Below, in pieces: positions 1 to 49,027 of a stretch of 49,027 nucleotides of DNA. The DNA lies in assembly GCA_005882975.1 (NCBI GenBank), contig VBAS01000086.1, forward strand, positions 1 to 49,027, written 5' to 3'. The notes beneath the pieces are model-generated. The model had not been told where the DNA came from, ran no database searches, and saw nothing but the letters and a program-made list of their open reading frames with translations. The DNA comes from Bacteroidota bacterium (GTDB lineage Bacteria; Bacteroidota; Bacteroidia; Chitinophagales; Chitinophagaceae). The position numbers were made by a program, and so were the translations under genes. Within the stretch, counting starts at the first letter, position 1, and each line of letters starts with the position of its first letter.

Positions 1-1
1 C

Positions 2-241
2 ACGCCGCTCAATAATGATTACAAGATCTTATTAATTGGAAATTTCGATAATGCACAGGCTGCGGCCGAGTATGTTCAAGCGGCAAAACCCGTTAGCAAT
101 TCACAGATTGTACCATGGCTGGCTACGGATAAGTACAGTTTTACAATTATATCTGCCGCCAATCTTGAAATACTGAAAACACAGCAGGATATTGGTCTTT
201 ACAAGCAATTCATCGAAAAAAATCTGCCCGGTAAATTTTAG
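2..241 (+). CDS. 3' end of a gene truncated by the window edge; product unknown
   Basis: Frame 2 is open from the window edge to TAG 239-241 (...LLIGNFDNAQAAAEYVQAAKPVSNSQIVPWLATDKYSFTIISAANLEILK...GKF*). It is absent from the ORF track because it has no start. No motif I can name. Confidence 0.4.
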   Translation, partial: TPLNNDYKILLIGNFDNAQAAAEYVQAAKPVSNSQIVPWLATDKYSFTIISAANLEILKTQQDIGLYKQFIEKNLPGKF

Positions 242-339
242 GGATTCCTTTTTACCAAAGCCTTTCTATTTTATTAGCTTTGAAATACATTGTGGTATTT
301 TATTTGAGGTCTTTCATCTTTCACTGAAACCAATACATC

Positions 340-2766
340 ATGAAACGGAGTGTAAAAATCTTTTGGCAAATTTTCTTCGGTGGATTTATTGCTTTTGTAT
401 TAATGGTATTGCTCGCAAGTTGGGGAGTATTTGGTCCCATGCCCTCACTACATAAGCTCGAAAACCCAAGCATATTACAGGCAACCGAAGTATTTGCAGA
501 TGATGGAACACTGATGGGAAAATATTATCTGGAAAAAGGTAACAGGAGTATTGTAGAATATAAGGACATTTCAAAATATGTGATAGATGCACTTGTATCA
601 ACTGAGGATAAAAGATTTTACAATCACTCCGGCATCGATTTTAAAGGCACTCTTCGTGCTGTCATGCTGTTTGGTAGTGAGGGAGGTGGCAGTACTCTCA
701 CTCAACAGTTGGCAAAAGCACTGCTTGATCATGAAGGGAATAAAAGTAAAGCAATTCGTGTTATACAGAAATTGAAAGAATGGATCATTGCGGTCAAGCT
801 TGAAAGAAATTTTACAAAGGACGAAATTCTTGCATTATACCTTAATGCCGTTCCTTTCTCCGATAATGTATTTGGTATACGGAACGCTTCAAAAACTTTT
901 TTTCAAAAAGAGCCATACCAGTTGAATGTTGAAGAATCTGCACTTTTGGTTGGCATGATAAATGGACCAGGTCTTTATAATCCCCGGCGGAATCCAAAGG
1001 CTTCAATTGACCGGCGAAACCTGGTCATCAATCGTATGGTAGATAACGGAAAGCTCTCTTTTGCTGAAGCGACAAAATGTAAAACCAAACCTATTGAAAT
1101 GAATTATCTTAAAATGGATGAAAACACTGGTTATGCTCCTTATTTCCGGGAAGTGTTGCGGGAGGATTTGAAAACAATTTTGAAAGAGATAAAAAAACCA
1201 GACGGTGATACATACGATATCTATGATGATGGTTTGAAAATTTATACAACGATCAATCCGCGTATGCAGGAATATGCGGAAGAAGCAATTGCAGAATGGA
1301 TGCCTACTATGCAAAAATATTTGAATGCAACCGCCAATATTAAAAGTGGAAAAGTATGGGAAGAAAATGAAAGCAAGATCGAACAGGCAATGAGAAACAG
1401 CGATCGCTGGGACAATATGAAAAATGATGGATTCAGTGATGAGGAGATCAAACGGGCATTCAAAAAGAAGGTACCGATGAAAATATTTGCCTGGAATGCA
1501 AAACGAGAAAAGGATACCGTCATGAGTCCTTATGACTCTATTAAATATCATAAACAGGTTATGCAGGCTTCTTTTATGGCAATGGATCCTGTAACGGGAG
1601 AAATTAAAGCATGGGTTGGTGGCGTTAATTTCAAAACATTTAAGTATGACCATGTCAATATAAAAACGAAAAGACAGGTTGGTTCATCTATAAAACCATT
1701 TTTATACGCACAGGCGATGGAGGAACGTGGCTTTAATCCCGAAACACCTGTGGAAGATGTACAACAGGATTTTGGCAGTAATCGCCTTGTACCAGCTACA
1801 AGTAAAAGTTGTTCGGGTCGTACAATGACTATGGCAACTGCATTAGCATTTTCAAAGAACTGTGCAAGTGCTTATATAATGAAACAGGTAACGCCGAAAG
1901 CCTTTGAAGAATTTGTTTCCCGTATAGGTATCCCAACTGATATTGGTCCTTATCCTGCAAATGCACTTGGCGCCTGCGATCTTTCTTTATATGAAATGCT
2001 TTGGGGTTATACAGTTTTTGCTGGTCGTGGATTTTCTACAAGACCCTGGTATATCAGCCGTATCGAAGATAGAAATGGTAACGTGATAAAAAGATTTGAT
2101 TATAGTGTGAACAGGAAAGAAGCAATTAATGAGATCACATCTTATAAAATGGTTCGGATGATGCAGGGCACTGTTGATATTGGTACAGCCGCCGGATTAA
2201 GAAGTCGTTTAGGTGCAGCAGAAATGGGCGGTAAAACAGGAACTACAAATGATAACAGCGATGGATGGTTCATGGGTTATACTCCACAGTTATTGGCAGG
2301 TGTTTGGGTTGGATGTGATGATCGTTTCATAAGGCTGAATAAGAATGATACTCGTGGATACGGCGGTACTTCAGCAAGACCTATCTGGGAAGCTTTTTAT
2401 AAAAAAGTATATGCTGATAAAAAGTTAGGTATTGACAGGGATGCACGGTTCTCAAAACCGGAAGATCTTGAAATGGAAATGAACAGTGCAGACCCTTTGA
2501 ATCTTATTGATGTGATACCTCCCGCAGCTGAAGGTGAGGACCAGGGGGTAGGCAATGAACAAGATTTTGAAATAATAAAAACAAGAGAATATATCGGCCC
2601 GGAAAGCAAACCAGTGATCGACGATAGTAAGGATAAGAAACAAAAAAAAGATACTACAGATAATCAAACCCAGGCTGTAAAAATTGGCGACCCACAACCG
2701 GAAGAAAAAAAGAAGAAAGGTATTTTCAGTAAAATTTTTGGGAAGAAAGATAAGAAGGGGAATTGA
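340..2766 (+). CDS. class A penicillin-binding protein (PBP1A-type glycosyltransferase/transpeptidase)
   Basis: N-terminal TM helix. GT51 motifs EDKRFYNHSGID and GGSTLTQQLAK. Transpeptidase SxxK (SSIKP) and KTG (GKTGTTND). Lys-rich low-complexity C-terminal tail. Confidence 0.92.
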   Translation: MKRSVKIFWQIFFGGFIAFVLMVLLASWGVFGPMPSLHKLENPSILQATEVFADDGTLMGKYYLEKGNRSIVEYKDISKYVIDALVSTEDKRFYNHSGIDFKGTLRAVMLFGSEGGGSTLTQQLAKALLDHEGNKSKAIRVIQKLKEWIIAVKLERNFTKDEILALYLNAVPFSDNVFGIRNASKTFFQKEPYQLNVEESALLVGMINGPGLYNPRRNPKASIDRRNLVINRMVDNGKLSFAEATKCKTKPIEMNYLKMDENTGYAPYFREVLREDLKTILKEIKKPDGDTYDIYDDGLKIYTTINPRMQEYAEEAIAEWMPTMQKYLNATANIKSGKVWEENESKIEQAMRNSDRWDNMKNDGFSDEEIKRAFKKKVPMKIFAWNAKREKDTVMSPYDSIKYHKQVMQASFMAMDPVTGEIKAWVGGVNFKTFKYDHVNIKTKRQVGSSIKPFLYAQAMEERGFNPETPVEDVQQDFGSNRLVPATSKSCSGRTMTMATALAFSKNCASAYIMKQVTPKAFEEFVSRIGIPTDIGPYPANALGACDLSLYEMLWGYTVFAGRGFSTRPWYISRIEDRNGNVIKRFDYSVNRKEAINEITSYKMVRMMQGTVDIGTAAGLRSRLGAAEMGGKTGTTNDNSDGWFMGYTPQLLAGVWVGCDDRFIRLNKNDTRGYGGTSARPIWEAFYKKVYADKKLGIDRDARFSKPEDLEMEMNSADPLNLIDVIPPAAEGEDQGVGNEQDFEIIKTREYIGPESKPVIDDSKDKKQKKDTTDNQTQAVKIGDPQPEEKKKKGIFSKIFGKKDKKGN

Positions 2767-2772
2767 TAAAAT

Positions 2773-3957
2773 TTATTTCCAATCTCTTATCCAATCTTTA
2801 ATACCAAGAAAAACCTGGTTCGCCACTTTCGTTCTGAACTTTGGATCAAGTATCATTTTCTCATCTTCCTTGTTGCTAAGAAAAGCAATTTCCACCAGGC
2901 AGCTCGGGTAATCCGTTGGTTGTATTGGCTGAAAATTAAAGCTGCCTACATTCCCAAATTCTTTAAGATCTTTTATTTCCAGCAATCTTTTTAAAATGCT
3001 TTGTGAAAATGAACGGAACCCGATATGTTTATAATAAGTTGAAACACCTCTCACAGAGTCACGTCCGGAAGAATTCAAATGAAAAGAAATAAAAATATCA
3101 GGGTTGTTTTGTTTCGCCCATAATACACGATCCTTATTCTCAATAGTCGTATCCGTTTCCCTTACCATCAAAACTTTTATCTTTTGCTTTTTCAATATTT
3201 TTTGTAGCTCTTTAGCAAAAAGAAGCGTATAGTTTTTTTCAAGAATGCCTGATGATACACCGCTTGCACCAAGGTTAGTTCCTCCATGCCCCGCATCAAT
3301 GGCGATCGTCATTTTCTGAATGCCCGCAGGCAGTCTTCTTATTTTTAGTTGCAGTGTGTTCCCATTGTAGCCGATACTATATCCATAATGCTGCTGCTTC
3401 ATTAACTCAATTGTGATCTGCAAAACATCGCTTTCTGTCTGTTCATACCAAACATTCTTTACAGCTTTTGCTGATGATAGTTGTGTTATCCAGTTTATAT
3501 TGCTTTGTACATTATACAATTCAATTTTTATCCTTGAAGGATCTATTTCCATCCAGCTTTTATAAGGAACTCTTCCGCTAAGCGAAAAACTTACTGAATC
3601 AACCAGGTTGCTACCGGGTTCACTTCCTCCTTTTACATGCCAGCTTTCACATAGAGCAGTTGATAACATAGTATCAGGAAACGGCTGCGTATAAGTTTTC
3701 TCAATAAAGGCATAATGCATGGCTGAAAGCTGAACCTTATACAAGTTCTTTACTGTGTCAATTACTTTCATCACAATAGAAGTATCGATATAACCCATTT
3801 TGGCACTCCCCAACCTGTCTTCGCCACTGCTGTAAGCAAGCTGTGGGAGTTTACCCTTCGTAATTATATATGAAGGAATGAGACCTTGTGTAAATAATGA
3901 TGACCCATTTAAAAAGAAAAGCAAAAGACCCACAGATAAAATTTTCTTTAAAATCAT
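2773..3957 (-). CDS. N-acetylmuramoyl-L-alanine amidase (Amidase_3 / AmiC-like), secreted
   Basis: Signal peptide. Amidase_3 zinc-ligand contexts IAIDAGHGG, FISFHLNS and LVEIAFLSN in the C-terminal half. Confidence 0.85.
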   Translation of the reverse strand: MILKKILSVGLLLFFLNGSSLFTQGLIPSYIITKGKLPQLAYSSGEDRLGSAKMGYIDTSIVMKVIDTVKNLYKVQLSAMHYAFIEKTYTQPFPDTMLSTALCESWHVKGGSEPGSNLVDSVSFSLSGRVPYKSWMEIDPSRIKIELYNVQSNINWITQLSSAKAVKNVWYEQTESDVLQITIELMKQQHYGYSIGYNGNTLQLKIRRLPAGIQKMTIAIDAGHGGTNLGASGVSSGILEKNYTLLFAKELQKILKKQKIKVLMVRETDTTIENKDRVLWAKQNNPDIFISFHLNSSGRDSVRGVSTYYKHIGFRSFSQSILKRLLEIKDLKEFGNVGSFNFQPIQPTDYPSCLVEIAFLSNKEDEKMILDPKFRTKVANQVFLGIKDWIRDWK

Positions 3958-4055
3958 GATTGAAGATAACAGAAATTATTTCTCAAAACACTTGCTGTAG
4001 ATAGCTTCCTTATTTTTACTGGCTTCTTTTCTTATCTTTCTAAAAATTAACCACC

Positions 4056-4769
4056 ATGGTCTTATTGGGTCTTTCCATTGCCCCCGGACTTGCTATCTGC
4101 CTTTATATTTTTCTTAAAGACATTTACAATAAAGAACCAAAAAGATTATTGTTATTCAGCTTTTTTTTAGGAATACTGTCTATTATTCCCCCTTATTTTA
4201 TTGAAACATACTCAGTGAATTTTTTTAATTCGAGCATATCCTCATTGGCGACATTGGCATTTTGTGTAGTGGCGTTAAGCGAAGAGTTGAGCAAGTTCCT
4301 GGTAGTTCGTTATTTCTGTTACCCGCAGAAAAGATTTGATGAACCGCTTGATGGCATTGTTTACAGCGTAATGGTAAGTATGGGTTTCGCTACTATTGAA
4401 AATATAAATTATGTTTTCACACATGGTTATAGCACTGCGTTTGTAAGAATGTTTTTAAGCGTGCCGGCTCATGCAACTTTTGGTGTGGTGATGGGCTATT
4501 TTATTGGTAAAGCAAAATTTGACAGTGCTAATAGTTTTAAATACCTGTTTATCGGTTTGCTCGTCGCCGTTCTTTTTCATGGCACATTCGATTTCTTTAT
4601 TTTTTTACAAGCAAACGAAGCGATCAAAGCTTATGTTTCTGATGGATTATTATTTGCAGGTGCGGTCGTTTCATATATCATTGCTATTTTTCTCAGCAGA
4701 AAACAAATAAGGCTTCACCGCCAGATATCAAAACAATTATTTAAACCCGATCCTGATCAATATGTTTGA
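4056..4769 (+). CDS. PrsW-family intramembrane protease
   Basis: Polytopic membrane protein with PrsW-type motifs EELSKF, FATIEN, HATFG and H..FDF. Confidence 0.75.
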   Translation: MVLLGLSIAPGLAICLYIFLKDIYNKEPKRLLLFSFFLGILSIIPPYFIETYSVNFFNSSISSLATLAFCVVALSEELSKFLVVRYFCYPQKRFDEPLDGIVYSVMVSMGFATIENINYVFTHGYSTAFVRMFLSVPAHATFGVVMGYFIGKAKFDSANSFKYLFIGLLVAVLFHGTFDFFIFLQANEAIKAYVSDGLLFAGAVVSYIIAIFLSRKQIRLHRQISKQLFKPDPDQYV

Positions 4770-5253
4770 AATAAAAAAAGCTGGAGTAAACGATATAGCG
4801 CTGATACGTGAGCTTACATTTCGTGTTTGGCCGCAAACTTATGCATCGATCCTTTCACAAGAACAAATTGATTATATGCTGGAAATGATGTACAGTGAAA
4901 CTTCCTTAAAAAAACAAATGACCGAAGATGACTGCGAATTTATTATTGTTTATGAAAACGGAAATCCCGTGGGCTTTGCTTCCTACAGCGAAGAAGAAAC
5001 CCATAAATGGAAGCTAAATAAGATCTATGTACTACAAAATCAGCAAGGGAAAGGAACGGGTAAATATGTGATCAACTATATAATCGAAGAAATAAAAAAG
5101 CAAAATGCAAGTTCACTTTATTTACAAGTGAATCGGTATAACAACGCAAAAACTTTTTATGAGAAGCTTGGATTTACCGAAGTCGATTGTATCAATCTCG
5201 ATATTGGGAATGGTTATTTTATGAATGACTATGTAATGGAGAAGAAGCTATAG
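4762..5253 (+). CDS. GNAT family N-acetyltransferase
   Basis: About 160 aa. Acetyl-CoA binding Q/RxxGxG/A motif (QQGKGTGKY). Overlaps the preceding gene by 8 nt. Confidence 0.8.
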   Translation: MFEIKKAGVNDIALIRELTFRVWPQTYASILSQEQIDYMLEMMYSETSLKKQMTEDDCEFIIVYENGNPVGFASYSEEETHKWKLNKIYVLQNQQGKGTGKYVINYIIEEIKKQNASSLYLQVNRYNNAKTFYEKLGFTEVDCINLDIGNGYFMNDYVMEKKL

Positions 5254-5284
5254 TTATGAATAAAAATCTTCTGCTCATCATTGT

Positions 5285-5728
5285 TTAATTGCATTTCAAA
5301 TACTTCCTTGGATTCACCGGTTCTTCCTGTAGAAACATAAGCATCTCCAGCATATCTCCCGGTTTGTAGGTGCCGATTATATCTCCAGTTTTTACCCGGG
5401 CACCTTGTTTTACTTTGGGTGTTAGCACACCTGCATACCAGAAATAATAACCTTTATATTGTAATACCACATCATACTTGGTATCTTCTGTTCTGGCGAC
5501 AATAACAACTGCAGCGTCATGAACAGCCTGGACCGCTGTATCAGTTTTACTGGAAACCATTACTCCGTACTCAGATGATTTTTGATAGTCCTTATCACTG
5601 GCTCTTATGATCTTTGGTACGCCCGTTTTAAGTGGACATGATAATTGCAGGCTATCCTGTGCAAATACAAATGAAACTGTAAAAGAAAATAATAAAAGAA
5701 AGGCGGTTCGTTTTAGATCCATTCTCAT
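5285..5728 (-). CDS. secreted protein with degenerate LytM/M23-like domain (paralog of 6052..6528)
   Basis: Signal peptide ending FAQ. Lines up by eye with M23 peptidases (EYGVMVSS-KTDTAVQAVHDAAVV vs HxGxDxx...GTPVxAxxxGxV; VKQGARVKTGDIIGTY...MLEMLMF...PVNPRKYL vs V.kGq.V.aGq.IG..G...HLHFE...vdP..yl). The metal-ligand H/D/H/H are all replaced. Conserved Cys near each end. Confidence 0.55.
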   Translation of the reverse strand: MRMDLKRTAFLLLFSFTVSFVFAQDSLQLSCPLKTGVPKIIRASDKDYQKSSEYGVMVSSKTDTAVQAVHDAAVVIVARTEDTKYDVVLQYKGYYFWYAGVLTPKVKQGARVKTGDIIGTYKPGDMLEMLMFLQEEPVNPRKYLKCN

Positions 5729-6027
5729 TAGTTTTTTTGAAAGCTAAGTTTTTTCATCATTTCATCGCTTAATGCTTCTGAATAAACGCCAAAAGCATTT
5801 ACCAATACCCCTTTCACCCCCGACTTGGATTCTATTGCATATACTACTGCTTCATCACCCGGATCACTATTACCTTCGAAACGATGAAATTCTGTTATTT
5901 CAAAATCTTTAGGATTAAAATTTTGTCCCTGGCATTCAAGACTATTTCCCTTTAAATTAAAATCCAATGTGTATCCTCTCTCTTTTAGTCCGTTCACAGC
6001 TTGTGACACTGTATCATACGCTGCCAT
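5728..6027 (-). CDS. small conserved cytoplasmic protein, function unknown
   Basis: 99-aa ORF with no signal peptide. Its stop overlaps the start of the downstream gene (TAATG at 5726-5730), which suggests translational coupling. Confidence 0.6.
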   Translation of the reverse strand: MAAYDTVSQAVNGLKERGYTLDFNLKGNSLECQGQNFNPKDFEITEFHRFEGNSDPGDEAVVYAIESKSGVKGVLVNAFGVYSEALSDEMMKKLSFQKN

Positions 6028-6051
6028 GTTTTTAAATTTTAAAAGTTATGT

Positions 6052-6528
6052 TTATTCTTTTTTCTCTTCTGCGGGTTTGCACTCAAGAAATTCGCGGGAA
6101 TCCATTGGTTCTTCATCTTTAAACATTCTGAATTCCATTTCCTGACCAATTTTATAAAGCCCTAATACCTGCCCTGCCTTTATTTGCTGATTTACATTTA
6201 CCAATGCTTTCGAAATTCCATAGTACCAGAAATACCATTCTTTGTAATAGATCACTATTTCAAAACGGCCATCTTCGGTCGGGTTAATGCTCAACACTTT
6301 TGCGTCAATACAACTACGGATCGCCGTGTCAGTTTTACTCATCATTATCACTTTCTTGTCCGGCGGATCCCAGGTAAATGCCTCCTTTGGTTCACGTCCC
6401 ATTCCATTTTCAAAAGGGCATAAAAGCTTTTTATCGAACTTTTGTTCGCTGTTGCTTTTATTTTTCTGTCCAAAAACTGAACCGATAATGAATATCAGTC
6501 CTGCCAGCAATAAGATTTTCTTTTTCAT
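6052..6528 (-). CDS. secreted protein with degenerate LytM/M23-like domain (paralog of 5285..5728)
   Basis: Signal peptide. Shares with the paralog CP.., SKTDTA, TED, Y..YFWY.G, K.G..(I/L)G.YK.G...E...MF..EEP...R..L.C. Lacks the HxxxD and HxH ligands. Confidence 0.55.
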   Translation of the reverse strand: MKKKILLLAGLIFIIGSVFGQKNKSNSEQKFDKKLLCPFENGMGREPKEAFTWDPPDKKVIMMSKTDTAIRSCIDAKVLSINPTEDGRFEIVIYYKEWYFWYYGISKALVNVNQQIKAGQVLGLYKIGQEMEFRMFKDEEPMDSREFLECKPAEEKKE

Positions 6529-6769
6529 GATTAATTCCGGATTCCAGGGTTACAGACGTCAAGTCCATTATATTCGTTGGCCGTGTCTTTAATTATATAC
6601 AAGTTACCTCAATAGAACGAAGCAAATTACAGATTTGCAGCGTATAATTATAATTTCTACTCCACAAAAAAGAGCTTGCAGGCTGGTGAAAATACTTATA
6701 AGTTTATTTCTACTTGACAAAAAGAGAAGGACCTCACCATAAACTTTCGACAGATGCAATACCAAAAAT

Positions 6770-7264
6770 CTAAATTATCATATGTGTCTCTTTCACGGCA
6801 CCCATAACAAAAACACTTTGCACATTCCCTATATTCTCCATTTCAGACAAACGGTTTACATGAAAATTATAATATGCATCCATGTCCTCAACCACGATCT
6901 TTAGCATAAAATCAAACTGTCCTGAAATACTATAGCATTCCAAGACCTCGGTCATATCCCTGATCGCTTTCACAAATCGTGATCCTGCTGTTTTATTGTG
7001 CTGCATGAGTGAGACATACACGATCACCATTAAACGCTTATTTAGTTTTGCCGGATCAACAAGTGTTGCATATTGTTTGATCACTCCTGTTTCTTCCATC
7101 CACTTGATCCGCTCATAAACAGGTGTCGTACTCAAATTAACTTTGTCAGAAATTTCTTTTACAGTAATTCTTGCGTTATGTTGCAATAGCTTCAATATGG
7201 CGATGTCTTTTTGATCTAACGCAACATGAGTAGTAGAATCGTCTTTTTTTATTGCTTTAGCCAT
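6770..7264 (-). CDS. Lrp/AsnC family transcriptional regulator
   Basis: N-terminal HTH (LDQKDIAILKLLQHNARITVKEISDKVNLSTTPVYERIKWMEETGVI) plus a C-terminal RAM/AsnC_trans_reg-type domain. Divergent from ahcY. Confidence 0.88.
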   Translation of the reverse strand: MAKAIKKDDSTTHVALDQKDIAILKLLQHNARITVKEISDKVNLSTTPVYERIKWMEETGVIKQYATLVDPAKLNKRLMVIVYVSLMQHNKTAGSRFVKAIRDMTEVLECYSISGQFDFMLKIVVEDMDAYYNFHVNRLSEMENIGNVQSVFVMGAVKETHMII

Positions 7265-7473
7265 AGTAAAAAGGTCGTTTATTCTACAAGAAACAAATTT
7301 CCAGGCACTTTATTCCAAATTTTTATAAGAAGTCAGGCGTTTTACCTATTTCTCTACCTTTGATTTCAGTTAATTCTTTGTGTGGTTGATTTTCCCATAT
7401 TTACTCTGAGGAGAAATAGGAATACACGAAGAAAAAATTAAATTTTTTAACTTATAACTCTTAATTAAAAACC

Positions 7474-8799
7474 ATGTCAACAACAATCTCAAACATCGAC
7501 TTTAAGCTGTCCAATAAAGTGAAAGATATTTCACTCGCAGAATGGGGACGTAAAGAAATTCGCCTTGCTGAAGCAGAAATGCCCGGCCTAATGGCAATCC
7601 GTAAAGAATACGGAGCAAAACAACCTCTTAAAGGTGCTCGTATAGCTGGCTGTCTTCACATGACCATTCAAACTGCAGTACTGATCGAAACATTAATTGA
7701 ATTGGGAGCTGAAGTAAAATGGAGCTCTTGCAATATTTTCTCAACACAGGATCATGCGGCTGCTGCCATTGCCGCTGCAGGTATCGGTGTGTTTGCATGG
7801 AAAGGACAAACACTTGAGGAAGCTGATTGGTGTATTGAGCAAACTCTTTTCTTTGGTGGCGCCGATCGTCCATTGAATATGATACTTGACGATGGCGGAG
7901 ATCTTACCAATATTGTATTGGATAAATATCCTGAACTGATACAGCATCTGAAAGGTATCAGCGAAGAAACAACTACTGGTGTTCATCGTCTTTATGAAAG
8001 AGTGCAGAAAGGTACATTGCCTGTTCCTGCTATTAACGTGAACGACTCTGTTACAAAAAGCAAGTTTGATAACAAATACGGTTGTAAAGAAAGTCTGGTG
8101 GATGCGATCCGCCGTGCAACTGATGTGATGATGGCAGGTAAAGTAGCTGTTGTTGGTGGTTATGGTGATGTTGGTAAAGGTTCTGCAGCTTCATTGAAAG
8201 GCGCAGGTTGTCGTGTAATTGTTACGGAGATCGATCCTATCTGTGCATTGCAAGCTGCAATGGATGGTTTTGAAGTAAAGAAAATGGCTGATGCCGTTAA
8301 AGAAGCGGACATTATTGTCACAGCTTCGGGCTGTCGCGACCTTATTACTGAAAAGCATTTCCGTAGCATGAAGGATAAAGCGATCGTCTGCAATATTGGT
8401 CACTTTGATATCGAGATAGATGTAGCATGGTTGAATAATAATTTTGGTCATACAAAAGATACTGTCAAACCACAGGTAGATGTTTATACTGTTGACGGAA
8501 AAGACATCATACTTCTTGCTGAAGGTCGTTTGGTAAATCTTGGTTGTGCTACAGGTCACCCAAGCTTTGTAATGAGTAATTCATTCTCCAATCAAACATT
8601 GGCGCAGATAGAACTTTGGAACAATCATAAAAATTATGAGAATAAGGTTTATGTTCTTCCAAAACATTTGGATGAGAAGGTAGCAAGACTTCATCTTTCA
8701 AAGATTGGGGTTGAGCTGGATGAACTTAGTACTGAGCAGGCCGATTATCTTGGTATCCCGAAAGTTGGACCGTTCAAGCCAGAACATTACAGGTATTAA
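7474..8799 (+). CDS. ahcY: adenosylhomocysteinase
   Basis: 441 aa. [12 protein letters not shown]-binding [23 protein letters not shown] and C-terminal ...PFKPEHYRY are typical of SAH hydrolase. Confidence 0.95.
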
Positions 8800-8830
8800 G
8801 ATGATAACTGAAAGTTGATAGATAATAGTT

Positions 8831-8859
8831 AAAGCCTCGAATTATTCGGGGCTTTTTTT
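8831..8859 (+). terminator. rho-independent terminator after ahcY
   Basis: aaagcctcgaa-tta-ttcggggcttt hairpin (one mismatch) followed by a T-run. Confidence 0.7.
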
Positions 8860-8926
8860 ATTGTCTCTAAAATTTGAAATTGTGTACCTTTCTATCATCA
8901 AAATTTTTCCACTTAAAAATTTTTTT

Positions 8927-9094
8927 ATGAAACAACTGCTAACAGTTCTTGTAATTTTTTCAATCACATTTTTATTGATTGCTTGTAACAGCAATACGGC
9001 CAGCGAATCTGGCACCAATACGGCAACGGAAAAAGAAACGAAGTCTTTTGATCTCGCGGCTGCAAAAAAAGTTATTGATTTTCTCAATGCTTAA
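8927..9094 (+). CDS. 55-aa lipoprotein-like ORF, probably the N-terminal remnant of a larger gene
   Basis: MKQLLTVLVIFSITFLLIAC lipobox, then a Ser/Thr linker and ...DLAAAKKVIDFLNA*. It ends where SnoaL/DUF4440-type lipoproteins normally begin their fold. Confidence 0.35.
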   Translation: MKQLLTVLVIFSITFLLIACNSNTASESGTNTATEKETKSFDLAAAKKVIDFLNA

Positions 9095-9184
9095 AAACTA
9101 TTGTGTAAAACTTATATCCTATATAGTTTTCTTTGGAATAATTGTTGCCACAATTGCAGTTCTCCAATTTCTCCATAAATCAAA

Positions 9185-9191
9185 AAGGAGG
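9185..9191 (+). promoter_or_regulatory. strong Shine-Dalgarno (AAGGAGG) 5 nt upstream of ATG 9197
   Basis: aaaaAGGAGGttcatATG. No other gene start I inspected in this window shows a comparable SD. Confidence 0.6.
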
Positions 9192-9196
9192 TTCAT

Positions 9197-9511
9197 ATGA
9201 CAAACGTCGCACTCTGGGTACAACTTGAAGCTAAAAAAGGTAAAGAGGCAGAAGTGGAAACTTTTTTACGAGATGTCCTTACCATTGTTAACAATGAAAC
9301 AGGAACTATTACGTGGTATGCATTGAAACTAGGCCCGACTTCGTATGCGATATTCGATACTTTTTCTGATAATACAGGAAGGGAAGCCCATTTAGCCGGC
9401 CAGGTTGCCAAAGCTCTTAAGGAAAAAGCTTCTGATCTTTTTTCTAAACCGCCAACAATTGAAAGAATTGATGTGCTTGCTGCCAAACTGCCTGAATTAG
9501 AACATCACTAA
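9197..9511 (+). CDS. ABM-domain (antibiotic biosynthesis monooxygenase-like / putative quinol monooxygenase) protein
   Basis: 104 aa. Ferredoxin-like ABM pattern (VALWVQLEAKKGKEAEVETFL...TWYALKLGPTSYAIFDTFSDNTGREAHL). Confidence 0.65.
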   Translation: MTNVALWVQLEAKKGKEAEVETFLRDVLTIVNNETGTITWYALKLGPTSYAIFDTFSDNTGREAHLAGQVAKALKEKASDLFSKPPTIERIDVLAAKLPELEHH

Positions 9512-9538
9512 CCTGCTTTAAACTCTTTGAGTCAAACG

Positions 9539-9596
9539 ATCCCGGAGCTTTTAATTCATCGTCGATCCGATGTAAGGGCCCCGGGATTTCATTTTT
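9539..9596 (+). terminator. possible terminator after the ABM gene
   Basis: atcccgg (9539-9545) pairs with ccgggat (9581-9587). There is an inner catcg/cgatg hairpin, followed by ttcattttt. Confidence 0.3.
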
Positions 9597-9752
9597 AAAA
9601 AGGTTATTGTTTAGCATTCAAAGCTTTGAAAAGGCTTGTTAGACAAATGAACATTCGCATTTTTGAACATTAATATTTTTTAACTGAATCAGTTTCTGTA
9701 ATTTCAAAGTATAGCATAAAATTTGCTCATAACTGTTCTAACAAATAGAGAT

Positions 9753-10022
9753 ATGCCAATACATTTCGTGAAAAACATCCAGTTCTCCAAGCTAATAAAA
9801 GCTGAAGGACGCCTGAGGGAATTCAATTTTAGAAAAACCGGTACAGGCAATGATGAAAAATGCTCTGTAGATACTGTTGATGACCGGGGTAACCGGATCA
9901 TTTTCACCATGACTAAGGAAGGTGGCACATGGAAACTTGGGTCTGCATTACTTCCCAAATGGATCCTTCAATATGAGGTTCAATTAAACGATGCCATTGA
10001 AGAAGAAATAGGCCATCAATAG
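9753..10022 (+). CDS. hypothetical protein (89 aa from ATG 9753; the track ORF begins at TTG 9723)
   Basis: Open frame only; no recognisable motif. Confidence 0.45.
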   Translation: MPIHFVKNIQFSKLIKAEGRLREFNFRKTGTGNDEKCSVDTVDDRGNRIIFTMTKEGGTWKLGSALLPKWILQYEVQLNDAIEEEIGHQ

Positions 10023-10055
10023 CACTTGAACCGGTAAATATTATTTTTGCCGGCG

Positions 10056-10562
10056 ATGGTTCAGTTTACAACTACAATAAAGCAATTTGGTGAACAAGGT
10101 GAAAAAACCGGGTGGACCTATATTGAAGTACCCGCAGATATTGCTGAGAAATTAATTCCAGGAAATAAGAAAGGATTTCGAGTAAAAGGAAAGCTTGACA
10201 GTTTTCCGATTAAAGGAATTGCCTTGCTGCCAATGGGCGGAGGAAATTTTATTCTTACTCTTAATGCTGATCTCAGAAGAGGAATTCATAAAAAGAAGGG
10301 GGCGATGCTGAACGTGAAATTGCAGGTAGATCCCGAAGGATATAAGCTTAATGAAGATTTTATCGCTTGCCTGAACGATGATCCAGTAGCTAAAAAGTTT
10401 TACGATACTCTTTCCGGCTCCCACAGGAATTATTTTAGCAAATGGATCGATTCTGCCAAAACCGAACCCACAAAGATCAAGCGAATTGCAATGGCGGTGA
10501 ATGCTCTTTCAAAAAAATGGGGCTATCCGGAAATGATGAGAAATAGCAAGAAAGATGTTTAA
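10056..10562 (+). CDS. DUF1905 + YdeI/OmpD-associated family protein
   Basis: N-terminal WTYIEVP...GFRVKGKLD (DUF1905-like barrel). C-terminal F..L....R..Y..WI..AK..ETK.KRI pattern typical of YdeI. ATG at 10056 preferred over TTG 10047. Confidence 0.7.
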   Translation: MVQFTTTIKQFGEQGEKTGWTYIEVPADIAEKLIPGNKKGFRVKGKLDSFPIKGIALLPMGGGNFILTLNADLRRGIHKKKGAMLNVKLQVDPEGYKLNEDFIACLNDDPVAKKFYDTLSGSHRNYFSKWIDSAKTEPTKIKRIAMAVNALSKKWGYPEMMRNSKKDV

Positions 10563-10565
10563 TAA

Positions 10566-11132
10566 TTATTCATTCCTTCTGAATCTTGCTCTGATAATTT
10601 GAAGCTGATCATCGTTTAAAGCAGTTGTTCTTTTTAATACTCCAATAAAATAATCAACCTCTTCTTCTGAGGCGGGACAACCAGTGTTCTGAAGTTTTTC
10701 CACTCCATTGATGTTCGATTTCATCCTGGAATCAGCCAAAAAATTTTCATCTTTATCAAAGATCAGCCAGAAAGGAATGCCTTGGTCTTTAGCGTCATAC
10801 TTATTCAGCATTTCCAATGCACCCGGGTTTTCAAGGTTCTCCTTCCCTTTTGATTCAAATACGACGAGATGACGAATAACAAAATTATCATCAAAGAATT
10901 TTTTTACCGAAGCATCATTCAATGAAGTGTCCATTTTATGACACCAACCACACCATGATGCATGAAACATGACGAGTACTTTTTTGTTTTGCTTTTTTGC
11001 AGAAGTAAATGCTTCTTTCATTATTTCCTCTGCAGAAAAGGGAGCTTTTTGTGCAAATACGGAAGATATAGAAATGAATAAGAATGCAGATAATAAGAAA
11101 ATATTTTTCATGCTATAATTTATCAAGGGCAA
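10566..11132 (-). CDS. secreted thioredoxin-fold protein
   Basis: Signal peptide. CxxC active site in FHASWCGWCHK. Confidence 0.8.
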   Translation of the reverse strand: MPLINYSMKNIFLLSAFLFISISSVFAQKAPFSAEEIMKEAFTSAKKQNKKVLVMFHASWCGWCHKMDTSLNDASVKKFFDDNFVIRHLVVFESKGKENLENPGALEMLNKYDAKDQGIPFWLIFDKDENFLADSRMKSNINGVEKLQNTGCPASEEEVDYFIGVLKRTTALNDDQLQIIRARFRRNE

Positions 11133-11201
11133 GTTAGCTCATACATTAATAACACCAAGTTAAAAAAACATCCACTTTTCCCTGAATTTGTAGATTTGCT
11201 T

Positions 11202-11924
11202 ATGACCAGGCTATCTGTTAATATCAACAAACTTGCAACGCTCAGAAATTCCCGGGGAGGAAATAATCCCGATGTAATAAAAGCAGCGATCGATGCGCAG
11301 CAGTTCGGCGCAGATGGAGTTACTGTTCATCCCCGTCCTGATGAACGCCATATTCGTTATAACGATGTAAGAGAAATTAAAAAGACCATTACCACAGAAT
11401 TTAATATCGAAGGCAACTGTACAGAGCAAAAATTTGTTGACCTTGTTTTAGAAACAAAACCGGACCAGGTCACACTCGTTCCTGATGCACTTGGACAATT
11501 AACTTCCGATCATGGATGGGATACTGTAAAGTATAAAGAGTATTTAATAGAAAAGATCAAAGTATTTAAATCAGCTGGTATACGTGTTTCCATTTTTGTA
11601 GACCCCGATATTAAGATGATCGAAGGTGCCGCTGAAACAGGCACAGATAGGATCGAACTTTATACAGAAGGTTATGCTAAACAGTTTGCAGGTGGCAATA
11701 AGCAGTTGGCGATCGTACCCTATATCGAGGCTGCAAAAAAAGCAAAAGAACTGGGACTGGGATTAAATGCCGGTCACGATCTTGATCTTACCAATTTAAA
11801 ATTTTTAAAAGAAAATATTCCCTGGCTTGATGAAGTAAGTATTGGCCATGCATTGATCTGCGATGCTATTTATCTTGGCTTTGAAAATGCAATTCAATTA
11901 TATAAAAGGCAATTGTTGAAGTAG
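11202..11924 (+). CDS. pdxJ: pyridoxine 5'-phosphate synthase
   Basis: LSVNINKLATLRNSRGG, VTVHPRPDERHI, NIEG, GHDL and SIGHALI motifs. ATG 11202 preferred over TTG 11196. Confidence 0.93.
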   Translation: MTRLSVNINKLATLRNSRGGNNPDVIKAAIDAQQFGADGVTVHPRPDERHIRYNDVREIKKTITTEFNIEGNCTEQKFVDLVLETKPDQVTLVPDALGQLTSDHGWDTVKYKEYLIEKIKVFKSAGIRVSIFVDPDIKMIEGAAETGTDRIELYTEGYAKQFAGGNKQLAIVPYIEAAKKAKELGLGLNAGHDLDLTNLKFLKENIPWLDEVSIGHALICDAIYLGFENAIQLYKRQLLK

Positions 11925-12000
11925 AAAATTGAGTAATAAGCCCAATTTCAACTATGAATTTCTTGTTTAAAAATCAACCTTTAAAAAGCCTTCTAAACCT

Positions 12001-12008
12001 TACCTTTG
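12001..12008 (+). promoter_or_regulatory. candidate Bacteroidota -7 promoter box (TAnnTTTG)
   Basis: TACCTTTG lies 35 nt upstream of ATG 12043. Confidence 0.3.
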
Positions 12009-12042
12009 CGACGATTAATTAATCAACTATAACCACCAAAAT

Positions 12043-13344
12043 ATGGCAGATATATTTGAGCGTTTATTGAAAAATTATGGCCCGATAGGCCAGCACCGCA
12101 AACAGGCGCATGGTTATTTTGCCTTCCCAAAACTGGAAGGTGAAATAGGCAGTCGTATGAAATTTAGAGGAAAAGAAGTAATTGTCTGGAGTTTGAATAA
12201 TTACCTCGGGCTTGCAAATCATCCTGAAGTACGTAAGGCAGATGCTGATGGCGCTGCTGAATATGGATTGGCGCTTCCGATGGGTGCCCGCATGATGAGT
12301 GGAAACAGCAACCTGCATGAACAATTAGAAAGCGAATTGGCGGAATTTGTGTCGAAAGAAGATTGCGCTTTGCTCAATTATGGTTACCAGGGTATGGTGA
12401 GCCTTATTGATGTATTATGCAGTCGCCATGATGTGATCGTTTATGATGCGGAAAGCCATGCTTGTATCATCGATGGCCTACGTCTTCATCCTGGCCACCG
12501 TTACGTTTTTAAACATAATGACGTAGAGGATTGCGAGAAGCAATTACAACGTGCATCTGCTTTAATAGCAAAACAAGGTGCTGGCGGCATATTGATAATA
12601 ACCGAAGGTGTATTTGGCATGGCCGGCGATCAGGGAAAATTAAAAGAGATCTGTGCATTAAAAGAAAAATATGAATTTCGCCTGTTGGTAGATGATGCTC
12701 ACGGTTTTGGTACATTGGGAAAAACTGGAGCAGGTGCCGGCGAAGAACAGAATTGCCAGGATCAGATCGATCTTTATTTCTCCACGTTTGCAAAGTCAAT
12801 GGCATCAATCGGTGCTTTCATAGCCGGACCAAGAGACATTGTAGATTATATCCGTTACAATATTCGTAGCCAGATCTTCGCAAAGAGTTTACCGATGCCT
12901 TTAGTGGTTGGTAATTTAAAAAGACTTGAGCTTTTAAGAACACATCCTGAATTCAAGGAAAAACTTTGGAGCAATGCCAGGAAGTTGCAAACTGGTTTAA
13001 AAGAAAAAGGATTTGATATTGGTAAAACTGACTCTCCTGTTACGCCAGTTTACATGACGGGCGGCGTAGAAGAAGCAACAGCCATGGTGATGGATCTGCG
13101 TGAAAACTATGGGATCTTCGCCTCAATCGTTGTTTACCCTGTAATACCAAAAGGGCATATTATTTATCGTCTTATTCCTTCTGCAGCACACACCGATGCA
13201 GATATAGAAGCTACGCTTAAAGCATTTGAAGAAACAAAGAAAAAATTAGCCGCAGGAGATTATAAAGTTGATTCGGTCCCTGATATGACTGAATATAGTG
13301 GTAAGCGATTTGAATACATGCTGGATAAGCCAAAGAACAAATAA
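12043..13344 (+). CDS. alpha-oxoamine synthase family PLP enzyme (Kbl/BioF/serine-palmitoyltransferase-like)
   Basis: 433 aa. NNYLGLANHPEV, DDAHGFG and the PLP-lysine context STFAKSMASIG. No bio or tdh genes nearby. Confidence 0.85.
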   Translation: MADIFERLLKNYGPIGQHRKQAHGYFAFPKLEGEIGSRMKFRGKEVIVWSLNNYLGLANHPEVRKADADGAAEYGLALPMGARMMSGNSNLHEQLESELAEFVSKEDCALLNYGYQGMVSLIDVLCSRHDVIVYDAESHACIIDGLRLHPGHRYVFKHNDVEDCEKQLQRASALIAKQGAGGILIITEGVFGMAGDQGKLKEICALKEKYEFRLLVDDAHGFGTLGKTGAGAGEEQNCQDQIDLYFSTFAKSMASIGAFIAGPRDIVDYIRYNIRSQIFAKSLPMPLVVGNLKRLELLRTHPEFKEKLWSNARKLQTGLKEKGFDIGKTDSPVTPVYMTGGVEEATAMVMDLRENYGIFASIVVYPVIPKGHIIYRLIPSAAHTDADIEATLKAFEETKKKLAAGDYKVDSVPDMTEYSGKRFEYMLDKPKNK

Positions 13345-13364
13345 GATCAATTAATAATTTATAG

Positions 13365-13399
13365 AAAAGGTCTCGCCCTAGGCGAGACCTTTTTATTTT
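13365..13399 (+). terminator. rho-independent terminator
   Basis: Perfect 10-bp stem aggtctcgcc/ggcgagacct with loop cta, followed by ttttatttt. Confidence 0.85.
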
Positions 13400-13428
13400 G
13401 CCAAAACTATAGTTCTGTAAATGTAGAA

Positions 13429-13448
13429 CCCCCGATAGAAATCGGGGG
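13429..13448. other. orphan GC hairpin cccccgat-agaa-atcggggg
   Basis: 8-bp perfect stem with no T-run on either side. Same C5-G5 design as the terminator at 33304-33321. Confidence 0.4.
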
Positions 13449-13670
13449 CCCCTAATCAAAAACCATTAACCATTAAACCTTATCCTATGAAAATTCTTGG
13501 CTAATCTCGGTAATAAATAATTAATATTCCAAGTTTTAATTCTGAATTTTGTCTTTTTTGGAGTTGAAACGGGAAATATTGACTGCCGTCAATTGCTCCT
13601 GAAAATCTTCAGAATTTATCTATACCTCAATTGTTTGTGGTAAATAGAATTAAAAACCTATTTTAAATTA

Positions 13671-14228
13671 ATGAACAAAGTAGTAATTGCTATTACTGGA
13701 GCCAGCGGGTCAATATATGCAAGATTATTATTGGAAAAAATGCTTGCAATGAAAGACCAATGGGATGATCTTGCAATCGTTATGACGCAAAATGCGAAAC
13801 AAGTTTGGGAAACAGAGACAGGAAACGACGATTATAAAGAAATACCATTAAAAAACTATTCGACTACAGATTTTACTGCACCATTTGCATCCGGCTCTGG
13901 TAAATTTGATACGATGATCGTTGTGCCTTGTTCCATGGGAACTCTTGGGCGCATTGCTGCGGGTATATCAAATGACCTTATAACAAGAGCAGCTGATGTT
14001 ATTCTAAAAGAAAGACGAAAATTAATATGTGTGATTCGGGATACACCGTATAGTTTGATTCATATCCGCAACATGGAAACAGTTACACTTGCCGGGGGAA
14101 TTATTTGTCCTGCAACTCCTTCTTTTTATAGTGTACCGAAAACAATTGATGAAGTAGCCGCAACTGTGGTTGACCGTGTATTAGATCTCGCAGGATTTGA
14201 TATTAAAACTTTTCGTTGGGGAAAATGA
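13671..14228 (+). CDS. ubiX: UbiX-family flavin prenyltransferase
   Basis: 185 aa. ITGASGSIYA, VPCSMGTLGRIAAG and ...RDTP motifs. Confidence 0.9.
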   Translation: MNKVVIAITGASGSIYARLLLEKMLAMKDQWDDLAIVMTQNAKQVWETETGNDDYKEIPLKNYSTTDFTAPFASGSGKFDTMIVVPCSMGTLGRIAAGISNDLITRAADVILKERRKLICVIRDTPYSLIHIRNMETVTLAGGIICPATPSFYSVPKTIDEVAATVVDRVLDLAGFDIKTFRWGK

Positions 14229-14885
14229 TCATCGATTATCTACAACCTCAACTCCCGGATATTTTTTTGCATCAAAAACAAACTGGCCGTCATCTATTGG
14301 GCCATTGGGAGTAAATGTATTTACGATGATCGAATGTTTGGTTTGGTCTTTTTCTATCACTTTTGTTGTGTTGATAGTTTTGCCCGTTTTATCAATATAT
14401 AAGTACACCTTATGATAAGTTTTTGTCTTATCGGTAGGTGTCAATTCAATTTCCTGGATAGTCTTTGCGCCCTGCTTTTTCTCCCCATTCAGTTTATACA
14501 AAAAATCCTTGTCATAAAAGTTTGTAAACATTTTTTGCGGCGTTAAGCTACTGCTGTTGTTATCAAACTTTGTAATAGTTACTTCGTTTGAGGATTTATC
14601 ATAATTCCACACATTTACTCCATCACAAAATATTTCCTGGCCTACAATAGTTACTTTGTATTTAGAGCCTTTGATCCAAACACTACCATTCTTTGATGAA
14701 AGCGTCTTGCCCGCTGAACTCTCTGTTTTAAAAGTAAAAGTTGATTTAACGGTTTTGTAAGTTTTAAACTTAGCACTTACACCATCAAGAACTTTTTTTG
14801 CATCCGGATCATTTGTGGCCTGAGCACTTGTTTTAATTGTGATAACTCCAATTAATAAAACCAGTATTGTATAAAATCTTTTCAT
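14229..14885 (-). CDS. LolA-like outer-membrane lipoprotein carrier protein
   Basis: Signal peptide from ATG 14885 (MKRFYTILVLLIGVITIKTSAQA). About 200-aa beta-rich protein immediately downstream of ftsK, which is the classic ftsK-lolA synteny. Confidence 0.7.
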   Translation of the reverse strand: MKRFYTILVLLIGVITIKTSAQATNDPDAKKVLDGVSAKFKTYKTVKSTFTFKTESSAGKTLSSKNGSVWIKGSKYKVTIVGQEIFCDGVNVWNYDKSSNEVTITKFDNNSSSLTPQKMFTNFYDKDFLYKLNGEKKQGAKTIQEIELTPTDKTKTYHKVYLYIDKTGKTINTTKVIEKDQTKHSIIVNTFTPNGPIDDGQFVFDAKKYPGVEVVDNR

Positions 14886-15004
14886 AATTCCTGTTTTGCT
14901 GTCTAATATTATGCCATTTAAAGAAGGCCCAAATATAGGCCAATTACATATTAAAGGATGTCCACTCATATCCAGTGGTTGCTTTGCTCAAATTTTTTAA
15001 CAGC

Positions 15005-17572
15005 TTAGATTAAATTAGCGAGATGTTGATTAAGGTCGGACTCGGTTTTGATCAATACATCACGGGCTTTACTTCCCTGGTTCGGACCCACAACCCCGGA
15101 TGCTTCCAATTGATCCATTAGTCTGCCAGCCCGATTATAACCTAGTTTCATCCTTCGCTGCAAGAGAGACGTAGAACCAACTTGATTCTGCACAATAAGA
15201 CGGGCGGCATCCTCAAAAAGAGGATCCTTATCAGTTACATCAAAATCTTTTGACTCGAGTTCTTTTTCATCTACATATTCTGGTAAAAGAAATGCTTGAG
15301 GATATCCCCTTTGTTTTTCAATATGGCTAACAACTTTATCAACTTCAGGAGTATCAACAAAAGCGCATTGCAAACGTGTAACCTCTCCATGATGAGAAAC
15401 CAGCATATCCCCTTTTCCGATTAATTGTTCGGCACCGCCAGTATCCAGAATGGTACGTGAATCAATTTTTGAAGAAACCTTAAATGCTATACGTGAAGGA
15501 AAGTTTGCTTTAATAGTACCTGTAATGATATTTACAGAAGGACGTTGCGTTGCAATGATCAAATGAATACCAACGGCACGGGCTAACTGGGCCAATCTTG
15601 CAATTGGCATTTCAATTTCTTTTCCTGCAGTCATTATAAGATCTGCAAACTCATCAATTACTAATACAATAAAAGGGAGAAATTGATGTCCTTTTAGTGG
15701 ACTCAGTCTTCTTTTTACAAATTTTTCATTGTACTCTTTAATGTTCCTGGCGCCTGCTTCTTTTAACAGATCATAACGATTATCCATTTCAATACAAAGT
15801 GCATTCAGCGTATGCACTACTTTTTTTGTATCAGTAATTATGGCCTCTTCCTCTCCAGGAAGTTTTGCCAGGAAATGATTCTCAATAACACGATAAAGAC
15901 TTAACTCCACCTTTTTCGGATCGATCAATACAAACTTTAATTGTGATGGATGTTTTTTATATAATAAAGAAACAAGAATAGCATTTACACCAACTGATTT
16001 ACCCTGGCCTGTAGCGCCAGCCATCAACAAGTGCGGCATGCTGGTAAGATCAACAATGAAGTTATCATTGTCGATCTTTTTACCCAAAGCGATAGGCAGG
16101 CTATAATTGTTATGCTGAAATTTATCAGAGCCCAATAAAGTTTTCATACTCACTATGCTCTTTCTCACATTCGGTACTTCAATACCAATCGTTCCTTTAC
16201 CCGGAATAGGAGCAATGATACGGATACCCAAAGCCGCAAGACTTAACGCAATATCATCTTCCAGGTTTTTTATTCTTGAAATACGAATACCAGCAGCAGG
16301 AACAATTTCATATAAAGTAACAGTTGGCCCGACGGTAGCCATTATTTTTTGTATCTCGATATCGTAATTGCGAAGAGTGCTAATGATCTGGTTCTTGTTA
16401 TTCTCCAACTCATTTGCATCCTGTACAATTTTTTCGCTTCCATGTGTTTCCAGCAGATCCAATACAGGATAACGATAATCTCTTAGATCAAGAGTAGGTT
16501 CATACGGCGGAAGTTCTTCATACCCTTTTTCTTTTTCCTTTCCTGCTTCTTGTTCTTCAACCGGGTCACTCGGAACTTCTTTTATTTCAAGTGCAAGATC
16601 GGCTTCCTTGTTTTCTCTCGGTTTCCTTACAGGTTTTATTTCTTCTTTGGGTAAAACAGTTTGTATTGTTCCCTCGATGGGAGTTATTGTTAAAGGCTTT
16701 TCTTTCACCGTTTCAACTGGTTCGTCTTTTTCTATCAGCTTAAATGCCGGCTGATCATTGTTCGGAACAGATGGCGAAAGCACCAATGTCTCTCCGTTTG
16801 ATTTTAAGCTATTTCCCTTTAAACCATTTTCTGCATAAATATCATTGATCGTTTTGCCAATAACCGGAACAACCATTTCTTCCTTACTATCTGTCTCTGG
16901 TTTGTCTTCGTCAATGACTTTACGCTTTGCTATATTAGGTACATTAAATGCAGGATTGAATTGCCAGATGATATAGGATACAGCAACTACAAGCAGGAGT
17001 GCTGCAGTTCCAACATTCCCAAGAATTTTTTTCAGCCATTCCGAGATCATATTACCTACCGCTCCGCCAAAAGGAAATTGACTGCTACTGAATCCTAACA
17101 CAAAGGCCATACAAACAGATAACACTAACATGCCAATGGTAACATACCGAAGATTTTTCCATACAGACCAAACCTTTCGACGGAAAAGAAGATTAACTCC
17201 GACAACAAAGAAAAAAGTACAGATCAGCAATGACGCAATCCCAAATCCATTGTCAATAAAAAAATAAGAGATAAAAGCACCTAATACACCAAGAAGGTTT
17301 TGAATATTTGCTTTTTGATCAAAAAGAGAAAGCCCGTTCTTTATTTCGCTTTGATCATTTCGCCAAGTAAAAAAGTAGGAGATAAATGCTATAAAAAGAA
17401 AGAATGCAAAGAAAAGAAATACAAAACCTACGATCTTCCAGGTTCTTTCATCACTGGCTAGATCTTTCAGGTTTATTTTTTCTTCTTTTTCCGGTTTCAG
17501 TTTTTCAGACTTGGTTTTTCCGGTTTTCCCCACAGGATTTTTAGTGGAATTGCCTTTCAACTTATTGGCCAT
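15005..17572 (-). CDS. ftsK: DNA translocase FtsK
   Basis: N-terminal TM helices and a Pro/Glu/Lys linker. Walker A GATGQGKS and Walker B LVIDEFADL. Gamma-domain winged helix STSLLQRRMKLGYNRAGRLMDQLE. Confidence 0.95.
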   Translation of the reverse strand: MANKLKGNSTKNPVGKTGKTKSEKLKPEKEEKINLKDLASDERTWKIVGFVFLFFAFFLFIAFISYFFTWRNDQSEIKNGLSLFDQKANIQNLLGVLGAFISYFFIDNGFGIASLLICTFFFVVGVNLLFRRKVWSVWKNLRYVTIGMLVLSVCMAFVLGFSSSQFPFGGAVGNMISEWLKKILGNVGTAALLLVVAVSYIIWQFNPAFNVPNIAKRKVIDEDKPETDSKEEMVVPVIGKTINDIYAENGLKGNSLKSNGETLVLSPSVPNNDQPAFKLIEKDEPVETVKEKPLTITPIEGTIQTVLPKEEIKPVRKPRENKEADLALEIKEVPSDPVEEQEAGKEKEKGYEELPPYEPTLDLRDYRYPVLDLLETHGSEKIVQDANELENNKNQIISTLRNYDIEIQKIMATVGPTVTLYEIVPAAGIRISRIKNLEDDIALSLAALGIRIIAPIPGKGTIGIEVPNVRKSIVSMKTLLGSDKFQHNNYSLPIALGKKIDNDNFIVDLTSMPHLLMAGATGQGKSVGVNAILVSLLYKKHPSQLKFVLIDPKKVELSLYRVIENHFLAKLPGEEEAIITDTKKVVHTLNALCIEMDNRYDLLKEAGARNIKEYNEKFVKRRLSPLKGHQFLPFIVLVIDEFADLIMTAGKEIEMPIARLAQLARAVGIHLIIATQRPSVNIITGTIKANFPSRIAFKVSSKIDSRTILDTGGAEQLIGKGDMLVSHHGEVTRLQCAFVDTPEVDKVVSHIEKQRGYPQAFLLPEYVDEKELESKDFDVTDKDPLFEDAARLIVQNQVGSTSLLQRRMKLGYNRAGRLMDQLEASGVVGPNQGSKARDVLIKTESDLNQHLANLI

Positions 17573-17706
17573 ATGAACAAAGATAATAATAAGCCCTCTA
17601 CAATGGATAGTTCATGTTTTCAACATCTCCACAATTTTATTGTAAGATCCCCTTCGGGAATGGCCAAACCGATACGAAAAAAACTGGCTCTGAAACAGGC
17701 ATTCAT

Positions 17707-17714
17707 TATATTTG
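17707..17714 (+). promoter_or_regulatory. candidate -7 promoter box (TAnnTTTG)
   Basis: TATATTTG lies 20 nt upstream of ATG 17734. Confidence 0.3.
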
Positions 17715-17733
17715 ATACGTATCTGGAAACAGA

Positions 17734-19656
17734 ATGAAATCACCATCAAACCGAACCACCAAAACCAAACATTTATCAAAGATCTTTCTCTTTGCTTTTG
17801 TCTTATTAATTAGTGCCAAAACTGCAATTTGCCAGTATCCTGATACTTTAATAATCCTTAACAATTCTGATAAGTATTTTTTGAAAAGGATCCCCGCAGG
17901 TTTTGTTCCAAGGTCTTTTAGTGTTGAAAAAAATTATGATGCAAATGTTTTGTCCCGGGATCCTTTTAAGATAACTCATGTTACGGCTTCAAATGCTTCA
18001 AAAAAACTTCTTGCACGTTTCTCAGTAGCAAATAATTCAGATACACCAGACAGTCTTTATTTTTTTCCCGATCTGTATTTTGACAACGTAATTCTATATA
18101 AAGTAGAGAATAATAAAGCCACAGTCTTGCCTGTGATCGCTCCTGTCAACGGTGATAGCATTTCTTTTCGATTATTCAGTGTATCACCTCATGACACACT
18201 TACCATTCTTGCTGAATGCTATCCATTACGAACATATACAAGCTCATTTTATCCCTATATATTCAGGCAAAATTATATAGAACCATTCGAGGCCCAATTA
18301 CAAACCGAACATGCCGATGTCAGACTCTTTACCTATTTGTTTTGCGGCTTCTTGCTGATGATGATACTTTTTTCGCTTGCTAACTTTTCACAGGGAAGCA
18401 ACAGGGAATTTCTTTATTATGCTGCATTTGCTTTTTTTCTTGGACTCATGCTGTTTACGAAACAATTTTATTACAATCGCTCCACTGAAAGCAATTTTTT
18501 CTTTGAATCATACATGGATTTCATACTCCAGATCCTGGGGATCAGTTTTTATATGGCATTTATGATCCGTTTCCTGGAAACAAAGAGAAATTTTCCATTT
18601 CTTCACAAACTTTATCTGGGTGGTATCTTTTTTTTAGCCGCTGTCATCCTGTTGTATTCCTACATTCATTATAGCTCCATTGATTATTACTGGGAAAATT
18701 TCCTGGAGAATTTTATTACTAAAAATATACTGGTAGTAATGATCGTAGTGTTTCTTGTTTATGCTGTAAAGAACTGGCAGCACAAACTCTTGCGTTATTT
18801 GTTTTGGGGTAATCTTCTTTATTTAATTTTTTCTCTTTTATCTCCTTTATCAATATTAGTCGGCCGCAGGTTGCATTTGCCGGGAATTTTTAATAATTCA
18901 TTGATCCTTTATGAGACCGGACTTTTGATCGAGCTCATCTTTTTCCTGATGGGACTTACTTATAAAAACCGAACTCAATTGATAGAACAAACAACCGAAA
19001 GGGAAAGATTGAAAATGGAGAACGAAAGAAAGGAATTGGAAAAACAAGTAGCCGTTATGCAGGCTCACCAGGAAGAAAGAGAAAGAATATCGGCTGACAT
19101 CCATGATGAACTAGGCTCTGGCATGACAACGATCCGCCTGATGAGTGAGATCGCAAAAAATAAAATGAAAGAAAATATTCCGGTTGAAATTGAAAAAATA
19201 TCCAACTCCGCCAATGAAGTGTTGAATAAAATGAATGCGATCGTCTGGAGCATGAATAGCAGCAATGATACGCTGGATAGTCTTATTTCTTATATCAGGG
19301 CTTATTCAATCGAATTTTTTGACGGTACACAAATAGAATGTAAAGTAACTATGCCAGACACAATTCCTTTACATGAAATAAGCGGTGACAAAAGACGCAA
19401 TATCTTTTTATGTGTAAAAGAGTCATTGAATAATGCTTTAAAACATTCGAAAGCCAGCCGTATAAAGATTGATATCGAGGTTGATCCTAAACTTAAAATA
19501 AAAATTGCCGACAATGGCGTAGGGATCGAGCAGGAAAAAATTCGCCGGTTTGGGAATGGACTTAAAAATATTGATCGGAGAATGAAAGGAATTGGAGGAA
19601 TCTATACCATCACTAACAACAATGGTACTGAAACAAATCTTGAATTGTCATTATGA
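17734..19656 (+). CDS. 7TMR-DISM-type sensor histidine kinase (HisKA_3/NarX-like)
   Basis: Signal/extracytoplasmic domain, about 7 TM helices and a coiled coil. H-box ISADIHDELGSG, N-box ESLNNALKHS and G-boxes DNGVGI / GNGLKNI. Confidence 0.88.
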   Translation: MKSPSNRTTKTKHLSKIFLFAFVLLISAKTAICQYPDTLIILNNSDKYFLKRIPAGFVPRSFSVEKNYDANVLSRDPFKITHVTASNASKKLLARFSVANNSDTPDSLYFFPDLYFDNVILYKVENNKATVLPVIAPVNGDSISFRLFSVSPHDTLTILAECYPLRTYTSSFYPYIFRQNYIEPFEAQLQTEHADVRLFTYLFCGFLLMMILFSLANFSQGSNREFLYYAAFAFFLGLMLFTKQFYYNRSTESNFFFESYMDFILQILGISFYMAFMIRFLETKRNFPFLHKLYLGGIFFLAAVILLYSYIHYSSIDYYWENFLENFITKNILVVMIVVFLVYAVKNWQHKLLRYLFWGNLLYLIFSLLSPLSILVGRRLHLPGIFNNSLILYETGLLIELIFFLMGLTYKNRTQLIEQTTERERLKMENERKELEKQVAVMQAHQEERERISADIHDELGSGMTTIRLMSEIAKNKMKENIPVEIEKISNSANEVLNKMNAIVWSMNSSNDTLDSLISYIRAYSIEFFDGTQIECKVTMPDTIPLHEISGDKRRNIFLCVKESLNNALKHSKASRIKIDIEVDPKLKIKIADNGVGIEQEKIRRFGNGLKNIDRRMKGIGGIYTITNNNGTETNLELSL

Positions 19657-20049
19657 TCTTTCCTCTTTTCTTATTGCAGCAAGAAATAAAAATACCCAGC
19701 CAGCAATAAAGGCAACCCCGCCAAATGGTGTTATGATACCTGCCTTATCAAGAGAAGCGATTTCCGCAGCTCTCCCTGCCGTTAACAAATACAACGACCC
19801 TGAAAAAAAAATTATTCCGATCAAAAACAACACTCCTGCTATTCGTACAAACTTCTGAGAGCATTTTTCATAAAGCAAGCCGCTTAATAATAAGGCAAGG
19901 GCATGATACATCTGATATTGGACTCCTGTTTGAAATATTTGTACTGTTTCTGCAGCAACAATTTTTTTTAAGCCATGAGCGCCAAATGCACCAAGTGCCA
20001 CAGCTATTGCACCAAGCAATGCACCCGTGGTAATAAATTTTTTATGCAT
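19651..20049 (-). CDS. DUF423 (YgdD/TMEM256-like) membrane protein
   Basis: 132 aa with 4 TM helices. GA.GAHG motif near the N-terminus and a Gly-rich last helix. Confidence 0.7.
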   Translation of the reverse strand: MHKKFITTGALLGAIAVALGAFGAHGLKKIVAAETVQIFQTGVQYQMYHALALLLSGLLYEKCSQKFVRIAGVLFLIGIIFFSGSLYLLTAGRAAEIASLDKAGIITPFGGVAFIAGWVFLFLAAIRKEERS

Positions 20050-20548
20050 GAAATAATTTTTCTACGATCTTTTCAAGGCTTTTCTCATCTTCTTCCACCA
20101 CCATTTCTGCCTGCTCGTAATATATTTTTCTGTCGGAGAATTTTTTAATGATAAACCCTTTCAATTGCACATCATTAAGGTTTTTAATTAAAGGCCGGTG
20201 GGCTTTATCTTTTAATAGTCGTTCATGAAGAAGTTCAATTGGTGTATTTATCCAGACGGCTGTGCCGCTTTTATTCATGAAATCAATATTATTGAAATAG
20301 CAGGGTGTGCCACCGCCAGTTGCCATTATAAATGAATCATGACTTTCTGAAATAATGTGCAGTGCATCTTTTTCAACTAGCCGAAAATACTCCTCTCCTT
20401 CTTCGGCAAATATTTGACTGATAGTTTTTCCTTCGCTCGATTCTATTTGCTCATCAAGGTCAAAAAAAGGAAGCCTGAGCTTTTCACTCAGTTTTCTGCC
20501 CCAGTAACTTTTACCGGAACCCATGAAGCCTATTAGGAAAATTTTCAT
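20042..20548 (-). CDS. aroK: shikimate kinase
   Basis: Walker A GFMGSGKS, FDLD, and ATGGGTP. Confidence 0.9.
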   Translation of the reverse strand: MKIFLIGFMGSGKSYWGRKLSEKLRLPFFDLDEQIESSEGKTISQIFAEEGEEYFRLVEKDALHIISESHDSFIMATGGGTPCYFNNIDFMNKSGTAVWINTPIELLHERLLKDKAHRPLIKNLNDVQLKGFIIKKFSDRKIYYEQAEMVVEEDEKSLEKIVEKLFHA

Positions 20549-20680
20549 ACCAAACCCCCAGTATTAGTTTCAATGTCGGAATTTCCTCGGCCCCTAAAGG
20601 GGAGTATTTGAGAAATTCCCAAAGATGAAATTCAAAATAATAAATTTGATTACACTTAAATCTGCTTAATAGCATTACTT

Positions 20681-20740
20681 CTGTACAATTGTGCGACGCA
20701 ACATAAGCTAAATAGAATTACTAGAGTTGGTTACACAACT
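20681..20740 (-). repeat. intergenic repeat, copy A (matches 30731..30789 in inverse orientation)
   Basis: Hand alignment with the reverse complement of 30731-30789 gives about 45/59 identical. This includes perfect blocks CTGTACAA, GTGCGACGCAACA (20691-20703 = rc of 30767-30779) and AGAATTAC. Confidence 0.7.
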
Positions 20741-20817
20741 AATAACTCAAAATAAAGAACTAATATTTTCAAAAAAGAATGTCACAATCTAAGTCCCCTT
20801 CAGGAGGACAGGGGGTT

Positions 20818-22020
20818 TTATTTAAAAGCATTCAACCCTGTCACATCCATTCCGGTTATCAACAAATGAATATCATGCGTGCCTTCGTATGTGATCACAC
20901 TTTCTAAATTCATCATGTGACGCATTACAGGATATTCACCGGTAATACCCATGCCACCGAGCATCTGTCTCGCATCACGGCAAATATTAGTTGCTACTTC
21001 ACATGCATTTCTTTTTGCCATACTCACTTGTTGCGGTGTCGCACGGCCTTCACTCATTAATACACCCAATCTCCAATTTAACAACTGAGCTTTTGTTATT
21101 TCGGTTATCATCTCCGCCAGTTTCTTTTGCTGAAGTTGAAATCCTCCAATCGGTTTTCCAAACTGTTCTCTTTCTTTTGAGTAACGTAAAGCAGTGTCAT
21201 AACAATCCATTGCAGCGCCGATAACACCCCATGCAATTCCATAACGGGCTTTTGTCAAGCAACCTAACGGCCCTTTCAATCCTTTTACATTTGGAAAAAT
21301 ATTTTCCTTTGGAACTTTTACATTATCAAAAACAAGTTCACCAGTTGATGATGCCCGCAAACTCCATTTGCCATGAGTTGTTGGTGTAGTAAATCCTTCC
21401 ATTCCTCTTTCAACGATCAATCCTTGTATATCACCAGATTCATTTTTTGCCCACACAACTGCTACTTGTGAAAATGGTGAATTGCTGATCCACATTTTTG
21501 CGCCATTTAATATTACATGATCGCCTGCATCTTTAAAATTTGTCAACATACTTGATGGATCACTACCATGGTTAGGTTCTGTCAATCCAAAACAACCGAG
21601 CCATTCACCACTTGCCAGCTTCGGTAAAAACTTTTTCCGTTGAGCTTCACTTCCATAAGCATAAATAGGAAACATAACTAGCGATCCCTGCACGGATGCA
21701 GTAGAGCGAACACCACTATCGCCACGTTCCAGTTCCTGCATCATCAATCCATAAGAAATATAATCAAGACCGCCGCCGCCATCAAGACCGCCACCGCCAT
21801 ATTCAACTGGAACGGTTGGACCGAAACATCCAAGATCCCCTAACTGTTTTACAATTTGCTGTGGAAACTCTGCCCGCTGTGCATAATCTTCAATGATGGG
21901 AGAAATTTCTTTCTTCACATAATTCCTTACTGACTCACGAATCAATTTTTGTTCTTCCGTGAGCAATTCATCTACCAAAAAATAATCCGGGCTTTGAAAA
22001 ACATCAGTACGGGCAGCCAT
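20818..22020 (-). CDS. acyl-CoA dehydrogenase, glutaryl-CoA dehydrogenase-like
   Basis: 400 aa. GCFGLTEPNHGSDP (ACAD signature), ...YGLMMQELERGDSGVRS and C-terminal YEGTHDIH are typical of GCDH-type enzymes. Confidence 0.85.
   Translation of the reverse strand: MAARTDVFQSPDYFLVDELLTEEQKLIRESVRNYVKKEISPIIEDYAQRAEFPQQIVKQLGDLGCFGPTVPVEYGGGGLDGGGGLDYISYGLMMQELERGDSGVRSTASVQGSLVMFPIYAYGSEAQRKKFLPKLASGEWLGCFGLTEPNHGSDPSSMLTNFKDAGDHVILNGAKMWISNSPFSQVAVVWAKNESGDIQGLIVERGMEGFTTPTTHGKWSLRASSTGELVFDNVKVPKENIFPNVKGLKGPLGCLTKARYGIAWGVIGAAMDCYDTALRYSKEREQFGKPIGGFQLQQKKLAEMITEITKAQLLNWRLGVLMSEGRATPQQVSMAKRNACEVATNICRDARQMLGGMGITGEYPVMRHMMNLESVITYEGTHDIHLLITGMDVTGLNAFK
21763..21798. repeat. in-frame 18-bp tandem duplication inside the acyl-CoA dehydrogenase gene
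   Basis: atcaagaccgccgccgcc / atcaagaccgccaccgcc (17/18 identical), encoding GGGGLD-GGGGLD on the minus strand. Confidence 0.9.
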
Positions 22021-22090
22021 TCGTTGAAGATTTTAGATTTGTGATTGGCGCAAAGTTAAGGGATTGAAGAATGAGTGTGTTCCCAACTTT

Positions 22091-22128
22091 CTGTCCTACT
22101 ATTAAACTACATTATTTCTATTCATCTT
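22091..22128 (+). repeat. partial, rearranged copy C of the intergenic repeat
   Basis: TCTATTCATCTT (22117-22128) is identical to 30797-30808. ctgtcctactattaaactac resembles cttactattcaattgttac at 30806-30824. Confidence 0.45.
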
Positions 22129-22130
22129 TT

Positions 22131-22211
22131 TTTTCACGCAAAGGCGCAAAGATGTTTAACCTAAAACTCTCTACGCCCTTGCGTGTATTTCTTTGTGCCT
22201 TTGCGTGAAAA
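22131..22211. repeat. long hairpin built from CGCAAAG words (21-nt arms)
   Basis: ttttcacgcaaaggcgcaaag (22131-22151) pairs with ctttgtgcctttgcgtgaaaa (22191-22211), 20/21 complementary with the odd position a G-U. The 39-nt loop contains a third cccttgcgtg word. Confidence 0.8.
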
Positions 22212-22235
22212 ATTTATCTTGAGAAAAATATTCTC

Positions 22236-22673
22236 ATGAAGATTTTATTTTTCATTTTAATTATTGGATGCATCGTAACAGCATGCGGCGATGATCAACA
22301 ATCAACAGTTTCAACGACACAACCAGAAAAGTATAATATAACTAAGGACACTACTGTCACTGCAGGTGAAATGAAACGATACTGGCTCGTGTTATTACAA
22401 AAAGGCCCCAATCGCAACCAGGATAGTATCAGCGCAGAAAAAATTCAAGCCGCCCACATGGCGAATATTAATCGTCTTGCAAAAGAAGGCAAACTAGTGA
22501 TGGCAGGACCCATCGGTGTTGAAGATGATCTTCGTGGAATTTTTCTTATGAACTGCGCTGATTCAACCGAAGTAGAAAATTTTGTAATGACAGATAGCGC
22601 TGTTATTACCGGCAGGTTGATCATGAAATATTATCCGTGGTGGACAATGAAAGGAAAATATGTTTTCAAATAG
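22236..22673 (+). CDS. lipoprotein with YciI-like (dimeric alpha-beta barrel) domain
   Basis: Lipobox IVTAC. YWLVLLQKGPNR...HMANINRLAKEGKLVMAGP...DSAVITGRL follows the YciI-family pattern. Confidence 0.55.
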   Translation: MKILFFILIIGCIVTACGDDQQSTVSTTQPEKYNITKDTTVTAGEMKRYWLVLLQKGPNRNQDSISAEKIQAAHMANINRLAKEGKLVMAGPIGVEDDLRGIFLMNCADSTEVENFVMTDSAVITGRLIMKYYPWWTMKGKYVFK

Positions 22674-22678
22674 AGTAG

Positions 22679-23791
22679 CTACAGCACTTGAAGAACCTCA
22701 TTCTCTTTAAGAATTTCAGAATGGTTTATTGGCTGTAAAATGCACCCAAATATGTAATCACTAAACCGGGGTTTAAATTTGAAATTGGTCGTTTCAATAT
22801 GTTTGGGCATATCAATACCTGTAATTTTCCATCGGTGACCAGCCATGCTTTCCAGAATTGTTCCTATTCTTGGCGTTGATTTTTCGGTAAAATCCATTAT
22901 TGTAATTATACCACCAGCTGTATTAAATATTTCGTAGACACAGCCTAACTGAAAAATATTTTTTTCTGGCAAATAATCTTTCATCTCATGCTGAAATTGT
23001 TCAGCTATAGCTTTTGCTTCTTCTGCAAAATCTTCTTTTTCGCTGGCATATATAATAGCCCGGCTTACATTCACCAATAATCCGCAATCCCTTATCATTG
23101 CTTTTTCTGAGATCTCCTTCAAACTACCACCTTGTGCACCTACACCCGGGACAAGATAAAAATGATGTGGTGTTAATTTTCTTATATCACTAAATTCATC
23201 AACCTGTGTAGCACCAATAACAAACATTAAATTCTCCAGGGTACCCCAATTCGTAGCTGTTTTCAATACTTTCACATAAAGAAATTCATCGACGCCATGT
23301 CTTGTATCTTCACGAACTAATTTTTGGAACTCGAAATCATTTGCTCCTTTATTCGACGTTAAGCCGAGAACAATTGCCCATTTACCATCATAATTTAAGA
23401 AAGGTTCCACACTATCTTTTCCCATATACGGCGCAACTGTGATAGCATCAAAGGGCAATGTTTCGAAAAATGCCTTGGCATACTGATCAGATGTGTTTCC
23501 AATATCACCACGTTTTGCATCAGCTATTTTAAAATGTTCATTTCCTATATAGCGAACCGTTTTTTCCATGGCTTCCCAGCCTTTCACTCCCAATGCTTCA
23601 TAAAAAGCGGTATTGATCTTATAAGCAACACACAGGTCTTTTGTTGCATCAATGATGGCTTTATTAAAAGTAAAAACAGGATCTGGTTCAGATAAAAGAT
23701 GTTTTGGGATCTTCGTGATGTCAGTATCCAGCCCAATACAGAGATAAGATCGCTTTTTGAAGATTTGTTCAACGAGTTGTTGACGGGTCAT
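22679..23791 (-). CDS. pyrF: orotidine-5'-phosphate decarboxylase (type 2) with an extra C-terminal segment of about 95 aa
   Basis: [18 protein letters not shown] and PGVGAQGG motifs in residues 1 to about 275. Residues about 276-370 have no PyrF counterpart. Confidence 0.88.
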
Positions 23792-23858
23792 GCAGCAAAA
23801 ATAAAGAACAGTGATTTACTTGATGGAAAAAGATTTAAAGGAACCTCAAATGATCGGT

Positions 23859-25148
23859 TCACCCTATAAGATTTTTGAATGTCTCTGCAAACTTCCATAC
23901 TTCTTCAAAACTATTGTATAATGGGACAGGTGCCAGCCGAATAACATTTGGCTCCCGCCAATCCGTAAAGATCCCTTCTTTCATTAATCCATTATAAATA
24001 TCTTTTCCATTCTCAAGCATCAGCATTGAAACCTGGCAACCTCTTTCCTTCTCATTTCGTGGCGTAATGAATACAATATTTTTTTTGGCAGATGAACTAT
24101 TTATTTCTTCCAACAAAAACCATAAATAACCTGTCAACAATTTTTGTTTTGACAAAATTTTATCCCAACTTGCCTCTTCAACAATTTCCAATGCTGCACG
24201 ATGTGCTGCATACAAAAACATCCCGGGAGTACTTAATTGCCATCCTTCGGCTCCGGGCATGGCCTTAAATCCTTTTTCCATTTTAAATCTTGTGGGTTTA
24301 TCATAACCCCACCAACCAGCAAATCTTGGAAGACTTTCCTTGTGATGTTTTTCATGAATGAATGCTCCTCCAATTGCGCCAGGACCTGAATTCAAATATT
24401 TATAAGTACACCAGCAGGCAAAGTCCACATCCCAATCATGCAAATGCAATTCAACATTGCCCGCAGCATGAGCAAGATCAAAACCTACTTTTGCTCCTGC
24501 AGCTATTGCAGCCCTGGTAATTTTTTCCAGGTCAAAAAATTGACCAGTATAATAATTGATCCCACCAAACAATACTAAGGCCGTTTCATCTCCATGTTTT
24601 TCAATTGATGAAATAATATCTTCTGTTCGCAAAGTATATTCACCATCTCGGGGAGCGACTTCAATGATTGCAGATGCCGGATCAAATCCTTTATTTCTTA
24701 CATGCGTTTCAAAAGCATATTGATCACTTGGAAAAGCTTTTGCTTCACAGATTATTTTATAACGCTTTGCATTGGGATCATAAAAACTTACCAGCATCAG
24801 GTGAAGATTCACTGTTAGTTGGTTCATCACAACAACTTCATTTGGCAAAGCTCCGACTACTTTTGACAAAGGATGCACTAACTTTTCATGATAATCCATC
24901 CATGGTTCCTTTGCATGAAAAAAAGATTCAACCCCCAATGATGCCCAGTCAGAAAGTATTTGTTGTATGTAATTATTAGCAGACTTTGGTTGCAGGCCCA
25001 ATGAATTCCCTAAAAAATAAATTTTCTGTTTACCATTAGCTTCAGGAATAATGAATTTATCTCTGAAACTTTTTAATGGATCGGCAGCATTTAATTGTTG
25101 TGCAAAGGATAAGCTGGTTTCAAATTTCATATTGCCTTTTGGTTTCAC
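23859..25148 (-). CDS. kynU: kynureninase
   Basis: PLP-lysine context FACWCTYKYLNSGPG, FLGNSLGLQP and TDWREPNVIRLAPVPLYNSF. An alternative start at M7 is possible. Confidence 0.92.
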   Translation of the reverse strand: MKPKGNMKFETSLSFAQQLNAADPLKSFRDKFIIPEANGKQKIYFLGNSLGLQPKSANNYIQQILSDWASLGVESFFHAKEPWMDYHEKLVHPLSKVVGALPNEVVVMNQLTVNLHLMLVSFYDPNAKRYKIICEAKAFPSDQYAFETHVRNKGFDPASAIIEVAPRDGEYTLRTEDIISSIEKHGDETALVLFGGINYYTGQFFDLEKITRAAIAAGAKVGFDLAHAAGNVELHLHDWDVDFACWCTYKYLNSGPGAIGGAFIHEKHHKESLPRFAGWWGYDKPTRFKMEKGFKAMPGAEGWQLSTPGMFLYAAHRAALEIVEEASWDKILSKQKLLTGYLWFLLEEINSSSAKKNIVFITPRNEKERGCQVSMLMLENGKDIYNGLMKEGIFTDWREPNVIRLAPVPLYNSFEEVWKFAETFKNLIG

Positions 25149-25160
25149 CGAATTACTATC

Positions 25161-26051
25161 TTATTTTTTGACCAGGTCGGGAAAATCAGTAATGATCCCA
25201 TCCACTCCCATCTTCTTCAATTTCTTTATTTGCTTTGCATCATTCACGGTCCATGGAATAATTTTCATAACCTTATCATGACACTGTTTTACCAACTTCT
25301 CATCTACTAATGTTTGATTAGGGCTGTAATATTCTGGCGTATATCCAAGTCTGTTCAATTGCCCATCAAAATCATTTACGTCTGAATCTTCGATCAGCAT
25401 CGACGTCTTTATTGATGGATACTTCTCATGAATATATTTTAAAGACCTAAAATCGAATGACTGGATAATAACGCTGCCTTCTATTTTCTTTTCTTTGATC
25501 ACAGTCATCAGCAATTCACCAAACTCAGATGGCACAGGATGAAACTTGTTATCCCCGGCAGGTAAACTCTTTATTTCAATATTATAATTAACCTTAGGCA
25601 AATTCTTTTTTACAAGATAAGTTTCCACGCTGTCTATCAGATCACTTAGCAATGGCTTTATCGCTTTCATTTTTTGCTGCTGCGGAAAACGTGGATGTGG
25701 TTTCATTCCCACATCATATTTTAAAACCTCTTCATAGGTCATTTGGTAAATATTAAGCTGCATCGCTTCCACTGGATTGACAAATGATCCATCTGGTTTT
25801 GTTGTGATCTCAGTTTCAAACCAGGGTTCATGCGATACCACAACTTTATTATCTTTTGTGATCACTACATCCATTTCTAAAGTAGTTACGCCAAGATCGA
25901 CCGCTTTCAACATGGCTGGTATTGTATTCTCCGGCATCAAGCCGCGACAACCACGGTGACCTTCCACATCGAAAACAGGTTTTTGAAAGTTTCCTTCCGT
26001 CATAAAACTCATAAAGAAGAAAAGGATTATAAGTGATAAGAAGTATTTCAT
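25161..26051 (-). CDS. glycerophosphodiester phosphodiesterase family protein, secreted
   Basis: Signal peptide. GDPD motifs EGHRGCRGLMPENT, E.D, and PWTVN...GVDGIITD. Confidence 0.88.
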   Translation of the reverse strand: MKYFLSLIILFFFMSFMTEGNFQKPVFDVEGHRGCRGLMPENTIPAMLKAVDLGVTTLEMDVVITKDNKVVVSHEPWFETEITTKPDGSFVNPVEAMQLNIYQMTYEEVLKYDVGMKPHPRFPQQQKMKAIKPLLSDLIDSVETYLVKKNLPKVNYNIEIKSLPAGDNKFHPVPSEFGELLMTVIKEKKIEGSVIIQSFDFRSLKYIHEKYPSIKTSMLIEDSDVNDFDGQLNRLGYTPEYYSPNQTLVDEKLVKQCHDKVMKIIPWTVNDAKQIKKLKKMGVDGIITDFPDLVKK

Positions 26052-26683
26052 TTATTAAATAATTGATGTTGTCTTTTTTTCATTTCTTCAGCAATAAATT
26101 TACCATCGTCACCCCGCTCGTTTAGCTTCTCCATAATGTTGATAAAGCTTTTTTCATTACGATTCTGACTTAATTTAAAAACATTGTCTATCGATATTAC
26201 TTCCACTTGAAATGCAACAATGGCTTTCAGTAATGGTTCTGTATACTCAGACGTTAAGTTATCAAATACAGTTGTAGAAGCAGTATTATTATTTTCGTAA
26301 TAAAGGGTCAATCGTTTAAGTATCGCTATAAGGTCTTCTTTATTTCCAAACCTGATAGTTCCTTTGGCATGCACACTCATATAATTCCATGTGCTTGCCT
26401 GGTGAGGGTCATCATACCAGGTGGCGCTTACATAAATATGTGGGCTTGTAAACACCGCAAGCACATTCGGATTTTTTTCGAATGCTTTATGATGATCATT
26501 GTTTCTCATAATATGGCCGGTAAGGAATAATTTACCATCCTTTTCATCGATAAAAACAGGCACTTGTGTTGCAACGGGTTTCCTCTCTTCGTCTACTCCC
26601 GTCAGAAAAACAAAAGGATGTTTACGCATGAATTCAAGCACTACTTCCTGATCTCCTTCTTTAAAATAAGGCAAGTTATACAT
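26048..26683 (-). CDS. PaiB-like FMN-binding negative transcriptional regulator
   Basis: 211 aa. The N-terminal pattern (MYNLPYFKE...FMRKHPFVFL) and C-terminal KLSQNR are typical of the PaiB family. 4-nt overlap with the downstream gene. Confidence 0.75.
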   Translation of the reverse strand: MYNLPYFKEGDQEVVLEFMRKHPFVFLTGVDEERKPVATQVPVFIDEKDGKLFLTGHIMRNNDHHKAFEKNPNVLAVFTSPHIYVSATWYDDPHQASTWNYMSVHAKGTIRFGNKEDLIAILKRLTLYYENNNTASTTVFDNLTSEYTEPLLKAIVAFQVEVISIDNVFKLSQNRNEKSFINIMEKLNERGDDGKFIAEEMKKRQHQLFNK

Positions 26684-26767
26684 GAAGCGAATTTAGTATT
26701 TACCATTCACTATTGAGATAAACAAATGATTAAAAAAGCCCTATCTTTTAAGTCCAAAACTTCACTA

Positions 26768-28756
26768 ATGAAACAGATCCTTCTTTCTTTATTACTGGTA
26801 ACTGTATTTATAAGTTCAGCACAAAATGTGGATACTGTACGACACAATGTTGTACGACTTGGTAAAATTGTCGGCAAACATCTTAGCTGGAAAAAAGGCA
26901 ATAATGATTATTACTATTATTTTGAATTTAATGATCGGGGTCGTGGACCTGCAGTCACTTCGCACAGCAAAACTGACAGCAAGGGCAATATCATATTCCA
27001 GGAAATTACCGGTATAGATTATTTTAAAACCAAAGTAGAAGAAAAATTTGAAGTAAAAGCTGGCAAAGCTTCATGGAAAAATAAATTTGAAAATGAATCA
27101 GTGCCATATAAAGGCCAATTATACTCCAATATAAATGGTAACCCCGGTGAAATTGAACTCAGTTTACAGGTCTTAAAAAAATCTGCTTCAAAAAAAGTAA
27201 ACATACTTCCTTCTGGAACGCTTAATTACACTGTTGTCAAAGAAGAAACAGTGAAAGATGAAAAAAATAATAGTCTCACTATTCAGTTAATAAGTTTTTC
27301 AGGATTGGGAGGGCCGCCTAATTATTATTGGTTTATAAAGGATGGCCATTATTTTGGTAGCCTGAGCGATTGGACTTCTATTATTCAAGAAGGCTATGAA
27401 AAGAATATCGATATCCTTTTGCCTATTCAAAAAAAATTCGAAGATGGTTTTTATACCAATCTTGCTAAAGCAGTTACAGAAAAAAATAATACTGGTATCG
27501 CTATTAAAAATGTTACAGTATTTAATCCTGCAGAAGGAAGCACTTTTGTTAATGGCACTGTATTAATAAAAGATAACATAATTGAAAAAGTAGGCAATTC
27601 AACTTATGTCAAAATTCCCGCTGGTTATAAAGTGATCAATGGTACAAATAAATTTTTAATGCCCGGCCTTTGGGAAATGCATGGACATTTTTTTATGGGA
27701 GATGGACCAGTGATGCTTGCACAGGGTGTTACAAATTTAAGAGACATGGGGAATGGTGATGAACTCTGGAATGTGAAGAAAAGAGTGGAAGCAGATAGTA
27801 TTCTTGGTCCCGAGATCAATATCATTTCAGGATTTATTGATAAGGCCGGTGAGTTTGCTGCACCAACCGGAGCACTGATCAATTCATTGGAAGAAGGATT
27901 AAAGTATATAGACGATTATCATAAAAAAGGATGCCAGCAAATAAAATTGTACAGCTCAATAAATCCTGAATGGGTAAAACCATTGGCTGCTAAAGCACAT
28001 AGCTATGGAATGAGGGTCTGTGGTCACATTCCTGCATTTATGACGGCATCGCAGGCGATCGATGCGGGGTATGATGAGATCACACATTTAAATATGCTGA
28101 TGCTTAATTTTTTTGGTGATACCGTTGACACAAGAAATATGACCCGCTTCAGATTAGTCGGTAAAAAAGGAAATACAATTGATGTGAACAGCGAAGCAGT
28201 AAAAGAATTTATTCAAAAAATGAAAGATAAAAACATAAGTGTCGATCCTACTATCAGCATTTTTGAAAACATGTTCACAGATATGCCTGGTAAAATGGCC
28301 AAAGCTTATTCACCCATTGCAAAATACCTGCCATCAGAAGCAAAAAGAAGAGCATTGTCGGGAGGTTTTATTGATGATGAATCATTCGCCGTTCAGTATA
28401 GTAAATCATACGAGACAATGAAAAAATTATTAAAAGCCCTCTACGATAATGGCATCACCATACTTTCAGGAACTGATGGTGGCATTCTGCAGCATGAACT
28501 GGAAGTTTATAGCGAATGCGGCATTCCTAATTATGATGTATTAAGAATGGCAACTTATTTTCCGGCACAACAATATGGCTTGCTGGATAAATATGGAACA
28601 GTTGCTGAAGGCAAAATTGCGAACCTTATCTTAATTGATGGCGACCCGAAAAAAAATATCAAGGACATCCGCAAAATATACCTGACTATTAAAGAAGGAA
28701 AGATCTATTCGCCAAAAAAGATCTATGCTGCTTATGGATGGAAATATTATTATTGA
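26768..28756 (+). CDS. secreted amidohydrolase-family metallohydrolase with an N-terminal beta-rich domain
   Basis: Signal peptide from ATG 26768. HxH (WEMHGHF), later CGHIP / ITHLN, and SGTDGG metal-ligand contexts. Confidence 0.8.
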   Translation: MKQILLSLLLVTVFISSAQNVDTVRHNVVRLGKIVGKHLSWKKGNNDYYYYFEFNDRGRGPAVTSHSKTDSKGNIIFQEITGIDYFKTKVEEKFEVKAGKASWKNKFENESVPYKGQLYSNINGNPGEIELSLQVLKKSASKKVNILPSGTLNYTVVKEETVKDEKNNSLTIQLISFSGLGGPPNYYWFIKDGHYFGSLSDWTSIIQEGYEKNIDILLPIQKKFEDGFYTNLAKAVTEKNNTGIAIKNVTVFNPAEGSTFVNGTVLIKDNIIEKVGNSTYVKIPAGYKVINGTNKFLMPGLWEMHGHFFMGDGPVMLAQGVTNLRDMGNGDELWNVKKRVEADSILGPEINIISGFIDKAGEFAAPTGALINSLEEGLKYIDDYHKKGCQQIKLYSSINPEWVKPLAAKAHSYGMRVCGHIPAFMTASQAIDAGYDEITHLNMLMLNFFGDTVDTRNMTRFRLVGKKGNTIDVNSEAVKEFIQKMKDKNISVDPTISIFENMFTDMPGKMAKAYSPIAKYLPSEAKRRALSGGFIDDESFAVQYSKSYETMKKLLKALYDNGITILSGTDGGILQHELEVYSECGIPNYDVLRMATYFPAQQYGLLDKYGTVAEGKIANLILIDGDPKKNIKDIRKIYLTIKEGKIYSPKKIYAAYGWKYYY

Positions 28757-28768
28757 TAATAGAATGGA

Positions 28769-28844
28769 ACACGGATGACACTGATCAAACGGAATATCAC
28801 AGATAAAGATCAGTGAGAATCTTTCAAATCCGTGTCATCTGTGT
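28769..28844. repeat. imperfect palindrome made of CACNGAT heptamers
   Basis: Forward words are CACGGAT (28770), CACTGAT (28779), AACGGAA (28788) and CACAGAT (28798). Reverse words follow: ATCAGTG (28809), ATCTTTC (28819), ATCCGTG (28828) and ATCTGTG (28837). cactgatc/gatcagtg form an 8-bp stem. It fills the gap between convergent genes. Confidence 0.75.
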
Positions 28845-28853
28845 GCTATCAGT

Positions 28854-29951
28854 TCAAGCCTGCATCTCCAGTGGTTTAGTGATTGGCATTTGCGCATTCC
28901 GCATTGCAATACTTCTTACAGTAATTGCCGCGAATTCTTCAAATGCTTTTTTTGTGATCTCATCATCACTCACCATGATCGGCACACCCTGGTCACCGCC
29001 TTCACGTATGCTTTGCACCAATGGTATTTGACCAAGAAATGGAATATCATATTCTTCCGCCAATCTTTTTCCGCCGTCTTTTCCAAAAATGTAATATTTA
29101 TTATCTGGCAACTCGGCCGGTGTGAAGTAACTCATATTTTCAACCAACCCAATGATAGGAACATTCACTTGTGCCTGGCCAAACATTGCAATTCCTTTCT
29201 TCGCATCTGCCAATGCTACATCCTGCGGCGTTGTAACAATTACAACTCCGGTTACGGGTACTGTTTGTACTAATGTCAAATGAATATCTCCGGTCCCCGG
29301 TGGCATATCAACAACCAGGTAATCCAATTCACCCCAATATACATCCGTTACAAATTGACGAATAGCACTGCTTACCATAGGGCCTCGCCACACCACTGCA
29401 TTTTTTTCATCAACTAAAAGTCCTATGCTCATCAGCTTTATTCCAAAACGCTCAAGCGGTACGATCATTCCTTTATCACCGCCTACATCCATCATCATCG
29501 GTCTTTCTCCACGAACACCAAACATGATCGGCACACTTGGACCATAAATATCTGCATCCATCAAACCAACTTTTGCGCCGCCTTGCGATAATGCAAGAGC
29601 AAGATTTGCTGCCACAGTTGATTTACCAACGCCTCCTTTACCACTTACTACAGCAATAATATTTTTTACTTTCGGTAAAACAGAACCGGGGTCAGTTCTT
29701 TTTGTTGTTGTATTTGACGTGAAATTTACTTTTACGTTTGCCTCTTTATTCACTAATATCTTGATCGCATTCACACAAGCATTGCTGATCATGTCTTTCA
29801 TTGGGCACGCCGGTGTAGTGAGTACTACTGTAAATGACACATTATTTCCGCTGATCTCAATATCCTTAACCATATTTAACGTCACCAGGTCTTTTCCAAG
29901 GTCAGGTTCCTGCACATTACTTAGCGCTTCAAGAATTTTTTCAATTGTCAT
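28854..29951 (-). CDS. apbC: Mrp/NBP35-family Fe-S cluster carrier ATPase
   Basis: N-terminal DUF59/MIP18-like segment (EPDLGKDLVTLNMV). Deviant Walker A SGKGGVGKST. DMPPGTGD. Confidence 0.92.
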   Translation of the reverse strand: MTIEKILEALSNVQEPDLGKDLVTLNMVKDIEISGNNVSFTVVLTTPACPMKDMISNACVNAIKILVNKEANVKVNFTSNTTTKRTDPGSVLPKVKNIIAVVSGKGGVGKSTVAANLALALSQGGAKVGLMDADIYGPSVPIMFGVRGERPMMMDVGGDKGMIVPLERFGIKLMSIGLLVDEKNAVVWRGPMVSSAIRQFVTDVYWGELDYLVVDMPPGTGDIHLTLVQTVPVTGVVIVTTPQDVALADAKKGIAMFGQAQVNVPIIGLVENMSYFTPAELPDNKYYIFGKDGGKRLAEEYDIPFLGQIPLVQSIREGGDQGVPIMVSDDEITKKAFEEFAAITVRSIAMRNAQMPITKPLEMQA

Positions 29952-30051
29952 TTACAAGTATTTGTTAAAAGTATTTCGAAGCCGCAAAGTTAACCATTAA
30001 ACAACCGAATTTGTTTTACGAAATCAGCAACTTGTTGTTATTTTTGGCGCA

Positions 30052-30702
30052 GTGAAGAAAATTGTACAATACCTCATTTTACTGCTGTTTTTTATTCCCA
30101 AAACATCGAAAGCACAGTTTGAAAACGTTCGTGATTCCGTTGTCCAACTTTATGGCGTAGTGATGACTGCAGATAGCCTTGTCGGTATTCCGGCTGTGAG
30201 TGTCGTTATAAAAGGTCAAAACCGAGGAACCATCACAAATAATCAAGGGGTTTTTTCAATCGTGGTGCTTAAAGGAGATGTCATTGAGTTTACCCATATC
30301 AGTTATAAACCAAAAGTTGTTGCTATTCCAAAAAACCTTGAGGGCAATCAATATAGCGTGGTGCAACTGATGATAGCCGATACAGTTTATCTACCTGCGA
30401 CAATTATCCGGCCCCGACCTACTCCTGATCAGTTTGCCCGTGACTTCGCCAATACAAAAATCCCGGATGATGATTACGAGACTGCGAGAAAAAATACATC
30501 CGTTGCAAAGCGAAGAGCATTGATGCAAGGTATGCCTGCTGATGGCCGCGAAGCTGCCAACATACAATTGAAAAATGTTGCGACAAAAGCTTATTACGCT
30601 GGTGGACTTCCTCCTCAAAATATTTTTAATCCCGCAGCATGGATGGAATTTATCGAAGCCTGGAAACGCGGAGATTATAAGAAGAAAAAAACTACAGATT
30701 AG
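30052..30702 (+). CDS. CarboxypepD_reg-like domain protein, secreted
   Basis: GTG start and signal peptide. GVVMTADSLVGIPAVSVVIKGQNRGTITNNQGVFSI is the carboxypeptidase-regulatory-like fold pattern. Confidence 0.65.
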   Translation: MKKIVQYLILLLFFIPKTSKAQFENVRDSVVQLYGVVMTADSLVGIPAVSVVIKGQNRGTITNNQGVFSIVVLKGDVIEFTHISYKPKVVAIPKNLEGNQYSVVQLMIADTVYLPATIIRPRPTPDQFARDFANTKIPDDDYETARKNTSVAKRRALMQGMPADGREAANIQLKNVATKAYYAGGLPPQNIFNPAAWMEFIEAWKRGDYKKKKTTD

Positions 30703-30730
30703 ATCTTCCGATCTTAAAAGTTTTTGAGAA

Positions 30731-30789
30731 ATTATGTAGCCAGCTTTTGTAATTCTTATCACCTTCTGTTGCGTCGCACTCTTGTACAG
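30731..30789 (+). repeat. intergenic repeat, copy B
   Basis: Reverse complement matches 20681-20740 (about 76% by hand alignment). Same orientation relative to the flanking genes as copy A. Confidence 0.7.
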
Positions 30790-30859
30790 TCTGTTCTCTA
30801 TTCATCTTACTATTCAATTGTTACACTGAGCTTGACGAAGGAATCCAGCTTCTATCTCT

Positions 30860-30919
30860 CGCAGCGATCGCAACAATTGCGACCGAGTGCTACAAATGTT
30901 GTCCTTTGCGATCGCTGCG
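30860..30919. repeat. hairpin with perfect 14-bp arms, each containing GCGATCGC
   Basis: cgcagcgatcgcaa (30860-30873) pairs with ttgcgatcgctgcg (30906-30919), with a 32-nt loop. The right arm continues ...gcgtgaaattttt, like the hairpin at 22191-22211. Confidence 0.8.
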
Positions 30920-30972
30920 TGAAATTTTTCTTCTACCTATAAAATTTATTTACTTTTAATTAAATCAGCTAT

Positions 30973-31860
30973 ATGAAAAATATTTCTGTCATCGGAGCCG
31001 GTACAATGGGCAATGGCATTGCACATGTATTTGCACAAAATGGTTTTAAAGTTTCAATTGTGGATGTTTCGCTTACACAGTTGGACAGGGCTATTGCCAC
31101 TATCAGTAAAAATTTCGACAGGCAAATTGCAAAAGGAACTGTAACCGAAGAAGAGAAAAAAAATGCACTGGCAAATATTTCAATTTTCAGCAAAATAAAT
31201 GACGGAGTAAAAGATGCGGAGCTTATTGTGGAAGCCGCAACCGAAAACGTCGAGCTTAAATTAAAGATCTTCGAAGAAGTTGACAGGTTTGCGCCAAAGC
31301 AAACGATACTCGCAAGTAATACTTCATCGATCTCGATAACAAAGATCGCAAATGCAACAGGCCGGGCTGATAAAGTGATCGGCATGCACTTCATGAATCC
31401 TGTTCCTGTAATGAAACTTGTTGAAGTGATCAATGGCTATTCTACAAGCAAAGAAGTAACAAATACAATTGTTGAATTAAGTAAACAGCTTGGCAAAACG
31501 CCCTGTGTTGTTAATGATTATCCGGGCTTTATTGCCAATCGTATTTTAATGCCGATGATCAACGAAGCAATTTATAGTCTATATGAAGGCGTTGCCGGTG
31601 TAGAAGAAATTGATACCGTAATGAAACTGGGAATGGCACATCCCATGGGGCCATTGCAACTGGCAGATTTTATTGGCCTGGATGTTTGTCTGTCAATTTT
31701 AAATGTATTGCATGATGGCTTTGGCAATCCTAAATATGCACCATGTCCACTACTTGTAAATATGGTAACTGCTGGTAAGTTGGGCAATAAAAGTGGTGAA
31801 GGTTTTTATGTTTATAATGCGGGGAATAAAGAGTTCGTGGTAAGTGGAAGATTTAAATAA
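30973..31860 (+). CDS. hbd: 3-hydroxybutyryl-CoA / 3-hydroxyacyl-CoA dehydrogenase
   Basis: Rossmann motif VIGAGTMGNGIA. SNTSS, HFMNPVP, and the C-terminal domain with GMAHPMGPLQLADFIGLD. Confidence 0.93.
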   Translation: MKNISVIGAGTMGNGIAHVFAQNGFKVSIVDVSLTQLDRAIATISKNFDRQIAKGTVTEEEKKNALANISIFSKINDGVKDAELIVEAATENVELKLKIFEEVDRFAPKQTILASNTSSISITKIANATGRADKVIGMHFMNPVPVMKLVEVINGYSTSKEVTNTIVELSKQLGKTPCVVNDYPGFIANRILMPMINEAIYSLYEGVAGVEEIDTVMKLGMAHPMGPLQLADFIGLDVCLSILNVLHDGFGNPKYAPCPLLVNMVTAGKLGNKSGEGFYVYNAGNKEFVVSGRFK

Positions 31861-32019
31861 TACCGAATGCCAAAAGAAAAAATAATAACAGATCGAATTC
31901 CTTACTCCTAAATTATCCTCTCACTTTCATTACATTCTTTTTAAGAACAATAAAAATCAGACTCAGGCATCTATTTTGCACTCTATTAGCACCAAAACCA
32001 TTCTATAATAACAACCCTA

Positions 32020-32406
32020 ATGAATAAAGCCGAAAGACTGCACCAGCTTCATGAGAAAATGATAGCTGAAATTCAGGATTATGCGATCATTCTTCTTGAC
32101 ATCGATGGTACGATCCTTACCTGGAATAAGGGCGCAGAAGCTATAAAGGGCTATAAGGAAAAAGAAATTTTGGGGCAAAACTTTCGCATTTTTTATTTAC
32201 CAAGAGATAGAGAAGAAAAACTTCCTGAAAAATTAATTGATCTCGCCACACGAGAAGGCCGGGCCCGGCATATTGGAAGAAGAGTAAGAAAAGATGGATC
32301 AACTTTCTGGGGCAGCGTACTTATTACTGCGTTACATGATGATGATGGAGAAGTAATAGGCTTCACCAAGCTTACTAAAGAGCTCGGTGAAAATGAAATC
32401 GACTAA
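32020..32406 (+). CDS. stand-alone PAS domain protein
   Basis: 128 aa. DYAIILLDIDGTILTWNKGAEAIKGYKEKEILGQNFRIFY...GRRVRKDGSTFW...GFTKLTKE is a single PAS fold with no output domain. Confidence 0.8.
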   Translation: MNKAERLHQLHEKMIAEIQDYAIILLDIDGTILTWNKGAEAIKGYKEKEILGQNFRIFYLPRDREEKLPEKLIDLATREGRARHIGRRVRKDGSTFWGSVLITALHDDDGEVIGFTKLTKELGENEID

Positions 32407-32445
32407 TCTAATAGTTATCGGCATCAAAAAAAGGTAACTTAGAAA

Positions 32446-33285
32446 GTGAATATGGCACTCAGATCCTTCTTTGTTACTGTCTTTTCTATCATACAATTAT
32501 TTTTACCAGCCCAGGATATTTCAGGAGTGTGGGTTGGAAATTATAAACCATCTTTCTTTACTGCCACTCCGGAAAAATTGGTTGTTGAAATAGCTGTCTA
32601 TAATGATTCATTAATAACCGGCGCCTCCCATCTTTATTACAAGCACCAGCAATATGAACATTATAAAATCTATGGTGTATATAAAAAGAATGAATCAACC
32701 ATCTATTTTTCTGAGGACAGTACGATCGCCGTAAAGTTGGGACCAATGGATGAGAATTGTCTTGGTAATTATAAACTGAAACTAACCTCCACGGGAAATT
32801 TGCTAGAAATGAAAGGGAGATGGGAAGATAATTCTGTGAGCTTATTTCAATGTCCTCCTTCGGGTGTTTGGCTGGAAAAGAAGATTGATAAAAATATTAA
32901 ACAAACCCATGCAGCGCCAAAAGACAATAGACTCGAAAGAAGATCGGACATACAAAGTCTTGTTGAGATCAGCGATGTTGAAAAAGATTCTATCCTGATC
33001 GAATTATATGACAATGGCATTGTTGATAACGATTCCGCCTCCATTTACCTTGATGATTCTTTATTACTATTTAAACAGTTTGTTTCAGGCAAACCCATCT
33101 CACTATATATTTCCCTGGATAAACAACGGCCTATGAGTAAATTGAAGCTTATAGCTGAGAACCTCGGTTCAATACCACCATGTACTGTGCTTATGCTGAT
33201 CAGGACAAAGAAAAAAAGATACGAGGTAAATTTATCCAGTAATTTTAGTTCGAATGCTGTTGTTGAATTTTTTCTAAAAGAATAA
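32446..33285 (+). CDS. secreted hypothetical protein
   Basis: GTG 32446 or ATG 32452 start; signal peptide. No motif I can name with confidence. Confidence 0.55.
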   Translation: MNMALRSFFVTVFSIIQLFLPAQDISGVWVGNYKPSFFTATPEKLVVEIAVYNDSLITGASHLYYKHQQYEHYKIYGVYKKNESTIYFSEDSTIAVKLGPMDENCLGNYKLKLTSTGNLLEMKGRWEDNSVSLFQCPPSGVWLEKKIDKNIKQTHAAPKDNRLERRSDIQSLVEISDVEKDSILIELYDNGIVDNDSASIYLDDSLLLFKQFVSGKPISLYISLDKQRPMSKLKLIAENLGSIPPCTVLMLIRTKKKRYEVNLSSNFSSNAVVEFFLKE

Positions 33286-33292
33286 ATTATAC

Positions 33293-33322
33293 GAATAAAA
33301 AAATCCCCCGAAATCGGGGGAT
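33293..33322 (-). terminator. rho-independent terminator of the ECF-sigma operon (possibly bidirectional)
   Basis: tcccccg-aaat-cggggga hairpin. On the minus strand it is followed by a T7 run. Confidence 0.8.
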
Positions 33323-33353
33323 ACAAATCACTAAACTGTATAACCAAAAAAAG

Positions 33354-33761
33354 TTACTGTCTTGGAGGACCGCCACGGCCACGTAATGTTGGCTCGATCT
33401 GCTCTTTCCAAACTTTAAATTTATCATCTCCAAGAATAGGTTTTACTTTTCCATCCAGAGTTTCCATAAAAGGTTTCATCTTTTCCTGCATAGCTGCACG
33501 CATAGCATCACGATCGCCACCAGCACTTGCCATTGCTTCCTCACGAACTTTATCCTGCGCCTTGTAATAATCCAAATAAGCCGCATCCATATCTTTCATT
33601 TTTGCTTCATCCAACTTAAATGCGCTGTCAGCTTTAAAATGAACTCTTTTTACTCTCTCTTCAGGAGTTGGCATTTGAAAGCCACCACCGCCGCCTTGTG
33701 CAAACGATGGAGCTATGCCTGCCACCATCACAACCGCTAAAGCAATAATCGTTTTTTTCAT
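33354..33761 (-). CDS. secreted helical protein, function unknown (last gene of the ECF module)
   Basis: Signal peptide ending SFAQ, a GGGGG linker, then a Lys/Glu/Met-rich helical sequence. Confidence 0.55.
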   Translation of the reverse strand: MKKTIIALAVVMVAGIAPSFAQGGGGGFQMPTPEERVKRVHFKADSAFKLDEAKMKDMDAAYLDYYKAQDKVREEAMASAGGDRDAMRAAMQEKMKPFMETLDGKVKPILGDDKFKVWKEQIEPTLRGRGGPPRQ

Positions 33762-33798
33762 TTGTATGTATTTTATTTTTAAATTAAAAAGCTACTTA

Positions 33799-34308
33799 TT
33801 ATTTATTTTCTTTTTTATCAGATGGTCTGCGTGGACCATTATTACTGATAATTCTTTTTACGATCTGTTTTATGAACGAATCCATTTTTGGTTTCTGTTC
33901 TTCGTTACACAATGCTTTTATCGACTGGAAATAATGAAATGTACTGAGGTCAAGCTCCATTTGATTTTTGCCGATTTGGGAAGCATAAGAACTCAAAACA
34001 GAATCGCTGACATTTGGCTGATAAATAAGAGAGAAAAAATCTTCTTTTGATCTTGTGACCTGTTTAAACAAAGGTCTCATGGTCCTGAACTGCTGCGAAC
34101 GCAAAGAATCATATGCAACAGCCTGTTCATTATTTAATCCTACTTCATCCTTTACCTTCTGTATTGCCATTTTATGCATTTCATCTTCAGATGGCTTTGG
34201 CGGATGAGCAGGTTTGTTAAAGACAAAATAATACAAGAGCCCAATATTGGCGATCAGTAAAACACTTGTAATAAACAAGAGTATCCGGTTATTTCTTATA
34301 TAGCTCAT
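33799..34308 (-). CDS. membrane-anchored periplasmic Spy/CpxP-like (LTxxQ-type) protein
   Basis: N-terminal TM helix. LNNEQAVAYDSLRSQ and LCNEEQKPKMDSF resemble LTxxQ repeats. ATGA overlap with the upstream gene. Confidence 0.5.
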   Translation of the reverse strand: MSYIRNNRILLFITSVLLIANIGLLYYFVFNKPAHPPKPSEDEMHKMAIQKVKDEVGLNNEQAVAYDSLRSQQFRTMRPLFKQVTRSKEDFFSLIYQPNVSDSVLSSYASQIGKNQMELDLSTFHYFQSIKALCNEEQKPKMDSFIKQIVKRIISNNGPRRPSDKKENK

Positions 34309-34652
34309 TCGTTAGGCATGTTTTCGTAATCGTAATTGTCTACCGAAGCCACTACATTATATTCATTTGCCAATTCAGAAACATTAGCACTATCGCCATT
34401 GACACCAGCATTGTCATTAGAATCAGATCCTAAAAGGGCCCATCCATTCACTGCCATTACCAACAAAACGATCGCCAGGGCTATAGCCGGCCTGCTGATA
34501 AAAGAAAAAGTTCTTTCCCACGCACTATCTTTTTTAGCCATCCGGGCTTTGATGCGGGTAAAAAGAAAAGGATTTGCTTCGGCCCTTTTTACGCCATCAA
34601 GGCATAGAAGCGTTTGCTCGATCTCTTGTTGTATTTTTTCTTTAGATGTCAT
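34305..34652 (-). CDS. putative anti-sigma factor (small single-pass membrane protein)
   Basis: 115 aa with one central TM helix. Sits directly downstream of the ECF sigma gene. Confidence 0.5.
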   Translation of the reverse strand: MTSKEKIQQEIEQTLLCLDGVKRAEANPFLFTRIKARMAKKDSAWERTFSFISRPAIALAIVLLVMAVNGWALLGSDSNDNAGVNGDSANVSELANEYNVVASVDNYDYENMPNE

Positions 34653-34690
34653 TTTACTGGTAATTTGACGATTTATAAGATTGATTCCTT

Positions 34691-35266
34691 CTACTTGTAA
34701 TGTTTATTATAATACTCTCCGAGTTCTTTCCTAAGGTTTTGATTTGCACGACTCATCAGCGATTCTACTGCCGATACTGTAGTATTTAACACTTCGCTTA
34801 CATCCCGGTAACTAAGTCCTTCCAGCTTATGCAAGGTGTAAGCGGTCTTCTGATTTTCCGGCAAGCTTTCTATTGCTTTAAAAAGAACTGCGGCCCTTTC
34901 TTTATTGTCAAGGCTAACACCGGGGTGATGAAAATCGGGAATCATATCTTTTTCATCACTACCACCTCCTAAAGATTGCAAAAAGCCAAATCTCTTCTTT
35001 CTTTTTTTACTCCGTAAATGGTCCAGTGCTGTTGTCGTCGCAATCCGGTAAAGCCAGGTCGAAAACTTTGAATCGCCTTTAAACGTATTGATCTTTTCAA
35101 ACACTTTTATAAAAACGTCTTGTGCCAGGTCTTCCGCTTCAGTCTCATTTTGTACGATCCCGAGGATCGTATTATAAACCATGTCCTTCCACTGCTCTAC
35201 AATAGTTTTGAATGCAGTCTCATCTCCCTGTTTCAGTTGCTCTATTAATTCCGTTTCGTTGATCAA
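34691..35266 (-). CDS. ECF-type RNA polymerase sigma-70 factor
   Basis: Region 2 (DLAQDVFIKVF...FSTWLYRIA) and region 4 HTH (LSYRDVSEVLNTTVSAVESLMSRA). Confidence 0.9.
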   Translation of the reverse strand: MINETELIEQLKQGDETAFKTIVEQWKDMVYNTILGIVQNETEAEDLAQDVFIKVFEKINTFKGDSKFSTWLYRIATTTALDHLRSKKRKKRFGFLQSLGGGSDEKDMIPDFHHPGVSLDNKERAAVLFKAIESLPENQKTAYTLHKLEGLSYRDVSEVLNTTVSAVESLMSRANQNLRKELGEYYNKHYK

Positions 35267-35302
35267 GGGTGGTCATTGGTTTTCGGTTTTCAATTTAGGC
35301 AA

Positions 35303-38097
35303 CTAATTTCTTCTGAAAAAATCTCCCTGGCCCTGGTTAAAATTTTGTCTTGCAGGCGCCTTACCAAAATTCTTAAGGTTATAAGTAAACGTAAGCATAA
35401 AATACTGCTTTAATACCTTGGTCGTTACATCTTCAAAGTAAGTTTCCGTTACATTTCTTGATATACTCTGGTTCTGATCAAGGAGATCAAATACAGAAAG
35501 ACGTATCTCTCCTTTTTGACCTTTCAATATTTTTTTTGCTATTGCCATATTCCATAACCAATAGCTTTGATTATATCCATCACTTAATCCAGTATAAATT
35601 TGATTGCTAAGATCTGTATTAAACAACCATCCTTTTTTTGTCAGGAGATTAAGCTTTGCTGTAGTAGTATGAGAGAAATATTTATTATCTGAGTTTGATT
35701 GTAATTATAAGAAGTGGTAACACCCTCTACATTATTTATAAGACCGGGAGTTCTGTTTGCTACAAATCCTGTATTCAGGCTCACATTTGTTTTAATGAAT
35801 TTTAATGGCTGGGCGTACGTAATAAACACGTTGAAATTCCGCTGGCCATCCATGTTTATCGGTTTGGTTAATTGCGAACCCTTATGCAAAATGACAGAAG
35901 GCGTAAGTACCGAATCTTTTGTTGCCGTATAAGTTGCAGTAGCTACATAATTATCAGTAAGTGATCCAAAAAAGTTTACGAATAAACTTTGGCTTTTCTT
36001 AGTATCGGTAAATTGATAACGTCCACCTATTCTATGTGCAAATGATTGGTCAAGATCCGGATTACCGGTTGTGATCAACAGCGGGTTAGTATTATTAATA
36101 ACATCCTGCAACTGGTTTACAGAAGGAGGATTTGTACTAGCTCTGTAAAATAACCTGATGCTTTCTTTCTTTGATAATGGCAAATTGAACTGTAAGTTGG
36201 GTAAAAAGTTTGTGAATGTTCTTTGCACATTAGTAACATAAGGGTATTGCTGATCGCTTTTAAGCGTTGCAGACTGAATGTCGAAACCAAAAGAAATTTG
36301 TTTGGTGCGATCTCCTTTGCGGTAACTGACACCGCCTTTTTGTGTTAAATATGTATTTTCAAATACATTGGACAAACTGGTATCAAGTTCAGAATATTTC
36401 TCTGTTGCATTTTCAAAACTATATGCTTTCTTTTTTGAATCATTAAAGTTATAAGATGGGTTATAATGGACTTCAATTACTGCCCCTTTTTTACCGATAG
36501 GTTCTGTGTAATTCAAACTACCAGAAAGCTGATGACCTTTTGTGACCTGGTCATTAAATTGACGGGTTGTATCCTTTACTATGAAAGGACCTTTATAATA
36601 TAAGCTATAAGCATCAGTATATGATTCACCATCCTGGTTATTGACACCAGTGTTGAAATTCGCGGAGAATGTTCTTCCTCTTTTTCTGAAAGAGTGCCGG
36701 TAAAGAATATTATTATTAAAGTTAACGCCTGTTCTTTGTGCCCTGTTCGCATTTAATGTTTGACTGAGTGTGTCACCTTCATCTGTGAACATCAATCCTT
36801 TTGTCAAACTGTTACTGTTATAATCCTGTATGCTAACAGAAGGAGTGATCAGGATGGAATTAAATGAATCAAGTTTCCAATCAAGCCTGAAGTTTGCCCT
36901 GTGATTATAATTGTTACTTTCTGAAGCTGCATCCTGGTCATAAAATTGTGTGGTATCTCCTATCGGAAAATATTCTCTTGCAATTTTTTCACTGTTTTCG
37001 GTTTTCCTGTTATTATAAAAATAACTTCCGCTTACATCAAGATTCTTTCCCCATTTATCATTGAAATTAATTCCTATTGCATTTGTTTTGCTGATCCCCG
37101 ATTGTTGACCCACTAAGAAACCACCACCGCCACCGCCAAAGTTGCCACCACCGGCACCACCGCCAAATCCACCGCCGCCTTGTCTGCCACCACCCTGGGC
37201 TCTGAAATTACCACCACCAAATCCGCCGCCACCACCGCTGCTTGTTACACCCAAAAGATCTACTTCAGCAAAATTTTGCTGGTTTACATCATTCGTTAAA
37301 GCAACTATTGAAACTCTTGTATTCTTTTTAAAATAACTCATATTACCACCGGCCAGGTAATGATTGTCGGTACCATAGCCTGCGAAGAATCTTCCAAACT
37401 GGCCATTGCGCATACTTGGTTTTGTAACGATGTTGATTGACTTGGCTGCGCTTCCATCATCAACACCGGTAAACTGTGCCTGGTCACTCATGCGATCGAA
37501 AACTTGTATCTTATCAACTATTTCCGCTGGTAAATTTCGAAGCGTTGCAGTTGCATCATCGCCAAAAAAATCTCTTCCATCAACTGTCACTTTTCTAACC
37601 TGCTCACCTCCTACTTTCACCACTCCATTTTCAACAGTAATGCCCGGTGCTTTTTTTATCAGGTCTTCAGAATTTGCATCAGGATTTACTTTTAACTGGC
37701 TTGCACTTATTTCAGTTGTATCAGCTTTTTGTTTTGTTAGTGGGGGTGTACTTACTACTGTAACGCCACCCAAAGTCTTTGCTTCTCTGTTAACAGCAAT
37801 ATCGTCCAGTTTTTTTGTAACATTGTCCCAAACGATCTCTCTCTTTGTTAGCTCATATCCCAAAAAACTAATTACAAGATCATACCTGCCGGTATCAACA
37901 AGATTATTAAATTCAAAAGTTCCGGTTTTATCTGAAACAACGGTGACAGAATCTTTACCACGAACCATCTTTACAGTAGCACCTGAAAGTGGCTGCTTAT
38001 TTTCTGCATCACGAATAGTACCTGAAAGAACTGGAGTTTGTGAAAAAGAAACGAGGGAAAGGCCAAGCAAAACGATCGATAAGAGACTGACTTTCAT
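35303..38097 (-). pseudogene. OM beta-barrel protein with N-terminal CarboxypepD_reg domain (TonB-dependent-receptor-like), split by a frameshift
   Basis: The 818-aa ORF (35641..38097) and the 107-aa ORF (35303..35626) are consecutive parts of one barrel; the second ends in a typical ...FTYNLKNF-type terminal strand region. The two frames overlap at 35641-35700. Adding one A to the AAA run (TTT at 35694-35696 on +) would give ...SYNYNQNSDNKYFSHTTTAKLNLL.... Confidence 0.7.
37119..37240 (-). repeat. Gly-codon low-complexity tract (GGGGGFGGGNF...GGGGFGGGAGGGNFGGGGGGF)
   Basis: Runs of ccacc/gccgcc on the + strand. Encodes a loop of about 40 aa of Gly/Phe/Asn repeats inside the barrel protein. 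Confidence 0.85.
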
Positions 38098-38233
38098 TGT
38101 AAAGTTTTAATTCAAGTGTTTAGACGCCTCCGTTAAATTTAACCTTCGCAAAATCGTGGTGAAATAAAGGACTTCACAAGGCTTTTTTAATATCAAAAAA
38201 ATGAGGCACTTTTAAGACATAAACCTAAAATTA

Positions 38234-38893
38234 ATGGCCCATCATCCTCATGCTTTCTTGCCGGGGGCTTCTAAACGACTCGAGGCCTTATCTGACGGAG
38301 TATTTGCAATTGCCTGTACGTTGCTTGTACTTGAAATTCATATCCCTCATTTTAAACAAGGTCTTAGTATAGCAGAGCAATGGCATGAATTCAGTGAATT
38401 GTTTCCTTCATTGATCGCTTTTGGTTTTAGTTTTTTAAATATTCTTGTTTTCTGGACCAATCATGATGCCATTAATAAAGTGATCATTCGATATGATACA
38501 AAAACGACCTACTTCAATATCTTTTTTCTTTTGTTTATCAGCCTTATTCCATTTACCACTGCATTTATAGGACAGAATCCCCATTCATTTATTGCCATTG
38601 CTGCATATGGGTTGGTGCTAATGTTTGCATCTTTAACAGCAATCCTGATGTATCATCATCTTGCATTTAGGTCAAAACTTTTTTTACCTGAGCTATCTGC
38701 AATATCAAAGAAGCGGGTTTACAAACAGATCGTTTCAAGTCCCTTTTTATATGTAGCTGCTATTGCGGGTGGCCTCATCTCCACTTATATTCCCATAACT
38801 ATCTATATAATTATGCCAATCATCTTTATGTTCATGCCACAACTTGATTTTGACACTAAAGAAGAAGAATTAGAAAAAGAGCACACCGAATAA
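38234..38893 (+). CDS. TMEM175-family (DUF1211) putative potassium channel
   Basis: Signature TM1 RLEALSDGVFAIACTLLVLEI and 6 TM helices. Confidence 0.8.
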   Translation: MAHHPHAFLPGASKRLEALSDGVFAIACTLLVLEIHIPHFKQGLSIAEQWHEFSELFPSLIAFGFSFLNILVFWTNHDAINKVIIRYDTKTTYFNIFFLLFISLIPFTTAFIGQNPHSFIAIAAYGLVLMFASLTAILMYHHLAFRSKLFLPELSAISKKRVYKQIVSSPFLYVAAIAGGLISTYIPITIYIIMPIIFMFMPQLDFDTKEEELEKEHTE

Positions 38894-40534
38894 TTATTCC
38901 CAAACAACAACACCTGGCTTATCATACCATGCGGGGTATTTGGGTAAATGATTTTTTTCGATCTCATTTCTTTTTACTTTCAAAGAAGGGGTGATCATGT
39001 TATTGGCGATCGTCCACGTTTCTTTCATGATCACTACCTTTTCTATTTTTTCAAATTTTTCCAAAGAAGGATTTAATAAATTCAAACTTTCAGTAAGATC
39101 TTTTATCAATTCATCTTTTGTTTTCTTTTTTCCGGAGTCAGAACGACAAATGAGAGCCATTGGTTGTGGCACTCCTGTACCAACAATACAAGCATGCTCA
39201 ATATCAGTATTAGAAAGCAGTTTCACTTCAATTGGCGCAGGAGATATATATTTTCCTTTATCGGTTTTAAACTGATCTTTTACACGGCCTGTTATTTTCA
39301 AGAAACCTTCACTGTCATACTCGCCCATATCACCGGTCTTTAAAAAATTGTCTTCGTCAAAAGTATCTGCTGTCATTTGCGGTTCTTTATAATAACCTTT
39401 CATATTTCCTTCACTCTTTATCCGGATCTCACCGTCATCTGCGATCTTAACTTGTACTCCCGGCAGAGCTTTTCCTACAGTTCCAAACTTATGAGCTTTA
39501 GGGCCGCAGAAATGCGAATACACACAATCTTCTGTCATACCATACGCCTGGTAAATTGTTATCCCGATCTTTTGATACCATTGTTGTAATTCGATTGATA
39601 TTGGTGCCGCTGCGCTGTAAAAATGTGAGGTCCTTGCAAAACCCATTTTTCTCTTTATGCTTTTTTTGAAAAACGAATTAACAACAGGAATTAAAAGAAT
39701 GAGATCAAGCTTACGTTGAGATAGTTTTGATAAAATTCCTTCTCTCATTTTTTGCCAGATACGCGGCACTGCAAAAAATAGTTGTGGTTGTATCTCTAAA
39801 AGATTTTTTGAAAAACTTTCCAGTGATTCAGCAAATGAAATTGTACCACCAGTAAACAATGCATTCATCTCCACTCCTACTTTTTCTGCAATATGGCTTA
39901 ATGGCAAATAAGAGATCAATTCAGGATGCATTGGTAACTCCAATGCCGGAATGGCCCCTGTAAGAACTGCACCAAAAGTACCAGCAGCATGCATTACTCC
40001 TTTACTCTTTCCCGTTGTTCCGGATGTATAAATAATAGTGAGTACTTTTTCTTTCGGCCAGGAATAAATATTATTCAATGGTTCGTTTCCGGCGATCAAC
40101 TCTTCGATGGAATATTTTTCTTTTATGCCATAAGCAGTAACACTAATTCGGATCATAGTTTCAGGAATTCCATTTGACTGCGATCCGAAGTCTTCCAATT
40201 TACCAATGACAATTGCCTTTGCCTCGCTATGAATTAAGATCGGCTCAATAGCAGCGGCAGATAATGTTGGATAAATTGGAATGGAAATACAACCAGCCAT
40301 CATGATGGCCATATCAGCGATGATCCATTCAGCACAGTTTTTTGAAAGTATTGCAATATGATTTCCTCCTTTCAACCCTAATGAATAAAAACCTTGTGCA
40401 ATTCTTCTTGCTTCATTGCCAGCCTGTGCCCATGTCAATGTTTTCCAAACTCCATTGATCGGCTGACGAAGAAATATCCTGTCCGGGTTTTCTTTTTCCC
40501 ATTTTAAAAATTGTTCCAATGGTGTTAATGGCAT
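38894..40534 (-). CDS. long-chain-fatty-acid--CoA ligase (AMP-binding enzyme)
   Basis: AMP-binding motif IIYTSGTTGKSKGV, YGMTE, and GDMGEYDSEGFLKITGRVKD. Confidence 0.88.
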   Translation of the reverse strand: MPLTPLEQFLKWEKENPDRIFLRQPINGVWKTLTWAQAGNEARRIAQGFYSLGLKGGNHIAILSKNCAEWIIADMAIMMAGCISIPIYPTLSAAAIEPILIHSEAKAIVIGKLEDFGSQSNGIPETMIRISVTAYGIKEKYSIEELIAGNEPLNNIYSWPKEKVLTIIYTSGTTGKSKGVMHAAGTFGAVLTGAIPALELPMHPELISYLPLSHIAEKVGVEMNALFTGGTISFAESLESFSKNLLEIQPQLFFAVPRIWQKMREGILSKLSQRKLDLILLIPVVNSFFKKSIKRKMGFARTSHFYSAAAPISIELQQWYQKIGITIYQAYGMTEDCVYSHFCGPKAHKFGTVGKALPGVQVKIADDGEIRIKSEGNMKGYYKEPQMTADTFDEDNFLKTGDMGEYDSEGFLKITGRVKDQFKTDKGKYISPAPIEVKLLSNTDIEHACIVGTGVPQPMALICRSDSGKKKTKDELIKDLTESLNLLNPSLEKFEKIEKVVIMKETWTIANNMITPSLKVKRNEIEKNHLPKYPAWYDKPGVVVWE

Positions 40535-40674
40535 TCCAATCGTTTTAAAATTGATCTAAAATAATTTTTGTAAAATACTACTTACTGTATTCAATTCACA
40601 AAAACTTTTTTGAAATCGGATTCACCTAACTTTAGTATACCCCGAAGGGGTCCTTCGGACAAAACTAGACTCAC

Positions 40675-42555
40675 ATGAAACGTTTCGTTATTACTTTACT
40701 CATCCTTTGCTACTCGCTACTTACAATTTCGCAGCAAACACAAAAACCGCCATTGCATGGAAAGAATTGGATGGCGATCACCGGTAAGCCATTAGCTGCA
40801 ACGGCAGGAGCTATCACTTTTCAAAAAGGCGGGAATGCAGTTGATGCAGCTTGTTCAATGCTTGCTGCAACATGCACCATGTGGGATGTATTGAGTTGGG
40901 GCGGAGAAACGCAGGCACTCATATATAATCCGAAAACAAAAAAAGTAATTGCAATAAATGCTTTGGGTGTGGCACCCACAGGGGCAACTGTTGATTTTTA
41001 TAAAAGTAAAGGATACGATTTTCCTCCTGAGTACGGACCATTAGCTGCTGTTACTCCCGGTACAGTTGGCGGCTTGTGTTATATGCTTGCCAATTATGGA
41101 ACGATGAGTTTGAAAGATGTTTTGAAACCGGCAATGGATCTTGCAGCGGGGTATCCGATAGATGCACAAACTGCCAACTCAATGGAATCAAAAAGAAATA
41201 AAGAATGGATAATGCAATGGCCATACAGTAAAGCTGTTTTTTATCCGCATCTCGGAGAAAAAAGAGAAGCACCGGAAGCAGGAGAAATTTTTGTACAAAA
41301 AGACCTGTTGGCAACATTGAGTAAAATGATAGAAGCAGAACAAAATGCATTGAAACAAAAAAAGTCACGCAAAGATGCGATCATGGTTGCTTATGATCGT
41401 TTTTATAAAGGTGATATAGCAAAAGAATTTGTACGGGGTTGCCAGGAACAAGGAGGATTGATAACGATGCAAGACCTTGCAAAATGGAAACCTATTGAAG
41501 AAGAACCAATGCATGTAAATTATAAAGGCATCGATGTATATAAACTACAGCAATGGACGCAGGGACCTATGTTATTGCAATCCTTGAACATTCTTGAAAA
41601 TTTTGATCTGAAAGCAATGGGCTACAACAGTCCCAAATATATTCATACGATCTATCAAACAATGAATCTCACTTTTGCTGATCGTGATTTTTATTATGGT
41701 GATCCTTATTTCGCACCCGAAGAACCGATGAAAGGCTTACTAAGTAAAGAATATGCAAAGCAAAGAGCGGCACAGATCAAATGGGATATGAATGATCCGA
41801 ACATAGGTCCTGGCGATCCCTATCCTTTTGAAGGAAAAACAAATCCCTGGCTCGATCTTTTGAAAAAAAGACAATCATCTGCGGAAGGCGATAAAAGTTT
41901 TATTCCCCCGCATGAGTCTCTTGCCTACAATGACATTGAATATATGGATCGCTTATTAAGAGGAACAACTTCTGTAGAAGCGGCTGACAAAGATGGCTGG
42001 GTTGTATCAATCACTCCAAGCGGAGGTTGGTTGCCGGCTTGTATTGCAGGTCACACAGGTGTGGGCATGAGTCAGCGATTTCAAAGTTTTGTTTTAGATA
42101 AAAATATAAACCCTTTCAATGTTGTTGAGCCAGGCAAAAGACCAAGAGTAACATTGACTCCCACCTTAGCAATGAAAGATGGCAAGCCCTTTATGAGCTG
42201 GGCCGTGCAAGGTGGCGATACACAGGATCAGAATCTTTTGCAATGCTTTTTAAATGTTGTTGAGTTTGGAATGACCATTCAACAAGCAGTAGAAGCAGCT
42301 AATATCAACACAAATCAATTGTGGTTATCATTAGGTGGAACAAAAACAGAAGACCGTAAACCACATCCTGGTGAAATATTAGTAAGCGATACAACTCCTG
42401 AAGCCATACAAAATGAATTAAAAAAAATGGGCTATAAAGTAACCACAGGCAAACGTACCAGCGGCCCCATCAACGCAATTTATTTTGACTGGAAGCATGG
42501 AAGCTTTTGGGGCGGTTCATCTAATAATGGAGAAGACTATGGAATTGGGTGGTGA
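40675..42555 (+). CDS. ggt: gamma-glutamyltransferase family protein, secreted
   Basis: Signal peptide. Autoprocessing/nucleophile context RGTTSVEAADKDGWVVSITPSGG. Confidence 0.85.
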   Translation: MKRFVITLLILCYSLLTISQQTQKPPLHGKNWMAITGKPLAATAGAITFQKGGNAVDAACSMLAATCTMWDVLSWGGETQALIYNPKTKKVIAINALGVAPTGATVDFYKSKGYDFPPEYGPLAAVTPGTVGGLCYMLANYGTMSLKDVLKPAMDLAAGYPIDAQTANSMESKRNKEWIMQWPYSKAVFYPHLGEKREAPEAGEIFVQKDLLATLSKMIEAEQNALKQKKSRKDAIMVAYDRFYKGDIAKEFVRGCQEQGGLITMQDLAKWKPIEEEPMHVNYKGIDVYKLQQWTQGPMLLQSLNILENFDLKAMGYNSPKYIHTIYQTMNLTFADRDFYYGDPYFAPEEPMKGLLSKEYAKQRAAQIKWDMNDPNIGPGDPYPFEGKTNPWLDLLKKRQSSAEGDKSFIPPHESLAYNDIEYMDRLLRGTTSVEAADKDGWVVSITPSGGWLPACIAGHTGVGMSQRFQSFVLDKNINPFNVVEPGKRPRVTLTPTLAMKDGKPFMSWAVQGGDTQDQNLLQCFLNVVEFGMTIQQAVEAANINTNQLWLSLGGTKTEDRKPHPGEILVSDTTPEAIQNELKKMGYKVTTGKRTSGPINAIYFDWKHGSFWGGSSNNGEDYGIGW

Positions 42556-42641
42556 ACTAAACCCCTATCCCCTAGGGGACAACAGGTATGAAATTTGAAT
42601 CATTTTTAAAAATGAATAATTTCAGATTAAAAATTAGTGCT

Positions 42642-43142
42642 ATGAAACTAATAAAAAACAAACAGGTTATACTATCGACGGGTTGCTTTCTAATGTTAGT
42701 TTTTCTTATTGCCAGTTCATTTGTAAAGCAGCCTTACTCTTCTTTTATCCAAAACGAAATAGAACAGGCGATCAATAATGACAGGTGGGATTTTACGGCT
42801 GACTATGCTCAACCAATATCCGGACAAAGAAGATACATCACCGGCAGCTATTATGTTTATTGCCGCAAGGATACATTAATTGTTGTACTGCCCTACTATG
42901 GCAGGCTTAATTCTGCTGCCGGGGCCAGCACCCAGGATCCGCTGGATTTTAAATCCACAGATTTCAAACTAACTAAAGAAAAAAGAAAAAAAGGCGGCTG
43001 GCATGTAACTATCAAACCATCCAATTCAGAAGTTCAATCCATGAACTTTACTTTTTTTGATAACGGTTCCGCACAGGCAAACTTTATAATGACGAATCGC
43101 AGTGCTATCGATTTTTCCGGAAAGATAGCGCCGGCTAAATGA
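42642..43142 (+). CDS. DUF4251-like secreted protein
   Basis: Hydrophobic N-terminus from ATG 42642. F.ADYAQP...LPYYGR...F.S.DF...K.KKGGW.V.I... pattern recalled for DUF4251 (from memory, unverified). Confidence 0.5.
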   Translation: MKLIKNKQVILSTGCFLMLVFLIASSFVKQPYSSFIQNEIEQAINNDRWDFTADYAQPISGQRRYITGSYYVYCRKDTLIVVLPYYGRLNSAAGASTQDPLDFKSTDFKLTKEKRKKGGWHVTIKPSNSEVQSMNFTFFDNGSAQANFIMTNRSAIDFSGKIAPAK

Positions 43143-43194
43143 TCATCATTTAAACAAAACTTGAATTATTACTGGTTGTACATAAATTCGCTGT

Positions 43195-43773
43195 ATGACC
43201 AAAACCCGTCTCGAAGCTTTCAGTGATGCAGTCATTGCAATTATTATCACTATCATGGTGCTGGAATTAAAAGTACCGCATGATACTAGCTTTGGAAGCT
43301 TGATGAACTTGTGGCCTGTATTTCTGAGTTACGCCTTAAGTTTTCTCATTTTAGGTATTTATTGGGGCAATCATCATCATCTTGTTCATACCATCAGGGA
43401 AGTAAGAGGTGGTATCTTATGGGCAAATCTTCATTTACTCTTTTGGCTATCACTTATTCCTTTTGCCACGGAATGGATGGGCGAAAATCATTTTGCCAAT
43501 AATACGGTAGCTGCTTATGCACTACTGGCTGATCTTTGTGGTATCGCTTATTATATCTTATTAATGGTAATCAAAGATTGTAATCGTGATAACACTGCAT
43601 TGCTTGAAGTGCTGAAGAAACAATCAAAAAAAGGAACATTATCCTGCATACTTTATACAGCTGCTATTGGTTTATCATTTATCAGCTCATTGCTTGGCGG
43701 AATTCTTATTTTCCTTGTTGGCATCATGTGGCTGATGCCCGATAGGAATATTGAAAGATCTTTGAAAGAATAA
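43195..43773 (+). CDS. TMEM175-family (DUF1211) putative potassium channel, second paralog
   Basis: TRLEAFSDAVIAIIITIMVLEL signature and 6 TM helices. Confidence 0.8.
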   Translation: MTKTRLEAFSDAVIAIIITIMVLELKVPHDTSFGSLMNLWPVFLSYALSFLILGIYWGNHHHLVHTIREVRGGILWANLHLLFWLSLIPFATEWMGENHFANNTVAAYALLADLCGIAYYILLMVIKDCNRDNTALLEVLKKQSKKGTLSCILYTAAIGLSFISSLLGGILIFLVGIMWLMPDRNIERSLKE

Positions 43774-43781
43774 GCCTTTTA

Positions 43782-45848
43782 TTACTGGAGACCTTTTACA
43801 TAATTATATATAGCTTCCTGTGAAGCATGCGGATCATCATTTACAGCAGGTATCCTTTCATTGGACAGATCTGCTCTAACCAATACTGCTTTTTTTGTAT
43901 CGGTTAATTGCAATTGCAGAATATCATTGATCTCTTTTTTTAATTTTTCATCATAGATAGGGAATATCACTTCTATCCGGCTATGAAGATTACGGCTCAT
44001 CCAATCAGCGCTGCCCATATAAAATTCCGGGTCGCCATTATTATAAAACGTAAATATTCTTGCATGTTCCAGATAACGGTCAACGATCCTGCGGATAGTT
44101 ATATTCTCACTTTGCCCTTCAATACCCGGTGCCACACAACAAATACTTCGAATGATCAGATCCACTTTTACGCCGGCATTGCTTGCTTCATATAATTTTT
44201 CGATCATTTCCCTTTCCTGCAGGTTATTTACTTTAATAATGATATGCGCCGGCAAACCGGCATTTGCATGCCCGATCTCTCGATCGATCATTTTACTAAA
44301 CCGTTTCACCATGTTGAACTGCGAGACCAGTAAATGCTTAAGTTTTAATTTTTCAACTTCTTCAGGCTGTAATCCTGATTGCAGGTATAAAAACAATTGT
44401 TGCAATTCATCACTGAACTCTTTTGCCGAAGTAAAAAAAACATGATCTGTATAAAACCGACCGGTTGTTTCATTAAAATTACCTGTAGCGAGTAAAGAGT
44501 AATTATTCATTTTACCTTCTTCATATCTTTTTACCAGCGCAATTTTTGCATGGACTTTCAAGCCCGGGATGCTATTAATGATCTTCACTCCCGCACTTTT
44601 CATTTTCTTTGACCATTTTAAATTATTGGCTTCGTCAAATCTTGCTTTCAACTCCACGAACACAGTTACTTTCTTTCCATTCTTCGCAGCGCTGATCAAT
44701 GCATTTACAATATGTGAATTGGCGGCCACGCGGTAAAGCGTTACATAGATCTCTTTTACCTGCGGGTCAATAGCGGCTTCATTAAAAAAACGAAGAATAT
44801 AATTGTAAGAATGATAAGGCAAATGCAGCAACAGTTCGTTTTCTGCTATTGTTTTAAAAATAGAACGATGCGTATTAAAACCGGGATGGGGAACTGATGG
44901 CCATGAATCGTATGTTAATTTTTTACCTGTCGGGTTCATCAGGCCACCCATATCTTTCAAATTATGATAACGGCCGCCCTCTACCATTTCTTCCTCTCTT
45001 ATATCAAAATATTGTTTTACAAACTTTCTTATTTCCTCCGGCATGCTATTTTCAAATAAAAATCTTGTAGCGGAACCAACATCTCTTTTGGCCAACTGCC
45101 TTTCGATCTTTTCAGCAAGATCACCAGTGAATTCATCTTCAATATTCAATTCGGCATCACGGGTAAGTTTTACACTGTAGGCACCATGAACTTTATAGCT
45201 GGGGAACACTTCCGCAAGATTCTCACGGATAACATCATCAAGAAAAAGCAAATAATATTTATCATCGATCTTTGGCAATTCAGAAAAACGCGGCAATTGA
45301 TCGGAGGGAATATTCAACAATGCATATTCATGAACACCCGGAACATCCGTATCCTCGATATCAACAATAAAATATAAGTAGTTGTTTTCAAGAAAAATAT
45401 TCCCCTTGTTTTCCTGCGTAAGGATCACCGGTTGCAGAAATGATAATACTCTTGATAAGAAAAAGTCCAGTACAGTATCCCTGTGCTCGTCTCTTATATT
45501 GTCACCATAATAAAGATGAATATTATTTTCTTCGAGAGAAGGTAAAATTTGTTTTGTAAATATTCTTCCAAAATCTACCAGGTGTCCCTGCACATAATCG
45601 ATCACAGTTTGAGAAAGATTTTCCGGATATTCTTCACGCAAAGTAGTTTTTTTTGCATTGATACTGGTGAATGCATAAATAGACGGCATGCGAACTCTGA
45701 AGAACTCATCAAGATTGGATGAGAAAATGGAAAGGAATTGAATTCGGCTGTACAGCGGCACCGATTCATCAGCCGCTTCCAGCAACACACGATGATTAAA
45801 ACTCAGCCAGCTCAGATCCCTGTTTATAAAAGTATACTCTTTAGCCAT
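43782..45848 (-). CDS. ppk1: polyphosphate kinase 1
   Basis: FINRDLSWLSFNHRVLLEA at the N-terminus. Phospho-histidine context LKVHAKIALV. Two PLD-like C-terminal domains. Confidence 0.95.
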   Translation of the reverse strand: MAKEYTFINRDLSWLSFNHRVLLEAADESVPLYSRIQFLSIFSSNLDEFFRVRMPSIYAFTSINAKKTTLREEYPENLSQTVIDYVQGHLVDFGRIFTKQILPSLEENNIHLYYGDNIRDEHRDTVLDFFLSRVLSFLQPVILTQENKGNIFLENNYLYFIVDIEDTDVPGVHEYALLNIPSDQLPRFSELPKIDDKYYLLFLDDVIRENLAEVFPSYKVHGAYSVKLTRDAELNIEDEFTGDLAEKIERQLAKRDVGSATRFLFENSMPEEIRKFVKQYFDIREEEMVEGGRYHNLKDMGGLMNPTGKKLTYDSWPSVPHPGFNTHRSIFKTIAENELLLHLPYHSYNYILRFFNEAAIDPQVKEIYVTLYRVAANSHIVNALISAAKNGKKVTVFVELKARFDEANNLKWSKKMKSAGVKIINSIPGLKVHAKIALVKRYEEGKMNNYSLLATGNFNETTGRFYTDHVFFTSAKEFSDELQQLFLYLQSGLQPEEVEKLKLKHLLVSQFNMVKRFSKMIDREIGHANAGLPAHIIIKVNNLQEREMIEKLYEASNAGVKVDLIIRSICCVAPGIEGQSENITIRRIVDRYLEHARIFTFYNNGDPEFYMGSADWMSRNLHSRIEVIFPIYDEKLKKEINDILQLQLTDTKKAVLVRADLSNERIPAVNDDPHASQEAIYNYVKGLQ

Positions 45849-46063
45849 TCGGTCAATTATGCTCTCTAAGATAGGGGATAATTGCTTACAGGCATTACTG
45901 TAAAGCAGTTCGGATATTTTATTAATAATGCCTTATATTATTAAAATAGGGTCTTGTACCCTACTTTTGACCACTAACTTTTCCTCCAATAATGTTTCAG
46001 AGATCTTTTCACCAGACCTACGTTAAATTTTTACAATCACTATAAAAAGATATCAAAGAAAAT

Positions 46064-46822
46064 ATGGAAGTACATCATCATCCCAAAGTAGAAAAGAAAA
46101 ATTTCAAGCAATACTTTTTAGAGTTCTTAATGATATTTCTGGCTGTAACACTTGGGTTTTTTGCTGAGAATATCCGGGAATATATATCTGATCATCACAA
46201 AGCCAACACGTTTGCAGCTTCTATGAAAGAAGACCTGAAAGCAGATATGGCGCAGCTCAATAACTACAATAAATATTTTAAAGCTGCGGCAAACAACATA
46301 GACACGTTTATGGTGTTGTTGCAAAACAATGATCCGCAAAATATTCCCTCCGGCAAATTATACTGGTACGGACTGTATGGTGGAGCACTTGGTAGTTTTA
46401 TATCAAATGATGCAACCTTTCAGCAAATGAAAAGTTCAGGTTCGCTGGGATTGTTTAAATCCAAAACAACTATCGATATAGAAAAGTATGACAGGTTTTG
46501 TCGCTTATTGGAAGACAGCAATGATATGAGCAAAGATATTTATACAGAAGTGCGAAAAGCAAGGGCAATGATATTTGATTTTAAGTATAATGAAATGGCA
46601 AACCAAATAACACAGGCAAACAGGATCGCATTTAGCCAGGCAAGGATCGATTCATTTATAGCAAGTGATCCGCCATTATTAAGTCACGATAAGGTATTAT
46701 TCAATCAATATGTGGAATTAGTGCGTTCACGGTTCATCCGTTTATTCAATGTTGCTTATTCAGATTCTTTATTAAAGCAGGCAAATATTGTACTTGGCGA
46801 TTTGAATAAAGACTATCAGTAA
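46064..46822 (+). CDS. single-pass membrane protein, MEVHHH-leader family member 1
   Basis: MEVHHHPKVEKKNFKQYFLEFLMIFLAVTLGFFAEN, then a helical domain of about 210 aa. Full-length (weak) homology to the next gene. Confidence 0.7.
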   Translation: MEVHHHPKVEKKNFKQYFLEFLMIFLAVTLGFFAENIREYISDHHKANTFAASMKEDLKADMAQLNNYNKYFKAAANNIDTFMVLLQNNDPQNIPSGKLYWYGLYGGALGSFISNDATFQQMKSSGSLGLFKSKTTIDIEKYDRFCRLLEDSNDMSKDIYTEVRKARAMIFDFKYNEMANQITQANRIAFSQARIDSFIASDPPLLSHDKVLFNQYVELVRSRFIRLFNVAYSDSLLKQANIVLGDLNKDYQ

Positions 46823-46876
46823 TACACGATCTGTATATAACGGCAAATTAAAACTCAAAAAATTTAAACTGGAGAA

Positions 46877-47620
46877 ATGGAAGTACATCATCATCCCAAA
46901 GTAGAAAAAAAGAATTTCAAAGAATACTTTCTGGAGTTCTTAATGATATTTCTCGCAGTAACACTTGGATTTTTTGCAGAAAATTTCAGAGAACACCAAG
47001 TTGAAAACGATCGTGAATTAGAATACATAAAGTCGTTAACGGCAGACTTGAATGATGATATACACAACCTGGATAGCCTGATTGCTTTTGAACAGCCAGG
47101 TATCAAACAATTAGATACGCTGATAGATCTATTGGAGGACCCGGCACTTGCAAAACAAAACGGGGATGAAATATATTATGTAGCAAGACAAGGTCCACGA
47201 GAATATCCATTTCCTGTCAACAGCCGAACATTGGACCAGCTAAAAAGTTCTGGTGGTTTTTTGTTAATAAGAAACGTGGAGGCTTCAAACCAGGTGATAA
47301 ATTATTACAACCAATATTCGCCGGCAAAACTGCTGGAAAATAATTATAGCCTTGAGTTTGATAGTTACAAACGTGTGGCTGCAAAAATTTTCGATCCGGG
47401 TATATTAAGACGACAGGAAAATAATGCAAGTGAAATTATCCGGAGCCATTACAATCCTTCACTTCTAAGTTATGATGCAAATCTATTAAAGGAGCTAGGA
47501 TTTCATGTACTGCAAATGAGCGGTTCACGACGTTCCAGATTAGGTGTGTTGCAGGCACAAAGCACCAAAGCCCTTCAGCTAAAATCATATTTGCAAGAAG
47601 AATATCATTTGGAAAAATGA
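46877..47620 (+). CDS. single-pass membrane protein, MEVHHH-leader family member 2
   Basis: First 39 aa are 37/39 identical to 46064..46822. The remainder is only weakly similar. Confidence 0.7.
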   Translation: MEVHHHPKVEKKNFKEYFLEFLMIFLAVTLGFFAENFREHQVENDRELEYIKSLTADLNDDIHNLDSLIAFEQPGIKQLDTLIDLLEDPALAKQNGDEIYYVARQGPREYPFPVNSRTLDQLKSSGGFLLIRNVEASNQVINYYNQYSPAKLLENNYSLEFDSYKRVAAKIFDPGILRRQENNASEIIRSHYNPSLLSYDANLLKELGFHVLQMSGSRRSRLGVLQAQSTKALQLKSYLQEEYHLEK

Positions 47621-47664
47621 TTGAAGAAGAAAATAATACTACTGGTAATAAACAAACCAAAACA

Positions 47665-48162
47665 ATGGAAGTACATCAGCCTATTATAGAAAATAAAAAA
47701 ATCACAATATTTAGGAAAGAGCTTTTTATTTCTTTGTTCATGTTATTTTTTCAACAGGCTATTTCGCAAAGCCCGCATAGTAACGATATTGCAATGATCA
47801 AATCTAACAGGGCAGCATCAAACGATGCTATTACAAGGCACGATGTTGATGGTATAGCCAAATTCTGGCTGGATGATTTTGTTCAGGTTATTGGTCGTGG
47901 TATTTACCAAACCGGCAAGGACAGCATTGTAGCTTCGTGGAAAGCCTTATTCAATAGTAATTCGCAAATCGCTTATACCAGGAATCCGGAAGAAATTATT
48001 ATCAGCGATAATGATACTCTCGCATGGGAACGTGGGGAATGGATCGGTATTCATTCTTACAGCAAAGGCGGTAATTATGCCGCGATGTGGATCAAACGAA
48101 ATCATAACTGGATGCTGAAAGCAGAGTTGTTTGTATCGTTAAAAGCCAATGATCAGCAGTAA
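47665..48162 (+). CDS. secreted SnoaL/DUF4440-like (NTF2-fold) protein with decayed MEVH leader
   Basis: ATGGAAGTACATCA start at 47665; the track ORF starts at 47617 within an ATGA overlap. Signal peptide LFISLFMLFFQQAISQ. NTF2-like pattern ...HDVDGIAKFWLDDFVQV...LAWERGEW...AMWIKRNHNWML. Confidence 0.6.
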   Translation: MEVHQPIIENKKITIFRKELFISLFMLFFQQAISQSPHSNDIAMIKSNRAASNDAITRHDVDGIAKFWLDDFVQVIGRGIYQTGKDSIVASWKALFNSNSQIAYTRNPEEIIISDNDTLAWERGEWIGIHSYSKGGNYAAMWIKRNHNWMLKAELFVSLKANDQQ

Positions 48163-48221
48163 TGAGATCACATTTTAACCACAAGAATAAATGAAATCTG
48201 AAAATTTACACCGCTGACAAA

Positions 48222-49027
48222 ATGGAAGTACATCATCACTCTAAAATAGAGAAGAAAAATTTCAAAGAAGAATTTTTGGAATTCTTAATGATATTTCTTG
48301 CAGTTTCACTAATCAGTTCTTGCAAAGTAAATAGATCTATCGATGTAAAATTATCTCATGTAAGTACTGACACAAAAGATCTTGGCGTTGTGCAATATTT
48401 AAACATTTCTAATGATACATTAAGTACTTCTGAAAAACAATTTGCGCAAAACTTAGGTGCAAGCGGTTTTAAAGCATTCTCTTTCCGGCATATTTACCCT
48501 AAAATGGATAATGATACGTTTGATTCAAAAACAACTTTTTTAATTGGAATGACCCAAGATAGTATCATGATAATTGCCGATGCCAATAATAATAACTCGT
48601 TTTATGATGATGATGTAATCAAAGTCACTAAAGAAATACTACTGTCCCGCTCTTTAAAAAATCTTGCTCAACTACCACTTGTTCATATTCAGAACTTACA
48701 GACCCTTTATGGGGATAAAAAATATTTGTTTTCAAGAAGCATTTATTTACTGCCCGACACGATCACTAGTGGACAATTAAGTCTTATCATAATCTCCAAT
48801 GAACAGGTAAAAGGGATGTTCAAATACAGAGGAAAACAGCATTTTGTAAGCGTAAGATTAAATTCACCTAAAAAAATTTTTGTTGACTCAACATCCCAAA
48901 TCAATATTAAAATTTCTGACTCAGAATTTTCTTCTACCGAATACAGAGAAAAAGAGATTATGCATTTGCTTGATACTGTTATTAAAGATCGAAGGGTTTT
49001 TACAGTTCAGTCCGTTTCTAAAGATTT
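48222..49027 (+). CDS. putative lipoprotein with MEVHHH leader, 3'-truncated by the window edge
   Basis: My own translation is open from ATG 48222 to the window end (MEVHHHSKIEKKNFKEEFLEFLMIFLAVSLISSCKVNRSIDVKL...). It is absent from the ORF track because no stop is reached. Lipobox-like SLISSC. Confidence 0.6.
   Translation, partial: MEVHHHSKIEKKNFKEEFLEFLMIFLAVSLISSCKVNRSIDVKLSHVSTDTKDLGVVQYLNISNDTLSTSEKQFAQNLGASGFKAFSFRHIYPKMDNDTFDSKTTFLIGMTQDSIMIIADANNNNSFYDDDVIKVTKEILLSRSLKNLAQLPLVHIQNLQTLYGDKKYLFSRSIYLLPDTITSGQLSLIIISNEQVKGMFKYRGKQHFVSVRLNSPKKIFVDSTSQINIKISDSEFSSTEYREKEIMHLLDTVIKDRRVFTVQSVSKD

Follow-up and report, generated by a model that had tools for sequence, protein, structure and literature searches.

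What keeps the first residues of four adjacent genes almost constant while the proteins that follow them differ? The question is raised by the right end of the window (that is, the whole 49,027-nucleotide stretch of Bacteroidota DNA analysed here), where the genes g1 to g4 start with nearly the same peptide and continue into different exported proteins (Table 1). A reading made from the sequence alone had proposed that this leader is held constant by gene conversion or strong selection and is a portable module on a cassette-like array. Our overall account, which we consider probable, is that g1 and g2 belong to a sister family of DUF6090, that their leader is under selection with some gene conversion, and that g3 and g4 are chimeras.

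Table 1. Positions of the array genes, their leader segments and the left neighbour in the window
Feature	Coordinates	Strand	Description
ppk1 (polyphosphate kinase)	43782..45848	-	Pfam PP_kinase domains; divergent left boundary of the array
g1	46064..46822	+	ORF, 252 aa; member of the MEVHHHP-leader family
g1 leader, 39 codons	46064..46180	+	tail MEVHHHPKVEKKNFKQY, transmembrane (TM) segment FLEFLMIFLAVTLGFFA, juxtamembrane ENIRE
g2	46877..47620	+	ORF, 247 aa; divergent g1 paralogue of another orthogroup
g2 leader, 39 codons	46877..46993	+	103/117 nt and 37/39 aa identical to the g1 leader
g3	47665..48162	+	ORF, 165 aa; exported DUF4440/SnoaL-like protein, chimeric signal peptide
decayed captured leader n-region of g3 (MEVHQPIIENKKITIF)	47665..47712	+	from alignment with orthologues
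g4	48222..49027	+	predicted lipoprotein, chimeric signal peptide; ORF runs past the window end
captured leader of g4, 28 codons	48222..48305	+	joint at ~48303-48306, between ..FLAV and SLISSC

Results

Four tandem genes with a common start

The string ATGGAAGTACATCA occurs exactly four times in the window, solely at the starts of g1 to g4, against a shuffle expectation of 0.04 (0/100 shuffles gave four), so the four same-strand tandem genes with a common start that had been described are real. The spacers between g1 and g2, g2 and g3, and g3 and g4 are 54, 44, and 59 nt, and g3 has an alternative in-frame ATG at 47617 that overlaps the g2 stop. The match between the g1 and g2 leaders was also as described, the nucleotide identity, estimated before at 85-90%, being 88%. 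Past the leader, identity is 23.5% for amino acids and 40% for nucleotides, and the 60 nt 5' of both starts are merely 28-40% identical, which indicates that the homology block begins at the ATG. The ectodomains, reported as weakly alike with islands of similarity, proved to be so and to be homologous (BLASTP E 6e-7, ~24% identity). The 25 of 28 leader residues attributed to g4 were recovered relative to g2 (71/84 nt) and are followed by the lipobox LISSC, and g3, for which a decayed leader before an NTF2/SnoaL-like domain had been noted, starts with 14 nt of the shared string and a decayed n-region in front of a DUF4440 domain. As claimed, g3 and g4 carry the leader on unrelated exported domains (DUF4440 and a lipoprotein, respectively).

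The leader is the N-terminus of one large family

g1 and g2 are two old paralogues in one large unannotated family of ~250-aa single-pass proteins. We found at least 4,859 homologues at E <= 1e-3, every one of them labelled 'hypothetical', and at least 592 genomic loci that match the family, in Chitinophagaceae, Mucilaginibacter, and a few other Bacteroidota; the 40-aa leader alone matches 1,512 clusters (50% identity). Pfam, NCBIfam, and PADLOC scans gave no family assignment for g1, g2, or g4. The family is very large, wholly unannotated, and unseen by Pfam and NCBIfam. Many database entries have spurious N-terminal extensions, and the MEVHHH motif marks the true start codon.

The leader block of the family covers 39 aa, ME(V)HHHP-x3-5-KKxFKEYxLEFxMIFLAVTxGFxAExxRE, and is made up of the cytoplasmic tail MEVHHHPxVEKKNFKEY, the TM segment, and the juxtamembrane ExxRE. 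In the alignments M1, E2, H6, K12, Y17, E20, M23, F25, A27, V28, G31, A34, R38, and E39 are invariant, and the g1 and g2 leaders agree with the family at every one of these positions. Across genera, 31 of the 39 positions are conserved at 90% or more. Pairwise comparison of 120 family members gives a mean identity of 88% for the leader and 26% for the ectodomain, in line with the earlier view of a near-constant His/Lys-rich tail and anchor with a variable exported part. It is unusual that the strongest constraint falls on a 17-residue cytoplasmic tail and a TM helix and not on the globular domain.

The bodies behind the leader are nearly all of one kind. Of the 280 leader ORFs in the 80 loci, a broad HMM places the family ectodomain in 265; 12 are stubs, and the only foreign bodies are of the g3 and g4 types. 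Furthermore, 156/156 full-length leader carriers among the best database matches cluster with g1 and g2 in a single-linkage superfamily, although this inspection covered 150 clusters, the best of the 1,512 that match the leader, and rarer fusions of the leader with other cargo could therefore exist. The HMMs of the family ectodomain, a helical domain with D61 and a ..SG.. motif, are matched by g1 and g2 but by neither g3 nor g4; g4 matches the leader block at residues 1-28 only, with two changes at conserved positions. The 39-aa leader is therefore the family's own ordinary N-terminus, its defining and most conserved part. The sequence-only reading had named a leader that is the plain N-terminus of one populous family, coupled with uniform divergence along the gene, as what would speak against its cassette view, and the idea of a portable leader for varied cargo was not borne out.

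The family multiplies in tandem, in same-strand arrays that reach at least 12 genes: at least two copies were present in 49/80 loci, and the largest array packs 12 copies, all in one orientation, into 12.7 kb. Leader-only stubs are frequent within arrays. An integron-like cassette array was considered and rejected, because intra-array spacers are often just 6-60 nt and leave no space for attC-like sites.

Relationship to DUF6090 and predicted structure

A likeness to DUF6090 had been suspected before, and here the remote homology stood whereas membership did not. Aligned with hhalign to a bona fide DUF6090 member, the family alignment gave a probability of 98.2% and E 4.3e-14 over 153 columns, spanning columns 7-162 with the TM, the juxtamembrane N(W/I)RE, and the ND.T..(M/I)K.SG.L motif. 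However, g1 and g2 gave no match to Pfam DUF6090 (PF19578) even at E <= 1, and only 3 of 120 family members matched weakly (best E 4.1e-5); the gathering threshold is 23.5 bits, and a control DUF6090 member (L044:9001-9666) scores 38.1 bits. From these profile comparisons the family is a remote sister of Pfam DUF6090, which is itself a single-pass Bacteroidota family. Both share a short N-terminal tail, one TM, and then ~200 helical residues in a total of ~230-270 aa, an architecture found in g1 (252 aa) and g2 (247 aa), where a single hydrophobic segment spans residues 16-37 in each; what sets the sister family apart is its invariant MEVHHHP..KKNFKEY tail and its FLEFLMIFLAV TM. True DUF6090 genes lie beside MEVHHH arrays in some loci. 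Literature searches on DUF6090, PF19578, and MEVHHH found no papers in the library searched, and a keyword search on tandem transmembrane paralogues in Chitinophagaceae gave nothing relevant among the matches listed.

The AF2 model of g1 (pLDDT 92) is all-alpha, with a continuous helix from residue 14 to 88, and suggests a single-pass membrane protein of type II whose periplasmic domain is wholly helical. The charge distribution, together with the position of the chimeras' leader before a lipobox or signal-peptidase site, points to an N-in topology. A Foldseek search of the g1 model against PDB and BFVD returned generic long-helix matches only (E >= 0.03, TM-score <= 0.31), which allow no functional inference for g1, and a PDB sequence-profile search gave none below E 0.36.

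g3 and g4 are chimeras

g3 passes the Pfam DUF4440 profile (PF14534) with 33.8 bits (cut-off 25.2) and E 4.9e-8 over profile positions 1-107/107. The window g3 leader alone fails the leader HMM; that it is homologous to the leader is shown by orthologues that read MEVHHHPKVEKKNFKEY and then continue with their own h-region, RKELFIFLFML..AFSQ; farther homologues begin MKLLFIFLFM, an ordinary signal peptide. Identity of window g3 to the orthologues is 5-7/17 residues in the leader and 91% in the mature domain, and family-invariant positions have changed in the g3 clade (E2K/Q/A, H-to-Y/R/Q/D, Y17F/S/C). A recognisable MEVHHHP..KKNFKEY n-region is nevertheless kept in ~60 g3-clade clusters, down to ~65% identity, so that the tail may still have some function when attached to foreign cargo. 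In g3, the first 17 codons of a family gene replaced the n-region of an ordinary Sec signal peptide. In the relatives L082, L083, and L087, g3 comes immediately after ppk, with no g1 or g2 between them. A leader-to-leader deletion as the cause of the g1/g2 absence in L002 and L082 was discarded because 126 nt upstream of g1 are also gone, and so was a conversion tract in the g3 signal peptide of L082 versus L083 (87-90% vs 97-100% identity), the dip being too modest.

g4 is predicted to be a bacterial lipoprotein (SPase II substrate). Its lipobox I-S-S-C lies at residues 31-34, the cysteine (C44 in the alignment) is invariant in 13 orthologues, and the criterion used was [LVI][ASTVI][GAS]C at the end of the hydrophobic segment, conserved in orthologues; the AF2 model built from 13 sequences has a pLDDT of 44.6. 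The leaderless orthologues P0122-P0133 begin MIKLFYSFLLISLISSC and are 72-76% identical to the leader-bearing P0121 and 70-79% to window g4, and nucleotide similarity between g4 and the leaderless orthologue in L001 vanishes 5' of the SLISSC codons. Leader-bearing g4 is confined to the window, L002, L082, L083, and L094, with substitutions at conserved leader positions, namely P7S and Y17E in window g4 and H5Q and L19P in g4 of the L002 type; 4/28 residues of the n-region differ between strains whose whole proteins are 96% identical. Here the first 28 codons of a family gene replaced the n- and h-region of an ordinary lipoprotein signal peptide. The capture by g4 is recent and confined to one clade, and that by g3 is older.

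g3 and g4 are thus secondary chimeras, with captured leaders that are decaying at family-invariant positions, and this decay suggests that the leader serves there merely as a generic export signal. The alternative is a modular targeting or regulatory leader, a portable tail and anchor attached to diverse exported cargo in a cassette-like array, which we regard as unlikely. Two unrelated cargoes in one window are what it predicts, about half of the 120 closest DUF4440 clusters retain a recognisable MEVHHHPxxEKKNFKEY n-region, some of them with a perfect match to the consensus (L083, P0386), and g3 lies within or next to family arrays in L086, L089, and L091. However, no more than these two foreign cargoes appeared among the 280 ORFs of 80 loci and the best 150 of 1,512 clusters, distant g3 homologues and the leaderless g4 orthologues have ordinary signal peptides, and the captured copies are altered at family-invariant positions in both genes. 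Moreover, what was transferred is not a constant module: g3 has only the tail, g4 the tail and a portion of the TM.

Selection on the leader peptide and concerted evolution

At identical residues, leader codons are identical in 57% of cases between genomes and in 63% within a locus, with an expectation of 47%, and ectodomain codons in 42-43%. As synonymous codon identity between genomes is only 57%, the leader DNA diverges and the peptide does not.

Conservation of the first ~50-120 nt as an mRNA feature, the peptide not being the object of selection, seems to us very unlikely; an initiation enhancer for the Shine-Dalgarno-less Bacteroidota, a riboregulator, or a small-RNA target would be its candidates. 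The homology does start exactly at the ATG, synonymous sites in the leader are above the composition expectation between genomes, 98% of pairs have GAA as codon 2, codons 16, 17, 32, and 33 are identical in 82-89%, and the start region is rich in A with little structure (MFE -4 to -11 kcal/mol). Against this, the start regions have no Rfam match and folding z-scores of -0.8 to +1.05, like shuffles, and conservation is far stronger at the protein level, reaching through the TM and juxtamembrane residues; codons 7, 19, 27, 29, 31, 37, and 38 have 19-31% synonymous identity, so that synonymous sites there drift freely. A sigma-70 promoter and terminator scan, with a tool that lacks Bacteroidota promoters, gave promoter-like sites at no more than shuffle frequency and no intergenic terminator.

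A weaker signal of conversion is also present. Leader nucleotide identity is 0.82 for same-locus paralogues with ectodomains <30% identical and 0.75 for cross-genome orthologues with ectodomains 50-60% identical, and in the window the g1 leader is closer to g2 (103/117) than to its own 90% orthologue (101/117). The position-8 residue is common to 48% of same-locus pairs versus 26% in permutations (p < 5e-4), being K in window g1, g2, and g4, H in L097 and L099, and E in the Mucilaginibacter loci, and the variant PDLHHKK is found in 7/7 genes of L007. Genome-specific codon usage could account for part of the within-genome excess, although its effect in the ectodomain control is 1.3 points. For the g1/g2 pair taken alone, synonymous conservation does not clearly stand out, as their 25/35 identical codons are not significantly above the family-wide level (p = 0.06-0.2). 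The concerted-evolution signal in leaders is modest but significant. Pure gene conversion, in which the 5' ends of tandem paralogues are continually homogenised without particular selection on the peptide, would explain the closeness of same-locus leaders and the lineage-specific variants that paralogues share, but it is highly improbable given a leader identity of 88% across genera and families, which is beyond the reach of conversion, a within-genome excess of a mere 6 points, and g1/g2 codons not significantly above family background. The constancy of the leader is mainly due to purifying selection on the peptide, with a smaller gene-conversion component within a genome; both of the forces that the sequence-only reading had offered as alternatives operate, then, and selection is dominant. 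The locus offers a clean natural case of concerted evolution limited to a short 5' coding block.

Discussion

A constant anchor with a hypervariable ectodomain is a pattern typical of receptor or repertoire systems, and we tentatively suggest that the leader could be an intramembrane docking or oligomerisation anchor common to the paralogues, the arrays providing a repertoire of binding specificities. Within the family itself, the leader would act as a signal-anchor of N-in orientation. Conservation extends to all faces of its TM. E20, close to the cytoplasmic side, is invariant, A27xxxG31xxA34 forms a small-residue motif, and ExxRE lies where the helix emerges into the periplasm; together with the His cluster, this TM might form a docking or oligomerisation module shared among paralogues. 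The fast-diversifying periplasmic helical bundle could then bind ligands or partners, and the arrays would connect many specificities to a single shared membrane interface. A search for the partner can start from the leader peptide, E20, the AxxxG motif, and the His cluster.

A more specific version, which we hold to be doubtful, is that the leader is the common plug into one membrane machine or signalling hub, the arrays being a sensor or binding repertoire with a single output and the g3-type tail hitch-hiking on the hub. The hub could be a 5:2-motor-like or protease complex, or the output could come from intramembrane cleavage freeing an identical His-rich 17-mer. If true, this would be an undescribed system of many receptors and one transducer in soil Bacteroidota. 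In 58 upstream and 66 downstream flanks there was no conserved partner gene, no family occurring in more than 6 of the 58-66 loci, and peptidases and histidine kinases were slightly but inconsistently frequent among flanking genes. A search of PADLOC-DB, which covers known anti-phage defence systems, with all four proteins gave 0 families at E <= 0.1.

The docking-anchor reading has a functional analogy, and only that, in the stator anchors ExbD, TolR, and MotB of 5:2 ion-driven motors, where a short N-tail in the cytoplasm precedes one N-in TM that bears an invariant Asp close to its cytoplasmic end, and the domain is periplasmic. The family likewise has a short N-tail, a single TM with E20, and a periplasmic domain, and the conservation of its TM on all faces is what is expected of a helix enclosed by partner subunits. 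However, the window proteins do not match the ExbD, TolR, or MotB Pfam profiles at E <= 1, and no MotA/ExbB/TolQ-type gene is among the 25 commonest neighbour families on either side. Furthermore, the periplasmic domain of ExbD and TolR is conserved, and that of the family is all-helical and hypervariable and present in up to 12 copies per locus. The likeness to type IV pilins and other class III signal peptides is superficial: in both, a basic leader precedes a hydrophobic helix that has an invariant Glu close to its beginning (..FLEFLMIFLAV.. in the family, FTLIELMIVVAI in pilin), and the very long N-terminal helix of the family leaves the membrane in the model, as in pilins. In the family, the KEY-FLEF junction has no Gly or Ala before the hydrophobic segment and hence no prepilin-peptidase site, the N_methyl Pfam profile does not match, and the globular part is a helical bundle and not an alpha-beta pilin fold.

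The closest parallel for g3 and g4 is 5'-end capture, or signal-peptide swapping, as in both the 5' coding end of a neighbour is fused in frame to a foreign domain, with joints inside the T-rich codons of the hydrophobic segment and with leaderless orthologues as the ancestral state. Unlike in usual 5'-end capture, the donor is multi-copy, a near-identical 117-nt block at each array gene start that offers many recombination substrates, and the ancestral, intermediate, and decaying states of chimeric signal peptides made by block capture are documented in metagenomes.

Results

The four window genes that open with a MEVHHH-type leader (g1-g4, see the table) are separated by spacers of 54, 44 and 59 nt, and within the 49 kb of the window the 14-mer ATGGAAGTACATCA is present in four copies, each at one of the four gene starts (0.04 copies expected from shuffles). 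The leaders of g1 and g2, that is, their first 39 codons (cytoplasmic tail, TM segment and juxtamembrane ExxRE), have 37/39 residues and 103/117 nt in common, so that the shared start of the four genes reported in the sequence-only reading is borne out in ORFs, spacers, 14-mer count and leader match. Past the leader g1 and g2 show 23.5% residue and 40% nucleotide identity, and their ectodomains are homologous (BLASTP E 6e-7). As the 60 nt upstream of both genes are at background identity (28-40%), the repeat starts at the start codon. An RNA element was rejected as the cause of the conserved block (no Rfam match; folding z-scores of -0.8 to +1.05). g4 retains 25/28 leader residues followed by a lipobox (..FLAVSLISSC), and g3, a DUF4440/SnoaL-like protein (Pfam 33.8 bits, cut-off 25.2), is preceded by the decayed MEVHQPIIENKKITIF; both are outside the ectodomain superfamily of g1 and g2, and do carry the leader on unrelated exported bodies.

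Window features, and leader-only stubs in the compared genomic stretches (L-numbers)
Feature	Position	Strand	Remarks
g1	window 46064-46822	+	ORF, 252 aa
g2	window 46877-47620	+	ORF, 247 aa
g3	window 47665-48162	+	ORF, 165 aa
g4	window, from 48222, past window end	+	ORF
TMEM175-type gene	window 38234-38893		potassium channel
AMP-binding enzyme gene	window 38894-40534	-	between the two TMEM175-type genes
Gamma-glutamyltranspeptidase gene	window 40675-42555		between the two TMEM175-type genes
DUF4251 gene	window 42588-43142		between the two TMEM175-type genes
TMEM175-type gene	window 43195-43773		potassium channel
Leader-only stub	L007:4603-4683		
Leader-only stub	L007:6322		
Leader-only stub	L032:9968-10090		
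Leader-only stub	L035:4227-4412		
Leader-only stub	L060:7520-7621		
Leader-only stubs	L074		three sites
Leader-only stub	L091:4772-4984		
Leader-only stub	L099:362		
Leader-only stub	L099:4316		

Neither g1 nor g2 matched Pfam or NCBIfam. A collection of 5.8 billion proteins contained more than 4,859 homologues of g1, every one annotated as hypothetical, in Puia, Hanamia, Arachidicoccus, Parafilimonas, Ginsengibacter and unclassified Chitinophagaceae. Culturable carriers include Ginsengibacter hankyongi BR5-29 (L033) and Arachidicoccus soli (P0045). With the 40-aa leader as sole query, an exhaustive phmmer search returned 1,512 clusters at 50% identity, and a genome scan found at least 592 stretches encoding it, Mucilaginibacter and a few Flavobacteriaceae/Cyclobacteriaceae MAGs included. 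When 120 family members were aligned, 31 of the 39 leading positions were at least 90% conserved (M1, E2, H6, K12, Y17, E20, M23, F25, A27, V28, G31, A34, R38 and E39 being invariant), and beyond them only D61 and G126 reached this level; mean pairwise identity was 88% in the leader versus 26% in the remainder. Furthermore, the best matches included 156 full-length proteins with the leader, and all of them shared one ectodomain superfamily with g1 and g2, g3 and g4 falling outside it. This family-wide conservation identifies the leader as the usual N-terminus of a single populous family, an outcome that the sequence-only reading had named, coupled with uniform divergence along the gene, as counting against it; the divergence is, however, far from uniform.

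The AlphaFold2 model of g1 (120-sequence alignment) was confident and all-helical (pLDDT 92), with a predicted unbroken helix at residues 14-88, comprising the TM segment and a periplasmic stalk, followed by a helical bundle. Foldseek searches with this model, proposed as a check on the ectodomain, gave no structural match in PDB or BFVD (no hit better than E 0.03 or TM-score 0.31), and a sequence-profile search of PDB was empty. There is one hydrophobic segment only (residues 16-37), and the charge distribution, together with the position of the leader before the lipobox in g4 and the signal-peptidase site in g3, suggests an N-in/C-out topology.

The family profile aligned with a bona fide DUF6090 protein (L044:9001-9666, DUF6090 at 38 bits, adjoining one array) at an hhalign probability of 98.2% (E 4e-14) over 153 columns, which span the TM segment, the juxtamembrane N-x-RE and an ND.T..K.SG.L motif. 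Only 3/120 relatives touched the DUF6090 model. The suspected resemblance to DUF6090 is therefore a real though remote homology, but membership of g1 and g2 does not hold by Pfam's own criterion. In a few genomes bona fide DUF6090 genes (L044:9001-9666 and two upstream neighbours) lie beside arrays of the MEVHHH family, so that both sister families can occupy the same loci. The literature search returned no mention of DUF6090, PF19578 or MEVHHH.

A survey of 80 loci, each about 12.7 kb long, yielded 279-280 leader ORFs, all on the strand of the seed gene. At least two copies were present in 49/80 loci, with arrays of up to 12 copies and spacers down to 6-60 nt. According to a broad ectodomain HMM, 265 of the 280 leader ORFs carried the family ectodomain and 12 were short stubs, g3 and g4 being the only foreign bodies found behind a leader. 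The idea of a cassette leader with varied cargo thus largely gives way to a more ordinary reading of a feature that is real and well delimited: a family related to DUF6090 has expanded in tandem and kept its N-terminus conserved, and two chimeras arose locally by 5' capture. Array flanks include peptidases and histidine kinases, and the search for a conserved flanking gene found no family in more than six loci. Leader-only stubs, in which an intact MEVHHH leader runs for 20-80 codons into a stop or frameshift, are frequent within arrays; they may be pseudogenes left behind by recombination, or may stem from frameshifts in the assemblies, and their abundance agrees with recombination taking place often at these repeated 5' blocks. 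Elsewhere in the window, the two TMEM175-type genes are paralogous and less than 5 kb apart.

The constancy of the leader had been attributed to gene conversion or strong selection. Counting codon identity only at positions with an identical residue, we obtained, for the leader, 57% in comparisons across genomes and 63% in those inside one locus, where ectodomain per-residue rates predict 47%; ectodomain values were 42-43% both between genomes and within a locus. As leader DNA diverges while the peptide stays fixed, this indicates that purifying selection on the peptide is the main force. There is also a real within-genome excess. Leader nucleotide identity was 0.82 for same-locus paralogues with ectodomains less than 30% identical, and only 0.75 for cross-genome orthologues with ectodomains 50-60% identical; same-locus pairs shared the variable residue 8 in 48% of cases versus 26% in permutations, and the leader indel state in 73% versus 62% (both p < 5e-4). 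Because orthogroups cover many genomes with one member each, the paralogues are older than the species splits, and the excess speaks for concerted evolution, not for duplication in recent times. The clearest case of homogenisation is a two-residue-longer leader variant, HHHPDL(H/Q)HKKKNFKEY, present on nearly every paralogue in L007 (Hanamia sp.), L019 and L021 and limited to one gene per array in most genomes. The window offers a local instance: the g1 leader is nearer to that of g2 (103/117 nt) than to that of its own orthologue in L097 (101/117; gene body 362/400), and K8 is common to g1, g2 and g4, H8 to both L097 genes and all L099 genes. The g1/g2 pair by itself, with 25/35 identical codons, is not significantly over the family background (p = 0.06-0.2). 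Selection thus stands as the main force, with modest concerted evolution family-wide.

The sequences mark g4 as a chimera of recent origin. Its orthologues in twelve clusters start with a lipoprotein signal peptide of the usual kind, MIKLFYSFLLISLISSCKVNRSID, and are 72-76% identical to the leader-bearing protein cluster P0121 and 70-79% to window g4; one of these leaderless orthologues, in L001, has an unrelated context, behind a gene for a TonB-dependent receptor. Nucleotide similarity between this leaderless orthologue and g4 ends at the SLISSC codons (~48303-48306), and the junction of MEVH..FLMIFLAV to SLISSC is confined to the window and four close relatives (L002, L082, L083 and L094). 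Two leader lineages differ at 4/28 leader residues despite 96% overall protein identity. In each of them, residues conserved across the family have been replaced (window: P7S, Y17E; other lineage: H5Q, L19P), which suggests relaxed constraint on the captured n-region. The AlphaFold2 model of g4 (pLDDT 44.6) was too poor for use. A C-terminal fusion to a thioredoxin-like domain (Pfam Redoxin / AhpC-TSA) in the 429-aa orthologue P0127 hints at a redox-related role for this otherwise unannotated lipoprotein.

g3 is likewise a chimera, older than the g4 capture. Its relatives have MEVHHHPKVEKKNFKEY followed by their own h-region (RKELFIFLFML..AFSQ), and a leader tail can still be recognised in about half of the 120 nearest DUF4440 clusters. 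Since a 149-aa DUF4440 subgroup begins straight at MKLLFIFLFM and the signal peptides of homologues farther away are short and ordinary, the tail was added onto a signal peptide of the ordinary type. Substitutions at positions that the family keeps invariant are frequent (E2K/Q/A, H-to-Y/R/Q/D/P, Y17F/S/C/H), and window g3 is the most decayed copy (5-7/17 tail residues match; mature domain 91% identical). In L091, g3 lies within an array of at least eight family genes, right after a 71-codon leader stub. In four stretches about 92% identical to the window (L002, L082, L083 and L087) g3 directly follows ppk1, the left boundary of the array, with g1, g2 and 126 nt of the spacer between ppk and g1 missing (compared with window 45849-47664). 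Close relatives are therefore polymorphic at strain level for the presence or absence of the g1-g2 pair, and a simple crossover between leaders does not account for this, as part of the spacer is gone too. An in-frame ATG at 47617, 5' of the g3 start, shares bases with the stop codon of g2 (ATGA). A start there would lengthen g3 by 16 aa (47617-47664), MIEEENNTTGNKQTKT; this extension recurs in P0420 (identical to the window in the N-terminal region compared) and P0406 (13/16 identical), and in the window lineage translation of g3 may be coupled to that of g2, which would place MEVH inside the protein. In g4, an internal Met22 is a candidate start besides 48222.

Discussion

In this family the anchor is constant, the helical ectodomain hypervariable and the genes tandemly amplified, and twice, in g3 and g4, the leader has been co-opted as an export signal. 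The extreme constraint that the whole family shows on a tail and TM segment of 39 residues is still out of the ordinary. Also notable, for a family missing from Pfam and NCBIfam and without mention in the literature searched, are its size and its organisation in arrays. The TM segment is conserved on all faces; an invariant Glu lies close to its cytoplasmic end, small residues form an AxxxGxxA motif, and ExxRE marks its exit, all as expected of a helix packed on other helices. It could pack against its own copies or a common partner, the His cluster might confer metal or pH sensitivity, and the ectodomain repertoire would be a source of binding specificities. We put this combination of a packed, conserved TM helix and diversifying binding ectodomains forward as a tentative and rather doubtful model.

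The leader also recalls the stator anchors of ExbD/TolR type, a likeness that does not extend to Pfam matches or recurrent neighbour genes, and the N-terminal helices of pilin-like proteins, which did not hold up in membership tests either.
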